Part shown: positions 1 to 64,000 of the stretch, one piece after another
Layout: the number at the start of each line of letters is the position of its first letter
Numbering within the stretch: the stretch's first letter is position 1
NCBI GenBank assembly: GCA_028023455.1
Contig: JAQFVV010000010.1
Coordinates: 7,316,001-7,380,000 of the forward strand
Direction of reading: 5' to 3'
Origin: Epiperipatus broadwayi
Lineage: Eukaryota > Animalia > Onychophora
Length of the DNA: 64,000 nucleotides
Made by a program: the position numbers and the translations under genes
Notes under the pieces: generated by a model
Database searches by the model: none
Seen by the model: the letters and a program-made list of their open reading frames with translations, nothing else
What the model was told of the DNA's origin: nothing

Positions 1-2880
1 GGGTTGATTACCAGATCTAGGTGGTCTGAAAAGGGGATTGGGTGAAGGGATAGTCTAAAATAAAATGGAGATCAGGGGAATAGTATGATTTAACTATAAG
101 GGTTGCATATTGTTTTGTGTAAAAGGAGAAGGCATTACTGGGGAAGAAGCCTTTTGCACACATCAGTTGATTGTTAATTAGGTGAATATATTTGGCATTA
201 AAGTGATGATATGATATGTTGAGGCCATGAAACATTATTGTAGGGTAAGAGTTAGATTCAAGTGACATGCTGATTTGGTGAATAGGTGAGTGAATGATCA
301 CTGTGTTTCTCTTGGAGTATACAAAGATGATGTTTAGCCTAAGTGATCAAAGGGTTAAAGTTGTAGTCATGAGAGGTTGGTTAATGAAATTTATTTCATA
401 TGATTTAATTAAGGATTTGATAGGAATTAGGGCCACTATACCTGCAGAAGGGTGGATTGAAATTGAATGATAGAAAGAACCTAGTTTACCAAGTTTGATT
501 GTTATTTCTGGATTTGAGAGTGAGTGCAAATTTTGTTTCTGCACAATAAAATTATGTAGGGGTTGCATTGGTTTATCCAGTTTGAGATTGCATCTATTCT
601 TTTGGTTGATTTGTGATGAACATTTATACCTGCTAATTTAAGTTTCATGTGGTATATGGATTGAAACAGCATAGTGGTCCTGTAACTTATTTAAGTCAGA
701 AGTATAAAGATGTTTGGTGATTAGGGGATGAGATAGACCAGACCTCATTTCTTCCAGGGCTTGGTATGGATGCTAACATCCTTGCTTTTCACTTTGTGAC
801 TTGGATTATTATTATGGAATTCATCAGTCGATTCTATAACTTGAAGTTAATTTTTCCTAAATGGGGAGATTTCCTGGGTACAGGTTTTGGGGAGAATATC
901 AACTCTATGCATTTTGAGTGGTATGTCAAGATCTTGGTTTTTGTCCACAGATGATTCTGCTTTCATTTTCTTTCCTTTCTTGCTTTTTCTAGGAGATTCA
1001 TAATCAGAAGAGTTTTTGCTTGACTCATCTGGCCTTTGGTTCTCTGATCATTGTTCCATGTTTCATCACTGCCTATGATTTGTCTTCTAATTTTTCTTTT
1101 ACTTTTTTTTGATTGATGGTAGAATTATCTGGAATTGTTACATCTGACCTTGGAGATGTGCTACTGCTTCTTGATGAGATTGGAGAAGCATTAGCAATAG
1201 GGCTGTTGTCATTAATAGTAGATATATTAGGTTTCAGCAGTATGAGATTGATTAAGTTATTTTGTGAACTGTCATTCTCAAGAATGTTTTCTGTATTATT
1301 CTCTTTGTGGGAGGTTAATTGCATGGTAGTTGGAGCAATTATCTGTTTACAGCTATGAATCTTGTTTTTTTCATATTGCAGTATCGGTGGTTTCTGGACA
1401 GACAGTCTTTAACTAGATGGGTGCAGAGTTTGCATTGTCACAGTACTCCTCTAAATGATACAATAAGTGGAACAGATTCCACAAGGTGCATAGTGGGAAT
1501 TGAGTTGGGGGAAACTCCTTTGCCTAGCATGGTGGTAAATGTTGCAGTGTTAGTAAGGATGGGTGTTCCAGTCTTTCTTTCCATGAGACAATGAAAATTT
1601 GATACTGTTTCATATGGTTTTAGTAGCCACTGAAGATCAGCTTTATTGAATTTGATGTAACAATTATGTATTAGGCCATTAAGTATTATTGGTCTGTTCA
1701 TGTTAATTACACACAAAATTTTGTTTGCTATGAATTTTATTGTATTCTGGAAATTTTGTCTTTTGTGCTGAATTATGAAATTCTACAATTAAATACCTAC
1801 TGTTTGGGTGATGTAATAATTTATATATATATATTATTCCATAATTTTCGCATTGTAATTTCATTGCAAAATTCCTCAACTGGAAAGTTAAATAGTTTGC
1901 AGCTAAGGTTTGTGACAGAGAGAATTAGGGTTTTGTCACTGCTATAATTTAAAAATGATCTATGGAGTTGTGGAGGGATTGTTGCACTGAACCTATTGTT
2001 TTAATTGTTTAATGTCTGTTGGTCCAAACTTTGGGTCAGTAACTCAGTTTTGGTGAAGTTGGTTTGAGAGGCTGATGTTGTTTCATCTTCAAACATATTG
2101 AAAATATCATTTTCATAGCACTAATCCTCAGTGGCTTATTTTTGTAAGGCTCCAGAGTAAGATATATTATTTGATAAAATTAAGCTAGGTAGAGTTTGGT
2201 TAGGTGCATGGTCAATATTCATTGGAGTTTCATCATTGAAGCTTTTATTTTTTTCTTAGTTTTTTAATAATTCCTTGTCAGAATTATCAATAGCATTATT
2301 ATAATTTCTAACATTATTTGTTTCTAATTCTGGGAATTCATCTATTAGAAAGATCTGTTCAGTAATCACATCTTGTCGGCTTGGACAGAAAAAGAGCAGG
2401 TGCACCGTCTGGTTGTTTACCCCATGGTCATTTTACTGGAACATCTAGTACTATTTTTATATTTAAACCATGTTGGGTGGCAGTTTTCCTGTACCGGACC
2501 ATACTTCCTTGCAGAATTCTGCTCCTAATTTTGCACTGAGCATGAAGTGATCAAGATTTAACAGGGAAAGAAATGGATACCAATTTAGCTGATTGTCTGT
2601 ACTCACATATATTGGTACTTCCAGATAAACTGATAGAAAGAGTGAATTGACAGGACTCTGCCAATTAAAAGTCCCTTTAGCTAATATCCTTCTCGAATGC
2701 CCGAATGTTTAGGACCTATGGTAAGTACACATCTTTGAAAAGTCTATTTACAGATAGCTTTTGCATGCCATTCCTAGAAAGGAATAAAAATGAATTCCCC
2801 CCTCCTAGAAGGATATGTAATACCATATGTACAGTGGCGCATGAGAAAGATTTAACATCTAGGGTCTTCAATGGGTAAGT
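1..2880 (-). mobile_element. Degenerate L1/Tx1-clade LINE: 5' region, ORF1 and the APE endonuclease at the start of ORF2; truncated by the window edge
   Basis: Minus-strand translation from 648 gives MKLKLAGINVHHKSTKRIDAISNWINQCNP (APE N-terminus), then HPSAGIVALIP, TIMFHGLN (GDFN-like), FSFYTKQYATLI and SDHLDLVIN near base 1. Upstream ORF1 remnants include a zinc-knuckle-like QCKLCTHLVKDC (~1400-1440) and a segment similar to ORF1 of the element at 39.7-45 kb. Many stops and frameshifts; 5' boundary approximate. Confidence 0.75.
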
Positions 2881-3819
2881 TAAATGGTTATTATAGGTAT
2901 GTGACTGATAAGGAAAGAGTAAGTTTTATTAAATAAATAATAATACAAAAACAATTTAATATTATTATTAAATATTTATTTAATCCCAGATACTCACCAC
3001 CGTTTCATACTTATAATGTTATAATAAAAAATAAATGAATTATCACAGACCCGTATACACATTTGATGCTTTGAAATAGAAAATATAAATACAATTTATA
3101 TGAATAAGAAAATATATAAATCCCTAAAGCTATTTACAATGTTTCATAAAGAATGGAAGTGGTCTGAGCTTTTTACCCTGTTGAAATGAGTTATGTTTTG
3201 TGTGATTTGATATATTTCTTATATAAAAGATTTTCAGTTACACAGGCATACACTTCTACTAAGGACTTTAAAACCTTTTTTATTGATAGTAAATATAATA
3301 AAAAACAACTATGCATACCTATATTTGCACTATATTTCATTAATTTCATATACAACATGTCAATAAGGTTGTGTTAGCTCAGGTACCATATAGCACTCAA
3401 CATGAGGTGCTGTATCTATTTGCTTTTTATGATAAAATCTTATACATCTATATATGTGCAGCACAATTATACACTCACAACTATTCTAAATATAAAGTTA
3501 TTAGTGGACTTGCTTATGGGAAATTTATAATAAATAAACCCTTTGGCACTCATCATAAGGTGCCACAATGACAAAAAATAAAAGGATATACAGATAAATA
3601 CATTTTTAGACCCTCAACATGAGGTGTCATATTTACCGAATATTAACAGTGTATGTGCATGTATATACATATGACAATTTTCAACAAGAAAAAAAAACAA
3701 ATAGCAATAAAAAAACTAATTGTGACCTTTGCTAAAAATACTAGAATTTGGGATAGAAAAATGAATTAAAAGATTTAAGTAAAAGCTGTATCATTATGCT
3801 TGTAATAACTGTAAATTCA

Positions 3820-3854
<35 letters not shown>

Positions 3855-3999
3855 CAAGAGACAGCTCTCTCTTATTTTTTTTAAATGATTAATAATAATA
3901 AGAAAAAAAAATAACATATTTCTAATTATCAGAAATATCAGAATGAATGAATTCAATATTAATAAAACATTTTTTAAAGAACCTTATGTAGGCATCTTC

Positions 4000-4560
4000 A
4001 TCTTTTTCTGACTAGGTTTTGAGTAGATTTCAAGTCAATTGGTTGTGCAGTGAGGATTTCATCTCATTCAGGCATAGGCAAGGCAGCTTTTGTCATCAAT
4101 GTGGCTGGCTGGAACTGGAATGATCACATCTTGGTGATTTGGACAGAGAAAGGGCAGGTGCACTGGCTGGTTTTTTACCCCATGGTCATTTTAGTGAAAG
4201 TTCTGGTAGATTTTTCCATATTTTCTATCTGGTATAATGCAATAATTATTATTAAATGTTCATCTGCTATCTGGACTAGCTCATTAAATCCTTAAGAAAA
4301 CAAGAGTACTTAAAAGAACTGTGTAATAAATTTCTTCTTAAAAAATATCAGCAATAGTCTCATCCATAAATTAATCTCAAAGTGGCTAGATGATTGAAGA
4401 ATTTTGGAGCCAAAGTATTGAATGACTTGCCCAGAATGACTGCCAAAAGCAAGAATGAACTGAATCCCACAACACTGACAAAAACCTATCAATCCTACTC
4501 ATAGGAACCAATTCAGGCACCCCACTGAGAAGTATGAATCAGTCAAACCTTTTAGCTTAT
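4000..4560 (-). mobile_element. Second 5' fragment related to the LINE at 1-2880
   Basis: 4141-4200 (ggacagagaaagggcaggtgcactggctggttttttaccccatggtcatttta) closely matches ~2383-2440 (ggacagaaaaagagcaggtgcaccgtctggttgtttaccccatggtcatttta). Extent beyond this match is estimated. Confidence 0.4.
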
Positions 4561-5082
4561 CATTTAGATCATACACATTCCTTTCTATTTTTTTAATTAA
4601 ATTCTACATTTTACGGTTTGATATAATGATTAGTTTCCATTTTGAATACTCAGACCACTTGATTACAGATATTAATTCAAAAGAATTTTATCTAAAAAAA
4701 ATAACATTTTAACATTTGTTAACAAACATTTTGCTTTTTGATTAAGTTTTTACCAAAGCAATTAATATTTTTTTGATTATGGAATAAAAATAATATATTT
4801 ATATGATTATAGGAAGTATTAATTGATATTTATAGAATATAAAAAAGTGTAAAATGTACAATATATAAAAAAGTAATAATTATATAGAAGTATATAAGAT
4901 AAATGTGGGTATATAAATAATGATTAGAATATGTATATAAAGTAAAATTATATGTTCATTATAATAGTTTATATTATAATAATTCAAGATGGTAGTTGTA
5001 ACTTATGCCCCATGTGGCCACATGAAGCGCTGTTTCTGTGTCAGCTACAGAAGTATTCAGAATAGAGGGTCAAAAGCAGCGA

Positions 5083-5373
5083 TTGTGGCACAATAATTAT
5101 GAGGAATTAGAAAATTTGTTAAACAAACAGTATGATTTAGAACAACTGGATTCTTGTAATCAATCACCTCTAATGTTAGGCAATACTTTAGGTCATCTGG
5201 AGAGTGCACAGGTACTGCTTAAACATAATGCTAATGTGAATGTAGAAGGTAAAGATGGTTGAACAGTTTTACATGAAGCTATAAGTATAAGCAATCCAGA
5301 ATTAGTTCAGTTAATATTATAATATCGTGATTACCAATGGCATACTAATTGATTTAAAGGCATTCTAGATCTA
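5083..5373 (+). pseudogene. ANKRD13: ANKRD13-family N-terminal ankyrin-repeat retrocopy fragment
   Basis: Single frame LWHNNYEELENLLNKQYDLEQLDSCNQSPLMLGNTLGHLESAQVLLKHNANVNVEGKDG*TVLHEAISISNPELVQLIL*YRDYQWHTN*FKGILDL matches the recalled ANKRD13 N-terminus (WHNDY..L...D.RGRTPL.LAV.LGHLESARVLL...A.V..EN..GWTVL.EAVSTGDPELVQLVL.YRDYQR....L.GIPEL). Three in-frame stops, no introns. Confidence 0.85.
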
Positions 5374-5930
5374 ATTCCTCATAATTACTGTGCCACACTA
5401 ATAAGTTGTATGGAGAGTTCTGCCTTTGTTATACATAACAATCATATATCAATTGTCTTTGAATGTTAATGCTACCAAAACTAATAAGAAATCTAGAACA
5501 TTTTTACATACTATTGGAGCTCAAAAAAAATATCTTCAGAAATTTTTTTTTTTTATTGCTTTCACAGTTGCAGAATAATGGATTAAAAAGTAGAAGGTCT
5601 AGAATCTATTTTCAACTAATGTGAAACCAAAAAACTATTTCCAGACTATTTCAAAGTAATTGTATAACACAAAGTTTGTAGAATTGCATTTACTGGAGAA
5701 TCAACATTTCTCTATTAATACTCACCTCAAAATTAATATCTCTACTTTGGTAATTGACTAAAAGCATACATACTACCTTTGCTTTAAATAATCTAATATA
5801 AATATTCATATGTTAAACTGCAAAATAATTTTTTTAAAAAGAGTTATTAGCAAATTAATGTTTATTGATCTTATTTACCCATTAAACAGCACATGATCGC
5901 TATTCTTTATGCTTACACAAGTTGACAACA

Positions 5931-6090
5931 CAGAAGCAAAACTCTTCATGCAGTAACCTCACTGATGAAAGCCACAAGTTAGAAACTAGTCTGAGAATAG
6001 TGGATGAGTAGGCACTAGATAGGGATTTTGTGCACAAGCCTAGCATCCAGTAATTACTCTAGCTTGTACTGAGTGGTGCTACTGTATGGA
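5931..6090 (+). mobile_element. Hammerhead-bearing short repeat, family B (truncated, with an inverted copy of its 3' tail at the 5' end)
   Basis: Homologous to 37316-37612 and 38637-38900 (cctcactgatga...gaaactagtctg...gatgagtaggcactagatagggatttt...ctactgtatgga). 5936-5955 is the reverse complement of the family tail tactgtatggagagttttgc (18/20). Confidence 0.7.
5957..5996 (+). ncRNA. Degenerate minimal type-I hammerhead ribozyme
   Basis: CCTCA CTGATGA AAGC CACAA GTTA GAAAC TA GTC TGAGA: core intact, stem II imperfect. Confidence 0.55.
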
Positions 6091-6124
6091 TTTTATTTAA
6101 TAGGCTACCCATTGTAGTGCTGAA

Positions 6125-9100
6125 GTGGCTGATTTGCTCTGTAAGATAAGTTCAAGTTTTATATATTTTTAATAACATCTGGATAAAAATTTAGGTTGCT
6201 GGAGACTTTGAGAGTGAATGAGAAAAGAGAATTGAAGTGCAAGACATAGATTTAATTAGATTTGGAAAAATTGAGAAAAATATTGCTAACATTTGGAAAG
6301 TGATTTCATACACCATTTTAACTATATAAAAAAAATTGTTTGTATGTGTGTGTGTTTATTGCAAGGAGGCTTTAAAACTAAGGCATACATAAGATTAGTT
6401 GGATTTTAGGTTTGCTATTAAATTTTTTCCCCAATTTAAGTGATTTATTTGAGAAAGAGAGTAATGTTTGAGGTGTAAGTTTAAGGGAACATTTGTTTTT
6501 CGGTTGCCATTTTCTTAAAAAGTTTTTTTTTCCTTTTGTATAAAGAGGTTTGAAGAGTGGTAGAAAAATCATAAATTTAAATGTAGACTAAATAAATTGA
6601 AAAGTGAGGAAAAAAGGATTGCACTTGCATCCCACAATGTATGTATGATGATCAGAAGGAAATTAGGCATGCTTTGGTAGTGTGTATAATATGTGATAAG
6701 GGTTTCCATTTGAAATATTTAAATAAGACTAGGAAAGATGTAAAAGGTGTATGGTTGTGTGGATCATACACAAATGTGATAAAAGAGGTGAAAAAATGTT
6801 TTTTAATGTAGATAATATAAAGAGAAAGTCAGGAGAAATGGAGAAAATGTAGATAAAAATAATAGAATGGAGTATATATTTAGTAGAATGGCAAGAGATA
6901 TCAATGATAAAATAAGTCGTACAATGGAGATAATTAAGCAAAGAATAAGCAAGATTAAATGAAGAGGTAAAGGATGTAGAAGTAAAATTAAAAGTGTTAG
7001 ACATGAAGTGTAAGCAGATCAAGAAATTAATGTGTAGAAACAATGAAGAAGTAGATAAGGTACTTCAGAAGATGGATGAGAATATTATGGATGAAGTAGG
7101 GAAAGTAAATTATGAAACAGTCTTGATAGGGGACTCACTAATTAGAGAATGTGGAGATGTAATTGCAATGGAAAGTAGAAATAGATATATAAGAGTATGT
7201 TTTCCTGGAGCTAGAAGTAGGGTTGTTATAGATAATGTAAAAAAACAGAGGAGTAGAGATATTTATGTTATGGTAGGGACAAATAATTTGTCAGAGCCAT
7301 TGGAGAGAGTAATGGATGAGTACAAAGAATTGATTAGTAGTTTCACTAAAGTTAAAAGAAGAGTAGGAGTAGAAGAATTACTATTAAGATTCAACAATAG
7401 GTATATGTTAAATAGAGAATGTTCTATAAATAAGAGATTGAAAAAATTATGTGACAGAAATGTTATGTTTGTGGATGTGTGGGAATTTTTTTATTAGTAA
7501 GAGGGAGTTATACAATAAAGATGGATTGCCCTTAGCAAGTCAAGGAAGTGAAGCATTAGGGGGTTTGATTTATGAAAAATATTATAGTTCAGGAAACTCG
7601 TAGAGGGGGGGGGTTTAAATTACAGTATTATCAAAAAAAGGTTAAGAATGGGTGGAATGTAAGAAATAAACAAAGGGTAGCTGATTCAGATATAAATATA
7701 GATGTAGAGAGGAAATGGATCTGTAAAACTAGTGACAAACAAACTAATTACAAATGTAATAGAGAAGGAAGAGTCAAAAGAATTTATAAAAAGGTGGTAA
7801 GAAATATTGGATATTTGAATATGCAAGGTGGTAAGAGATCAGAAAAGTGGTTGGAATTAAACAAAGCAGTTAAAAACAAAGAGCTTGAGGTAATAGCAGT
7901 AGTGGAAACACATCTAAGAGAAGATGAACATACCCTGGAAGATTTGGTATGGCAGGGTATAAATAAAAAAGAAAAAGAAAAAAGGGTGGTGGTATAGGAG
8001 TAATGTCAAAAAAATATTTAAATACTGTAAAGTATTGCGAATATTTGTGATTTGAGATAAGGTTTATGAAGACAAGAATGGATAATGATTATAGGGTATA
8101 TGGTGACTGGAGATGACTCAAATTATAATGGAGTGGAACAGTAGCATATATGAATGACTAGTTAAGGCTATATAGAGTTTCAAAAAAATGGGGAAGAAAA
8201 TAATGGCTATAGAGGATATGAATGGGCATATTGAAAAAATTGATGATGTGGATAACAAAAATGGAGAGCTTTTGAAAATTTTTTGTCAAAGAATGAATTT
8301 GAGCATTGAGAAGAAAATTAAAGCATTTGATAATGAAGAAAGAGTATGTAATAGTGATGATAATTTCTTAATAATAGAAATGGTTAGTAATGTGATGGAC
8401 AATAATAATAAAAGTAGAAAAGATAATGAAAGATGTGGATAGAGAATGAATGATAAGAATAAGTTAGAAGTATATAAAATAAAACTAGCATGAATGTAAG
8501 AATTGCTGTGATGAAGTAGAAAAAAATGGCAAATATGGTTTTAGATAAAAATATTCAGAAGAATAAAAGTAATAGAAAAGTGGGAATTAGTAAAAGTATA
8601 AAAGAGAGGAATAAAGTATGCTGAGAATATAAATGTGCTAATAAAAACAAGGAAAGTAAAAAAATATTAATATTTAATGGGAAAACTATTTAAATAAAAA
8701 GAAGTTGTCTAAAATAGATAATTATAGAGAATGAAATTAAACAGTAAATTAATGGAGGATATTAATAAAAGGGGAAGAGATAGGTGTAAAAAATTTTGTA
8801 AATATATTAAAAGAATGAATGTAGGAGAGAGAGAAATAATATTACTAAATGATGAGGAAAAAGAGTGTAGCTCTAGAGAAGAATTAGAGACAAACTTAAA
8901 TAAGTATGTAATGTATATAGAAAAGATGTTAAATGTAAAGGATAGAGTGATAACAAACATAGAAGCACGTAGTAGTGGAAATATTAATTTTGCACAAAAT
9001 AAACTAGATGATGCAGGAAGATGTTGAAAAGTGGAAAGGCAAGAGATTTAGATGGATGGCCAGCAGAGATGGTGATGGATTTGGGAAATAGGGCAAAATT

Positions 9101-10098
9101 AAATCTATTATCATGTTTTAATAAGATGGCACAGAAGACAGAATTTCCAGATAGCTGGAATAATACCAAGAGTGATTTTATTATTTAAAGGAAAGGGTAA
9201 AAAAATCATAGAAATATAAAGAATTATAGACCAGTAGTGATAATGTCAGTGTTATATAAAGTTTTTGCATATATGATGACTGGAAGGGTGGAAAAATGGA
9301 TGAAAAAAAAATAATATAGTGGGAGAAATGCAAGTAGATTTTAGAATGGATAGGCATATGGGATAGAGTTTATTTGTAGTCATACAACTTATAGATATGA
9401 GTAAGAATATAAGTAAACAGTTATATATGGTCTTTATAGATATGAAGAAGGCATATGATAGAGGAAATAGAAAAGATTATGGATAAGTTGAATAAATTTG
9501 GGAATGAATGGAGGTTTAGTGGATCTTATTAAGAGATTGTATGAAAATAATTGCTATATGTATCAATTAGGAAATATAGAATCAATTAGAGTCAAAAATG
9601 GGATAGGACTAATGCAAGGATGCCCTATGTCACCTATTTTGTTTTTATTATATTTTTGAGAGAAATGGGGAGAACAATAGGAAGACTAGAAAGAGGAATA
9701 GAGATATCACTAATAGATGACAAGGAAATGTATACATTGTCAAATCTTTATTTGCTGATGATATCTTCTTGTGCAAAGAAATTAGGGAAGATATGGAAGT
9801 TATGCATAAGGGTGGTTAAAGAGATGGGGATTAAATTTAATGAAGAAGAATCAAAAGTAATGATGGGGAAAGAGAATAGAAAAATTTTTTATTGAGAGAT
9901 ATAAACGTTAAATGCAGGGAATAGTAATAACTATTTGGGAATTGTCTTAAGTAATCAGAGAAATTGCTTGGCTGAATGAGAGAAAAAATTAATTAATGAA
10001 GGAAAGAAAAGAAAGAAACTGATAAAGAAATTAACAGTGTTTTCATACAATAAATATGATGGAGCAAGAATTGTATGAAAGGGAGTGGCAATAGTCAA
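6125..10098 (+). mobile_element. Degenerate LINE (RTE-X/CR1-like): ORF1 PHD finger + coiled coil + SGNH esterase; ORF2 APE + RT; 3'-truncated
   Basis: CIICDKGFHLKY...WLCGS (PHD remnant, ~6680-6775); TVLIGDSLIR and MVGTNNL (SGNH blocks, ORF 6994-7497); IGYLNMQGG, VETHLRE, EDMNGH (APE); FPDSWNNTRVILLFKGKG, YRPVVIMSVLYKVF, FIDMKKAYD, GLMQGCPMSPILF, FADDIF (RT, frameshifted). Collinear with the copy at 22050-27965. Confidence 0.85.
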
Positions 10099-11457
10099 GT
10101 GTCGATATTTAATTACAGATTTCTATTTGCGGAATTACTCCAATATAAATTTGATAGAACTTAGCGTGCAGTACAAATATATGTGCAAACTATAGCATAT
10201 TTAAAAAATATATTTTTTAATTATTCTGTTATATTCATGGTATAAATATACTTCTTCAGCATGAACAATTTGAAAAATAATTTTCAGTTTCTTATTTTAT
10301 ATTTAAACTTTTGAATAAACTAACCCTGAACAAAAATAAGAGACTTAAAAAAAAATTAAAGGAACAACATTAAACCTTACTTAATAGCATAATTAATCAT
10401 CACTAGATGGCAGAAGCTATCATATTGCGGTCTTGCACTTAATACAAATGTGTTAATAAATAGCTACTTTCTTCGTTAACATGCTAACTATGTCAAATGT
10501 TACTATATACAATAATCTGTTTAGAAATATGTATTTTTTAAATATTGTTTTAGAAAATTTGGATTATCATAATTTTTGTAGAGTACAGTAAACCTATAAA
10601 GAAATTTACTCTTTTTAAAAAAAATATTGCCTGGCCATCTTAAAAAGTACATTTATTTATATTTTAAGTCTAAAATCATTTGAAACTATATTTATAGTTT
10701 GGTTAATAAAAAAAAAGAGTGATTATTATTATTGCATATCACTTTAATTAATCGGGGAAACATTACATTAACTCCAATTATTCATAATTCACTTTCCGCC
10801 TTCTTTATTTGCAACTTTGGACATTTTTCTTTATTATTAAATATATGATTATAAAATAAAAACTTGTATCTTTATTATCGTTTTTCTTTTTATTATTATT
10901 ATTAATTTATACGTAACTATTGAATATAAAAAGTACAATTCTGTGCATATTTCTAAGCTTTGCAAATAAATCACTAGGTGAACAAACGCAATATGTCGAA
11001 TTAAATTTTTAAGAAGATCCGAGGAGGAATATCCCTCCTTAACTATAAAATTATTTCGTTTTTTCGAAAACAATAAAATTGTTCTACATAAAAATAGAAA
11101 GTTAATTTAAAAATAGTTCTAAAAAAAAACAATATTAATAAGTACATCTTAAAATATATATAGAGTACACAGATACTATACCATGTGTTTAAAGTAGTTT
11201 ATATAAAATGTTACTGTTTAGTGAGATAATGATGTCTTATACAGATAAGTTATCGTACAATGAATAAATTAATACCAATTATGTGGCTCTCTCATCAAAA
11301 GTTAATTTCCACTCAGCTAATATTTAGTTTATGTTTGCACATTTATATGTATTCATACCCATGTTGGTCGTAAGTCATTCTTATCCCTCACATTTAGGAC
11401 CTTAAGCCCATTTAAATACACAGAAGAGAGATGGTCCGAATACAGGCTGCATATGTG

Positions 11458-12109
11458 ATATTTAAATACAAGTATATTATATATACTTTTAAGCTAGATG
11501 TAATTAGAGGAGATTTGAACCCAAACTTTGAAGCTACCTTTAATCATGCACTCCATTTTATATAACCGATACACATGATCACATACATTTGAAAAAGATA
11601 AATGATTTCCAACATACATATTTCTTGCTGAACCAGCACTCATTGTAGGTCCAGATCATCATCTGCCATATATATATAATCAGTGGCCAGTTTATATTAA
11701 AATAGCTAATCTTCAAACTTTAATAGACTTCAATCTTCTCCACTTTCCCAACTTTTCACCCATCTATATTGAAAATCTGATGATAGCATGTTCAGATTTT
11801 CAATATATGGGCAGGTGAAAAGTTGGAGAACGATTGAAGCCTGTCCATTAATGCTTGAAGATTTGCTATATTAATACAAACTAAGCACTGATTACATATA
11901 TGTGTGGGAGATGATCTGGACCAACTAATGAATGCTGTTTCAGCACAAAATATATATATTGGAAATCATTTATCTTTTTCACATGTATATGGTCATGTGT
12001 ATCGGTTGTATAAGATGGAGTTGATGACTAAAGGGAGATTGCAGGTCTGGGTTCAAATCGCTTCTAATTACATGTAGCTTAAAAGTATAAATATACTTTA
12101 TTTAAATAT
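11458..12109. repeat. ~650-bp foldback (long inverted repeat), family D
   Basis: Left arm (aagctagatgtaattagaggagatttgaaccc...) is the reverse complement of the right arm (...gggttcaaatcgcttctaattacatgtagctt). Centre tattgaaaatctga-tgatagcatgt-tcagattttcaata near 11768-11806. Confidence 0.85.
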
Positions 12110-12241
12110 ATGTATATTAAATAAAATTTGTTGAAATTTAAGAGTCGCATGCAGATAATAGTGCATTATTATTTATTTATATGTAAAATCTTTATTAACA
12201 AAAAACAAAAATTGTGTGCATTTTTACAATAATTATTTAAT

Positions 12242-12676
12242 TGTAATTAGGAGATTTGAACACAGACTTTCAAACACCTTCAGTATCCACTCTATCTCAG
12301 AGAACATATATATGTGACTACATAGTGAAAAAGATAAATGATTTCCAAGATACGTATTTCATGTTGAACCAGCACTCATCAATTGATCAAGATCATCATC
12401 TCCCAAATATACAGTCAGTGCTCTGTTGATAATATAACAAATCTTCAAACTTTAATGGACAGGCTTACTATCTTAATATAAAACAAGCACTGATTATATA
12501 TATATGGGAGTGATGATCTGGGCCAACAAATGAGAGTGCTGGTTCCGTACAAAATATGTATATTGGAGATCATTTACGTTTTTTACATGTGTGTAGCCAT
12601 GTATATCGGTTGTATGACATAGAGTGGATAGCTGAAGAAAGCTTGTAAGTCCGTCTTCAAATCCCCTATAATTACA
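12242..12676. repeat. Second family D foldback with an asymmetric centre
   Basis: tgtaattaggagatttgaa...ttcaaatcccctataattaca ends; internal sequence matches both arms of 11458-12109. Confidence 0.8.
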
Positions 12677-13929
12677 TCAAATTCCAAATATATAAATTAT
12701 ATTCAAATTAAAAAGCGTATGAAACACTTAAACGAGAAGCTATTCAAATATTAATAATTATGTACATATAAATTTTAAATTACAGATCTTCATAGTTATT
12801 TTATTATTGCCTCTATTATATATTTTTCACTCTAGAAAATTAGCTTATGGAAATACTATATTGAATAATAATAAAATTATTATGTTAATATTATGAAAAT
12901 GCACTATCAGTAGCGATTCAGCAAGCTGTTTGTGAGAAATATATCCAGGGCCAACTATTTATTATTCTGGTAGCTGGATAATTATATAATTTATTTAAAA
13001 AACCAATCAAAAAAGGTTTAACAATAAATTCAAGAGTTTATTTACTATAAAAATAATATTAGGAGATAGTACTAATAAATCAACTGGCTAATTGATAGTT
13101 GAACACATGATCAAACTAAATCAAATAACAGTTCATATCTCTGCAGATCATTAATATATAAATCTCTCTTTACAACTGTAGTTCTGCTAATACTGATTTA
13201 TTCTACACTTAGACTTTTTCCAAGTCTGCTATCAGATCTTGCTATTTTGCTCTCTTCACATTACTACTTCTGTAGATACCCACACTGAATTGAAGTTCTG
13301 CAGCCATGTTGATTAACTTTGCTAATTTGCATAAGGCTAGACTTTTACTGATATGCAAATTAGCCTGTTGCTTCTTGTAGTAAACTAATTTTCTTTTATG
13401 CATATCATTATTTTTGGAGTGTTCTAATATTGTCTTTACTGACCAGCCTGTGCGCACACATACAATTTTATATATACACATACATCTCATGAGAATGCAA
13501 CAGAGAGAAAAACATAAGTCTGAACTATTTTATAAGCAAAAACTAGTGGCTTACTGTAAAGACTGATCAAATTGGATGTAAAGCTGTCACGGTAAGGTTT
13601 ATATTCGCATGCCGAGAAACTTACTGATAGATAAACTGACTATATTATTATTATTACTGTGCATGAAGATAACTTAGTCCCATATGACAATGTATATTAA
13701 TAACTGCCAAGAATAAAGTAAACACTACCAATATTTTTTCTTTAATTATTTCTTTACAAGTTAGTAAACTTGTATGTTGATTTTATTTTATCTGTTTATT
13801 TAATTTATAATTGATCATTACCCAGCTGGTATCATTTAGGATACACCCAAATACACAACAGAATGGCTGCCGTTGACAGCTTATAAAGAACCTGTATGCA
13901 TTTAATGGCTGAATGGTGTAATACTAAGA

Positions 13930-16080
13930 ATAGCACTCCCATGTCATACTATTCATGAGTTTGATGCCAATAATGCTTCAACATTAAATGTGTGTGTGGA
14001 ACACATTGTGTTATATGTTTACAAATACAGCTGAAGATAAAGTTGAAATGACTAATTGGTTATTCTTTTCTGGTAAAGATATCTTACAAATAGCTAAACA
14101 GTTATGTCACTTTGAAAGTCCCAAAGACATTCCATATCAAAACTTACTGTGAATATTTATTTTCAGCCAGTAGTCTTTAAGTGGGTGGCATATCTATGTT
14201 TTTGAATGAGGAAACAGTCACCTCATACATTTTCAAGATGACAATTTGCCTTTGAGCTAGAAGATACGCTGTTAGATCCATTGTTGTTTGGAATGTCACT
14301 CATAACTTAGATCTATTTTGTAGAGTAAGCCGAACTTTAGAAAGTGTATTGAACAGGAGACTGTTAGAGAATAATCAGAATTCCATTCTTTAACTTGTGT
14401 TCAGCACATGATACTTGTGAATAAAGCACAAACTGTATTTGCAGATTCAAAAACTTTCAAAAGATAATTTGACCTGTTATTGTTGTAGCGTAAAGATCAC
14501 ATTAAACATTTTATAAATTTAAAATGGAAAAGTGTCATACATGTAACATAAAAGGATATTTAACTAATGTCTACCATCATAAAGATGAATACAAAAGCTA
14601 AAACAAACTTGGATTTTAAATCAAAAGGATATGGAGTGAGAAAAAAGAGGATGTCATAAAGACTAATGAACCTTCATAATGGTCATATTACCTTAAGTGT
14701 GTTCATTTGCAAAAATAAAATAAATATGGAAGTCAACAGCAGCATTGGATTGTCATTGCTACCACTAAAAATATTGAAATAGTATTAGTGGTAAAAATAA
14801 ACATAAGTAGACATTTGAAAATACATATGTACTGACTATGAATGTAGATAGTAACAAGTTAGACATACGTGATAAGATGATGACACCTGTAAAATTTAAT
14901 GCCAGTATTGTCTACTCTTATTTATAATGAAGAAAAATATATGCCCTATACTTGGAAGAAACTAGTTCAGACCTCTTAGAATTAAATTTAAGAGAATGAA
15001 AAATATAATTTACACGGATATTGCAAATTACGGAAGGAATCTGAGCTGGTTAGTGTATTAATAAGGTCATGAAATGAAATTTCAAAATCCAGATGATGAT
15101 GAACAATTTGGAATGTGAATCTACCACTGACTTATCTTAAAAGACATTTGAATTTTGAGTAGAGTCTAAAATCCATGGCAGAGTTAATGTAGATCATGCC
15201 AGCCAGTGAATGATTATCTTTTCTGATAGCCATTGATTCTTACTCAAGATGGATTGATTACAAGCTCAAAACAAACAATAACCTCAAGTTTACTATTAAA
15301 GCTCTTCAAGATGTCTTTGTTAATCAAGATTATCCAGAAACTTTGATAACAGACAATGAAACTGGATTTATTTCTCTGGAGATTAAAAAATATTTTGCTG
15401 ATAAAGGGATGCTAATATTTTGACTCCCCATTATCATCCAGAAATTGAATGGATTGGCTGAAAAGGCAGTACAACAGTTAAAATCGGTGTTTAAGAAAAC
15501 ACCATCCAAAGATATAAAAGAAGCATTAAGTATAAACTGTATTTTAATAATACTTTATATCCAGTACATCAATTTTGAAAATGACAGCAGAATTCGTCTC
15601 TCAAATTATTGCCAGTTGATAATGTTGATATTAATAATACTTTTGAAGAAAGGAAATTCTGAAATTTTTAAAAAGGAAATTGATTTCTAATGTCATAATT
15701 GATGCACTTTCTAAAGTAATTACAGTAATCAAGCTTGATAATAGGCTTCTCATGAGAAGACATATCGATCATTTACAAATTTCCTCAGGTTGATTTGTCA
15801 CATGTAGTTAACTGCAAATTTTCATTAGCCAATACAGAACCTGAATCTGGTGAAACTGAGCAATATTTAGATACCTTCTCAGCAGGTCAAACATGGCAAT
15901 GTCATGTCACTCAAACTATTGGAGCAAATAATCAAATTATCATTTGGTAGAACTGGGAATGTTTCATCAAGACAGCTATCTCAAGTGGATTTAATTCCTG
16001 ATCATAAAAAGACCTGCGCCTCCACTTAGATGTATGAGATTGAAAAAGATCAGAGTCTAAAGGATTATATCTGTAATTAA
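13930..16080 (+). mobile_element. Degenerate Ty3/Gypsy internal region (gag, protease, integrase; RT and RNase H not seen)
   Basis: IHEFDANN (gag N-terminus), ELEDTLLDPLLFG, two knuckles CYCC..KDHI and KCHTCNIKGYL (~14475-14570); protease-like MEVNSSIGLS and PILGRN*F; integrase PWQRVNVDHA, FLIAIDSYSRW, YPETLITDNETGFIS, YHPE-NGLAEKAVQQLK (15170-15500); C-terminal RRHIDHLQ and KDYICN*. Confidence 0.85.
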
Positions 16081-16089
16081 GTGGTAATT

Positions 16090-16430
16090 AGAGTGAGGGG
16101 AGGTATGGACTGTCTGTAAACATATATATATATTATGGTTTGTTGAAATTTTGTGGTTGCATGCAGATAGTACATTATTAATACCTCTATTATAATTTGC
16201 ACTCTAAAAAATTATCATACAGCACTACTCTACTGAATAGTAATGAAGTTATTATTATGTTAATAAGTCATTATTGTGCAAATGAACTGACTGTAAAGAG
16301 TCAGCAAATTGTGAGAAAAAAAACATGAGTTAAGTCTGAGTTGCTTTATAAGCTTACCAAGGGAAAGAGAAGCAAAAACTCTTATGGTGAAGACCGATTA
16401 AATTGGATGTAGTTATTGTATTGTGTTCTT
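16090..16430 (+). repeat. Polypurine tract and candidate 3' LTR of the Gypsy element
   Basis: agagtgaggggagg (16090-16103) follows the integrase end. 16140-16420 shares blocks with 12125-12170, 12820-12940 and 13500-13580 (ttgttgaaatt...gcatgcagata; ctcta.aaaatt; aagtctga...aaattggatgta), which would be a 5' LTR split by later insertions. Confidence 0.45.
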
Positions 16431-16626
16431 ATTAGAGAAAAAAATTTAAGAGTACATTTAAAATTATTACCCCCCCCACCCCCCACAACATAACAAAATA
16501 AAACAACCAACCCCTCTCTCTTACATCAAAACCACCACCCCCTTTTAAAAAAAAAAAAGAAAAATACTTTTTTAAAAATTATTATTAAATATATATAAAA
16601 AATTAAAAATTTTAAATTTAAAAAAA

Positions 16627-17942
16627 AGTATGAAATATTGTTACAATGAAGTTTAAATAAACCTCTTTAAACATGAAATAAACATGTCACTATAATGCAG
16701 ACTAATAAATAGTCATCTAAAACATTATTTAATGCAATACTTTTAAATTGCCCATGTATTATTTAGAAATAATAAGCGAAATAGTGCCTAAAGCTAATCT
16801 GGGATAATGATATAATTAGTTTCCAACCAGTAACCACCTAAACATTCACAGTAAATATAGCAACCAATATCTCTAACTGCTGTCAAGGCAACCTTCACAC
16901 CTTTTAATAGCAAGAATGGAAATCCATTCTTACTAATGATCCATTGAATATATATGGACACTTAAAGATTGCAACTTGACTACAGAGTATGAAATATTGT
17001 TACAATGAAGTTTAAATAAACCTCTTTAAACATGAAATAAACATGTCACTATAATGCAGACTAATAAATAGTCATCTAAAACATTATTTAATGCAATACT
17101 TTTAAATTGCCCATGTATTATTTAGAAATAATAAGCGAAATAGTGCCTAAAGCTAATCTGGGATAATGATGTAATTAGTTTCCAACCAGTAACCACCTAA
17201 ACATTCACAGTAAATATAGCAACCAATATCTCTAACTGCTGTCAAGGCAACCTTCACACCTTTTAATAGCAAGAATGGAAATCCATTCTTACTAATGATC
17301 CATTGAATATATATGGACACTTAAAGATTGCAACTTGACTACAGAGTATGAAATATTGTTACAATGAAGTTTAAATAAACCTCTTTAAACATGAAATAAA
17401 CATGTCACTATAATGCAGACTAATAAATAGTCATCTAAAACATTATTTAATGCAATACTTTTAAATTGCCCATGTATTATTTAGAAATAATAAGCGAAAT
17501 AGTGCCTAAAGCTAATCTGGGATAATGATATAATTAGTTTCCAACCAGTAACCACCTAAACATTCACAGTAAATATAGCAACCAATTATTATTTCTAAAT
17601 AATACATGGGCAATTTAAAAGTATTGCATTAAATAATGTTTTAGATGACTATTTATTAGTCTGCATTATAGTGACATGTTTATTTCATGTTTAAAGAGGT
17701 TTATTTAAACTTCATTGTAACAATATTTCATACTCTGTAGTCAAGTTGCAATCTTTAAGTGTCCATATATATTCAATGGATCATTAGTAAGAATGGATTT
17801 CCATTCTTGCTATTAAAAGGTGTGAAGGTTGCCTTGACAGCAGTTAGAGATATTGGTTGCTATATTTACTGTGAATGTTTAGGTGGTTACTGGTTGGAAA
17901 CTAATTATATCATTATCCCAGATTAGCTTTAGGCACTATTTC
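16627..17942. repeat. 359-bp tandem array (~2.7 copies, 16627-17586) followed by one inverted, circularly permuted monomer (17586-17942)
   Basis: agtatgaaatattg recurs at 16627, 16986 and 17345 (period 359). Copies are nearly identical (I saw one difference, gataatgatg/ataatt). After ...caaccaat the sequence becomes the reverse complement and covers all but 2 nt of a monomer. Confidence 0.95.
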
Positions 17943-19540
17943 ATTTAATAATTAATATTACATTTTATAATAAACTTATATGTATATAACGTCTCTTCTT
18001 AAAGACGGATTGAGATATCTATAGAATAAAAATAATCTAACGATAATACTTTATTTTCAGCATAGTTTATTTTATTTTAAATTAGAGCTACAATATAAGT
18101 ATCTAATAAGATACTATTCAGAAGCATATCAAGCCATGTGTTATGAATCTAAAGCCTTTTTATTTTTCTCCTTGCAATCAAATTTGTTGTACAGATGGTA
18201 AATTTTTGCTATTTAAAAAAAACATTTCATTACTTTACTTGCTTCAAATTTTATATTATTTTCCACTGTGCCAGTTACTACTACGAGAAATATCCCATTA
18301 CGAACTTCACATTTTCATTAACTCCTAAATCATCTCACAAAACATTATTCTTTCTTATAATTGGATCATACAAAAATGCTTCTCTAAGACATTTTTCCTA
18401 CCTGATTTTTAAATACATTTTTGCAATTCTGTGCTAATGATAAACATATATCCATATGTACATCAGCCATCCAATTGAACATATAAAGTAAATGAACTAG
18501 ACAAAATTTCCTAAAAGATGTTTGTAGTAGGCTTGGGAAATGGGAGGGGAAATGCAGTATTTCAAAAAGAAAAGTTTGCTGCTGAGGAAATTAAGAAAAG
18601 CATTGTAAAATATCAAATAAATAGAATATTGGATCAGCAAGGTAACCATATTTGTGTTTCATATAGTAATTTGAATAATCATCGTAGAACTCAGTACTAG
18701 TGTATTATTTGTTTCTTTTGGAGTTGAATATTTAAAAATTATAGAAAAAAGGTAGCATTCGAATATCCCTTGTTAATTTCCATCTACTTTTGTCAAGGTT
18801 GTATCACATGATCATCACATACTGTATGGAAAGTTTTGCTTTGTTTTGTCATGATTGTATCTGAGTGCAAAGAATTATTTACATGTCATCAGTTACATAT
18901 TCTTGTCATTGTTTTTAATACTTTATTGAAATAATAGAATATTTAATTTTGCATATATTATGTATATGATTGAATGAAATAAGGGTAAAAGTTATCTTCT
19001 CTTAATTTACTAATAAATATTACTAACACTTATAACTAAATTAACAGTTATTCTTTTTCTTATCTCTCTGGTCAGGGACAGTGAAGATTGTATGTTTATG
19101 CAATCCCATTTCTATCTTTAATTATATATGTAATAATTGTGATTCTTTTTTTTTTCGTTGTTTACTAATTTTTTATTCAGTCTTTATCTCGTTTCTTTTT
19201 TCTTCTGGAATTAGAAAAACCGTACTTGCCAATCTTTTTTTTTCTTTCTCAAGAAAATTGATATCATAGTAAACTATTTCTTTTATCACAATAGAATGTT
19301 TATTGAAGGCAATCTTTTCCTACTCATTTTTTTTCTGTTTTTGCCAGTCATTCACTGATAGCCTCTTTTGATTGGCTAATTATGATCTATCTAGTTTGCA
19401 AGATTCTGGTGTATATATTTTTTAACAAAGCTAATATACATGAAAAACAAATTTTGACTAGGAACATACTTGTTCACCATCTCTATGAACACTTACTATA
19501 GTGCTTAATAAATCTCTATTTTGTATCATTCTATCCAATA

Positions 19541-19580
19541 TCCCAGACTAGTTTCAAGCGTATGGCTCCCTTCAATGAGA
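19541..19580 (-). ncRNA. Degenerate minimal hammerhead ribozyme
   Basis: Minus strand TCTCA TTGAAGG GAGC CATAC GCTT GAAAC TA GTC TGGGA: stems I-III can form; core C3 and A9 mutated. Confidence 0.55.
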
Positions 19581-19994
19581 AGTTTTACATCTTGAAACAA
19601 TTCATCTGGACCTTTAGAATCTAATACAACCTTTTTCCAGCTGCTATCATTTACCTTTTTTATACTATTAAGCTATTGACCCAAACTGAAAAACATATAA
19701 ATATTTTCAGTCTAAGCTAACTGACCCATATACTCATGAAACCAGTAGTTTCTATATGTTATAGTGTCCTTAGTTTTTTTAATAACAATAGATACTTCTA
19801 TCTTGTCAAGAGTTTGTTATAAGCTTGACATTAGCCTGGGGATATTGGATAAAACAGCACAGAATAGATCATATGGTTATTAAAAACTAGGATGCCATAA
19901 TATACAGAAACTGGTATGATGTAAATGATAACAGCTGAAATGAAAGCACATTAGAGCCTAAATATCTATGTGCACTGTTCCAAGATTCAAACCT

Positions 19995-20034
19995 CATCAT
20001 TGATAAAAGCCATAAGCTTGAAATTAGTCTGGGG
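19995..20034 (+). ncRNA. Degenerate minimal hammerhead ribozyme
   Basis: CATCA TTGATAA AAGC CATAA GCTT GAAAT TA GTC TGGGG: perfect stem II, core mutated. Confidence 0.45.
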
Positions 20035-21039
20035 ATATTGAATACAATAACACAGGATAGAGATTTATTTAGCATTATCATCTGGCATCTATTATTACTT
20101 ACTAAAGCTACTGTAAAGTAAAAGAATGCTGCTAAAATAATGTGTAACCTGAAGTAAAGTGAGTCATGTGATATCTGGGCTAGAAATAATATAATCTGTA
20201 GTCTAATAAATGATTAATATACTTACCTAAAATGGATAATGTCAAAGATATTAATAGAAGATGTATAATGATATTTTAAGAACAAAATGCCTGAGATATT
20301 TATTCTTTTCTGTTGGAAACCAAACCAACAATTTTTTATTATGACTAACTACTCAATTCCCAACAAATCAATTATGTTTATATCTAAATCAATAATTTAA
20401 TGATTAAACAAAAAATACATATAAACAAAAACTTAATTAAAATCATTATTTATAATTTTAAGTACAATTATAAAAGCTGGAAGTTTTAAAAGCCGATTTT
20501 TTTTTTTACTTTTTTAAAAATCTATTTTATATTTGTACTTTTATAAAGCTATATTTCAAATAGTTTTTTTTTGAATCCCCAATCAAAAATACAAGTTAAA
20601 AATACTCTTTAATTAAAACCTCATTTAATTCCATTTCTAAAAATATTCTTTTTATTAAAATCAATATCTTATTTTAGAATAAAGCTTAAACCTAATATGG
20701 TAAAATAAATTAAGATTTTGTAAATAATCATTGATGATGAGCAAGTATTATAATTTGGCCACAGTGCTCATAGTCTTTGAATTGAGAACGTACATAAATC
20801 AATACTTGACTGAAAACATACAGAAATCAGCACTTTCACGTTTAAAATATAAATAATGAATGTTCTTTAGTTGGAAGATATAAATCTGTTCCCTGTAAAA
20901 TATTATTTTTGCATAGAAGTGATCTCTATCAATAATTTTGTTTCAGAATTTTTACATTTTATTTAGTAGAGTTTAATCACATAGTTAACTACCAAAGCTT
21001 TTATAATACTATTTATTAATTAGCACGAAATACATATAT

Positions 21040-21575
21040 TGGTGATTATTTATCTTTTCTGCATGTGTATCAGTAGTATGAGATAGTGTGAATAGTGAAA
21101 AGGTTTGAAAGTCTGTGTTCAAATCCCCTATATTTACAATTGGTATGAGTAACTGGTATTTCAAATCTTACATATTAAGCCTGCATTCTTTCCATCCCTC
21201 TTCTATGTATTTAAATAGATACTGTTCTATACGTGAGGGGTCAGAGTGACTTGAGATCACCATGGGTATAATAACAATATTGGCATCAGCATGGGATTTG
21301 GGAATTCTATCATCAGATTTTCAATGGTTTGGATGGCTGAAAAATTGGAGTAGGTTGAAGCCTGTCCATTAAAGTGTAAATATTTGCTATAAACTGAGCA
21401 CTGATTTTATATATATATATGGGAGATGGTAATCTGGACCAATTGATGAGTGCTGCTTTAGCATAAAGTATTTATTGGTGATTATTTATCTTTTCTGCAT
21501 GTGTAGTCATGTGTATCAGTAGTATGAGATAGTGAAAGGGCTTGAAAGTTGTGTTCAAATCCCCTACATTTACAA
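21040..21575 (+). repeat. Family D fragments in direct (partial tandem) orientation
   Basis: ggtgattatttatcttttctgcatgtgta...ttgaaagt..gtgttcaaatccccta occurs at ~21040-21135 and ~21476-21570; the middle part (ttgaagcctgtccattaa...gagcactgatt...ctggaccaattgatgagtgctg) matches the right arm of 11458-12109. Confidence 0.75.
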
Positions 21576-22675
21576 ATAGGCTCCAGGTATAAGAGTGTGT
21601 GGTTATAGAAAATTAAATTGGGGTTATATCAGGAGTTTTACTTTGTGATGAATCTTGAAAATGAGATGTAATAATTTTGGTCGAAACCTATTATTGATGA
21701 TGATCAAGTATACACTGTCATAAACCTGCTTTTAAGTAAATCATTTAACGTACTCTTATGCATTTTAATAATGTAAAAGGCTTCATTATTGTAAGTCTGA
21801 TTTTGAGATACTTGGAATAATATTAAGGAAGTGGCAAACTATCACCATAATGAGAATGTTTTTATAGAGGTAAAGTCAAGCAGAAAACATACAATATATA
21901 TATACAAACATAAAACCAATAAGGTATCACATCAATATTGTAACATATGTTTTTCACATTACCTTCCTACAGCTGGTTTTAAAGTTAAAAATCATGACTC
22001 CAGATGGCAGTTCAGTTCCAAGAGATTTAGGCCTATGCGAATGAATAGGCATGGCTGACTTTTGCTTTGCAAGATAAGTTAGTTTTATTTATTTTAATAA
22101 CATCTAGATAAACATTTCTATTGTTGGAGAATATTTGTATAGATAGCGGATGAGAAAAGAGAGTTGAAGAGAGATAGATTTAATTGTATTTGGAAAGATT
22201 GAGAAAAAATATTGTTAACATTTGGAAAGCGATTTGAGATGCAGGCATTTTAACCATTTTTAAAAAATATTTGTGTTTATTACAATGAGTCCTTCAAAAC
22301 TAAGGCACACATAAGATTATTTGGATTTTAGAAAGTTTGCTAATAAAATTTTTTTAATTTAAGTGATTGATTCATTTTGAGAAAGAGGGGTAACATTGAA
22401 GTGTGAGTTTTAGGGGCGCATGTGTTTCTTGATCTTCATTATATATATATAAAAAAAACATTTTCTGTATAAAAAAAGTCTGGAAAGTGATAGAAAAATC
22501 ATAAATTTAAATATAAAGCAAGGGAATTGGAAAAAGAAGGAAATATGGACTGCATATTATAATGTAAAATTAAGAGCTTGCTAATAAACTCTAAACAAGT
22601 TTTTAAAAAATTTTTTAAATGATAAATGCTACAAGAGAAGGCATTCAAATAATCTTTATCTAGGATTGTCCCCAT

Positions 22676-22714
22676 CCCCAGACTAGTTTCGAGCTATGGC
22701 TCTCTTCAGTGAGG
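22676..22714 (-). ncRNA. Intact minimal type-I hammerhead ribozyme
   Basis: Minus strand CCTCA CTGAAGA GAGC CATA GCTC GAAAC TA GTC TGGGG: all conserved core nucleotides, 5-bp stem I, 4-bp stem II, palindromic ACTAGT stem III, GUC cleavage triplet. Confidence 0.85.
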
Positions 22715-23052
22715 AGCTAGGACACCAGATTCAAAAAACCAACTCAAATTAAGCATTTATCTAATATTAGTTAACTTTCAATAAGAATATCTGAAACCTT
22801 TAGACATCTACATGTTTTTAGTCAGATCTTCAAATGGAAAAATCATATGAGTCTGAACTTTCAGATACTCCATATATTAATAGGCTTAGCCATTTAATTT
22901 AGCCAAAGCCCCCAATAGCAAAATAATAATAGTAATAATAGAAAGTCAGATATCACATGTAGATGTCTAAAGGTTTCATATCTTCTTATTGAAAGCTAAC
23001 TATTAGATAAATGCTTAGCTTTAGATGATTTTTTGAATCTGGTGTCCTAGCA

Positions 23053-23091
23053 CCTCACTGAAGAGACCCATAGGTCAAAACCAGTCTGGGG
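23053..23091 (+). ncRNA. Hammerhead ribozyme copy (G12 mutated)
   Basis: CCTCA CTGAAGA GACC CATA GGTC AAAAC CA GTC TGGGG: stem II carries a compensatory pair relative to 22676-22714; GAAA became AAAA at a CpG. Confidence 0.75.
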
Positions 23092-23467
23092 ATAGGGACA
23101 ATCCTAGATAAAGATGATGTGAATGCCTTCTCTTGTAGTAGCATTTATCATAACAAATAAAAAAAATATTGTTTAGAGGTTATTAGCATGCTCTTAATTT
23201 TACATATTTGTAAATGCAAGCTATATATGTCATGTGACATCTGACTTTCTATTACTATTCTGCCATTGGGGCTTTGGTTAAATTAAATGGATAAGCTTAT
23301 TAATATCTGGAGTATCTGAATTAAGTTCAGGCTCATATGATTTTTTCAGTTGAAGAGCTGACTTTAAAGACATGTAGATGCCTAAAGATTTCAGATCATC
23401 TTATTGAAAGTTAATTATTAGATGAATGCTTAACTTTAGTTGGTTTTTTGAATCTGGTGTCCTAGCT

Positions 23468-23506
23468 CCTCACTGAAGAAATCCATAGCTTGAAACTGGT
23501 CTGGTG
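23468..23506 (+). ncRNA. Hammerhead ribozyme copy (core intact, stems partly decayed)
   Basis: CCTCA CTGAAGA AATC CATA GCTT GAAAC TG GTC TGGTG. Confidence 0.7.
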
Positions 23507-26500
23507 ACAATCCTAGATAAAGATAATTTGAATGCCTTCTCTTGTAGTAGCATTTATCATAAAAAATTTTAAAAGCTTGTTTAGAGCTTATTAGCATTTG
23601 TAAATGCAAGCTATATATGTCATGTGACATCTGACTTTTTAATTATTAATATCACAATATATGTAGTGGCAGTCAGATGGAAACTAGCCATCCTTTGGTA
23701 GCGTACAGTATGTTTAAGATTTTCCAACTAAAGTTCTTAAATAAGAGTAGAAAGGATATAAAAGGTGTATGATTGTGTAGATCATGTATAAATGTGATAA
23801 AAGAGGTGAAAAAATGTTTTTTTTAAGTGTAGATAGTTTAAAGAAGAGATATTGAGGAAAATGTAAATAAGGACAATAGAATGGAGTATATGTTTAGTAG
23901 AGTGACAAGAGATATAGATGACAAAATAAGTAGTGCAGTGGGAATAGTTAGCCAAATAATAAAGAAGATAGAGGAATAGGTAAAGGATGTAGAAGTTAAA
24001 AGCAAGTAAGTAGATCAAGGAAATGATAAGAAAGAAATAGATAATGAAGTTCAGAAGGTTGAAGAAAATAATAAAATAGAAGAAATAATCTATGAGATTG
24101 TCTTGATAGGGGACTCATGTGTTAGAGGATATGGAGATATGATTGCAAGGGAAAATAGAAATAGATATGTAATAGTATGTTTGCCTGGAACTAGAATTAG
24201 GAATGTTACAGACAAGATAAATAAACAGGGAAACAGAAAGGTTTGTATTATGGAGGAGACAAATAATTTGTCAGAGCTACTGGAGAGAGTAATGGATGAG
24301 ACAAAGAATTGATTAGTTAGTTTGAATAAGGTTAAAGGAAGAGTAGGAATAGTTGAATTACTACCAAGATTCAACAATAGATAGTTTACATAGGGCATGT
24401 TCTATAAATGAGAGCTTGGAAAAGTTAGACATGTTATGTTTGAGGATGTGTGGAATTTTTTTATTTGTAAGAGGGAGTTGTAAAGATAAATTGCATTTAG
24501 CAAAACAAGGAAGTGAAGCATTAGATGGCTTGATTTATGAAAAATAGATTTCGGGAAACTTATAAAAGGAGATAGGATTTAAATTATAGTATTATCAAAA
24601 AGGTTAAGAATGGATGAGATGTAAGAATTAAACACAAGATAGTTTACCTAGATGTAAATGTGGAGAGGGAATGGGTCAGTAAAACTAATGATAAATAAAT
24701 TAAGAGAAGAATCAAAAGAATTTGTAAAAGGGCAGAAAGAAAGAAAGAAATTGTAAAAATTGGATACTTGAAATGCAATGTGGTAGGAGACCAGAAAAGT
24801 GGTTGGAATTAAACAAAGCAGTTAAAAATGAAGGGCTTGAGGTATTAGCAATAGTGGAAACACATCTAAGAAAAGAACCTAAAATGAAAAACTTGGTATG
24901 GCAAGATATAAATAGAAAAGAAAAAAGGAGTGGTGGTATAGGAGTAAGGTCAAAAAAGTAATTAAATGCTATAAAGTATCAAGAACATTTATGGTTTGAG
25001 ATAAAGCTAGTAAGACAATAATGGGTGATGTAATGAGTATGCTCACTGAAGATAGGGAAACTATAATGGAGTGGAACAATAACACATATGAATGACTATT
25101 TAAGTATATGCAGAGTTTCAAAAAAAGGGGAAAGAAAATTATGGTTATAGGGGATATGAATGGGCATATTGAAGAAATTGACAATGTGGATAACAAGAAT
25201 GGGCAGCTTCTGAAATTTTTTTTCATAGAGAGCAAATTTAAATATTGGAAATTTATCAAATATTTATAAGGGACAATACACATGGTCTAGAAATAATATA
25301 TTCACACAATAGATTATGTAGCAGTAGATAAAGAGGGAATGAATAAAGTACGAAAAATTAAAGTTTTTGATAATGTAGAGAAAGTATGTAATAGTGATCA
25401 TAATTTCTTTATAATAGACACAGTTAGTAATGTGATGGAAAATAATAATCAAAGATTAGTGAAAAATGTGGATGGAGAGTGAATAATAAGAATAAGTTAG
25501 AAAAATTTAAAATAAAAGTAGAAGTTGTGGAAGAGTTTGTTGGGAATGAATATAAAAATTGGTGTGATGAAGTAGAAAAAGTAGCAAATTGAGTTTTAGG
25601 TGAGAGTATTCAGAAAATTAAAATAGAAAAGTGAGAATTAATAAGAGTCAGGGAAAGACATACAGAGAATATAAAGGTACTATTAAAAACAAAGAAAGTA
25701 AAAAGATGTTAATATAAAATGAGAAAACTATTTAAATAAAAAGTTATCTAAAATAGATAGTTATACAGAATGAAATTAAATAGTAAATTATTGAAAGATA
25801 TTAATAAAAGTAGAAGAGATGGAAGTAAAAAATTTTGAAAATATATTAAAAAAAGAAATGTAGGGGAGAAATAGTATTACTAAATGATGAGGAAAAAAAG
25901 TCTAGTTCTAGAGAAGAATTAGAGTCAATATTAAATAAGTATATAGTAGACATAGAAAAGATGTTAGATGTGAAGGACAAAATGATAATAATCATTAAAA
26001 GCACATAGTAAAGAAAATATTAGATTTACAGAAAATGAATTGAATGAGGCAGAGGAAGAAGTTGAAAAATGGGAAGGCAAGAGGTTTAAATGGATAGACA
26101 GCAGAGATAGTGATGAATTTGGGAAATAGGGCAAAATTAAATCTATTGTCATGCTTTAATAAAATGGCACAGAAGACAGAATTTCCAGATATCTGGAATA
26201 ATAGTTATTATTTAAAGGAAAGGGTAAAAAATCATAGAAAGATAAACATTTATAAACCGGTCGTGGTAATGACAGTATTGTATAAAGTTGTGCAAATATG
26301 GTGGCTGGAAAGGTGGAAAAATGAAAGAAAATAATAGAGTGGGAGAAATTCAAGGAAGTTTTAGAATGGATAGACATATAGAAGATAGCTTATTTGTAGT
26401 CAAATAATTTATAGAAATGAGTAGTAATACAGATAGACAATTTTATATGGCCTTTATAGCTATAGAGAAGGCATATAAGTGAATAGAAATAGATTATCGA

Positions 26501-28039
26501 TAAGTTTAGTAAATTTGGGAAAGAATGGGGCTTTGGTGGATCTTATTAAGAGATTGTATGAAAACAATTATTATACATATCAACTAGGAAATATACTAAG
26601 TTAAGAGTTAAAAATGAAATGGCACTAAGGCAAGTATGCCCTATGTCACCTATTTTGTTTTTGTTGTATTTGAGAGAGCAATAAAAAGATTAAAAAGAGG
26701 GGTAGAGATACCATTAGTAGATACATGGGAGTAAATACATTATCAAGTCTTTTATTTGCTGATATTTTCTTATGCACAGAAAGTAGGGAAGATATGGAAG
26801 TTATGCTGAAGACATGCACAAAGGTGGGTAAAATAATGGGGATTAAATTTAGTGAAGAAAAATCAAAAGTAATGAAGATGAATGCTGGGGAAAGAGAATA
26901 GAAAGAATTTTTATTGGAGGATATAAAGTTAAATGTAGTGAATAAGTATAACTATTTGGGAATCATCTTAACTAATCAGAGAAATAGCTTAGATGAATGC
27001 GAGAAAAATTTGATAAATGAAGCAAAGAAATGAAAGGAACTGATAAAGAAATTAAGTGTTTTCATATAATAAATATGTTGTATCAAGAATTGTATGGGAA
27101 TGGCAATAGTGGGTTTAATCTATCTTAAAAGAGTACTAAGTAGGAAGACATGCATTAGATGCAGATGTGTGGACAGCAAAGGAGACAATTCAAGGAGGTA
27201 TGGGATGGTTACGTTTTTATATGAGATGCAAAAAATAAAATGAAAATGTTTGATAGATTGTAATTTATGGATAGTAAGGGAATAGCTAACATCATATTTA
27301 ATTGAGTTATGAATAAAAGGCATACAACAAAATGGGTGAGAAAGTTAGTAAGATATGCAAATTTGGATAAAGACTTTGTCAGTATATTTGTACAAAAAGT
27401 GGGATGATTGTGTTAGGAGGATTTCTGAGTGTTATAGTGGCAAAGACTAGGATAGAAGAATAGCTATATTAATAAAAAAATAGGGAGATGGAGAACTAGT
27501 ATGGAGAGTAAAAAGAGCTTAAATATAAATAAACCCAATATTGGATGCAAAATAATAGCAGGGAAAATAGTTTATTATTTAAGGCTTGAACAGGATCGCT
27601 AGCGACATGGGACTATACACATAAATGGAGAAATGCAGGTGATTTAGTCTGCAGGTTATGTAAGGAAGGCATAGAAAATATTAGGCATTTGCTAATAGAA
27701 TGTGAATGCTTATAAGCAAAAAGGGTACAAATAATGAAGTTGTGGGAGAATAAATATAGACCAAATGATTATGCAGAAAATGAATTATCGGTCTATGCTG
27801 GGATTGAAAAAATATAAGGGGAATGTAGAAACAAAGGCCATGGAGTGGACAAAAGTGGTGTGGAAATGGGATAGAGAAGAATATGTAAATATGGAGAATG
27901 GAAAATAAGATGGCTAACAATTTTTTCTTGGACATATTTGCTGAGAGATTCCCGACTTCAATAAAAAAGTAGTCATCATATCACATATTCAGTTTCTGAT
28001 TCCCATTTAGACAAACTAAAACTTATAAAAAAATGAAAA

Positions 28040-28280
28040 AAGGCAAAAATAATAAAAAAACAATAGTCCTAAGTAATTTCGTGATATTTCAAACAAGAAT
28101 CTATATTTCTCTGAAGAACGGAATCCATATATAATTATTCTATTTTATTTTTTCTTATTTTAATAATAAAATCTAAATGACTGGAATATTTCACAATTCC
28201 ATTTTATTTTAATCTGTTGAAAGCCATGGTATGCACGACTTGTAGAATTTCATTTTACTTCTTGTAATTATCTTGCTACA
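28040..28280 (-). repeat. Old dispersed repeat, second copy at ~31440-31700
   Basis: Shared gaatctatatttctctgaaga..ggaatccat and ataaaatctaaatga.tg.aata. Both copies translate on the minus strand to similar KY..HLDFI and GF.SSEKYRFLF segments. Confidence 0.55.
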
Positions 28281-28662
28281 TTTTCTATTCTTTTTATCTT
28301 TACTGCAAGATAATATAACTGTAGAAATTAAAATATCCGTTATAATATTGTTGCCACATTAAACAGTTCCTTTTCTTAAATACAAAAAAAAAAAACTCTA
28401 TCATTTGTATCTTAATTATTTTAGCTCCTTATTTTCCAGGGTTGTAATTAACTCTACAAAAGCATTTACGAAAATTAATCAATTCTTAACATATTACAGG
28501 TATAAGTTCAGCATTATAGGGTTTAGTATATATTTTTATAGTATTATATATGGGAATAAAAAATGAATTTAAATTTCAACTTACAAGTCTTTTTATGAAA
28601 ATTTGTAATTCTAAAATACTTCTTGACTTCAAGTTCAAATGAAAAAGTATAAATTAATAAAC

Positions 28663-28773
28663 TAATTAATTGCACTGAGCCACATTTCAGTAAAACACTG
28701 TCAGAATCATGCTGAATTCAGCACTATGATTCTGACACTGTTTTGGCAAAAGGTGGCTCAGTGCAATTAATTA
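28663..28773. repeat. 111-bp nested hairpin (MITE-like)
   Basis: Perfect 21-bp inverted repeats taattaattgcactgagccac / gtggctcagtgcaattaatta; inner tgtcagaatcat / atgattctgaca; central palindrome gctgaattcagc. Confidence 0.85.
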
Positions 28774-31700
28774 AAATGAATTTAAATAACTCCACTCTTA
28801 GGAAATCAAAATTAAAAAGAAGCCATTATAAATTTATTATTTCATTGAAACAAAAGCATATTTAATTTTGAAATGAAAATTATCACCTCAATTCACTAAT
28901 AATTATTGCTAAGATTTATAGCTAAATTATTCATTATTCTAAACATTTCTATATTGACTCACTTAAGTTAAGATAGGACCTGACCATCAAGAATCTCTCA
29001 TACCTTCAATTATTTCTCTGCATTAATTGAGTTAATAGTATTGCATGTTTGACAAAAAATTGCATATTTAATTTACCTACACAGAAATTTTGACACTGAT
29101 CTTTTTTTCTAGTTTCTTATCCCATCTTTTTCTGTTTCTTTAAATATCAGCCTTTCACACTAATTGTGCATACGCTTTGCGAGTGTTAATAATAAACAAA
29201 TACTTTCTCACCAATACAAGATTTAGTATTTATGCAGGAATAAAAGGAATCCTCTTATTCCTACGACTCAAACTAGAATAACCATACTGGTTTGCAAATG
29301 GCTACTAATCATGATAAAACACTTTTTTTTTTTTAAAGTCATACTGTTTATATTTTAAAATAAATACATGTGGATGAAATTTTTAAAATTTATACTTTTG
29401 CTAATAATTTAAAAAATTAAATGTGATATGAAAAATGGAGAAATCAATTATATTTATATGTATTACAATCTTTCAAAAAAAGACATATTTAGTTAGATTT
29501 CAAATTGTAATGAAATACAATTCTTTATCTTCTTTAATCCTTATAGAATGAGACTATCCACACCCACTTTTTTTCTAATTTTGCCAATATAATTAAAGTT
29601 AGCCATTTTTTAGTTGCTACTTATGATCCCAAGATCTATCCTATTTGGAAAACACTATGGCTGATTATTGTATACTGGAATTCTATATCAAATAACTAAC
29701 TAAACAGATATTTGTTTTTCATTATTGGGATTCAAACTCGGAATTTTCTAATACTAACTATTCAAATCCCCAATAAGGTCATATTTAAATAGAATGTTTA
29801 ATAAAGTATTAAACATAAAAGAAATATAAGTAAAAACTATAGAGCATAATTATAAACTTATCATTAATCATATAATTTTACGCTGTTTAATGTACTAGTG
29901 AAAATAGCTGATAGATTTGGCTAAATAGTTTCCTATCTTTTAATGCATTTATATATATTAAAAATGCTATATACATACATCCCAGCTTAGGTGAGAATAG
30001 CAGTAACATTGCCAGATAATCAAATTGAATATTACCATTGTCTAGCATTTGGACTCCCAAGCAGCTAACTACATAATTATTTTTATTAGTTATAATTCTG
30101 AGGGCTATTATCACAAACTACTTTTTTAAAGCTCTCATATATCTTAATTTTCTTTTTAAATTCATTTTCTTTGTTCTTATTTATTTTCATATACCACATT
30201 CAACATCTCTTGTTATTACTGTTGACAAACACAATGTCTAATGAATTTTTTCAATAATCTTTTATATTTACATTATTTATAACATATTTGCATATTATCT
30301 ATATATATTTAACTCTATCTTAAAACATTTAAATTTGTATTCAGTCTTAATAATAAAAAATGCAGCTATTTTTTTAAATTGAGGATCTATTTAGTAATGC
30401 TTGTTGTAAAACATGTTTTAAAATGCGTTTGAGATATTAAAATAGACGACAATGCAGTATTAATACTTGGGCCTATATAACACCATACTGCTTAGTTAAC
30501 CACTTTATCTTTGGACAGAGAATATTTTCCAAAAAAAACGAACATGTTTACTTTTATTATATATAGCGAATATTCTGTACTTGGAAGATATAAATCTATG
30601 ATCTATAAACAATTTTTCACAATATCCATTTTTTTTGCACAAAAGCGACCTCTAACAATAATATTTGATACAACGTTTTTACAATTCATTTAATTTAAAT
30701 GTTTACATTCTTGAGAACAATTGTTTATGTAAACTTATTTACAATGTTCACATTTTACCACAAATATTCATTAAATATAATTTATAAGGTCGATAAATAT
30801 GTAATGATAGTTTAGCACCCAGACAAACACTAAAGTTTATAAAGATCATTATAATGCGAATCATTTTTGTTATACAGATGATTCGATTGTAACAATTTAT
30901 ATAATAGGAAAATTATTTTATAAAAAAATATTGAATAAGAAATACTACAATTTTGATGGATATATGATCTACTGTTTTACACTTAGATCAATCACAGTAT
31001 GTTTTGCATAATAAACTTTTTAGTCGTAAAAACTACTTTCAAACAGATTATATATATATGTATTGTAATGATGAAAGGAACTTCCATTATTTTATTATAT
31101 AGGCCCAAATTTGATATATTGGAATTGTGTTGAGAGGTGGCAAGCAATGTCGTACTACCATAAATAAATGATTTTACTTGATTGTAGTGCCTTATTGTCT
31201 AATTGCTACAACTTGCCTTCAGGCATAAAACTTAATATACTTATGGATGAGTACAAACACACCCTATAGCCTGTTCTTTAAGATTAAATAATCACGTCTC
31301 CAGATAAAAGCAAAAATCCTTTTATGTAAAAAAGCTAAAATCATTATATAAATTGATATGCTGTTATGACATTGAAAAAAAAATGATATGCAGTAAAAAT
31401 AATTAAAGTACACATATATAAAGTTGTAAACTCATTTTTTGATATTTTAAATAGGAATCTATATTTCTCTGAAGATTGGAATCCATTCTAAATCTCGATT
31501 AATTTTATTTGAAATATCTTCATTTTCTCTCATTTTAATCTTTTTTTAGTTATAAAATCTAAATGATTGAAATACTTTATGGCTCCACTTTGCCAAATTT
31601 TATTATAAACTACTGAAAGCTGTATAATGGAATACTTGAGTGACTTGGAAGATTCTATTTTTACTCTACTCAACCTTGCAATTTCCTGTTATATTTTACA

Positions 31701-32899
31701 TTCTTATTACTTTTACAGTGAAATCTTTAACTCAATTTTTTTAAAAAAAAAAAAGAAAAAATATAACTCACTTCATTGCCAACAAATAAACTTATCTATT
31801 GGTATAAATATTAGAAATGGTCTTTCAAATAATATATTTTAAGGAATATTTATAGAATTTAAAATAACCTCATTATAACATAATTGCTACGTTAAATTGA
31901 TCCTTTTTTAATATGCAATGCTGTAAAAAAATGCAAATAAACAAAAACTAAAATATAAACAACCAAACAAAAAAACACTAAAACTCATAAACTTTATATG
32001 ATGGCAGCCATTTTTCCACCTGAGTGCCATATGCAACCACAAAAAATTGTTAACTTAATAAATTTTACAATATGGCAATAGCCATTTTCCTTTCCTAGAC
32101 ATCTTTATGTGAGCATGTTTATTAATAATTTTCTTCAGCTTGTATCATACATTATATTAATTTTTCCAAATTTTATTTACAGTATTTTGCATATTTTCTA
32201 AGCATAATGCTAAAAGTTGTACAAAATGTTAGAACATTTGTAGAATCAATACAAACATAAAAGTGACTAGAGAGAATAATGAAAAAAAAAATATTGAAGA
32301 AAAAGAATATATACCAAAATGTATTCAATTGTGATGAAAGTTAGAATTTTGCTATCATTTTATTTAAAAAAATAAAGATAATGTGAATAAGTAAACATAT
32401 ACATAATAAATGTTCACCCTCAATTTATTAAAACTACATTAATATTTTTTACTTTTGTTTATATTTTAATCTTAATTTATATATACATATAAACGTTATA
32501 TATATATATGTGTGTGTGAGCATGTTGAAAAGTATCGTATACTTATAGTTCAGTAAACAATATATATTCTATTGTAATCAAAGGTTATCAACAAAATATG
32601 AGCTATAATATATAATGTATGTGAAGTCTTAGAACAAAATATAGCAAATATTGTGGCTCCACTACATATATATATATGAGAAAATCCTTTTGTCTTTTAT
32701 ATCTTTAATTAAAATCTGCTAGTTTCTGATTTTGTATTATATTAACTAAAAAAACAAAACAACTTAAATAAGTGATGCTTAACATATATTACAGAATATA
32801 CTTTAAGATTAATTATAGTTTAAACTTTTACAGAATGTGATGTAGCTGAACACAGAATGAATTCAAACAATTCATTTTTTAGAAAGCAAAGTTAAAAAG

Positions 32900-35400
32900 A
32901 ATCCATTATAATGTAACGATATATAAATATGTCGTTACATTAATTTAAAATAAAAACTTAAAAGTTCGCAAATAAAAGTAAAAAACTAAACGCTAAAATT
33001 AAAATGTTTGTTAAACGTATATACATTCGCACAGATGCCAAACTTTAAAAATATTTTTTTTTAAAAAAAAACAAATAAATAAGTATTTGAACGTACTTTT
33101 TTTTTTATAAAAAAAGTACAAGATTTAAAAATAAAAACAGGTATTAATTAATTCTTGTAATCTGTAAATGGAAATGATTGTTTATAAATTATCGAAAACC
33201 AAACTGGCCCTTGGGCTCTTGTATAATTAAAATGATCTGATGAAAGATAGATAAGAAAATAAAGAGAAATTAGCTTGACCAATGGAAGCACTAAGCCTTG
33301 GCTAGGACCCTAACGAAAGTGATGGATTAGTGACGTTTTGTTGATTGAATCCGTGTGGATAATATAAAAAGGGAAATACAGTTTTTTCTGACAGTTCCAG
33401 CGTTTTGTGTTTGAGAGATGTGGTAGGACGCACATACCACACTCTCTATTTAAAAAAAAAAATGAAAAGACTGTGATACCTTGAACCAGCTATTGCCATC
33501 TCCAGAACATTATCTTCCAATGGAGGCGTCGCGGGAATTAAAAGCAGAAACATGGACTCTTCTACCGTGAGCTACGAACTTTACAAATTAACAACAACAA
33601 AAAAAATAATTAAGAACTTTCGTCATTGTTTTTTTTTAAAGATTCAGCTAATTTAAATTTTAAAATGAACTCTTATTTGATTTTTTAAATTAATAATTGA
33701 TTATTATTTACGATGTGACTATATGCGTTGGTGCGGAGTTGAAAGAGAAGGGATTGAAAAAGAGCACTCTTCAATCCCTTCAGTTCTGCTAAGAAAGAAA
33801 GAAAAATGAACTATCGTTTTCTACATTGAGGACCAACTAAACTAAAAAACCTCCGGATAAATAAAAAACAATGGCTAACTCAACAAATCTTTTTAGGACG
33901 GCGTGGGAATTCACGTTCATGGCAAGCAACGGATAAAACTACGGACGTGTTAAAACCGTAAGAACTTTATAAAATATAATGAACAATATTAATTTGAAAA
34001 CACTAAGAACTTTAAATTTTAAACTTTCCTAGTATTTGAAATAATTGCAATAGAATCCTATCTGACCAATTTTAATAATGTTATGATGTATTTTTTTTGT
34101 GTAAAATCATTTCCATTTATTTATTTATTTTTTTGTTCTTTAAGTTTATTTATGATTTCTGTTTTCCGATAAATTAAAATATATCAATGTTAAACTTAAG
34201 TCGGGCGTGAATGGCTGTATAGATTTGTAAAGTTATATTAGGGGAGGGTAATCTTAGGTTATTTGTGTCGTTGTTAAATTGGGTCAATGGATTGGATATA
34301 TTGATGTAGTTAGTAGATGTAGTCGGAGATTCGCTACTGGCAGAATCGTTTATATATATGCCACACTCACCCGTTTGCCTATGGAAGGAATTATAAGACG
34401 GAGAACGCAGTTCCTTTCTATGGAGTTTTTTTTATTGCTCTTCTTGTCAGATAGATGTCATATTCCTATTTGACGAGAGGCAATTTCTTCTCTTAACTTT
34501 TTGGTGCTGCCGTATTACATTGACTGCATCGATATATCAGATAAATTGACGCCAGTTTTGGCTGCGAACCTTTAGCCTAAGGTTAAATAGGGATAGAATG
34601 TTTTATTTTCAAATGCAAATCTATGTAGTCTATTCATACTCGACACTAAATAAAAATGCATTAAATTTAAGTTGTTTATAGACACTTGCATGGATTGGTT
34701 AAGTATGTTTTGGGTTTTCATATTTGATCAAAATATATAGACATTCGATAAATAATAATACCTTACGGTGAGTATCTATAATGCATTTATTCAGATGTCT
34801 TTTAAGTTATTGGTGACAATGCAAGTATCTTATGGTGAATACTATTGGGTTACTTATAAATTTCCCTCTGCAATTGTCGGTATCAATGATTTTACATTTT
34901 GATCGTTTATGTTTATTTTGAAATGTTTTTAACCGTTGTAATCTATGTAACCGATCTATACTCAACATTTTAAAACAAACTTTTATAAACTCCTCTGTGC
35001 GAACTTATAAAAAAATTTAAAATATAAAGTTGTAAAAATTAAAATGTAAATGAAAATCAAAGTTAAAAATGTAAGTTATATTTTAAAAGGTAAACTGATG
35101 CTAAAATAATTTTAAATCTTATATATGTGCGTTAATAAATGTTTGTATGTTAATTACTGGCAGTGGATTATTTTATTCGTTTTTATATATACTCTTATAT
35201 GATATTATTAAATCTCTGCTATTCCACTGAGCTAGTGACATGGGCTAACAACCGGATGCAAAATATAAAAAAAAAAAAAATTTTTTTTGACTTACGTATG
35301 TCTACTTTATAAATTTTTCTAGGTTAAAATGCCTAGATGGCGCCCTGTAGTGCAGTTTACGTAAGTCTATCTCATTTGGATTGTTACAATAAATTTATCA
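32900..35400. promoter_or_regulatory. CpG-retaining island, candidate unmethylated promoter or enhancer
   Basis: Dozens of CG dinucleotides compared with CpG-poor flanks. TATAAAAA at 33363-33370 with an Inr-like tgacagtt at 33389-33396; CGTGGGAA (CSL/Su(H) consensus) at 33902-33909. Confidence 0.45.
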
Positions 35401-35619
35401 GACTCTGTTCACAGCATTAACCAATTACATAGACACTTTAAATAAATTTACTCCAAAGTTTAATAAAAACCCCAATCAATACAAAACAAACTATAGGTTT
35501 TCAAAATCAAATGATAATGACGATATTCTTGCAATTTGTAGAAATTCCAATTTCTTTCTTTGCTATCTCAATAGGAGTATTAAGAAATTACTGAAGCATT
35601 ATGCAAGCTAATACTGTAA

Positions 35620-36600
35620 ATAAGCATTTTTTCTTCCTAAACTTTTGTGGGCATATTGTACATTTAATTAGTTCAGGATATTTATATCGCACTTACATGA
35701 ACACCCAAAATAATTTTCTAAAGGCCTCTTGTCAAAATAAGCCATTTGTTTATAATGCTCAATGTGAAAACATTTATTACATTTGATTTATCAATGATGT
35801 TGGTGATATTTTTAGTGAAAGAATTTGTTAATGATCTATTTCAGTCTGCTATATTCTTGAAACAAATTATTTGTTGATATGAATGATAGGTGAGACAAGT
35901 TTTATAAAATGCACATCACTCTGTGAATTTTAGATAGAATATTACAAAGACAATAACTTCTATGTTGGCAGATATTTCTTGTCTAACTTTAATATATTTT
36001 CTTGTTAGTTTTATATCACGGTTTTTATTATCAATTAGTTTTTTTCTTTTATGACAGTAATAAAAGATATTTCTCTTAGATGCAATCTCGAATAAAGACC
36101 TGCTGTTCCATTGTGGTCTAATTCATTTAGCATCAATTCTTTTGGTAGTATCATTAAATTCATTATGCTACTATTAAGAATACATTTTATGTTGATCATC
36201 AAAAAATATTTGTGTGGATGGGTAAAGAATAATCTACTTTCCATTCAGATTCAAATCTTAAATGGATCTTTTTCATTTTGCGAGAATGTTATTCTTACAG
36301 AAAGTTGGTCCATGGATAAAATAATCTAGAAAGAAAAGTAGATCAATGATGATCAAATTAGTGTATTTCTAAAAATCTTCCAATTTATTTTTTTCAAAAA
36401 AAAAAAAAAAAAGGCAAATACACATGAATGGACAAATAGACTATGTTCAAAACTGAATATATTGAAAGTTTGGGAGTATAAATTTGGGTGCAATGTAAGT
36501 CTACAGATGTCCATTGTATCCAGAATATTTATATTCATCATTGAATAGAAGTGGAATGCCATTAGTCTCTATAAAATTGAAAATGAATGATCAAGCATAA
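35620..36600 (-). mobile_element. Possible very degenerate DNA-transposase remnant
   Basis: Fragments on the minus strand: NGIPLLFND-EYKY...WT...HC (FLYWCH-like) and KRPLENYFGCF (resembles the P-element/THAP9 QDPLE.FFG motif). Motif-level only. Confidence 0.25.
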
Positions 36601-37315
36601 TTGGTTGTTGATTTACTATTAAAACATTTTAGAAAAAAATGTTATTGGAGCTTAAATATTGTACCCTTACCTATGCATACTAGCACAACAAAAGGATTCA
36701 TTCAAATATTAAAATTAGCTAAGTTGCATTAAAGAAAATGCAAACTAAAACCAAGAATCAAACAAATCACTGGCTTAGTTGTACTATTGAATTTGTGTCC
36801 AACAGCAAATGACACATAATAGTGATTGATTCTACAATAGTATACTTGCTTCATATACTAGCATTAAATAAAACTCAAATCTATTATTCACTTTGTGATG
36901 CTCATTTGCTTTTGCGCACTCTTTCTTGTTATCCTAGTCAATCATTGTAAGCAATTTAGTCATTTAGAAATTTTGCAGTTTATTGAATTTATTTCCTCAG
37001 AGCCTTCAAACATAAATACCACAAAATCTCTGTATACTCAGGTTGAATTGGTATTCTAGTTCTAAGATGAAGAATCTAATGGGGTGAGTAGTGTATCTGC
37101 CATATATAACCAATCTAATATTCAAATTAAGGCAGACGGACCAGTTGTGCATTTAATATTTTTTGGTAAATTGATATCAAGTTACAAAAGATAATCTGAC
37201 CTGGCAAAGAATCAGTTTTCAGAAATGATTTTAGGTATCATATATCTTTACAATAGATTAACATCATTAGCAATATCACATGATCACCATCTATTATACT
37301 AGCACATAATTGTTA

Positions 37316-37612
37316 TTAAACAAGGCAAATGCTATTGAGCTTAGAGTGAAAATATTAGTGTTTTCAATTTCATTCTCATAGTTTTGTAGTTTAAGTACAG
37401 ATAAAAGGTGGCTGCTGGAGGGTTGCATTAGATCCTAAGATGGTGCAGTGCTCTCAGATTCAAGGTTCCTCACTGACGAAGGCCACAAGACAGAAACTAG
37501 TCTGGGGATATTGGATGAGTAGGCACTAGATAGGGATTTTATGCACAAGCCTTCTGGCATCCATTGATTACTCTGGTTGGCACTACTGTATGGAGAGTTT
37601 TGCCTTGTTTAA
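37316..37612 (+). mobile_element. Family B hammerhead-bearing element with 14-bp inverted ends
   Basis: Highly similar to 38637-38900; ttaaacaaggcaaa (37316-37329) is the exact reverse complement of tttgccttgtttaa (37598-37612 region). Confidence 0.75.
37468..37507 (+). ncRNA. Minimal hammerhead ribozyme, stem II imperfect
   Basis: CCTCA CTGACGA AGGC CACAA GACA GAAAC TA GTC TGGGG: core, stem I and stem III intact. Confidence 0.6.
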
Positions 37613-38636
37613 TCATTAGCAATAATGAAAAACATTTTTTTCATTATTTCTTTTAAATCTTGTTCCAAATTTCTCTTAAATCTTTTTTATCCCAAATCAG
37701 TAAAAATATTGCTTAGTACTTCCTCCATAAAATTTACAAGTAAAAGTCTTTTCTTTCTATTGACAAACATGAACGAAATCTTTAACATGAAGAAAAAAAA
37801 AAAACCCCAAAAGTACATTTTAAATTATTTATCATCAACTGCTACAATTTTATCAAACTATAATCACGCTATATTTGCTAATTCTGCATCTCACTATGAA
37901 TTCCTTAAACTCGAATAATTTATATATTCTGTATATTTTTGAAACATAACTGCCATTTATGATTTTAGCGTTTATTAATTCAATGCTATGAGTGAAGATT
38001 GTTGTCACTATATTTTGAATATTTATTTTACATCTAAGGTCTACTAAATAACTTTTGTAATATATTTATTTGTTTTTAGAAAGCATTTAAATGTTTTCTT
38101 AAAATTCTATGATTACTTTTGAAATCTTCATTCTTTAAATTATTTTTTTGAACACTTTCAAGGAATATTTTAATATTTAAAAATCATATTTTTTTCTTAT
38201 TTTAAAATATTAATACTTTTGTCATCAAAAAAGCAACAATGTATTTTCTTTTTATAGCAATCCTTGGATTAAAAAATATTTTTTATAATTTATTATAGCA
38301 ATATAAATAATGAAAAAGAATTACATTGAATGTTTTTTTTCATCTCAAGTTTTTACCTAAAATTTTCTTATAGAAGTAAACGTAAATAAATAAAAACAAA
38401 TAACTGCATTTGGTCGTTCTGCTGCTGTGAAAATAATACATTTATTCAGTAATTCGGGAAATTATTTTCAAAATGATTCTAATCTTCTAATATGGAATTT
38501 CCAAAATCTACAAGTGACAATCATTAGTATTTTGTATACTGGAAAAAAAAGTTTAAACACATCATAATTTGAAACATACTCCAATTAATAATTCAATAAA
38601 CATAACATGACCACCACTTTTTATGCTTGGGTATAA

Positions 38637-38900
38637 CTGTTTTAAAACAGTTTAAGACATAGTTTTGTAGTTAAATGGAGATAAAAGGTGGCTGCTGGAG
38701 GGTTGCATTAGATCCTAAGATCTAGGTGCAGTGCTCTCAGATCCAAGGCTCCTCACTGATGAAGGCCACAAGCCAGAAACTAGACTGGGGATATTGGATG
38801 AGTAGGCATTAGATGGGGATTTTATGCACAAACCTTCTGGCATCCATTGATTAGCTTGCTGGGCGTGGCAATATGTATAGTGAGTTTTGCCTGTTTTAAA
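38637..38900 (+). mobile_element. Family B hammerhead-bearing element
   Basis: gataaaaggtggctgctggagggttgcattagatcctaagat...cttctggcatccattgatta shared with 37316-37612; ctgttttaaa at both 38637 and 38891 (possible target-site duplication). Confidence 0.75.
38751..38790 (+). ncRNA. Hammerhead ribozyme copy with mutated cleavage triplet
   Basis: CCTCA CTGATGA AGGC CACAA GCCA GAAAC TA GAC TGGGG: GTC changed to GAC. Confidence 0.55.
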
Positions 38901-39729
38901 TTAATAATTCTTTAACATTGATATCTAATTTGAAGTGTACTTACTTTGTAACTCTTTAACATTGATATTACTCTTTATCAATCAATGTTCTGCATACATT
39001 AAAACTCATAATTTAAAAATTAAACTTGTAGAATATAGAACCTATGTATTATCATTATAATAAAGGCTGTGGACATTATTTTGGCAAACTTTGCACTTGG
39101 TATATATACAATTTTCCTTACATAGCTTTAATTTCCAATTACCTTGGTAATCTTTGTTTTCAAAAATCTGATCTTTAATGGTTTATTTTAAAAACTAAAT
39201 AGCCATACATATATATGGATGTTTTGTAAATACATTGTGACATAAGTATTACATATGAACAAAGTTTGGGAGGTAAATCAAATTCATTGTTTATAAAAAT
39301 TTCCCAGAAAGTTCCTGATGTTCAGATCTCATGGCAATCACACATCTGCATATAAATGTTATTTTATTAAAATAATTAAATGGTTTTATTGCATAGGAAT
39401 TCACGAGTGCCAGAAATGGAAAATAGGCTAAAGAATCTTATGGTACAAAGTCTGGCACTCTAACACTAAGCTAAATCATGTAGGTCTGTAAACTATAATT
39501 TAAATCAGCAAGATTAATTCTTCTAAACAACAGATACCACAATGCACTATCCATTATAAATTGGGCTGCATGACTGAAACGAAAAATTCACAAATATATT
39601 TAGTACAAAATAGAACTACTTTTTTTTTTTTTTTTTAAAAAAAAATCACATACAATTTTAAATAACAAAAATAGAATGAGAAATTGTGACTAAAACACAA
39701 AAATTTAATATAAAATTATTATGCTATGT

Positions 39730-42700
39730 TAAATCCCCAGGTGGAGCTAGCTGAAGAAACAACTCTCAACATTGCTGCTGATTTAAGTGGATTTTTATTT
39801 AGTTGTTGATAGAAAAGAGGTGCATTATTTCCATATTGGACTGTTTAAAGATGGGTTTTATTCATTTATCATTCCAGTCAAAATTTAAAATTTAAGTTCC
39901 CTTTTTTTTTTTTCAAAATTTCTCAAAACACTATCAAATCCACGATGGCGACAACTCCTTGAGCTTTTTTTAAAAAAGATAAATAACAAAGCTTTATCAA
40001 AATCTAAAATTAATCAAAGTTCAAAAAAAAATTAATCAGAAAGTTGATAGTAATCATAATTCTGGAATTAAAAAGCAATTCTCAATCTCCAATAGTGCTT
40101 AAAATGTTCTCTACTGGATAATAAATTACAAAACGTCAAAATCAAACTGCAAGACCCTAAAAACGTTAATGATTATGTTGGGCCCTCAGTCAAATTTTCT
40201 AAAACTAAAAAAAAAAACCAAAATAACAATTTGGGAAATGTTTTTACAGAAACTACACAACAGAATAAAATCTTAGTAATTGATAATGACTCTCAAAAAG
40301 ACCACAATATTATCCAAAAAACAGGTCATCTTATGCAAAAGCACTGGACATGCCAGCCTTGGACTTAATAATATAAACAAAAGTAATCTAGAGCAAGTTC
40401 AGGAGTTGACACAGGTGTAGGGACTTGGGGAGGAACAATACAATGAAGAAATGTCAAAAATCACAAAGCTACAATCTTGGGAAAACACAAAATCATCAAA
40501 TTACAACAAAAAATTTAAAAACTGTTCCATTATTGCTAAAATTTCTTAAATTTTATCACAATAACTATTCAATAATCCTTGCCATAACAGATCTAAACTG
40601 CAGCCTTTTCAGATTCCCAATTGAAGAGCTAGCTCTACAATCTCTTAAAAACCAAAAATCTAATTTAAAATGTTTTCAAAATCCTCACATTGCCAAATGA
40701 TCGATATGTAGCAATACAGTTTAACAACTTCTTACAAAAGCTGCCATTGGCTTTGAGAAACAAAACCTGCAAAAGTATCTGGACAACTATGGGAAAGTCG
40801 TGAATTTTGAATATCTCAAGGATAAAAACACTGGTGGTCTTACACTTACCAACACCAGAATCTTCACATTCAGCCTGAAATAGGGTCTTTTCCCAGAAGC
40901 AATCCCTACCATAATTGCAGCTGATGAATATCCCCTAGTCATTTTCATTAAGGAAGTCAGACCAAAAGATTTTATTTGTAAAACCATGAACATTTGATGA
41001 GGGAGTGTCCTCAAAAGTGGTCTCATTTGTAAGAAAAAAAGACTTGTGGACATAGGCGTAGGTTAGACCCTTCAGTCAAGTCTGATAACCAGGTTCGTTA
41101 TTTCCATTGAAAATCTATCAGTCAACTCATATACTTCAACACTGACAGAGGATCATCAAAATAGTATGGATTTTCTGCCTGGTCCAAAGACTAATGACAT
41201 TGCACAATCCTCATTGGAGGAGTGTACCAGATATGATGAACTTGGGCTATAAATTCTGCCATTGAAAAGGATGTCCTGCGTGCAAGTAAACACATTCACC
41301 CAATTCAATCAGAAAAGTTCTGAGGGAATAGGTGGCAAAGATAGCTTCTGGCAACCATGTAACAGTAGAAAATGTCCAAGGGTGCTTGCGAGTTCAAAAA
41401 ACTATTGGAGTGTACCAGAAATGGACTCAAATGGTGAAGAACTTGGGCAATAAATTCTGCCATTGAAAAGGATGTCCTGCGTGCAAGTAAACACATTCAT
41501 CCAATTCAATCAGAAAGTTCTGAGGGAATAGGTGACAAAGATAACTTCTGGCAAACATGTAACAGTAGAAAATTGTCCAAGGGTCACTTGCGAGTTCAAA
41601 AAACTAGATGCTGAATACTCATTACACAACTCTGCCATGTTTTCTTTTTATCAACAGGTAGTTAAATTCTATACAAATTTTGGAGGGCGGAATGTCAGAC
41701 AAGTGTAAATGACCCTTCGTTATGACTAACGCAAAAAAGGAAAACAAAAAAACCAAGGTATCCCCAAGAACCACCAGATCTTCATTGCAATAACTTTCTA
41801 TCATCAAATTGAACCAATGATTTTCCTTCCCTATCAATTAGTCTCATTATTCTATACCTCTTTTTGTAGCACATATCTCATTTCTCGTATTGCCCTCTCA
41901 ATGCAACTAAACACCAATATAAATATTTGCTGCACCCATTCTGTTATCACTATATGCATATTTCAATAGTCAAAATTAATGTTAGGGGACTAAACTCTCT
42001 GAGTAGAATATTTGCTATCAAAAACTGGTAACGTCAGAATACTTGTAACATTTTATTCATGTCTGAAACCAAACTAAACAAATTCTAGTCACAAAATTGA
42101 TGATGTATTTTCTTCTTTTGGCTATTTCAGGTATTCTGCCTCTATTGTTTCAGCCAAAGGGGTTGCAATAATCATAAATGCTCTGGTTCTTCTGGCTTTG
42201 CAATTTTACACTTGGATGAGTTCCATATTAGTTGGTGTTCAGTTTGGAAACTTTAGATGCTATATTGCACACCTTTATCTACAACCAGATGACTCACTCA
42301 TTAAGCGCATCATATTAGAAAGTAATATACTAAGTGGAAATAACACCTTTGCTTATTCTTGGTGACTTTAACATGGGATATGAGGTTCAATAAAAAAATA
42401 TATGCATTTGTTTACCAAGGGTCTTATGTGCAGGCAGGGTCTATTTCCCAAAGATGCCTTCTCATTCTATACCAAGAGATGGAAGACCTTTATTGACCTC
42501 ACATACTATTCCCCCAAAATTATATTTTTTTAATGGACACTAAACTTAAAACTGTTTTCACAGACCATAAAGCCTTGCATATTGACCTAGATGCCAGTTC
42601 AGGTCCACCCATAAACCTGGGACTAAGAAAAACAATTAAATTTCTTAATAGGCAGATCGCCCCTATAGCTCATCTCGGTTTACATTTACTTATTCAAAAT

Positions 42701-45031
42701 AAATATTCTGAGTCTGGACCCAGTTTCTGCTTGGACAGTTTTTGTTGAGATTTTCCAATTGCTCAACAGGTTTACTTGGAACTCTCATGGATCAAATTGC
42801 ACATTACTTGGACTTGATCTGTGACATTAATCAAATCACCCTACTCAAGCAACAATACCATGATGCACAGAAGGCCCTAGCAGAGTAAATTGCAGTTAAG
42901 CGAGCCTGAAGATTCTTGGATAGTCAGCATTGCTGGACAGAAGCTATCTAGGGTGGGCACAGGGTTCAAAAAAAGGTCACTCCCTCTTCCATACATATCA
43001 ATGGCAAATTTCAAATAGAAGACATGTTAATCATCATAAGAAATCATTTCAAGACAAAGTTTCAAAAACCAGAATAGCACTCCTAACATTGACAATGCTC
43101 ATCATGGAATTACAGCGAACACCATTCTAAATAAATTTAAATCAATTCCTGTCAGAACCCACCCATGACCACATGCAATACCCAAGTGCCTTCTGCACCT
43201 CAGCCACTACACCATCCCCATCATTCTCAACATGCTGAATGAAATGGCTGGAGGTTGCAAGGTCATCGAGGAACTATATCCTGTCTCGCTAGTCTTTTCC
43301 GAAAAAGAATCGACCGCTGTCGGATCTCACAAGTCTTAGGCTTATTTTGATGATGCCTCTCCTCATAAAAATAAGTCTATGATCAAAGAATTAACCTAAG
43401 AACTAATTATTCCCAGTTTATCTCCGTTTGCATGTAGGGTTGGTCCACGATTAATGCAGCTTCTATTTTCAAAATAATAATCAAACATGTGAGGTGTCAG
43501 AGATATTTCAGACCCATAGCTGTCCAACTGAACATTTAGGCTGCCTTTGACTCTATAAGAGTCGATCTCGTCAGCGTACTAAGAACCTATCCTATTCCTG
43601 ATACCCTCTTATCCATCATGAAGAATATCCTTAGCAACAGGGAAATTCTTATGATGAATGGCAGAATCGCTCCGGGGTTTTGTCCCAACATCTGTATATC
43701 CCAGGGATCTTCACTGAGCACATTATTATTTATTGCATTCATCAACCCATTGGTTCTTAAGGTTGAAAGAGATCTCCATGGGGAATACCTTCCAAAGCTG
43801 GGCAGAGGTAAAATGCCTAGCATGTCAATGATGTAGTCATCCTCCTCCCATCTATAGATTGCCTGCCAATACTGGAAGACATACTACATTGGTATACAGA
43901 ACAATATCAGCAGTTTTTCAATCAGGATGTCTGCAGTCTGAAAATTGTCATCTGGAAAGAAAATTCCATCACCATTTCTAGCCAGACCATAAAAGGTTCC
44001 CATTCATGCTTTCTCCTTGGGACACGAGAATCCAATTACAAAACGTTTTTCAAAAGTATGACACTCTTAAATCACTCTCTGGCAAGGTTACACTACTCAA
44101 CTCGTTAATACTCACCTAAAATAAATTACTTCCTTCCAATCATGACCTTCATAGCAAAAATTAATTCCCTATGTTCTGGATTCCTGTGGAGAAAGAAAAC
44201 TGTCGCAATCAGCCTTAGGAAGGTATGCCTACCCAAAAAACTAAATGGACCAGGACTACATACTATCTCTTCTTTTCTAGTACAGAGAGCACATATGCTC
44301 ATCACAATTAGAATAATCTCGGAGGACTGATATCAATCCCATCACTCCCACTGATACTCCTTATCATCGTTGGTTCCTACCGTGGACTGATATGGTTGTC
44401 AATCTGGTTAAGAGTAGTGGAATCATTGTGGGGGCAATTGGGAATAAGCCCAAAAATTGGGACATTCATTCTTCATAATAACCTTAACTGTTCTCAAGGT
44501 TAAGAATGAATACATCAAACTATGAAAGCTTGAGGCTAAATATTTATTTTAAAAATAAACGTACACCTGCTACCAATTAATGAATTTCTAGTAAATAAGA
44601 GGGCTTAACAAAATACATACTCAATGTCAAGTGAAACACTGCAACACTTCCGATACAAGTGCAAAACTCTACAGCAGTATAGATCATTAATCAGCTGCTG
44701 GATATCATGACTGAATTTTCAATACTGTATTCAGGCTGGTTGGTGTTTTTTCAACAATAAGACTATCTATCATGTTGAACTATTCACTGTGGATCCTTAG
44801 GTGCTACTTAGTGATTTGTTTGGTATTATTAAAACATTGAAAGGGACTGCAAAGTTTCCTATGCTAAACTCTATGAGGACACAAAGCATCATTCTGCAAT
44901 AATTATGTTCTTAATTTTTTTTCAGATATCCCTAATACCAATTGTATCGGTCATATCTTGTTACCTAAATTGCAAGTTATAATGTACCTATTTTTTTTGG
45001 ATGAATAAAGTTCATCATTGAATAAAAAAAA
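39730..45031 (+). mobile_element. Near full-length degenerate L1/Tx1-clade LINE
   Basis: ORF1 remnants (ILAITDLNCSLFRFPIEEL; KVVNFEYLKDKNTGGLTLTNTR); ORF2 IVKINVRGLN at 41966, SETKL, AAFDSI, NG...ISQGSSLSTLLFIAFINPL, HVNDVVIL (YADD equivalent), FLW...ISLRKVCLPKKLNGPGL (typical L1-clade C-terminal block); aataaa and an A-tail at ~45003-45031. 5' limit approximate. Confidence 0.8.
41221..41605 (+). repeat. ~201-bp tandem duplication inside the LINE, upstream of ORF2
   Basis: ccattgaaaaggatgtcctgcgtgcaagtaaacacattca at 41259 and 41460. Confidence 0.9.
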
Positions 45032-48000
45032 ATAATTATGCCAATATAAACATAAATTAAATGGCACAAAAAACTGTAAGTTGCCTATGTATGACTTAAT
45101 TATCGATTTTTGAAATGTTTTGTCAATTTGAATGCATTTTCTAACAAATCTTATTAAAATATTAGTACTTTTGAATTTTTTTAAAAAAAAATTAACTGTT
45201 AAAGTTATTTAATAAAAGAATATGCAAAGTTTGAACATTTGCCCAGGTAACAGACCCATGGCTATAGGTTATCTAACAATTATCAGCTACAAAATCCCAA
45301 ATAATTTTGATAAATATCATAAAGAAAACTATAGATGATGAAACCATGGTTTTAAAACTCTGGTAGGAACAAGATATTTTTAGGCAATACAATTTTTTTT
45401 TAAAGTCAAATAATCAAACAACTATTATTGTTCAATATAATGGGTATCTGATGTGATTAACTAGATTGTAAAAAAAAAGAAAAGCACAAAAAATTTTTGT
45501 TTGCATTTTTAATCTAATTACTTTGATTAAAATAACTTGATAAAAATATAAATTTTGCTTTAAAAATAATTTGAATCATGTAAATTTTGACAATATAAAA
45601 AATTTAGTCATATAATTAGCTGTTTGGTGTTAATGTTTGAGCATTCAAATAATACATTGAGCAAGTTTTATTCAATTAACGAAATGGTTTTTTCCTTACT
45701 TTATTAAGCTGAGAATTAAATCAGGAACTTCACACTTTACAATGTGTAAATCAACTGAATACTGTTTATAAATAAAAACGTGTGTACAAAATTCACATAC
45801 ACCATATTTAATTCAGGTAATGAGATTTTTTTTTAATCTTATAGAAATTTTTTTTTTTAAAAATTAATCTTAAATAATAGAATTTTGAGATATAGATCTT
45901 TCTACATTTTTAAAGTTAACATCAGTTCCACAATTATTTAAATATTTCATTTTATATTACAAATGTACTCTAGGTGGCTTCAACATTTTTCTTTGCACTG
46001 TGTCTAGACTCTCATAATTTTTACAGAAGTCTTCTTTATCTTTTATTGTAACACTATATTTCTTCAAATTCCACCAAACAGAAAAAAAAAAATCCAAAAT
46101 GTGAAATCAGTAAAAATATCTTAGTTTTGACCTAAATATAAACCCTTAGAAACTTGTGTTCTTATGTGAACTGTTACATTTTCACACTAAAAGGCACTAA
46201 GTGATGCATAAATCCATATTTTGGTGAAACAATTAAATGTGAATAATTAAGCAGGGCAAGAATAAAGATTATTTCTTCCTGTTATTATATAATTTTGACT
46301 CATTTGACCAGATAATTTCCAGAATCTTTCTTCTTCTTTCATTAAATTTTACTGTCTTCAACCTAAATTGGTAATATGCTGGTTATTATGAGATTCTAGT
46401 GCCAATGATCCTCTCTGCATTATGATTGTATACCTGAGAATTTTCATTCTAAGTATGCAAAGCTCTTATCATTTCATTTCTAAATATATCATAACATAGA
46501 ATGGGTGAACATTGCTTGATGTATATTTTTCATGTTGTAAGCATACGAGTGTTTTTAATTAAAGAATTGTCAAGATTGATATGGGTTTTAGAAAAAAATA
46601 ATGTAAAAAAAGCCTATACAGCTTTAGATTTTCTATTTCCTTCTGATAAAATTTCTAGAAGCATGAATGAAAAGTTAACATTAAAAAAAAAAATCTACAC
46701 AATAATAGCTATGACCAATATTTGTTTCTAAAATTCAGGCTTTTATTTACATATTTTTTTAAAAATTCAAATGGTGGAAAAAACAGTAAATTACATGCAG
46801 TTACTATAAATAACAGTAATTGTTCACAAATTTTTAACTGAAAAATTGCTATAAAAACATTGATATACATTAATAAATGCATTCTTCACTATATTGATAA
46901 AAAAAATTGATGTTCATTTTTTAAAAGCTTATTGTTGCTAATATTTAAGTCAATTGGACTTCCAAGCTGTTCCTATTGCTGAGGCAAAGAATTCTCTTAA
47001 GGAATGTTGTAAATGTCGTTCAGATTAAAGTTTTCTGATGATTATATTGATTTATCATGGCATTTTCTGATTATTTAAATAATAAAATTAATGGAAACCA
47101 TAAACAATAGACATTTAAAGGCAAATTTAATAACTAATCAAAGAACCTGATAATGATTAGTAGATTAAATTAGTCATTTTGTTGATAGGGGAACTAGATC
47201 TTTTTTTAAATGACATATTGACCTAAAAATGATACTATTAAATTAATGGATTACATTTGTTTAAATTCTAGATGGAATATTTTGACAATCTTTTGAATAA
47301 TATTACAAGAAATTCTAAAGATTGCTTTTAACATATCCAATTTTTCCATTCAGATTTAGACAATATTGGTTGATGTGTTAGCATCAAAAGTATTGAAATT
47401 TTTAGGAATATATTAACCCATAAAGTTGTACCATATGACCAAAAAATACTTCTTTTGTTCCACTTTATAAAGATAGAAAATATTGCAATGTTATAGAATA
47501 TCAGTTAAACTATTTTCAGAATTATTAAATTATACCTGGTCACAGAAAATCATTAGATTCAAGATGGTTTAAGTTAATTCTGTAACAATGTTTGAAACAC
47601 TGCTTATTGTTCAATGAAGTTTTTTCATAAAAAATTTTTTTTTATAGGTGGGATCTGAAGGATTTTAATGGCAGCAACTCTGGAAATAATTTGTAATGGT
47701 ATTTTAATTTTAACTAATTACAAGTCAAAACAAGACTTTCATCTCCTCGACTGATTTATATATTAATGCTGATAGTAGTATTATTCATATCAATTAAAAA
47801 GATGACATATAGAAAATATTTTGAAAATTACTTCATCAGCCGCTGATGGAAGAAAAAATCTTAGCTTTTGGCTTATTAATTTGTCAGAATTTAATTTAAA
47901 TGTCTTGGTAGCTTTTTGGATGTGGAGATCCGTGGAGCATAAACAATATTCTGCTGCAATATGCTATTTTTTTTCATATGGTATAATTACTTAAGTCAAT

Positions 48001-49488
48001 TTGGCAAAATACTATTGCCGTAAGTTATTTTGATCAATTTATTGAGTGTAATTAAGTCTCAGATCCCTTATCATCGTAATATAGTGGTACTGAAAATTTT
48101 TATAAGAATGCTCATTAATACTGAAAATGGTTAAATTATGACGGATTTTTAAAACTTCTGATTGTGAGATTGAAACTATAGAAGTAAAGACATCTTGTCA
48201 TTGAATAGCCATGTGAACTGGATGCAATAACAGGATTTCTAAAATATTTTGTTATAAACTTGTGCATGAGAATCATGTGACATATCTTTTTTAGAGATGT
48301 AATATTAACTGTTCTCAATGAGATAACACTGCTAAGGATAGAATGCAATGTTCATCTTAATTTACGCAAGATGTTGGAAATTTTTGTTGCAAAAGATACC
48401 ATCCCAAGATGTCAAATAAATAAGTTAAAGATTGGCATGATATAAGAATGTATTTGCCATTCACTGTAGATATCAAAAAATTTATTTAACTTTTGTTGTC
48501 ATTTTTTTTTTCTGGCGTGTAAATGACCATTCTTGTTCTTAAGTGACTATTACAAGTCTATCAATTTCTGGGAAATGTTGGCATATTCACCCATAACAGA
48601 AGACAATTCAATTAGTTATTTTTTTAAGAAAATATGAAATGCAACAAATTCTGTCTAGCAATCAACGCCTTCTAGTTACAGGAGTCAATAAAATAGCAGC
48701 AGATACAAAACATTTAGCTAAATACATATAGGATGAGGATCAACAGCAAAACAGAATTTGATAGACACTAGATTATAATTCATATATCCAATATAAACTT
48801 ATAAAGTTTAAGATTAAAAAATTGAGAAGTTGTAGTCAGTTTTGTATACCCTGTAATCACATTAACTTCCTACTTTAGTACTTTTAACATAATAAAATCT
48901 CTCAAACAGAATTTTTGTACTCTTAAAAAATTCATTTCATTTACTTAACAATTTTGTTATTTTTGTGCCTCATAACTTCCAATAAGTTTTCCAACTATCT
49001 TTAATTAAGTTATTATGGCTTTGGGTCAAACCTAATAAATGCCATCAAATCTTCATAATCATAATACTTAATCAGAAAATTAAGTGATCTTTATATATAT
49101 ATAAAAAGGGTTTAAAAACGAAGCAATTTCTTTTTAAATATAGAAAGAATACTTTGAATTTAAGATATATCATGGGTGAATTGTAACAAAAAAGAAATAC
49201 AATATTTATTGTGTGTACATATGTAATGCAACTTATTTCTAAAATAGAACTTATTTTTCTCTCAAGAAATTAGATTTATTACAAGCTTTTTTGAGGAAAA
49301 TTTTAAATTTGTAACAAAATGACTGCAGCCTTCTGTATGCCACTGTTTAAACTTACCAGAATCTTTAAAGTTTGGCACAGATCACAAGGGTTTCATCTAT
49401 TTTTTTTTTTTTTAAAAAAAATGATATTACTTAGTCAAAGAATTCTATATTTTTAACTTTTTAAATTAAAATCTCAATAAAAACAATG

Positions 49489-49830
49489 TATAAAATATCC
49501 CTATCACTAAACTACTTTTTAATTTCAGCAGTGCTGCTCTCTTGTGGAACAAATGTAAGTCTGAATAAAGTGACACAAGTGAAAAGATAACATTTCTTTG
49601 CTATAAAGATGTAATGTATATTGTAGTCCAGATACTTTATCAAGCAGAATATAAATCAGCAAAGATCTCATTTTATGAATAAACACTTCTTGTTAAAATA
49701 GGTCTGGATTTCATATACAATAGGTAAGAGATGATCTATTTCTTGCACCACTTTATTCAGACTTGTTTGTTTCATAAGAGAATGCTGCTGAAATTAAAAA
49801 AGTAATATTTGGTGATAGTGATGTTTTATA
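49489..49830. mobile_element. MITE-like element with ~90-bp imperfect terminal inverted repeats
   Basis: tataaaatatccctatcac...ttttaatttcagcag...aagtctgaataaagtg versus cactttattcagactt...ctgctgaaattaaaaa...gtgatagtgatgttttata; TA at both ends. Confidence 0.7.
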
Positions 49831-50489
49831 ATTGAATTTCAGATAGCGATATACAAGTAGCTAAACTATTATACACAATTTGTTCCTATGAAAGATTCAT
49901 AAATGAAAATACGTGTTCCTATAACTGATTTAAGCAATTTCCAATTAATGAAGAAGTTTCTATTTATATGATAATTATTCAAAAGTATAAAAATAATAAA
50001 TTGTTTTAAATCCAATTAAAAATATATGCCTAACAAATGGAGATCTGAACTTAAAAAAGGAGTTTACTATTATCTGATAGGACTCTTTGAGACTTTAGAA
50101 CTAAGCAGGGCAAATTCCTAATGTCCACTCCACATTTTGGTCATTGGATGGGCTGCTGACCAACATGCATCAAACAGCATGGTGAATTTATTAGCTTATT
50201 ATCTCTGAGTTAAAGATTAAGAAGCACTATGTTCTTTCTTTTCAATTGCCTGAAAATTTTTAAAGTGTCAGTTGAATGATCTTGAAAGCAAAATGAATGT
50301 GTGAATGAATGAATTTTTCTAAAATAAATATTTACAATATGACAGACAAAACTAAATCATGTTATTTATTCCTAGAAGCTGTAAAGTCACCAATCAAGGC
50401 AGTAATCGGTGGTAAATTCCTGATTGTGGATCCAGATTGTTACTTGATCTTATATTTAGGCATTTACAATTGCAATCACTTTCAAGTAA

Positions 50490-50935
50490 AGAGATTACAT
50501 GGATTGGAAGAGCTATCTAATAATACATGGAACATTGTTGGACTTCATGAAGTTGGAAGAAAATGTAGACACAATTTAAAGTGGTCATATTATGCTACAA
50601 AGGCACAAATATTGAAAGCACAAGTGAAATAGGATTGTGGAAATGAATGGTGTATCAGACAGAGTGAACAAGATTAGTTATTCAATTTAATGGAAGATAT
50701 CAAATGTAAAATTCAGGTTTATGTCCCATCAAATTCTTAGTGATAAAGAGGATTTTTATATAGATGCATAAAATTTTTTTGATCAGATAAAACATCTTAA
50801 AAATTGTCATGAGACTTTAATGCTAGAATTGGTAAACAAAAGATGGTGCTGAGAATAAATTTGATTATGGTGATAGAAACAAGACAGGATACAGACTTGT
50901 GGAGTTCTCAGAAAAACTATATTGATGCAATCGCT
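50490..50935 (+). mobile_element. RTE-clade LINE APE endonuclease fragment
   Basis: EELSNNTWNIVGLHEVGRK, SDRV..LVIQFN, IQVYVP, RDFNARIG, YGDRNKTGYRLVEF (frameshifted). Confidence 0.75.
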
Positions 50936-53699
50936 TTGTAGTCAGGAGTGAGCTTCATATTTTCCTACCTAAAAAAACTAACAATATATAAAAGTTCAAA
51001 CCCAGAAATATTTAAATTACTAACAGTGCCATCATATATATATACAAACTATTGTTGCACATATATATAATTTTTGATTGTTATTTTGAAACTTTTGAAT
51101 ATTTTAAGCTTGTTTTTTTTGTAAAAAAAAAAAAAAGAATTTGTTTAATCACATAAAGTTTGTTATTTGTAAAAATTTATTTGTTTTTCATTTCAATTTT
51201 GTAAAAACTTAAAAAAAAAAAGATATAACCAAGATGGCAGGTTCAATTAATCCATTGTAAAGTTTGCTTCACTAATTAATTATTTTAAAAGCTCGACTTT
51301 CATTAATTGAAATATTGTTTTCTTAACAAAGTCATTTTTATTTTAACCAAAAATATTGTGTTAATGATATATTTTTGTTTCATTTATATTAATTTAAATT
51401 CTTTCAAGCTGGAATGTGTTTTGAACTTTATTATCTTCTTATGTCTTGTATTTAATTAAAAATGGGCTGTAATTTATTAATTGCTTATCAGCCTCTGGGC
51501 AAATAAACTAAGGTATTCCTCCTGTCATAGTTGGGGAATGTATAAATATGGTAGATTGGATATAATGGAACTTTGACTTTTGCTGTTTTATTTTTCTTGT
51601 ACCATTTTTCTCTTTGATCGCGAGTTTAGATAACAAGAATATAGTTTAATAAAATGTCACTTGAGTAGGGTCTGAGTCATCTTTCCCCCCATGCTTCTCG
51701 GGAACTGTCTCTGAAATGCTGCCACCGATGAAGCAGTAGTGACAGAGATTGCTGACCACCAAGCTAATCCCTGCAAACTAAAGTTCAAAAGAATGAACCA
51801 CCTAGCCATTGTAACATTGCCGAGGTAACACTTCCATGCTTACCTATATCTATACTAATAATTAATGTTTTTTTTTGTTATATATTTATATCTAATCTTT
51901 GCTTGAAAGTCTTGCTATAATCCTACCCGATATATATATGTAAATGCTTTCATCTATTTAAGTTTAAATCCTACATTTTTTTTATTGCGGTAAATTTTAC
52001 TATTATAATTATTTGCTATTTACTTTTATATGTAATTTATATACCAAATCAACTCAACTCCGCGAACCTATATTTTAGATTAGTCTTTCAAATCCCCAGC
52101 ACTTCAGGGATATTTTAATTACTTTAAATTGTTTTAAAGCCATTGCTCACTGGGTTGAGAACTAGTTAAATATTTCTGTTCTAGGCAGATTATTATTATA
52201 ATACTGCCATAAGTATATATTTATTGTTTATAAATTTAATGTTATTCAAGAACGCTATTGCTTAAATTCCAGTTAAGATATTTTAAGTAATAATGACCAT
52301 TAGTTTTTTGAAATAATCATTTATATATAGCACCTTGAGCATTACTTTAAATGCTTATTGATTCCAAATGCACGTGGGACCCGTTTAATGAAGAGAAATG
52401 TAATCGTATGTCATTAAGACATTCATCTAGTTTTATATTTCAGTTATTTAATTTGGTTTAGTATGCAAGTCATGCCGTTACACCGATTAAAACTTTATAT
52501 TTAGGTCATTAGTTATTTTGACGTCATTAAAGGATGTATTATACTTTCATAGCATTGCCAGCATGGGTCAGCCATCATCATTATTTGCTTTATAATAATG
52601 AGGGTCATCGGGAACTCCGAATCCTCCATCTTCACGTATATGTTTTAGCTGGCATCGTAAATGCCCTAGGACCTTCGGAAAGAGGGTCTGCATTGGTAAC
52701 CTATGCGGACAATTGCATCTCCCTATCTCCCCCCTTTCCAGGTATAGCCTGCCAGAAGAACGGACATACCATTTCTTCCCCCCCCCACTTAAATGAAGCG
52801 TCTCCTCGGGCGAAAATGGACCAAATTTTATATTTGCTGCCTCATGCTCGCAGTCATTCATTATAGTATTATAGAATCATGCCTAAAACTAATCTGTAAG
52901 TTATAATGCTATGATATAACTAAACCATTTTTGTTATTTATTATTGTATCCCTTAGACAAGCGACTCCCATATGTGTAAATGAACTCTCCTTATTTTATT
53001 TTAATTCAAGAATTAAAATATAACGTTTGTTATATTGACATTTATTTTATTACTTTGATGTTTAATATTTAACAAATATAGCGAATGTCAGAGACCAATT
53101 TACCTGGCAGCGCAGTTATACACATGTAGATTTCTTCTGTGATTGAAGTGGCATCGATCATAGTTTGTTAAATACATGATATTAATTTATTCAAACATTA
53201 AAGTGTCTCTCTTGTAAATTCCTTTGTCTAGGTCATTATTTAATCGTATGATAAAATAGCATTTCTCTTCTTAAACCCATTATGTAATTTTTTTTCTTCA
53301 AATATTGGCATATAAATAAACCGCACTATATATGTATTAGCATGACATCCCATAATAACCACAGGTGTAAGCATAATGAAACTATTCTAATGTGAACTAT
53401 ATAAATAATGTACATTTAGAATAAATTGTTTTTATATAATATTAAAGTATCTTTTAATCCTATCCAGAGTTCAAATCTTTATTTTGGCTAGTTTTTAAAT
53501 ATAAAAGGGTTTTATATAATTATGTATTATTTTAATTCTTATATCTCATTCGGGGATTCATCCTCAATAGTCCTAATTTGAATCTCATGTCTCTATACCG
53601 CTGTCTGACATCTGGTACAATATTATAGATATTTTGATTTGAGAAAAATGTTAAACAGATGGATATGTATTTCAAGATAGTAATGCTTTAAAAATCCAA

Positions 53700-55500
53700 G
53701 ACAGGAAATGATGTAAAATATATTTTAATGCAAAACTAGAGACAAAAATTATTAAAAAACAATAGTCACAGTTGATATTCCTAATCTCTAATGAATTTAA
53801 ATTAGAACTTGCAAATTGTTTTCAAATATTATCAGATCTTAACACGATTCAATTCGAATGAAATCAATAGGAAAATAAATGATACCCTAGCAGCAATTGA
53901 TTAATAAAATTTCTACTGAGACAAGAGAATTTATAAGAAAAGAAAGGAGTATGAAAATAAATAAAAATGATGCACTAAGAAGGATTGAATATCAAAATTT
54001 TATAAAATGGTGTGAAAAAGAGAAGATAATGATATAAGAAAATATAATTATGAAGTAGCAAGGAATGCTGTAGAATGGAATAAAAATATTAAAAGTGTAA
54101 AACATCTTTGTTATTGGTAGAAAACTTATTTCTGTAATAAAAATATGAAACTTACTAAGAAAGGAAGTTCTAAAAAGAATTATAACAACAATGATTAATA
54201 AAAAAAAAAAAAAGATTTCCCTACTATTACTACATCTCTTGAATTGTCCAGCATTTTAAATAAAGAAGTGAGATATGTAATTATATCTATATAGAAGAAA
54301 AACATTCCAGGTAATTATAATCAATATCTTAAAAGAAACAAGACATTAGTTGTATACAAAATTTTTACCAAGGTAAATTACAACTCATCTAAAGCAAACA
54401 TTAGATTTTAATCAATCAAAAAAACAAGCTGGATTTAAAAATGCATTTAATATAATGGATCATATCCAAGTATTGAGAGACATTATAGAAAGGACCAATG
54501 AATAAGAGTTGCCATTACGCTTTGGATTTGTAGATTATGATCATCAAGATATAGAGTAGTTATCAAAATGTAACAGTAATGATTAGATTACATAGTTATA
54601 CTAAGAAAATTAACATTGATAAGGGTGTATGCTAGATTAACTCCATATCTCCAAAACTTTTTACAGCAGTTTTGCAAGGAGTACTTTGTGGCTTAAAATG
54701 GGAAGCTAAGGGAAATAAAATCTATTTAAGACATCTAGATTTTGCAGATGTAAATGTTTTTGGAAACAATGCTTCTGAGCTTCAGGAAATGTTGCAAGAG
54801 TTATCAGATGAAAGTAAGAAAATCAGAGTAATGTTTAATGGATTATCTCAAAGAAAGAAAATAGATTGATAATGATGAAATATCTTGAGTTAAATTATTA
54901 ATACAGACGAAAACATAATGGATGAAATTAATCATAAAATTAAATTTGGATAGAATGCTTTTGGTAGAAATAACTTAATACTATAAGGAAATATATCTGT
55001 GTATTTAAAAAGAGAAGTTTATAATACATGGGTTTTACCAGTTCATACTTATGGATCTGAGATTTGGATACTTAACAGAAGAGCTATACAAACCTCAGAC
55101 AACTCAACAAAACATAGAGATGTACATTATGAGTAAAATGAAGGAGCCAAAAACTAATACACGACTGAGAGAACAAATGTGTTACTAACATCATTGAATG
55201 AATTAAAAGATTGAACTGGAGCTGGGCTGAACATATTGTTGAAGAGATGACTATCAATGAATTCTTAAACTGGATTCCAAAAGATATTATAAAGGACTTA
55301 GAAAGTGATCACATGTAAAATGGATAAACGGTGAAATCTTAAACCGAATTCCAAGAGATTGTAAAAGATTTAGAAACACATCTCATGTAAGATGGATGAA
55401 ATAAGGAAGTGTGTTGAAGATGATGTGGAAAAGAGAAGTTAGACATTGGAGAAACTAGATTAAATTTAGGAGAACTTTATTCTGCAGTAGATCGATAATG
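53700..55500 (+). mobile_element. RTE-clade LINE reverse transcriptase and C-terminal region, degenerate
   Basis: VYKIFTKV, QAGFK...MDHIQVLRDIIERTNE, LPLRFGFVDY, ISPKLFTAVL, YLRHLDFAD, ELQEMLQELSDES, KREVYNTWVLPVHTYGSEIW, IKRLNWSWAEHI; small internal duplication at ~55250-55400. Confidence 0.85.
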
Positions 55501-58500
55501 GTTGAATATGATGTTGAAGACCTCTGATAGTAGAACATAAGTAAATCTGAAGAGTGAAAAAGTTTTAACAGACAGCTCAATCTTTTCACAAATGTTAAAT
55601 TTGTAATTTTTTGATGCATTTTGTAGCAAATGATCACAACACATAAATTAACAGTATATTAAGTAAGTAACTTGGTTGCTTTCATCATTTGAAACATACA
55701 TCTAAAAATATGTAAGTAATATGCTAGTACAATATTATCTTTTATATTACGTAACTGGCATAATGTGTAAACTATTAATATTTTCAAAAATCAGTTTGCT
55801 GTGAAAAATGCTATTTTCTTTATTTTACTCAGGGTAAAATTGAACTCCGACAACTTTTGAGGATTTATGTAGTAGTTAACCACATATATATATGTCATCT
55901 ATCAGTGAAATTTCTCGGCTTGGCATTGTAATAATTTTGCATATGATTACACAAGTTATTATTTGAAATCATTAATTTTGATAATTTGCCACTATTTATC
56001 ACAATTTACTATGTATGTTATCATTAGATCTTTTACAACTTTATCCTAAAATAAGTTTTTTATAAAATGATTCAGATAAAACTATAAAGATATTTTATTT
56101 GTGACTAAACTATTGTGAGTTAAACCTAAAACACATTGCACATATAAAATTTCTAGAAGCTCAAATAAAAATTCAATTGCAATAATAGATATAAATTTTT
56201 AAATGGGTGTAACCACTAAATATTAAAATTATTTATTATTGAAAAATGGCTAAGATAATTATTTAGAGAATATTAAAAATATTTACCAGTATTTATAATA
56301 TTTTTTTAAAATGTATATATATTTATATTTATAAATAGGAGGATTTGTATCATTTTAAATGACCTGAGATCCACAAGTAAATTGTATTCATATGAAAAAT
56401 TAGGCTTGGACTCATTATTAGTGATTTTTTTCGGACCAACATTAATCCCACATATGTATACATTTAATTAGAAGGAAGCCAGTAACATCTTTTAACCATT
56501 TATCAATGAAAATGTAGCAAATAAAATTGGAATTAATATTAAAAGTTTTATTTTAAAAGTAAATGCATAATGATATGAAATAACTGTCATGATTTATAGT
56601 ATCAACCAATTTTTGTTATAAAAAAAGTCTTATCAGGCTAGCAGTTTCATAACTCTACTAAATGAGACACCATTTAATTTATTTAATATCTAGAATGAAA
56701 GAAGAATTTTCTAAAATTCTAATATATAATGTATATAAATAAATATTGTTAGTTGTTTAAGGCATGTGATGTTTCAGCACCAAAATGACAGACTGAATAC
56801 AATAGCAACTCGAGTCTGCAACTATGTTAAACTGCTCAGAATAAAATATATGTAATCAGAAAACAGGTGACAGTTTTTAATTATGTGCTGACAGAAATGT
56901 AGTAACTAAAATTAGAATTAACATTATAATTTTTATTTTAAAATCAAACAATGCATTTATAATTACTTATTAATGTTTAAATATTGATTATTGTACTTAT
57001 TACATTAGACATTACAATTCATGTACACTGCTTTACAAACACTGTCAAGTAATATATTATTTCATAGAGTACAAAGCTACTGGCCTATTTAATAAGACCT
57101 TCCTTTTGACTTGATGATGTATGTTTAAAATAAAATAATTTATTATTTATATGTAACAGAATTAGTTGCATTAATTCCATTTTCAATTACATATGGTTAA
57201 AAGCTGTTAATAATTTTCTGATTAAGCAGTGCATGGATATATTTTATTAGCGCACTGCTTACATTATTATTAACTGTACGAGTAATTTTTTAGGAAATCA
57301 TATGACATTTGGGTGTTTAAGTGGGAGTTTGCACATAACATTTACATCTAAATGACTCAAACTTATTATTATTCTTATTTTTTACTTTACTAAACTGAGA
57401 ATTATTATAAAAATCTTTAGCTCTTGAGCCCACTACTTTTTGCCACTATTTATAATTACTCAATGTATGTGAACATGAAGTCATTTTTTAAATAATGGAA
57501 CTTAAGAATATAAGATGCCATAAGAAATTAATAAGTTGACAGTCTGAAATTATTTTCATTAAAGATCAAATATTTTTTACAATTGAATTGTAATTTCTGT
57601 TATGTATTTCTACTTTTGGATAGAAAATATGACAAAGATTCATATGCCTAAAAAAAAATAAATCACTATATTGATTTACTAATGCTTTACAAAGAGATGC
57701 AATGAATAACAGAAAGTATATGATACCTAATAAAAAGACTGCCTCATAATTACACTTCTTTATCTTTCTATTCATACAAGAGTCCTATAAAAGATTTGAA
57801 AAATTTAGAAAATATTTTGTCAGTCTTCTTGGAAGATATGCTTACATAATGAACAAATTGAAAGATATTTACTAAAAGTAATAAGGTTGGTATGTTTGAT
57901 AATTTAATTTTATATTGGACAAGGATCCAACACCAATTCATATATTATTATCTCTCATATTAAACAGGACTTTATTATAAGTGATTATTAGACTGAAACA
58001 CAAAGCTACATAGGAATAACACTCGAGGATTGTATCTAATATAATTTCTATTTCTAGGAATAAATATTTTGGAAAGCTGACGGCCTTCACTTGGTTTTGT
58101 GATATAAATGCTCTTAAAGTGGTTTCCTTAGTATATTGCCAGTGGAGAATAATACTTAAAAAGTATCCACATTGTATATGCTCTTACACTGTAATATGAA
58201 AAATATTATTAAGACAGTCAAGTCTATTCCCTTCCAAAGATTTCTGATCATTTCATATAATTTTTCATTAGATATCAAAAGACTAATTGTCTGGTAGAAA
58301 CATTATAAAATGTCATTATATGCTTTAAAACAATATTTTTTTTGGTTGTTCAATCAAAAATTCCTTCAAACTAGTGAGAACTATAGTATAAAAAAATAGA
58401 CTTACAAAGAACCATACAAATTTCTTATTTTCAGATTTAACAATAAAATCAGCTGGATTTGATCTACATAGAAATATTAAAATCTTAACAGCAGGATCAT

Positions 58501-61500
58501 CCAAGGACATGCTTATTTCAAAAATAGAATTTATATAGCTATACCAAACACAAACCATGAAACATAATTAATATTTATCCAATATATATGCATACACAAA
58601 CATAATTAAAGGACTTAATAGAGCCACTAGTTAGTCTATTTTCTTAAATGAAATTCTACAGATTCTTTTATATTTGTAAATAGTTAACAAATGAAAAAAA
58701 AAAGCCCACATTCTAATTAATAAAATAATCTAATGGAATTTTGTTGTAGAACCAAATCAAAGTTATGTGATTATTCTATCATTATCACATACTATGAACA
58801 AAATAAATCAATATAGGTGTTCTTCCATTAATAGAACCATTATCAGCAAAATATGGAAAGATAAATTAGACTACATCAAAAAAATACTTCTCAAAAATCA
58901 TCCAAAGTTTTAAGAAAAAAAATTAAAACAGCTTTAAATAATTCTAAAAATAAAATCTAAAAAAGAGCCCCAAATTAGAATAATTTAGTATAACATTTTA
59001 TTATAGGTAAATTCCAATTTATTATTATTAATGTTCTTAAATTTATTGAGCATTACTTAGTAAAATTTTGTGTATTTGTAAAAATGACATCACAACTTTA
59101 CTCACATATTTTTGTGCTTTATTATCAGTCTCAATCTGAATATTTATTAATAATAATTTTATTTAGAAGATAAGCACATAAAAATCAACAACTGAAATTT
59201 TTTCCCCCAATTGTTTCCATCTAGATACAAATCAAAAAGATCAGTTGTTGGAATGATCTTTGACAGGAAATTTTCTGGCTTTCTTCTATTATATTTTCAT
59301 TGTATACAAGACTAGTGAAAATATTATAAAAAGATTTTGATATTTACACTTTTTTTTTCTTTTGATCAAGTTAAAAGAATGTGAGTGTCTGAAAACTGAA
59401 GACAGGAAAATTACAATAAAGAGTAATAATAAAAATGGTTTAAAAAGAAAAAAAACCCTTGCTTGGATAGCTTGAAATATATATAGATACACATATATTT
59501 GTGTGTATATATATATACAAAAAAAAAAAAATACCCCAGCCCATTCTGTATTGTGCATATTATAAAATAAGGCAATGATTGGTTCAAACTGAACTGTGAT
59601 ACAGGTAATATTTGTAAGCACTAATTCTATTGGCAAAGTTTCACAGAAGGGAAACATTATACATATATAATGTGATTTTTGAAGAAATAGTAAAAAAATA
59701 TACTTGGGGGAGGAAAACACCATCCCCTTATGATGGAACATATTCCTCTTACACACATAAAATTGTCAAGCTTCATTTTAGCGAAGAGGCACATTTTGGT
59801 TTACTGCTGGGGACAGCACAACATAAAATCGGTTGAAAATTCAGCCGAATAAATTCTCTAAAAATTAATTTTTACAATTTTAATCAGTTTGATTCACTGT
59901 ATCAAATAAGTATTAAAAATATGATCATTTCCTTAAACCTCTCCACATTCTTTGAAATAGATACTTCAAATAAATCTAACATGTACAAATATTGTTTTAT
60001 CCAGATAACTTTAAAGTTCTTTGAAAGTGCTGAGAGGAAATCAAAGAAATATTTTTAGTTAATAGTAAACAGAATATAATTACATTTTTATGTACAATTA
60101 TATACAAATTTCAAAGATTATAATAATAGTATGTGTAACATAACTTTTCCTCTGCAATTTCAAATGAACAGAGCCATAAAAAAATCAAATATTGAAAATG
60201 ATTATAATAATGAATATATATAATAATTAAAACATTATTATTATTATTATATATGTAAAATCAAAATAAATATTAAGGCTTGTTAAAGATTGCAATATAA
60301 ATAATTAATATCTACAGGTTGAATTTACAAACAGGCAAAATGATTTCTTGTGATTATCTTTCCTAAATCTGATATATCAAAATTTATTTTAAATATCCTT
60401 TCTAATGTTTTCATTCAGTTTTCAGACACTATGAAGTTCTGCAGTAAATTGATTAGTTTATTACCACTGATTAAGGATGCTGCCATTTTAAAAGAATGAT
60501 TAAAAAAAAAATGTTATGGAAGGTAAAAAAAAAAAAAAAAAGAAAAGAAAAAGATACAGTTAAACTGTTTAAAGACAAAATAATAATAATAAAATATTAT
60601 ATATATTTTAAATATATATAGGCTAGTAATCTGATGGGGTCCAAATATTAACATTTAAATGTGATTTGTCTTTATTACCATTAATTGTTTATTCTAGCAA
60701 ATTATAAATACATAAAAGTTAAATATATATATAAAATTTGTTTGGTTTCTTTTTTATCCCCCCATCCCTCACTTATCATAAAGAATGCTTATAAATTCTG
60801 AGTAATTTTAAATGTTAATGACTTTGGTATATACATGATAAATGCATACTAAACATGATACTTAAAAGCTCGATTATACAGATTTGAATACATTTGATTA
60901 TGAAGATTAGTGAATTAAAACAATTTTAACTGAAATTTCTTTTCAAAGCCTGTAAGAAAAGAAAAATAGCAGAAAGTTAACAAATGTATTATGATGGCTG
61001 AATCAAAGACCATAACAGCAATAAAAAAGATTCCGTTTTCATTATAATAATTGATAGTCCACACAGGAAGTCAACAGCTGGATGAAAAAGTATGGAAAAA
61101 TCGCTGAGAAGTTTTAATGACTGAAAAAGAAAAATCACTTAAAAGATCTGCCACAAATGATGACCATTGCTGTGAGATTAAATACAATAACATTTGAAAG
61201 ATCAAGGTTATTTATTGTATATAGCCATATAATTATTAATACTTAAAATCACATACAGATTTTATAAACAGTCTGTACTATGCCAAAGATTACTGGGATA
61301 AATTCACGCTTTTACAGGTACCCAGTTAATAGGATCTACATTTACACATTGATTGACTGTCTAAAGATACTTTAAAAAAAGTATATATATATAATTTAAA
61401 AGACAAACCCTGCTTTACTGAAGAATATTTTAAATGTGATGACTGCTAAATCAAAATCTATAAAAGATATATATTGAATGAAGCCTTTATATAAGGAGTT

Positions 61501-62720
61501 ATATATATATTTAATCTTTGTATTTTGTTAAAATTAAATAAGCTTTTTTTTTTTTTGTTTGCTCATTCATCTATTTACCAATATATTAATGAAAATAATT
61601 TTATGCTCACCTGACAAAATAAAAAAAAATGAATTAATTCTCAAAATTTTAGCAACATTAAAAAAATATATACAGTTTTAAAGATTTTCAGTTTAGATTC
61701 AAACAGATAAGTCTATAGAATTGGTCTTTATAACATAAAAAAAAAATACAACAAAAACATAAACTTGATGCAATACACAGATCAGAAAGAATTGAATAAT
61801 CCATTGAATATTTCTATAATTTTTTCTTCCAAACAAATTCTAAGTAAATTTGACTATAATTTCTACAAAGCAAAGATAATTAATCTTGTGATCTAATGTA
61901 ACTAATTTAATAAAATATGGCTTTTATAAATAAAATAATTGTTTGATATAAACAATCTTACTTTTAGAGAGGTTCATTTATTGTAACAGTAATTTAAGAT
62001 GGATATTCAATTCTTCAGGCATCAGTAAAATAAAATAAAATAAAATAAAAAACAATGATAATAATAATAAAAAAATTACAATAATAATAATAAAACATTA
62101 AAAAAGGTTCTTTTTCTTCAATTATATAAAAAAAATAAAACACTAAAGTTGAAAAAAAAAAATTTGCACTATATACAATATAGATGAATAAAATAGACCC
62201 CTTTATCCTTATTTTATTATTATTACTTTAATTATTTTTTTTTGAGGAACAATATTAACAGGTCTAGGCCTGAATGAGAAAAAATGTTCCAAGAATAAAA
62301 ATATTTATATTGAATTTCTTTTATATATATATATAATAATAGATTAGGTACTAATCAGTATATATATTTTTTCCAAACTACAGTCTTTCACATTTATTCT
62401 AGTAAATTCAGCAAGAGTTGATGTTGCTTATGTGCAACCTGTGTGTAAATTCTGGATTTAATACCAGAAAGAAGGGATTATTTTTCCCTCTCAGGAAATG
62501 TTACTGGCATAAGCACTGTCAGTGTTGTTTAATGTTCCTCCAATATTTTCAATTAAAAAAAAAATACTTAAAAAAAAAAAAATGTATGGAGGAAACAAGA
62601 AAACTCAGCTATTTGGCAGTGCTGCATGGTTCACAGTTCCAAAGGCTAAGACAAGCACAAGGACAAATGTCCTTGGCTTGTACATAATGTACCAACTGCC
62701 CAAGTAAGTTCTAATTTTTG

Positions 62721-63611
62721 TTAAGAAGCTTTGTGCCTTCCTCCACATATTCCACAGGCCACTCCACATTTATGACAAGCTCTAAATGGGAGATAGCACC
62801 ACAAACAAGGAACCAAAAATGATAGGATGGTTAAACCTACCCACCTTTTACAACAAGTTTCATCTGAAGGATCACATGAACAAGGGTGAGCGTAGTCTCC
62901 TTCTGAATCAGACATACAATGATATAGCATACAACTCGCACAAAACATGCAGCTGGCTTTATCTATGCACTGACGAACCTTATCAGGAGCATATTCACAC
63001 ACACCACGCTCATTTTCATCATGGCTAAACATTTCATGGCAGTACCGACAGCGAGACCTTTCGCTCAATAAATGCTTGTGTTTATCACGTTTTCTATCTT
63101 TTTTTTTACTTTTAGTTGGTAAAAGGGGTGGTGGCTGCCTTGCAATAGCTTCGAAATTGTGTTTTTTAAGACCACTAATGGAGTCTCTCTTTTCTGATTT
63201 TAAATCCAAATTTGGGTAAGAATATTCATGTGTGAGAGGACGATCCTTAGCAAATTGTACATATGAATAAGAATCTGACTGAATAATTTCTATTTTATCA
63301 TTATCAACTGATCCTTGTTCTTTCTTTTCTTCATGTTTGACCCATACGTCTTCATTGGGAACCGACTTCTGATCACCATTGCTGTTATGGCTGCTTCCAT
63401 TGCTCCCATTGTTATTGGAACCGTTACCGTGAGATTTGGGTGGGCGAGGAATAAAATGCATTCGATGAAGATGGTGATGATTAGCATGAGGATGAGTGTA
63501 TGATGATGAATAAGGCTCTACTGAGAGACTGGGAGTACTAGAAGGTGGTCGAGCGCTGCTGGAACTAGATGAGGAACCAGAATTTTCTCGTTCCAAAGGA
63601 AGCTCCAAAGT
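62721..63611 (-). CDS. Spred: Terminal coding exon of Spred (Sprouty-related EVH1 domain protein), containing the cysteine-rich SPR domain
   Basis: Intact ORF ending ERSRCRYCHEMFSHDENERGVCEYAPD...SCMFCASCMLYHCMSDSEGDYAHPCSCD...RWVGLTILSFLVPCLWCYLPFRACHKCGVACGICGGRHKAS*, the Spred-type SPR domain. Polypyrimidine tract and AG acceptor (ttttctctttttag|ACTTTG) put the exon start at 63611; the EVH1 exons must lie beyond the window. Confidence 0.95.
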   Translation of the reverse strand, partial: TLELPLERENSGSSSSSSSARPPSSTPSLSVEPYSSSYTHPHANHHHLHRMHFIPRPPKSHGNGSNNNGSNGSSHNSNGDQKSVPNEDVWVKHEEKKEQGSVDNDKIEIIQSDSYSYVQFAKDRPLTHEYSYPNLDLKSEKRDSISGLKKHNFEAIARQPPPLLPTKSKKKDRKRDKHKHLLSERSRCRYCHEMFSHDENERGVCEYAPDKVRQCIDKASCMFCASCMLYHCMSDSEGDYAHPCSCDPSDETCCKRWVGLTILSFLVPCLWCYLPFRACHKCGVACGICGGRHKAS

Positions 63612-64000
63612 CTAAAAAGAGAAAAGAATCAATTAAAATATAAAAAAGAAAATTATATATATATAAAGTAATATTTACAAACAAGCACACATGAATGAAA
63701 CTGAGAATCATGCAGTTATTCAGCCATAACATAATTGCATAATACTGTTTGAAGCGAGAATTTACAACATCAGTGATTGTTTGTGTTGTATATCAATCAA
63801 TAATATAATTAAAAAAACATACAGGATTGAATATAAGACAATTTATTAAAACCACTATTAAAGAAACTAAACAACCAAGTAAACAAGGAAAAAGACATAA
63901 TTAGAAATTAAAGCTATATAAAAAATCAACTTCTGGTAGTAAAAAGTCAACAAACAACATAAGATGAGCACAAATATTTAACTGTCATAGTTTAAAATGA

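Follow-up and report, generated by a model that had tools for sequence, protein, structure and literature searches.

The mobility of retrozymes in animals is still argued from their co-occurrence with Penelope-like elements (PLEs) and their sequence likeness to them, and the locus described here raises the question of what kind of element placed a tandem, hammerhead-bearing repeat inside another repeat, and by which route. In a genome where copies number in the thousands, belong to several families and can be compared with identifiable empty sites, the integration mechanism could be read from start sites, junctions and arm lengths. Here, we analyse one such copy, a 1,098-bp insertion within a 64-kb window (the whole stretch of DNA that was analysed, 64,000 nucleotides). 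We consider it likely that this locus arose by a single, old retrotransposition event of a non-coding, non-autonomous and very abundant retroelement of the animal non-LTR-retrozyme type.

The insertion (Table 1) interrupts a LINE-like repeat, and a paralogous copy of this repeat at 6126-8262 of the window runs uninterrupted through the equivalent point, providing an empty site and showing that the insertion into the repeated element was precise. No clear target-site duplication was found, as the 9-mers at the two ends (TATTATAAT and TATTAATAT) agree at seven of nine positions, but only one of nine agrees with the corresponding nine nucleotides of the paralogous empty site. We call the host LINE-like, the LINE of the original prediction having as its whole basis the repeated nature of the element and a weak GDSL-esterase-like ORF, detected with Pfam in the paralog of the right flank approximately 360 nt downstream of the equivalent insertion site. 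In the Pfam search of 18 window ORFs, a weak GDSL-esterase in the host repeat was the sole hint, with no match to a reverse transcriptase (RT), endonuclease or transposase, and no ORF for a Penelope RT or GIY-YIG was found among the ORFs of at least 85 aa in the window.

Table 1. Features of the insertion and its surroundings, in window coordinates.
Feature	Position	Strand	Basis and remarks
Left flank, host LINE-like repeat	22052..22554	+	73% identity to 6126-6623
Whole insertion	22555..23652	.	Edges set by flanks aligning to the uninterrupted paralog; DNA contig depth rises from 41-56 to >10,000 at ~22562
Inverted arm, ~0.95 unit	22562..22959	-	Sense strand is minus; 3' end at left flank
Extended hammerhead domain	22655..22735	-	Helix II and a lengthened helix I (~18 bp, interrupted by internal loops); MFE -26.4 kcal/mol, z = -2.33
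Hammerhead, complete catalytic core	22676..22714	-	Predicted cut after C17 = 22681; Rfam RF00163 24.4 bits, E 0.0035 (1.4-kb search)
ACATG overlap, head-to-head meeting of the 5' ends of both arms	22955..22959	.	Aligns as first bases of minus arm and of plus unit 1
Plus unit 1, 415 nt	22955..23369	+	Repeat comparison, alignment
Hammerhead with G12>A (inactivating position)	23053..23091	+	Helix III loop CA; RF00163 21.4 bits
Plus unit 2, partial, ~0.66 unit	23370..23652	+	Terminates at right flank
Hammerhead, core intact, helices I/II weakened	23468..23506	+	One mismatch each in helix I and helix II (U/C in the latter); 6 nt lost immediately 3' of helix I
One-sided 3' extension, Penelope 'tail'-like, ~46-57 nt; left arm without it	23596..23652	+	Alignment; boundaries +/- ~10 nt
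Right flank, host LINE-like repeat	23653..25200	+	76.6% identity to 6633-8262

Internally, the insertion consists of a minus-strand arm of about 0.95 unit and a plus-strand arm of 1.66 tandem units of a ~415-nt repeat, with ACATG present in both arms where they meet, much as the original prediction had described it: a non-coding tandem repeat preceded by an inverted, near-complete monomer joined through acatg microhomology. The direct copies 22955-23092 and 23370-23507 are spaced by 415 nt, the inverted arms 22562-22766 and 23001-23205 are 84% complementary, and the three copies are pairwise 86.5-89.4% identical. Subfamily markers at 22725/22726, 22662 and 22654 are common to all three, which hence come from one source. 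The arms are circularly permuted with their 3' ends outward, one of them being partly tandem, and in unit coordinates the alignment takes the left arm to the equivalent of ~23205 and the right arm to that of ~23251-23262, the ends of the 3' extension being blurred by the 11-14% divergence between copies. The unit is AT-rich (GC 30-32.5%), carries one type-I hammerhead and contains no ORF of at least 80 aa. Tandem Repeats Finder reported no repeat, which is expected for only 1.66 diverged copies, and a BLAST search of the unit against the window returned no further copies of the family. A tRNA-derived SINE was rejected, as ARAGORN found no tRNA-like part. Elsewhere in the window, at 19498-20110, a second hammerhead family has the same inverted-plus-tandem layout.

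The 205-nt arms with their 84% complementarity are what a fold-back or MITE-like DNA transposon would offer, whose inverted arms would then hold the ribozyme motif by coincidence. The arms found here, however, are unequal (0.95 versus 1.66 units), circularly permuted and in one case tandemly repeated. Moreover, the two ends of the insertion show no inverted-repeat relationship, no convincing target-site duplication accompanies them and the Pfam search of nearby ORFs found no transposase, all of which leaves the fold-back reading very improbable.

All three hammerhead motifs were found where the original prediction had placed them, and the GUC sites of the plus strand, with C at 23086 and at 23501, are indeed separated by 415 nt. 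The minus-strand motif, read from 22714 to 22676, is 5'-CCUCA CUGAAGA GAGC-CAUA-GCUC GAAAC-UA-GUC UGGGG, and it was rightly called intact: every core nucleotide is present, together with the G10.1-C11.1 pair and the GUC cleavage triplet. The first plus-strand copy has GACC/GGUC in helix II, so that it differs from the minus copy by a compensated change. The RF00163 scores of the minus copy and of the first plus copy do not reach the gathering score of 34 bits, the threshold at which Rfam gave no match in the whole window. This shortfall arises because loop II is shorter and helix III minimal. A permissive Rfam scan of the whole window retained one hammerhead match, so Rfam is unusable here as a census tool.

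The sub-threshold Rfam scores are also what would be seen if the hammerhead-like strings were chance matches in AT-rich repeat DNA, a reading to which we give hardly any credence. A hammerhead pattern search of the window yielded four matches where 0.34 were expected, and none of 100 shuffles reached four or more; in addition, the core of the minus copy is complete and the motif falls within the most abundant block of its family. Compensatory changes in helix II point the same way. Across eight window hammerheads of three or four families, a small sample of related sequences, 87.5% of the cells were paired, as against 20-42% when the partners were slid, three of the four helix II pairs showed changes on both sides, and only 8 of 500 shuffles matched the covariation score. 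Within this sample, covariation, including the double changes in helix II, supports the predicted helices. In the alignment of the three local copies, the hammerhead is no better conserved than its immediate flanks.

The motif has a helix I of 6 bp, a helix II of 4 bp and a tiny, palindromic helix III. Canonical metazoan type-I hammerheads have these same helix I and II lengths, close a helix III of only 1-2 bp by a small loop that is palindromic, and are active as dimers, whereas the min-HHR of PLEs has a long helix II and a short helix I (PMC4209133). By these published definitions, the predicted ribozyme is a canonical metazoan (retrozyme-type) type-I hammerhead and not a Penelope min-HHR. 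The 'minimal' of the original prediction is corrected accordingly. Helix I extends to approximately 18 bp, interrupted by internal loops. The family consensus of the helix III palindrome is ACCGGU, which has decayed locally to ACUAGU, ACCAGU and ACUGGU; among the variable positions listed for the DNA contigs, the consensus differs from the minus copy by 22684 T>C (91%) and 22685 A>G (89%), and of the pair 10.3/11.3 (22700/22693) one side alone is represented.

A highly self-paired unit RNA is one of the marks of animal non-LTR retrozymes, and folding was run here on the natural sequences only. As RNA, the minus arm (22562-22959) folds with z = -3.48. For the plus-strand unit from cleavage site to cleavage site z is -0.17, no more stable than shuffles, and for the hammerhead of the second plus copy it is -0.85, the hammerhead helices not being recovered. 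RNAcofold of two motif copies returned only the trivial full duplex and is uninformative about a dimeric ribozyme. With no two active ribozymes remaining on the same strand, monomer release from this locus would now be impossible, and as judged from its sequence the locus is a decayed fossil that is now inert.

Beyond the window, the family is very abundant and has many genomic copies. When the arm was compared with DNA contigs from the same genome, 8,879 of them aligned, with a summed depth of 4-8.6 x 10^5 over 22626-22753 versus 41-56 on the unique flank, an excess of approximately 10^4-fold that gives an order of magnitude only and not a copy number. The highest-depth plateau coincides with the extended hammerhead domain. 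Other genomic contigs contain head-to-tail joints, for example 22959>22562 and 22909>22632, of which unit-length ones recur, as well as several opposite-strand joints at varied positions. The family is also carried by 111 RNA-library contigs in the same species and by 244 and 265 in two relatives, although with a repeat of 10^4 copies such contigs may stem from DNA contamination. One of these three RNA sets contains a head-to-tail joint. Animal retrozymes are expressed as unit-length RNA, both linear and circular, but the joint is no proof of circles because joints of the same kind exist in DNA, and carry-over of DNA together with tandem templates would account for these RNA-library findings just as well.

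High copy number, tandem arrangement and head-to-tail joints in DNA are shared with hammerhead-bearing satellite DNA such as newt satellite 2 and cave-cricket pDo500, and the piece could in principle have been moved by DNA-level duplication and inversion without reverse transcription. We regard this as distinctly improbable. The piece is short and dispersed, it is lodged within another repeat whose paralog offers a clean empty site, its arms are circularly permuted, point their 3' ends outward and join at a microhomology, and the same geometry recurs in a second family of the window.

This geometry instead matches, as far as the sequence allows it to be read, the published signature of PLE insertions, in which 3' ends point outward and a partial tandem lies adjacent to an inverted copy (PMC8557442 section 6; PMC11167929). 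Such insertions bear a tail of 30-40 bp at one end only, to which the one-sided extension of this decayed copy may correspond. PLE insertions are heavily 5'-truncated, with partial tandems, inverted arms and hammerheads in their pseudo-LTRs (pLTRs) (PMC8557442, PMC4209133), and animal retrozymes have been argued to derive from PLE pLTRs (bioRxiv 10.64898/2026.07.22.740005). Given the same geometry here, the pieces might be 5'-truncated pLTR copies of an autonomous Penelope-like element instead of an independent non-autonomous family. That is unlikely, as the repeat returns to its own start every 415 nt and no ORF separates the copies, unit-length head-to-tail joints recur in other genomic contigs, and the hammerhead is of the canonical type and does not have the PLE min-HHR layout (PMC4209133). 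The original reading, which took the locus for a retrozyme copy, or one of a non-autonomous Penelope-like family, lying in a LINE, is supported in its main points by the abundant unit, the empty site and the PLE-type geometry, with the qualifications that the ribozyme lacks the Penelope min-HHR form, that the copy is decayed and that the LINE is weakly grounded.

How a non-autonomous retrozyme of this kind would have arrived here can be outlined, and we infer, and do not observe, self-cleavage, circles, mobilisation by Penelope enzymes and two-sided priming. Tandem copies would be transcribed as multimers, in which the hammerheads, with a helix III too short to act alone, would form dimers by way of the palindrome and cleave themselves 3' of GUC, so that RNAs of unit length are set free. 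In other animals, such RNA is circularised by a host tRNA ligase. Starting at a nick in the target, a Penelope-like RT/endonuclease might then write the sequence of a circular or multimeric template into the genome. At the present locus, reverse transcription would seemingly have begun from both sides of the target, giving two cDNAs of 0.95 and 1.66 units, the latter longer than one unit, that were presumably joined at the ACATG microhomology. On the unit, ~50 nt separate the two 3' ends, which in this respect resemble the two start sites behind the one-sided Penelope 'tail'.

Going further, and with doubt prevailing over confidence, we tentatively suggest that in this genome the integration of retrozyme families of ~10^4 copies may bear every mark of Penelope, namely two-sided priming, two alternative start sites at a distance of ~50 nt and arms that exceed one unit in length. 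If true, genomic insertions would directly record how Penelope enzymes reverse-transcribe hammerhead RNAs in circular or multimeric form, and such elements might account for a considerable part of what counts as 'unclassified' repeats in this lineage. The locus by itself, as an inert fossil, is one added example.

Among known systems, the Sm-alpha SINE-like elements of Schistosoma, newt satellite 2 and Dolichopoda pDo500 carry type-I hammerheads in 300-500-nt repeats that are thought to act as dimers. Their 6-bp helix I, 4-bp helix II and unstable palindromic helix III are as in the unit described here, which differs in being without a tRNA-like or Pol III part. Comparing by description, we know of no sequence likeness between these repeats and the unit beyond the ribozyme core. 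With Penelope-like elements, the locus shares the partial tandem, the inverted copy with facing 5' ends, the AT-rich target and, apparently, the extension at one 3' end. It differs from them in having no RT/GIY-YIG ORF in the window, in a unit of 415 nt versus ~3 kb and in its canonical hammerhead, and the extension of ~46-57 nt is longer than the PLE tail of 30-40 nt. The closest counterparts are the animal retrozymes, which consist of 150-450-bp AT-rich tandem units with type-I hammerheads and include the 350-390-bp repeats of the non-LTR type in Mytilus galloprovincialis (Cervera and de la Pena 2020, PMC7229834). Unlike these, the present copy is a short, dispersed head-to-head insertion and not a long array, its loop II has 4 nt versus 6 nt in the Rfam consensus, and its sequence is lineage-specific. 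The best protein matches (SPRED) are to chelicerates, at no more than 57% identity. A literature search for hammerheads in chelicerates found no relevant paper, and the family would extend retrozymes to a lineage for which the literature searched held no description. In common with animal non-LTR retrozymes, it has a non-coding, AT-rich tandem unit of ~400 nt with one canonical type-I hammerhead, thousands of copies, family sequences in RNA libraries and, as judged from GC content, ORFs and the tRNA search, apparently no LTR/PBS/PPT features. The family is thus probably a further, lineage-specific member of the known animal retrozyme type.

The locus is built from a non-coding unit of ~415 nt, found by repeat search, BLAST and an alignment of the local copies (A1). 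The plus-strand tandem of ~400-nt monomers in the original prediction is confirmed at this slightly greater length with 1.66 copies, and so is the inverted near-complete monomer joined via acatg, a ~0.95-unit arm that is circularly permuted and crosses the unit boundary. The arms join at their 5' ends through ACATG (22955-22959), alignable to both, and both 3' ends point outward, with polarity set by the ribozyme. Pairwise identity of the three copies is 86.5-89.4%, and the units have a GC content of 30-32.5% and 0-1 CpG versus 6-11 expected.

Positions of the repeat arms and hammerhead motifs in the window
Feature	Position	Strand	Remarks
Tandem, 1.66 units	22955-23369 + 23370-23652	plus	repeat search, BLAST, A1
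Inverted arm, ~0.95 unit	22959->22562	minus	circularly permuted, crosses unit boundary
Hammerhead, minus copy	22714->22676	minus	CCUCA-CUGAAGA-GAGC(CAUA)GCUC-GAAAC-UA-GUC-UGGGG
Hammerhead, plus copy 1	23053-23091	plus	G12>A
Hammerhead, plus copy 2	23468-23506	plus	core retained; mismatches in helices I and II; 6-nt deletion just downstream
Related hammerhead, other repeat family	5955-5998
Related hammerhead, other repeat family	37466-37509
Related hammerhead, other repeat family	38749-38792
Related hammerhead, other repeat family	19993-20036
Related hammerhead, other repeat family	19582-19539

The flanks 22052-22554 and 23653-25200 align at 73-77% identity to 6126-6623 and 6633-8262, a second copy of the host repeat that is continuous across the equivalent site, and the insertion therefore spans 22555-23652. 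The paralog has 9 nt (CTTGCATCC) between the flank equivalents, while the insertion begins with TATTATAAT and finishes with TATTAATAT, which match each other at 7/9 positions and the paralog's 9-mer at 1/9; these ends suit a degenerate duplication of 9 bp, a limited deletion at the target or divergence of the paralog equally well. The predicted insertion into the 5' part of a LINE thus stands as the interruption of a repeated element with an uninterrupted paralog, the LINE identity being plausible but not proven on a weak GDSL-esterase-like ORF ~360 nt downstream in the paralog (below the Pfam cut-off at E 0.005; its atlas neighbours belong to GDSL families). Such an ORF occurs as ORF1 of some CR1/L2-type LINEs. 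The copies of this LINE-like repeat (6000-10000 and 24000-28000) have very strong positive GC skew (0.49-0.61), the weak ORF lies at 6994-7497, and no RT domain was recovered from their short ORFs. Elsewhere in the window, the C-terminal exon of a SPRED-like gene (62721-63608, minus strand) encodes a Sprouty domain in an ORF of 295 aa, whose best matches are in chelicerates at up to 57% identity (scorpion 57%, horseshoe crab, spiders) and point to an arthropod, probably a chelicerate, as host; the retrozyme locus lies ~40 kb past the 3' end of this gene. GC reaches 35-38% in 40000-44000 versus 23-31% elsewhere, and Pfam gave no match on the ORFs of that region.

Reading the sequence from 22300 to 23900 located all three predicted hammerhead-like motifs. 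The full type-I layout ascribed to them holds for the minus copy, with its complete core (C3-A9, G12-A14, A15.1/U16.1, C17); plus copy 1 departs from it in the core and plus copy 2 in helices I and II. Helix I of the minus copy has 6 bp (UCCUCA/UGGGGA), helix II 4 bp and helix III 2 bp with a 2-nt loop. The Rfam type-I model scores the minus copy at 24.4 bits and plus copy 1 at 21.4 bits, both below the gathering score of 34, and Rfam at this threshold returned zero hammerhead matches; the hammerhead pattern has 4 matches in the window versus 0.34 expected, a number reached by 0/100 shuffles. Folding the intact copy with flanks recovered helix II and a helix I that, interrupted by internal loops, reaches ~18 bp (z = -2.33); beside the core the MFE register is shifted, as expected because the energy model is ignorant of the hammerhead core. 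The fold of the intact minus arm beats shuffles (z = -3.48), and that of the decayed plus unit does no better than them (z = -0.17).

In an alignment of eight hammerheads, three from the locus and the five related ones (A2), the hammerhead pairing holds in 87.5% of cells versus 20-42% with partners slid, three of the four helix II pairs have both-sided changes (G-C/A-U, A-U/G-C, G-C/C-G), and only 8/500 shuffles match the covariation score. This is supporting evidence for the hammerhead structure rather than proof, given the low number of sequences and their relatedness. One further family (37316-38900 and 5957-6060) has helices I and III identical to those at the locus, with helix II/loop AGGC-CACAA-GCCA and A/A at 10.1/11.1 in 3/3 copies; its two direct ~240-nt copies (37377-37612 and 38658-38899), spaced 1,283 nt, may mark a unit of greater length or a pair resembling pLTRs. 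Decayed third and fourth families occupy 19498-20110, where an arm on the minus strand (19498-19654) is oriented towards two plus-strand copies at 19819-19868 and 20012-20061, 193 nt apart, in the same inverted-plus-tandem layout as the locus.

In one DNA run from the same genome, 8,879 contigs mapped onto the minus arm at >=80% likeness. Summed word depth rises from 41-56 in the left flank to ~10^4 at 22562 and 4-8.6 x 10^5 over 22626-22753, the extended hammerhead domain, with a second block at 22850-22961 (0.9-4.9 x 10^5); in most of 22562-22609 and 22770-22849 depth is 10- to 100-fold lower, the exception being an intermediate peak at 22786-22817 (1.1-1.4 x 10^5). Read by order of magnitude only, since contig depth is not copy number, the family has of the order of 10^4 copies, and the hammerhead domain is the part of the unit that is best preserved or most widely shared. 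The consensus of helix III, read from the most frequent letters, is ACCGGU (22684 T>C 91%, 22685 A>G 89%), a single palindrome from which the local versions UA, CA and UG all derive by CpG decay. The change G12>A (22690 C>T) accounts for 21% of depth; at position 11.3, 22693 G>C (47%) is among the variable positions listed and its partner 22700 is absent from those listed, compensation being seen locally. In other contigs, copies are joined head to tail at unit length, and several joints between opposite strands occur at differing positions; both tandem and head-to-head arrangements therefore recur. The abundant block 22850-22961, away from the ribozyme, folds into a hairpin (GGGGGCUUUGGCUAAAUUAAAUGGCUAAGCC); because its position on the unit is immediately 3' of the tail region, it may serve as a promoter or recognition element.

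The family also appears in RNA libraries, in 111 contigs with the same species label and 244 and 265 from two other organisms, some at >=99% likeness, and in one contig 22937 is linked back to 22562 by 37 nt equivalent to the missing part of the unit. Trace DNA would give the same picture: at ~10^4 copies DNA traces suffice, and a head-to-tail joint exists in tandem DNA too, so these contigs do not establish transcription or circles. Flank depth is zero in two of these RNA runs.

At positions where the minus arm differs from the majority letter, that letter is mostly present in the plus copies, which marks the minus-arm differences as private, post-insertion changes. Minority letters at 22725/22726, 22662 and 22654 are common to all three copies and fit derivation from one source RNA or array. 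The insertion event is old, given 11-14% divergence between copies and near-total CpG loss, and the locus is an inert fossil.

PMC4209133 distinguishes two kinds of hammerhead. In the canonical metazoan type-I kind, helices I, II and III measure 6, 4 and 1-2 bp, helix III ending in a small palindromic loop; a single copy is inefficient, and activity comes from dimers within tandem transcripts. In the Penelope min-HHR, helix II measures 7-8 bp and helix I 4-5 bp, and helix III is missing. By these definitions, the helices of 6, 4 and 2 bp assign the locus motif to the canonical metazoan kind and not to the predicted 'minimal' Penelope type. Insertions of Penelope-like elements (PLEs) are 5'-truncated partial tandems; at the 5' end they often have a further copy that is inverted and likewise 5'-truncated, and a tail of 30-40 bp is present at one end only (PMC8557442 section 6). 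The tail is attributed to two internal reverse-transcription start sites (PMC11167929). The geometry of the locus is alike, its right arm reaching ~46-57 nt beyond the left along the unit (A1). Because of this shared geometry and one-sided extension we favour Penelope-type integration, in which a Penelope-type enzyme would integrate a multimeric or circular template, with priming on both target sides and ACATG as the point where the two cDNAs met. Such a mechanism is in line with a proposed origin of animal retrozymes as non-autonomous derivatives of PLEs (bioRxiv 10.64898/2026.07.22.740005; PMC7229834), and the retrozyme or non-autonomous Penelope-like reading is supported, with corrections, by unit anatomy, the high-depth family and the PLE-like insertion geometry. 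Our literature search found no description of hammerheads in chelicerates. Retrozyme-like repeats are known 'from molluscs to arthropods', with crustaceans and insects named (PMC7229834); the repeat at this locus is lineage-specific, and its kind is already known.
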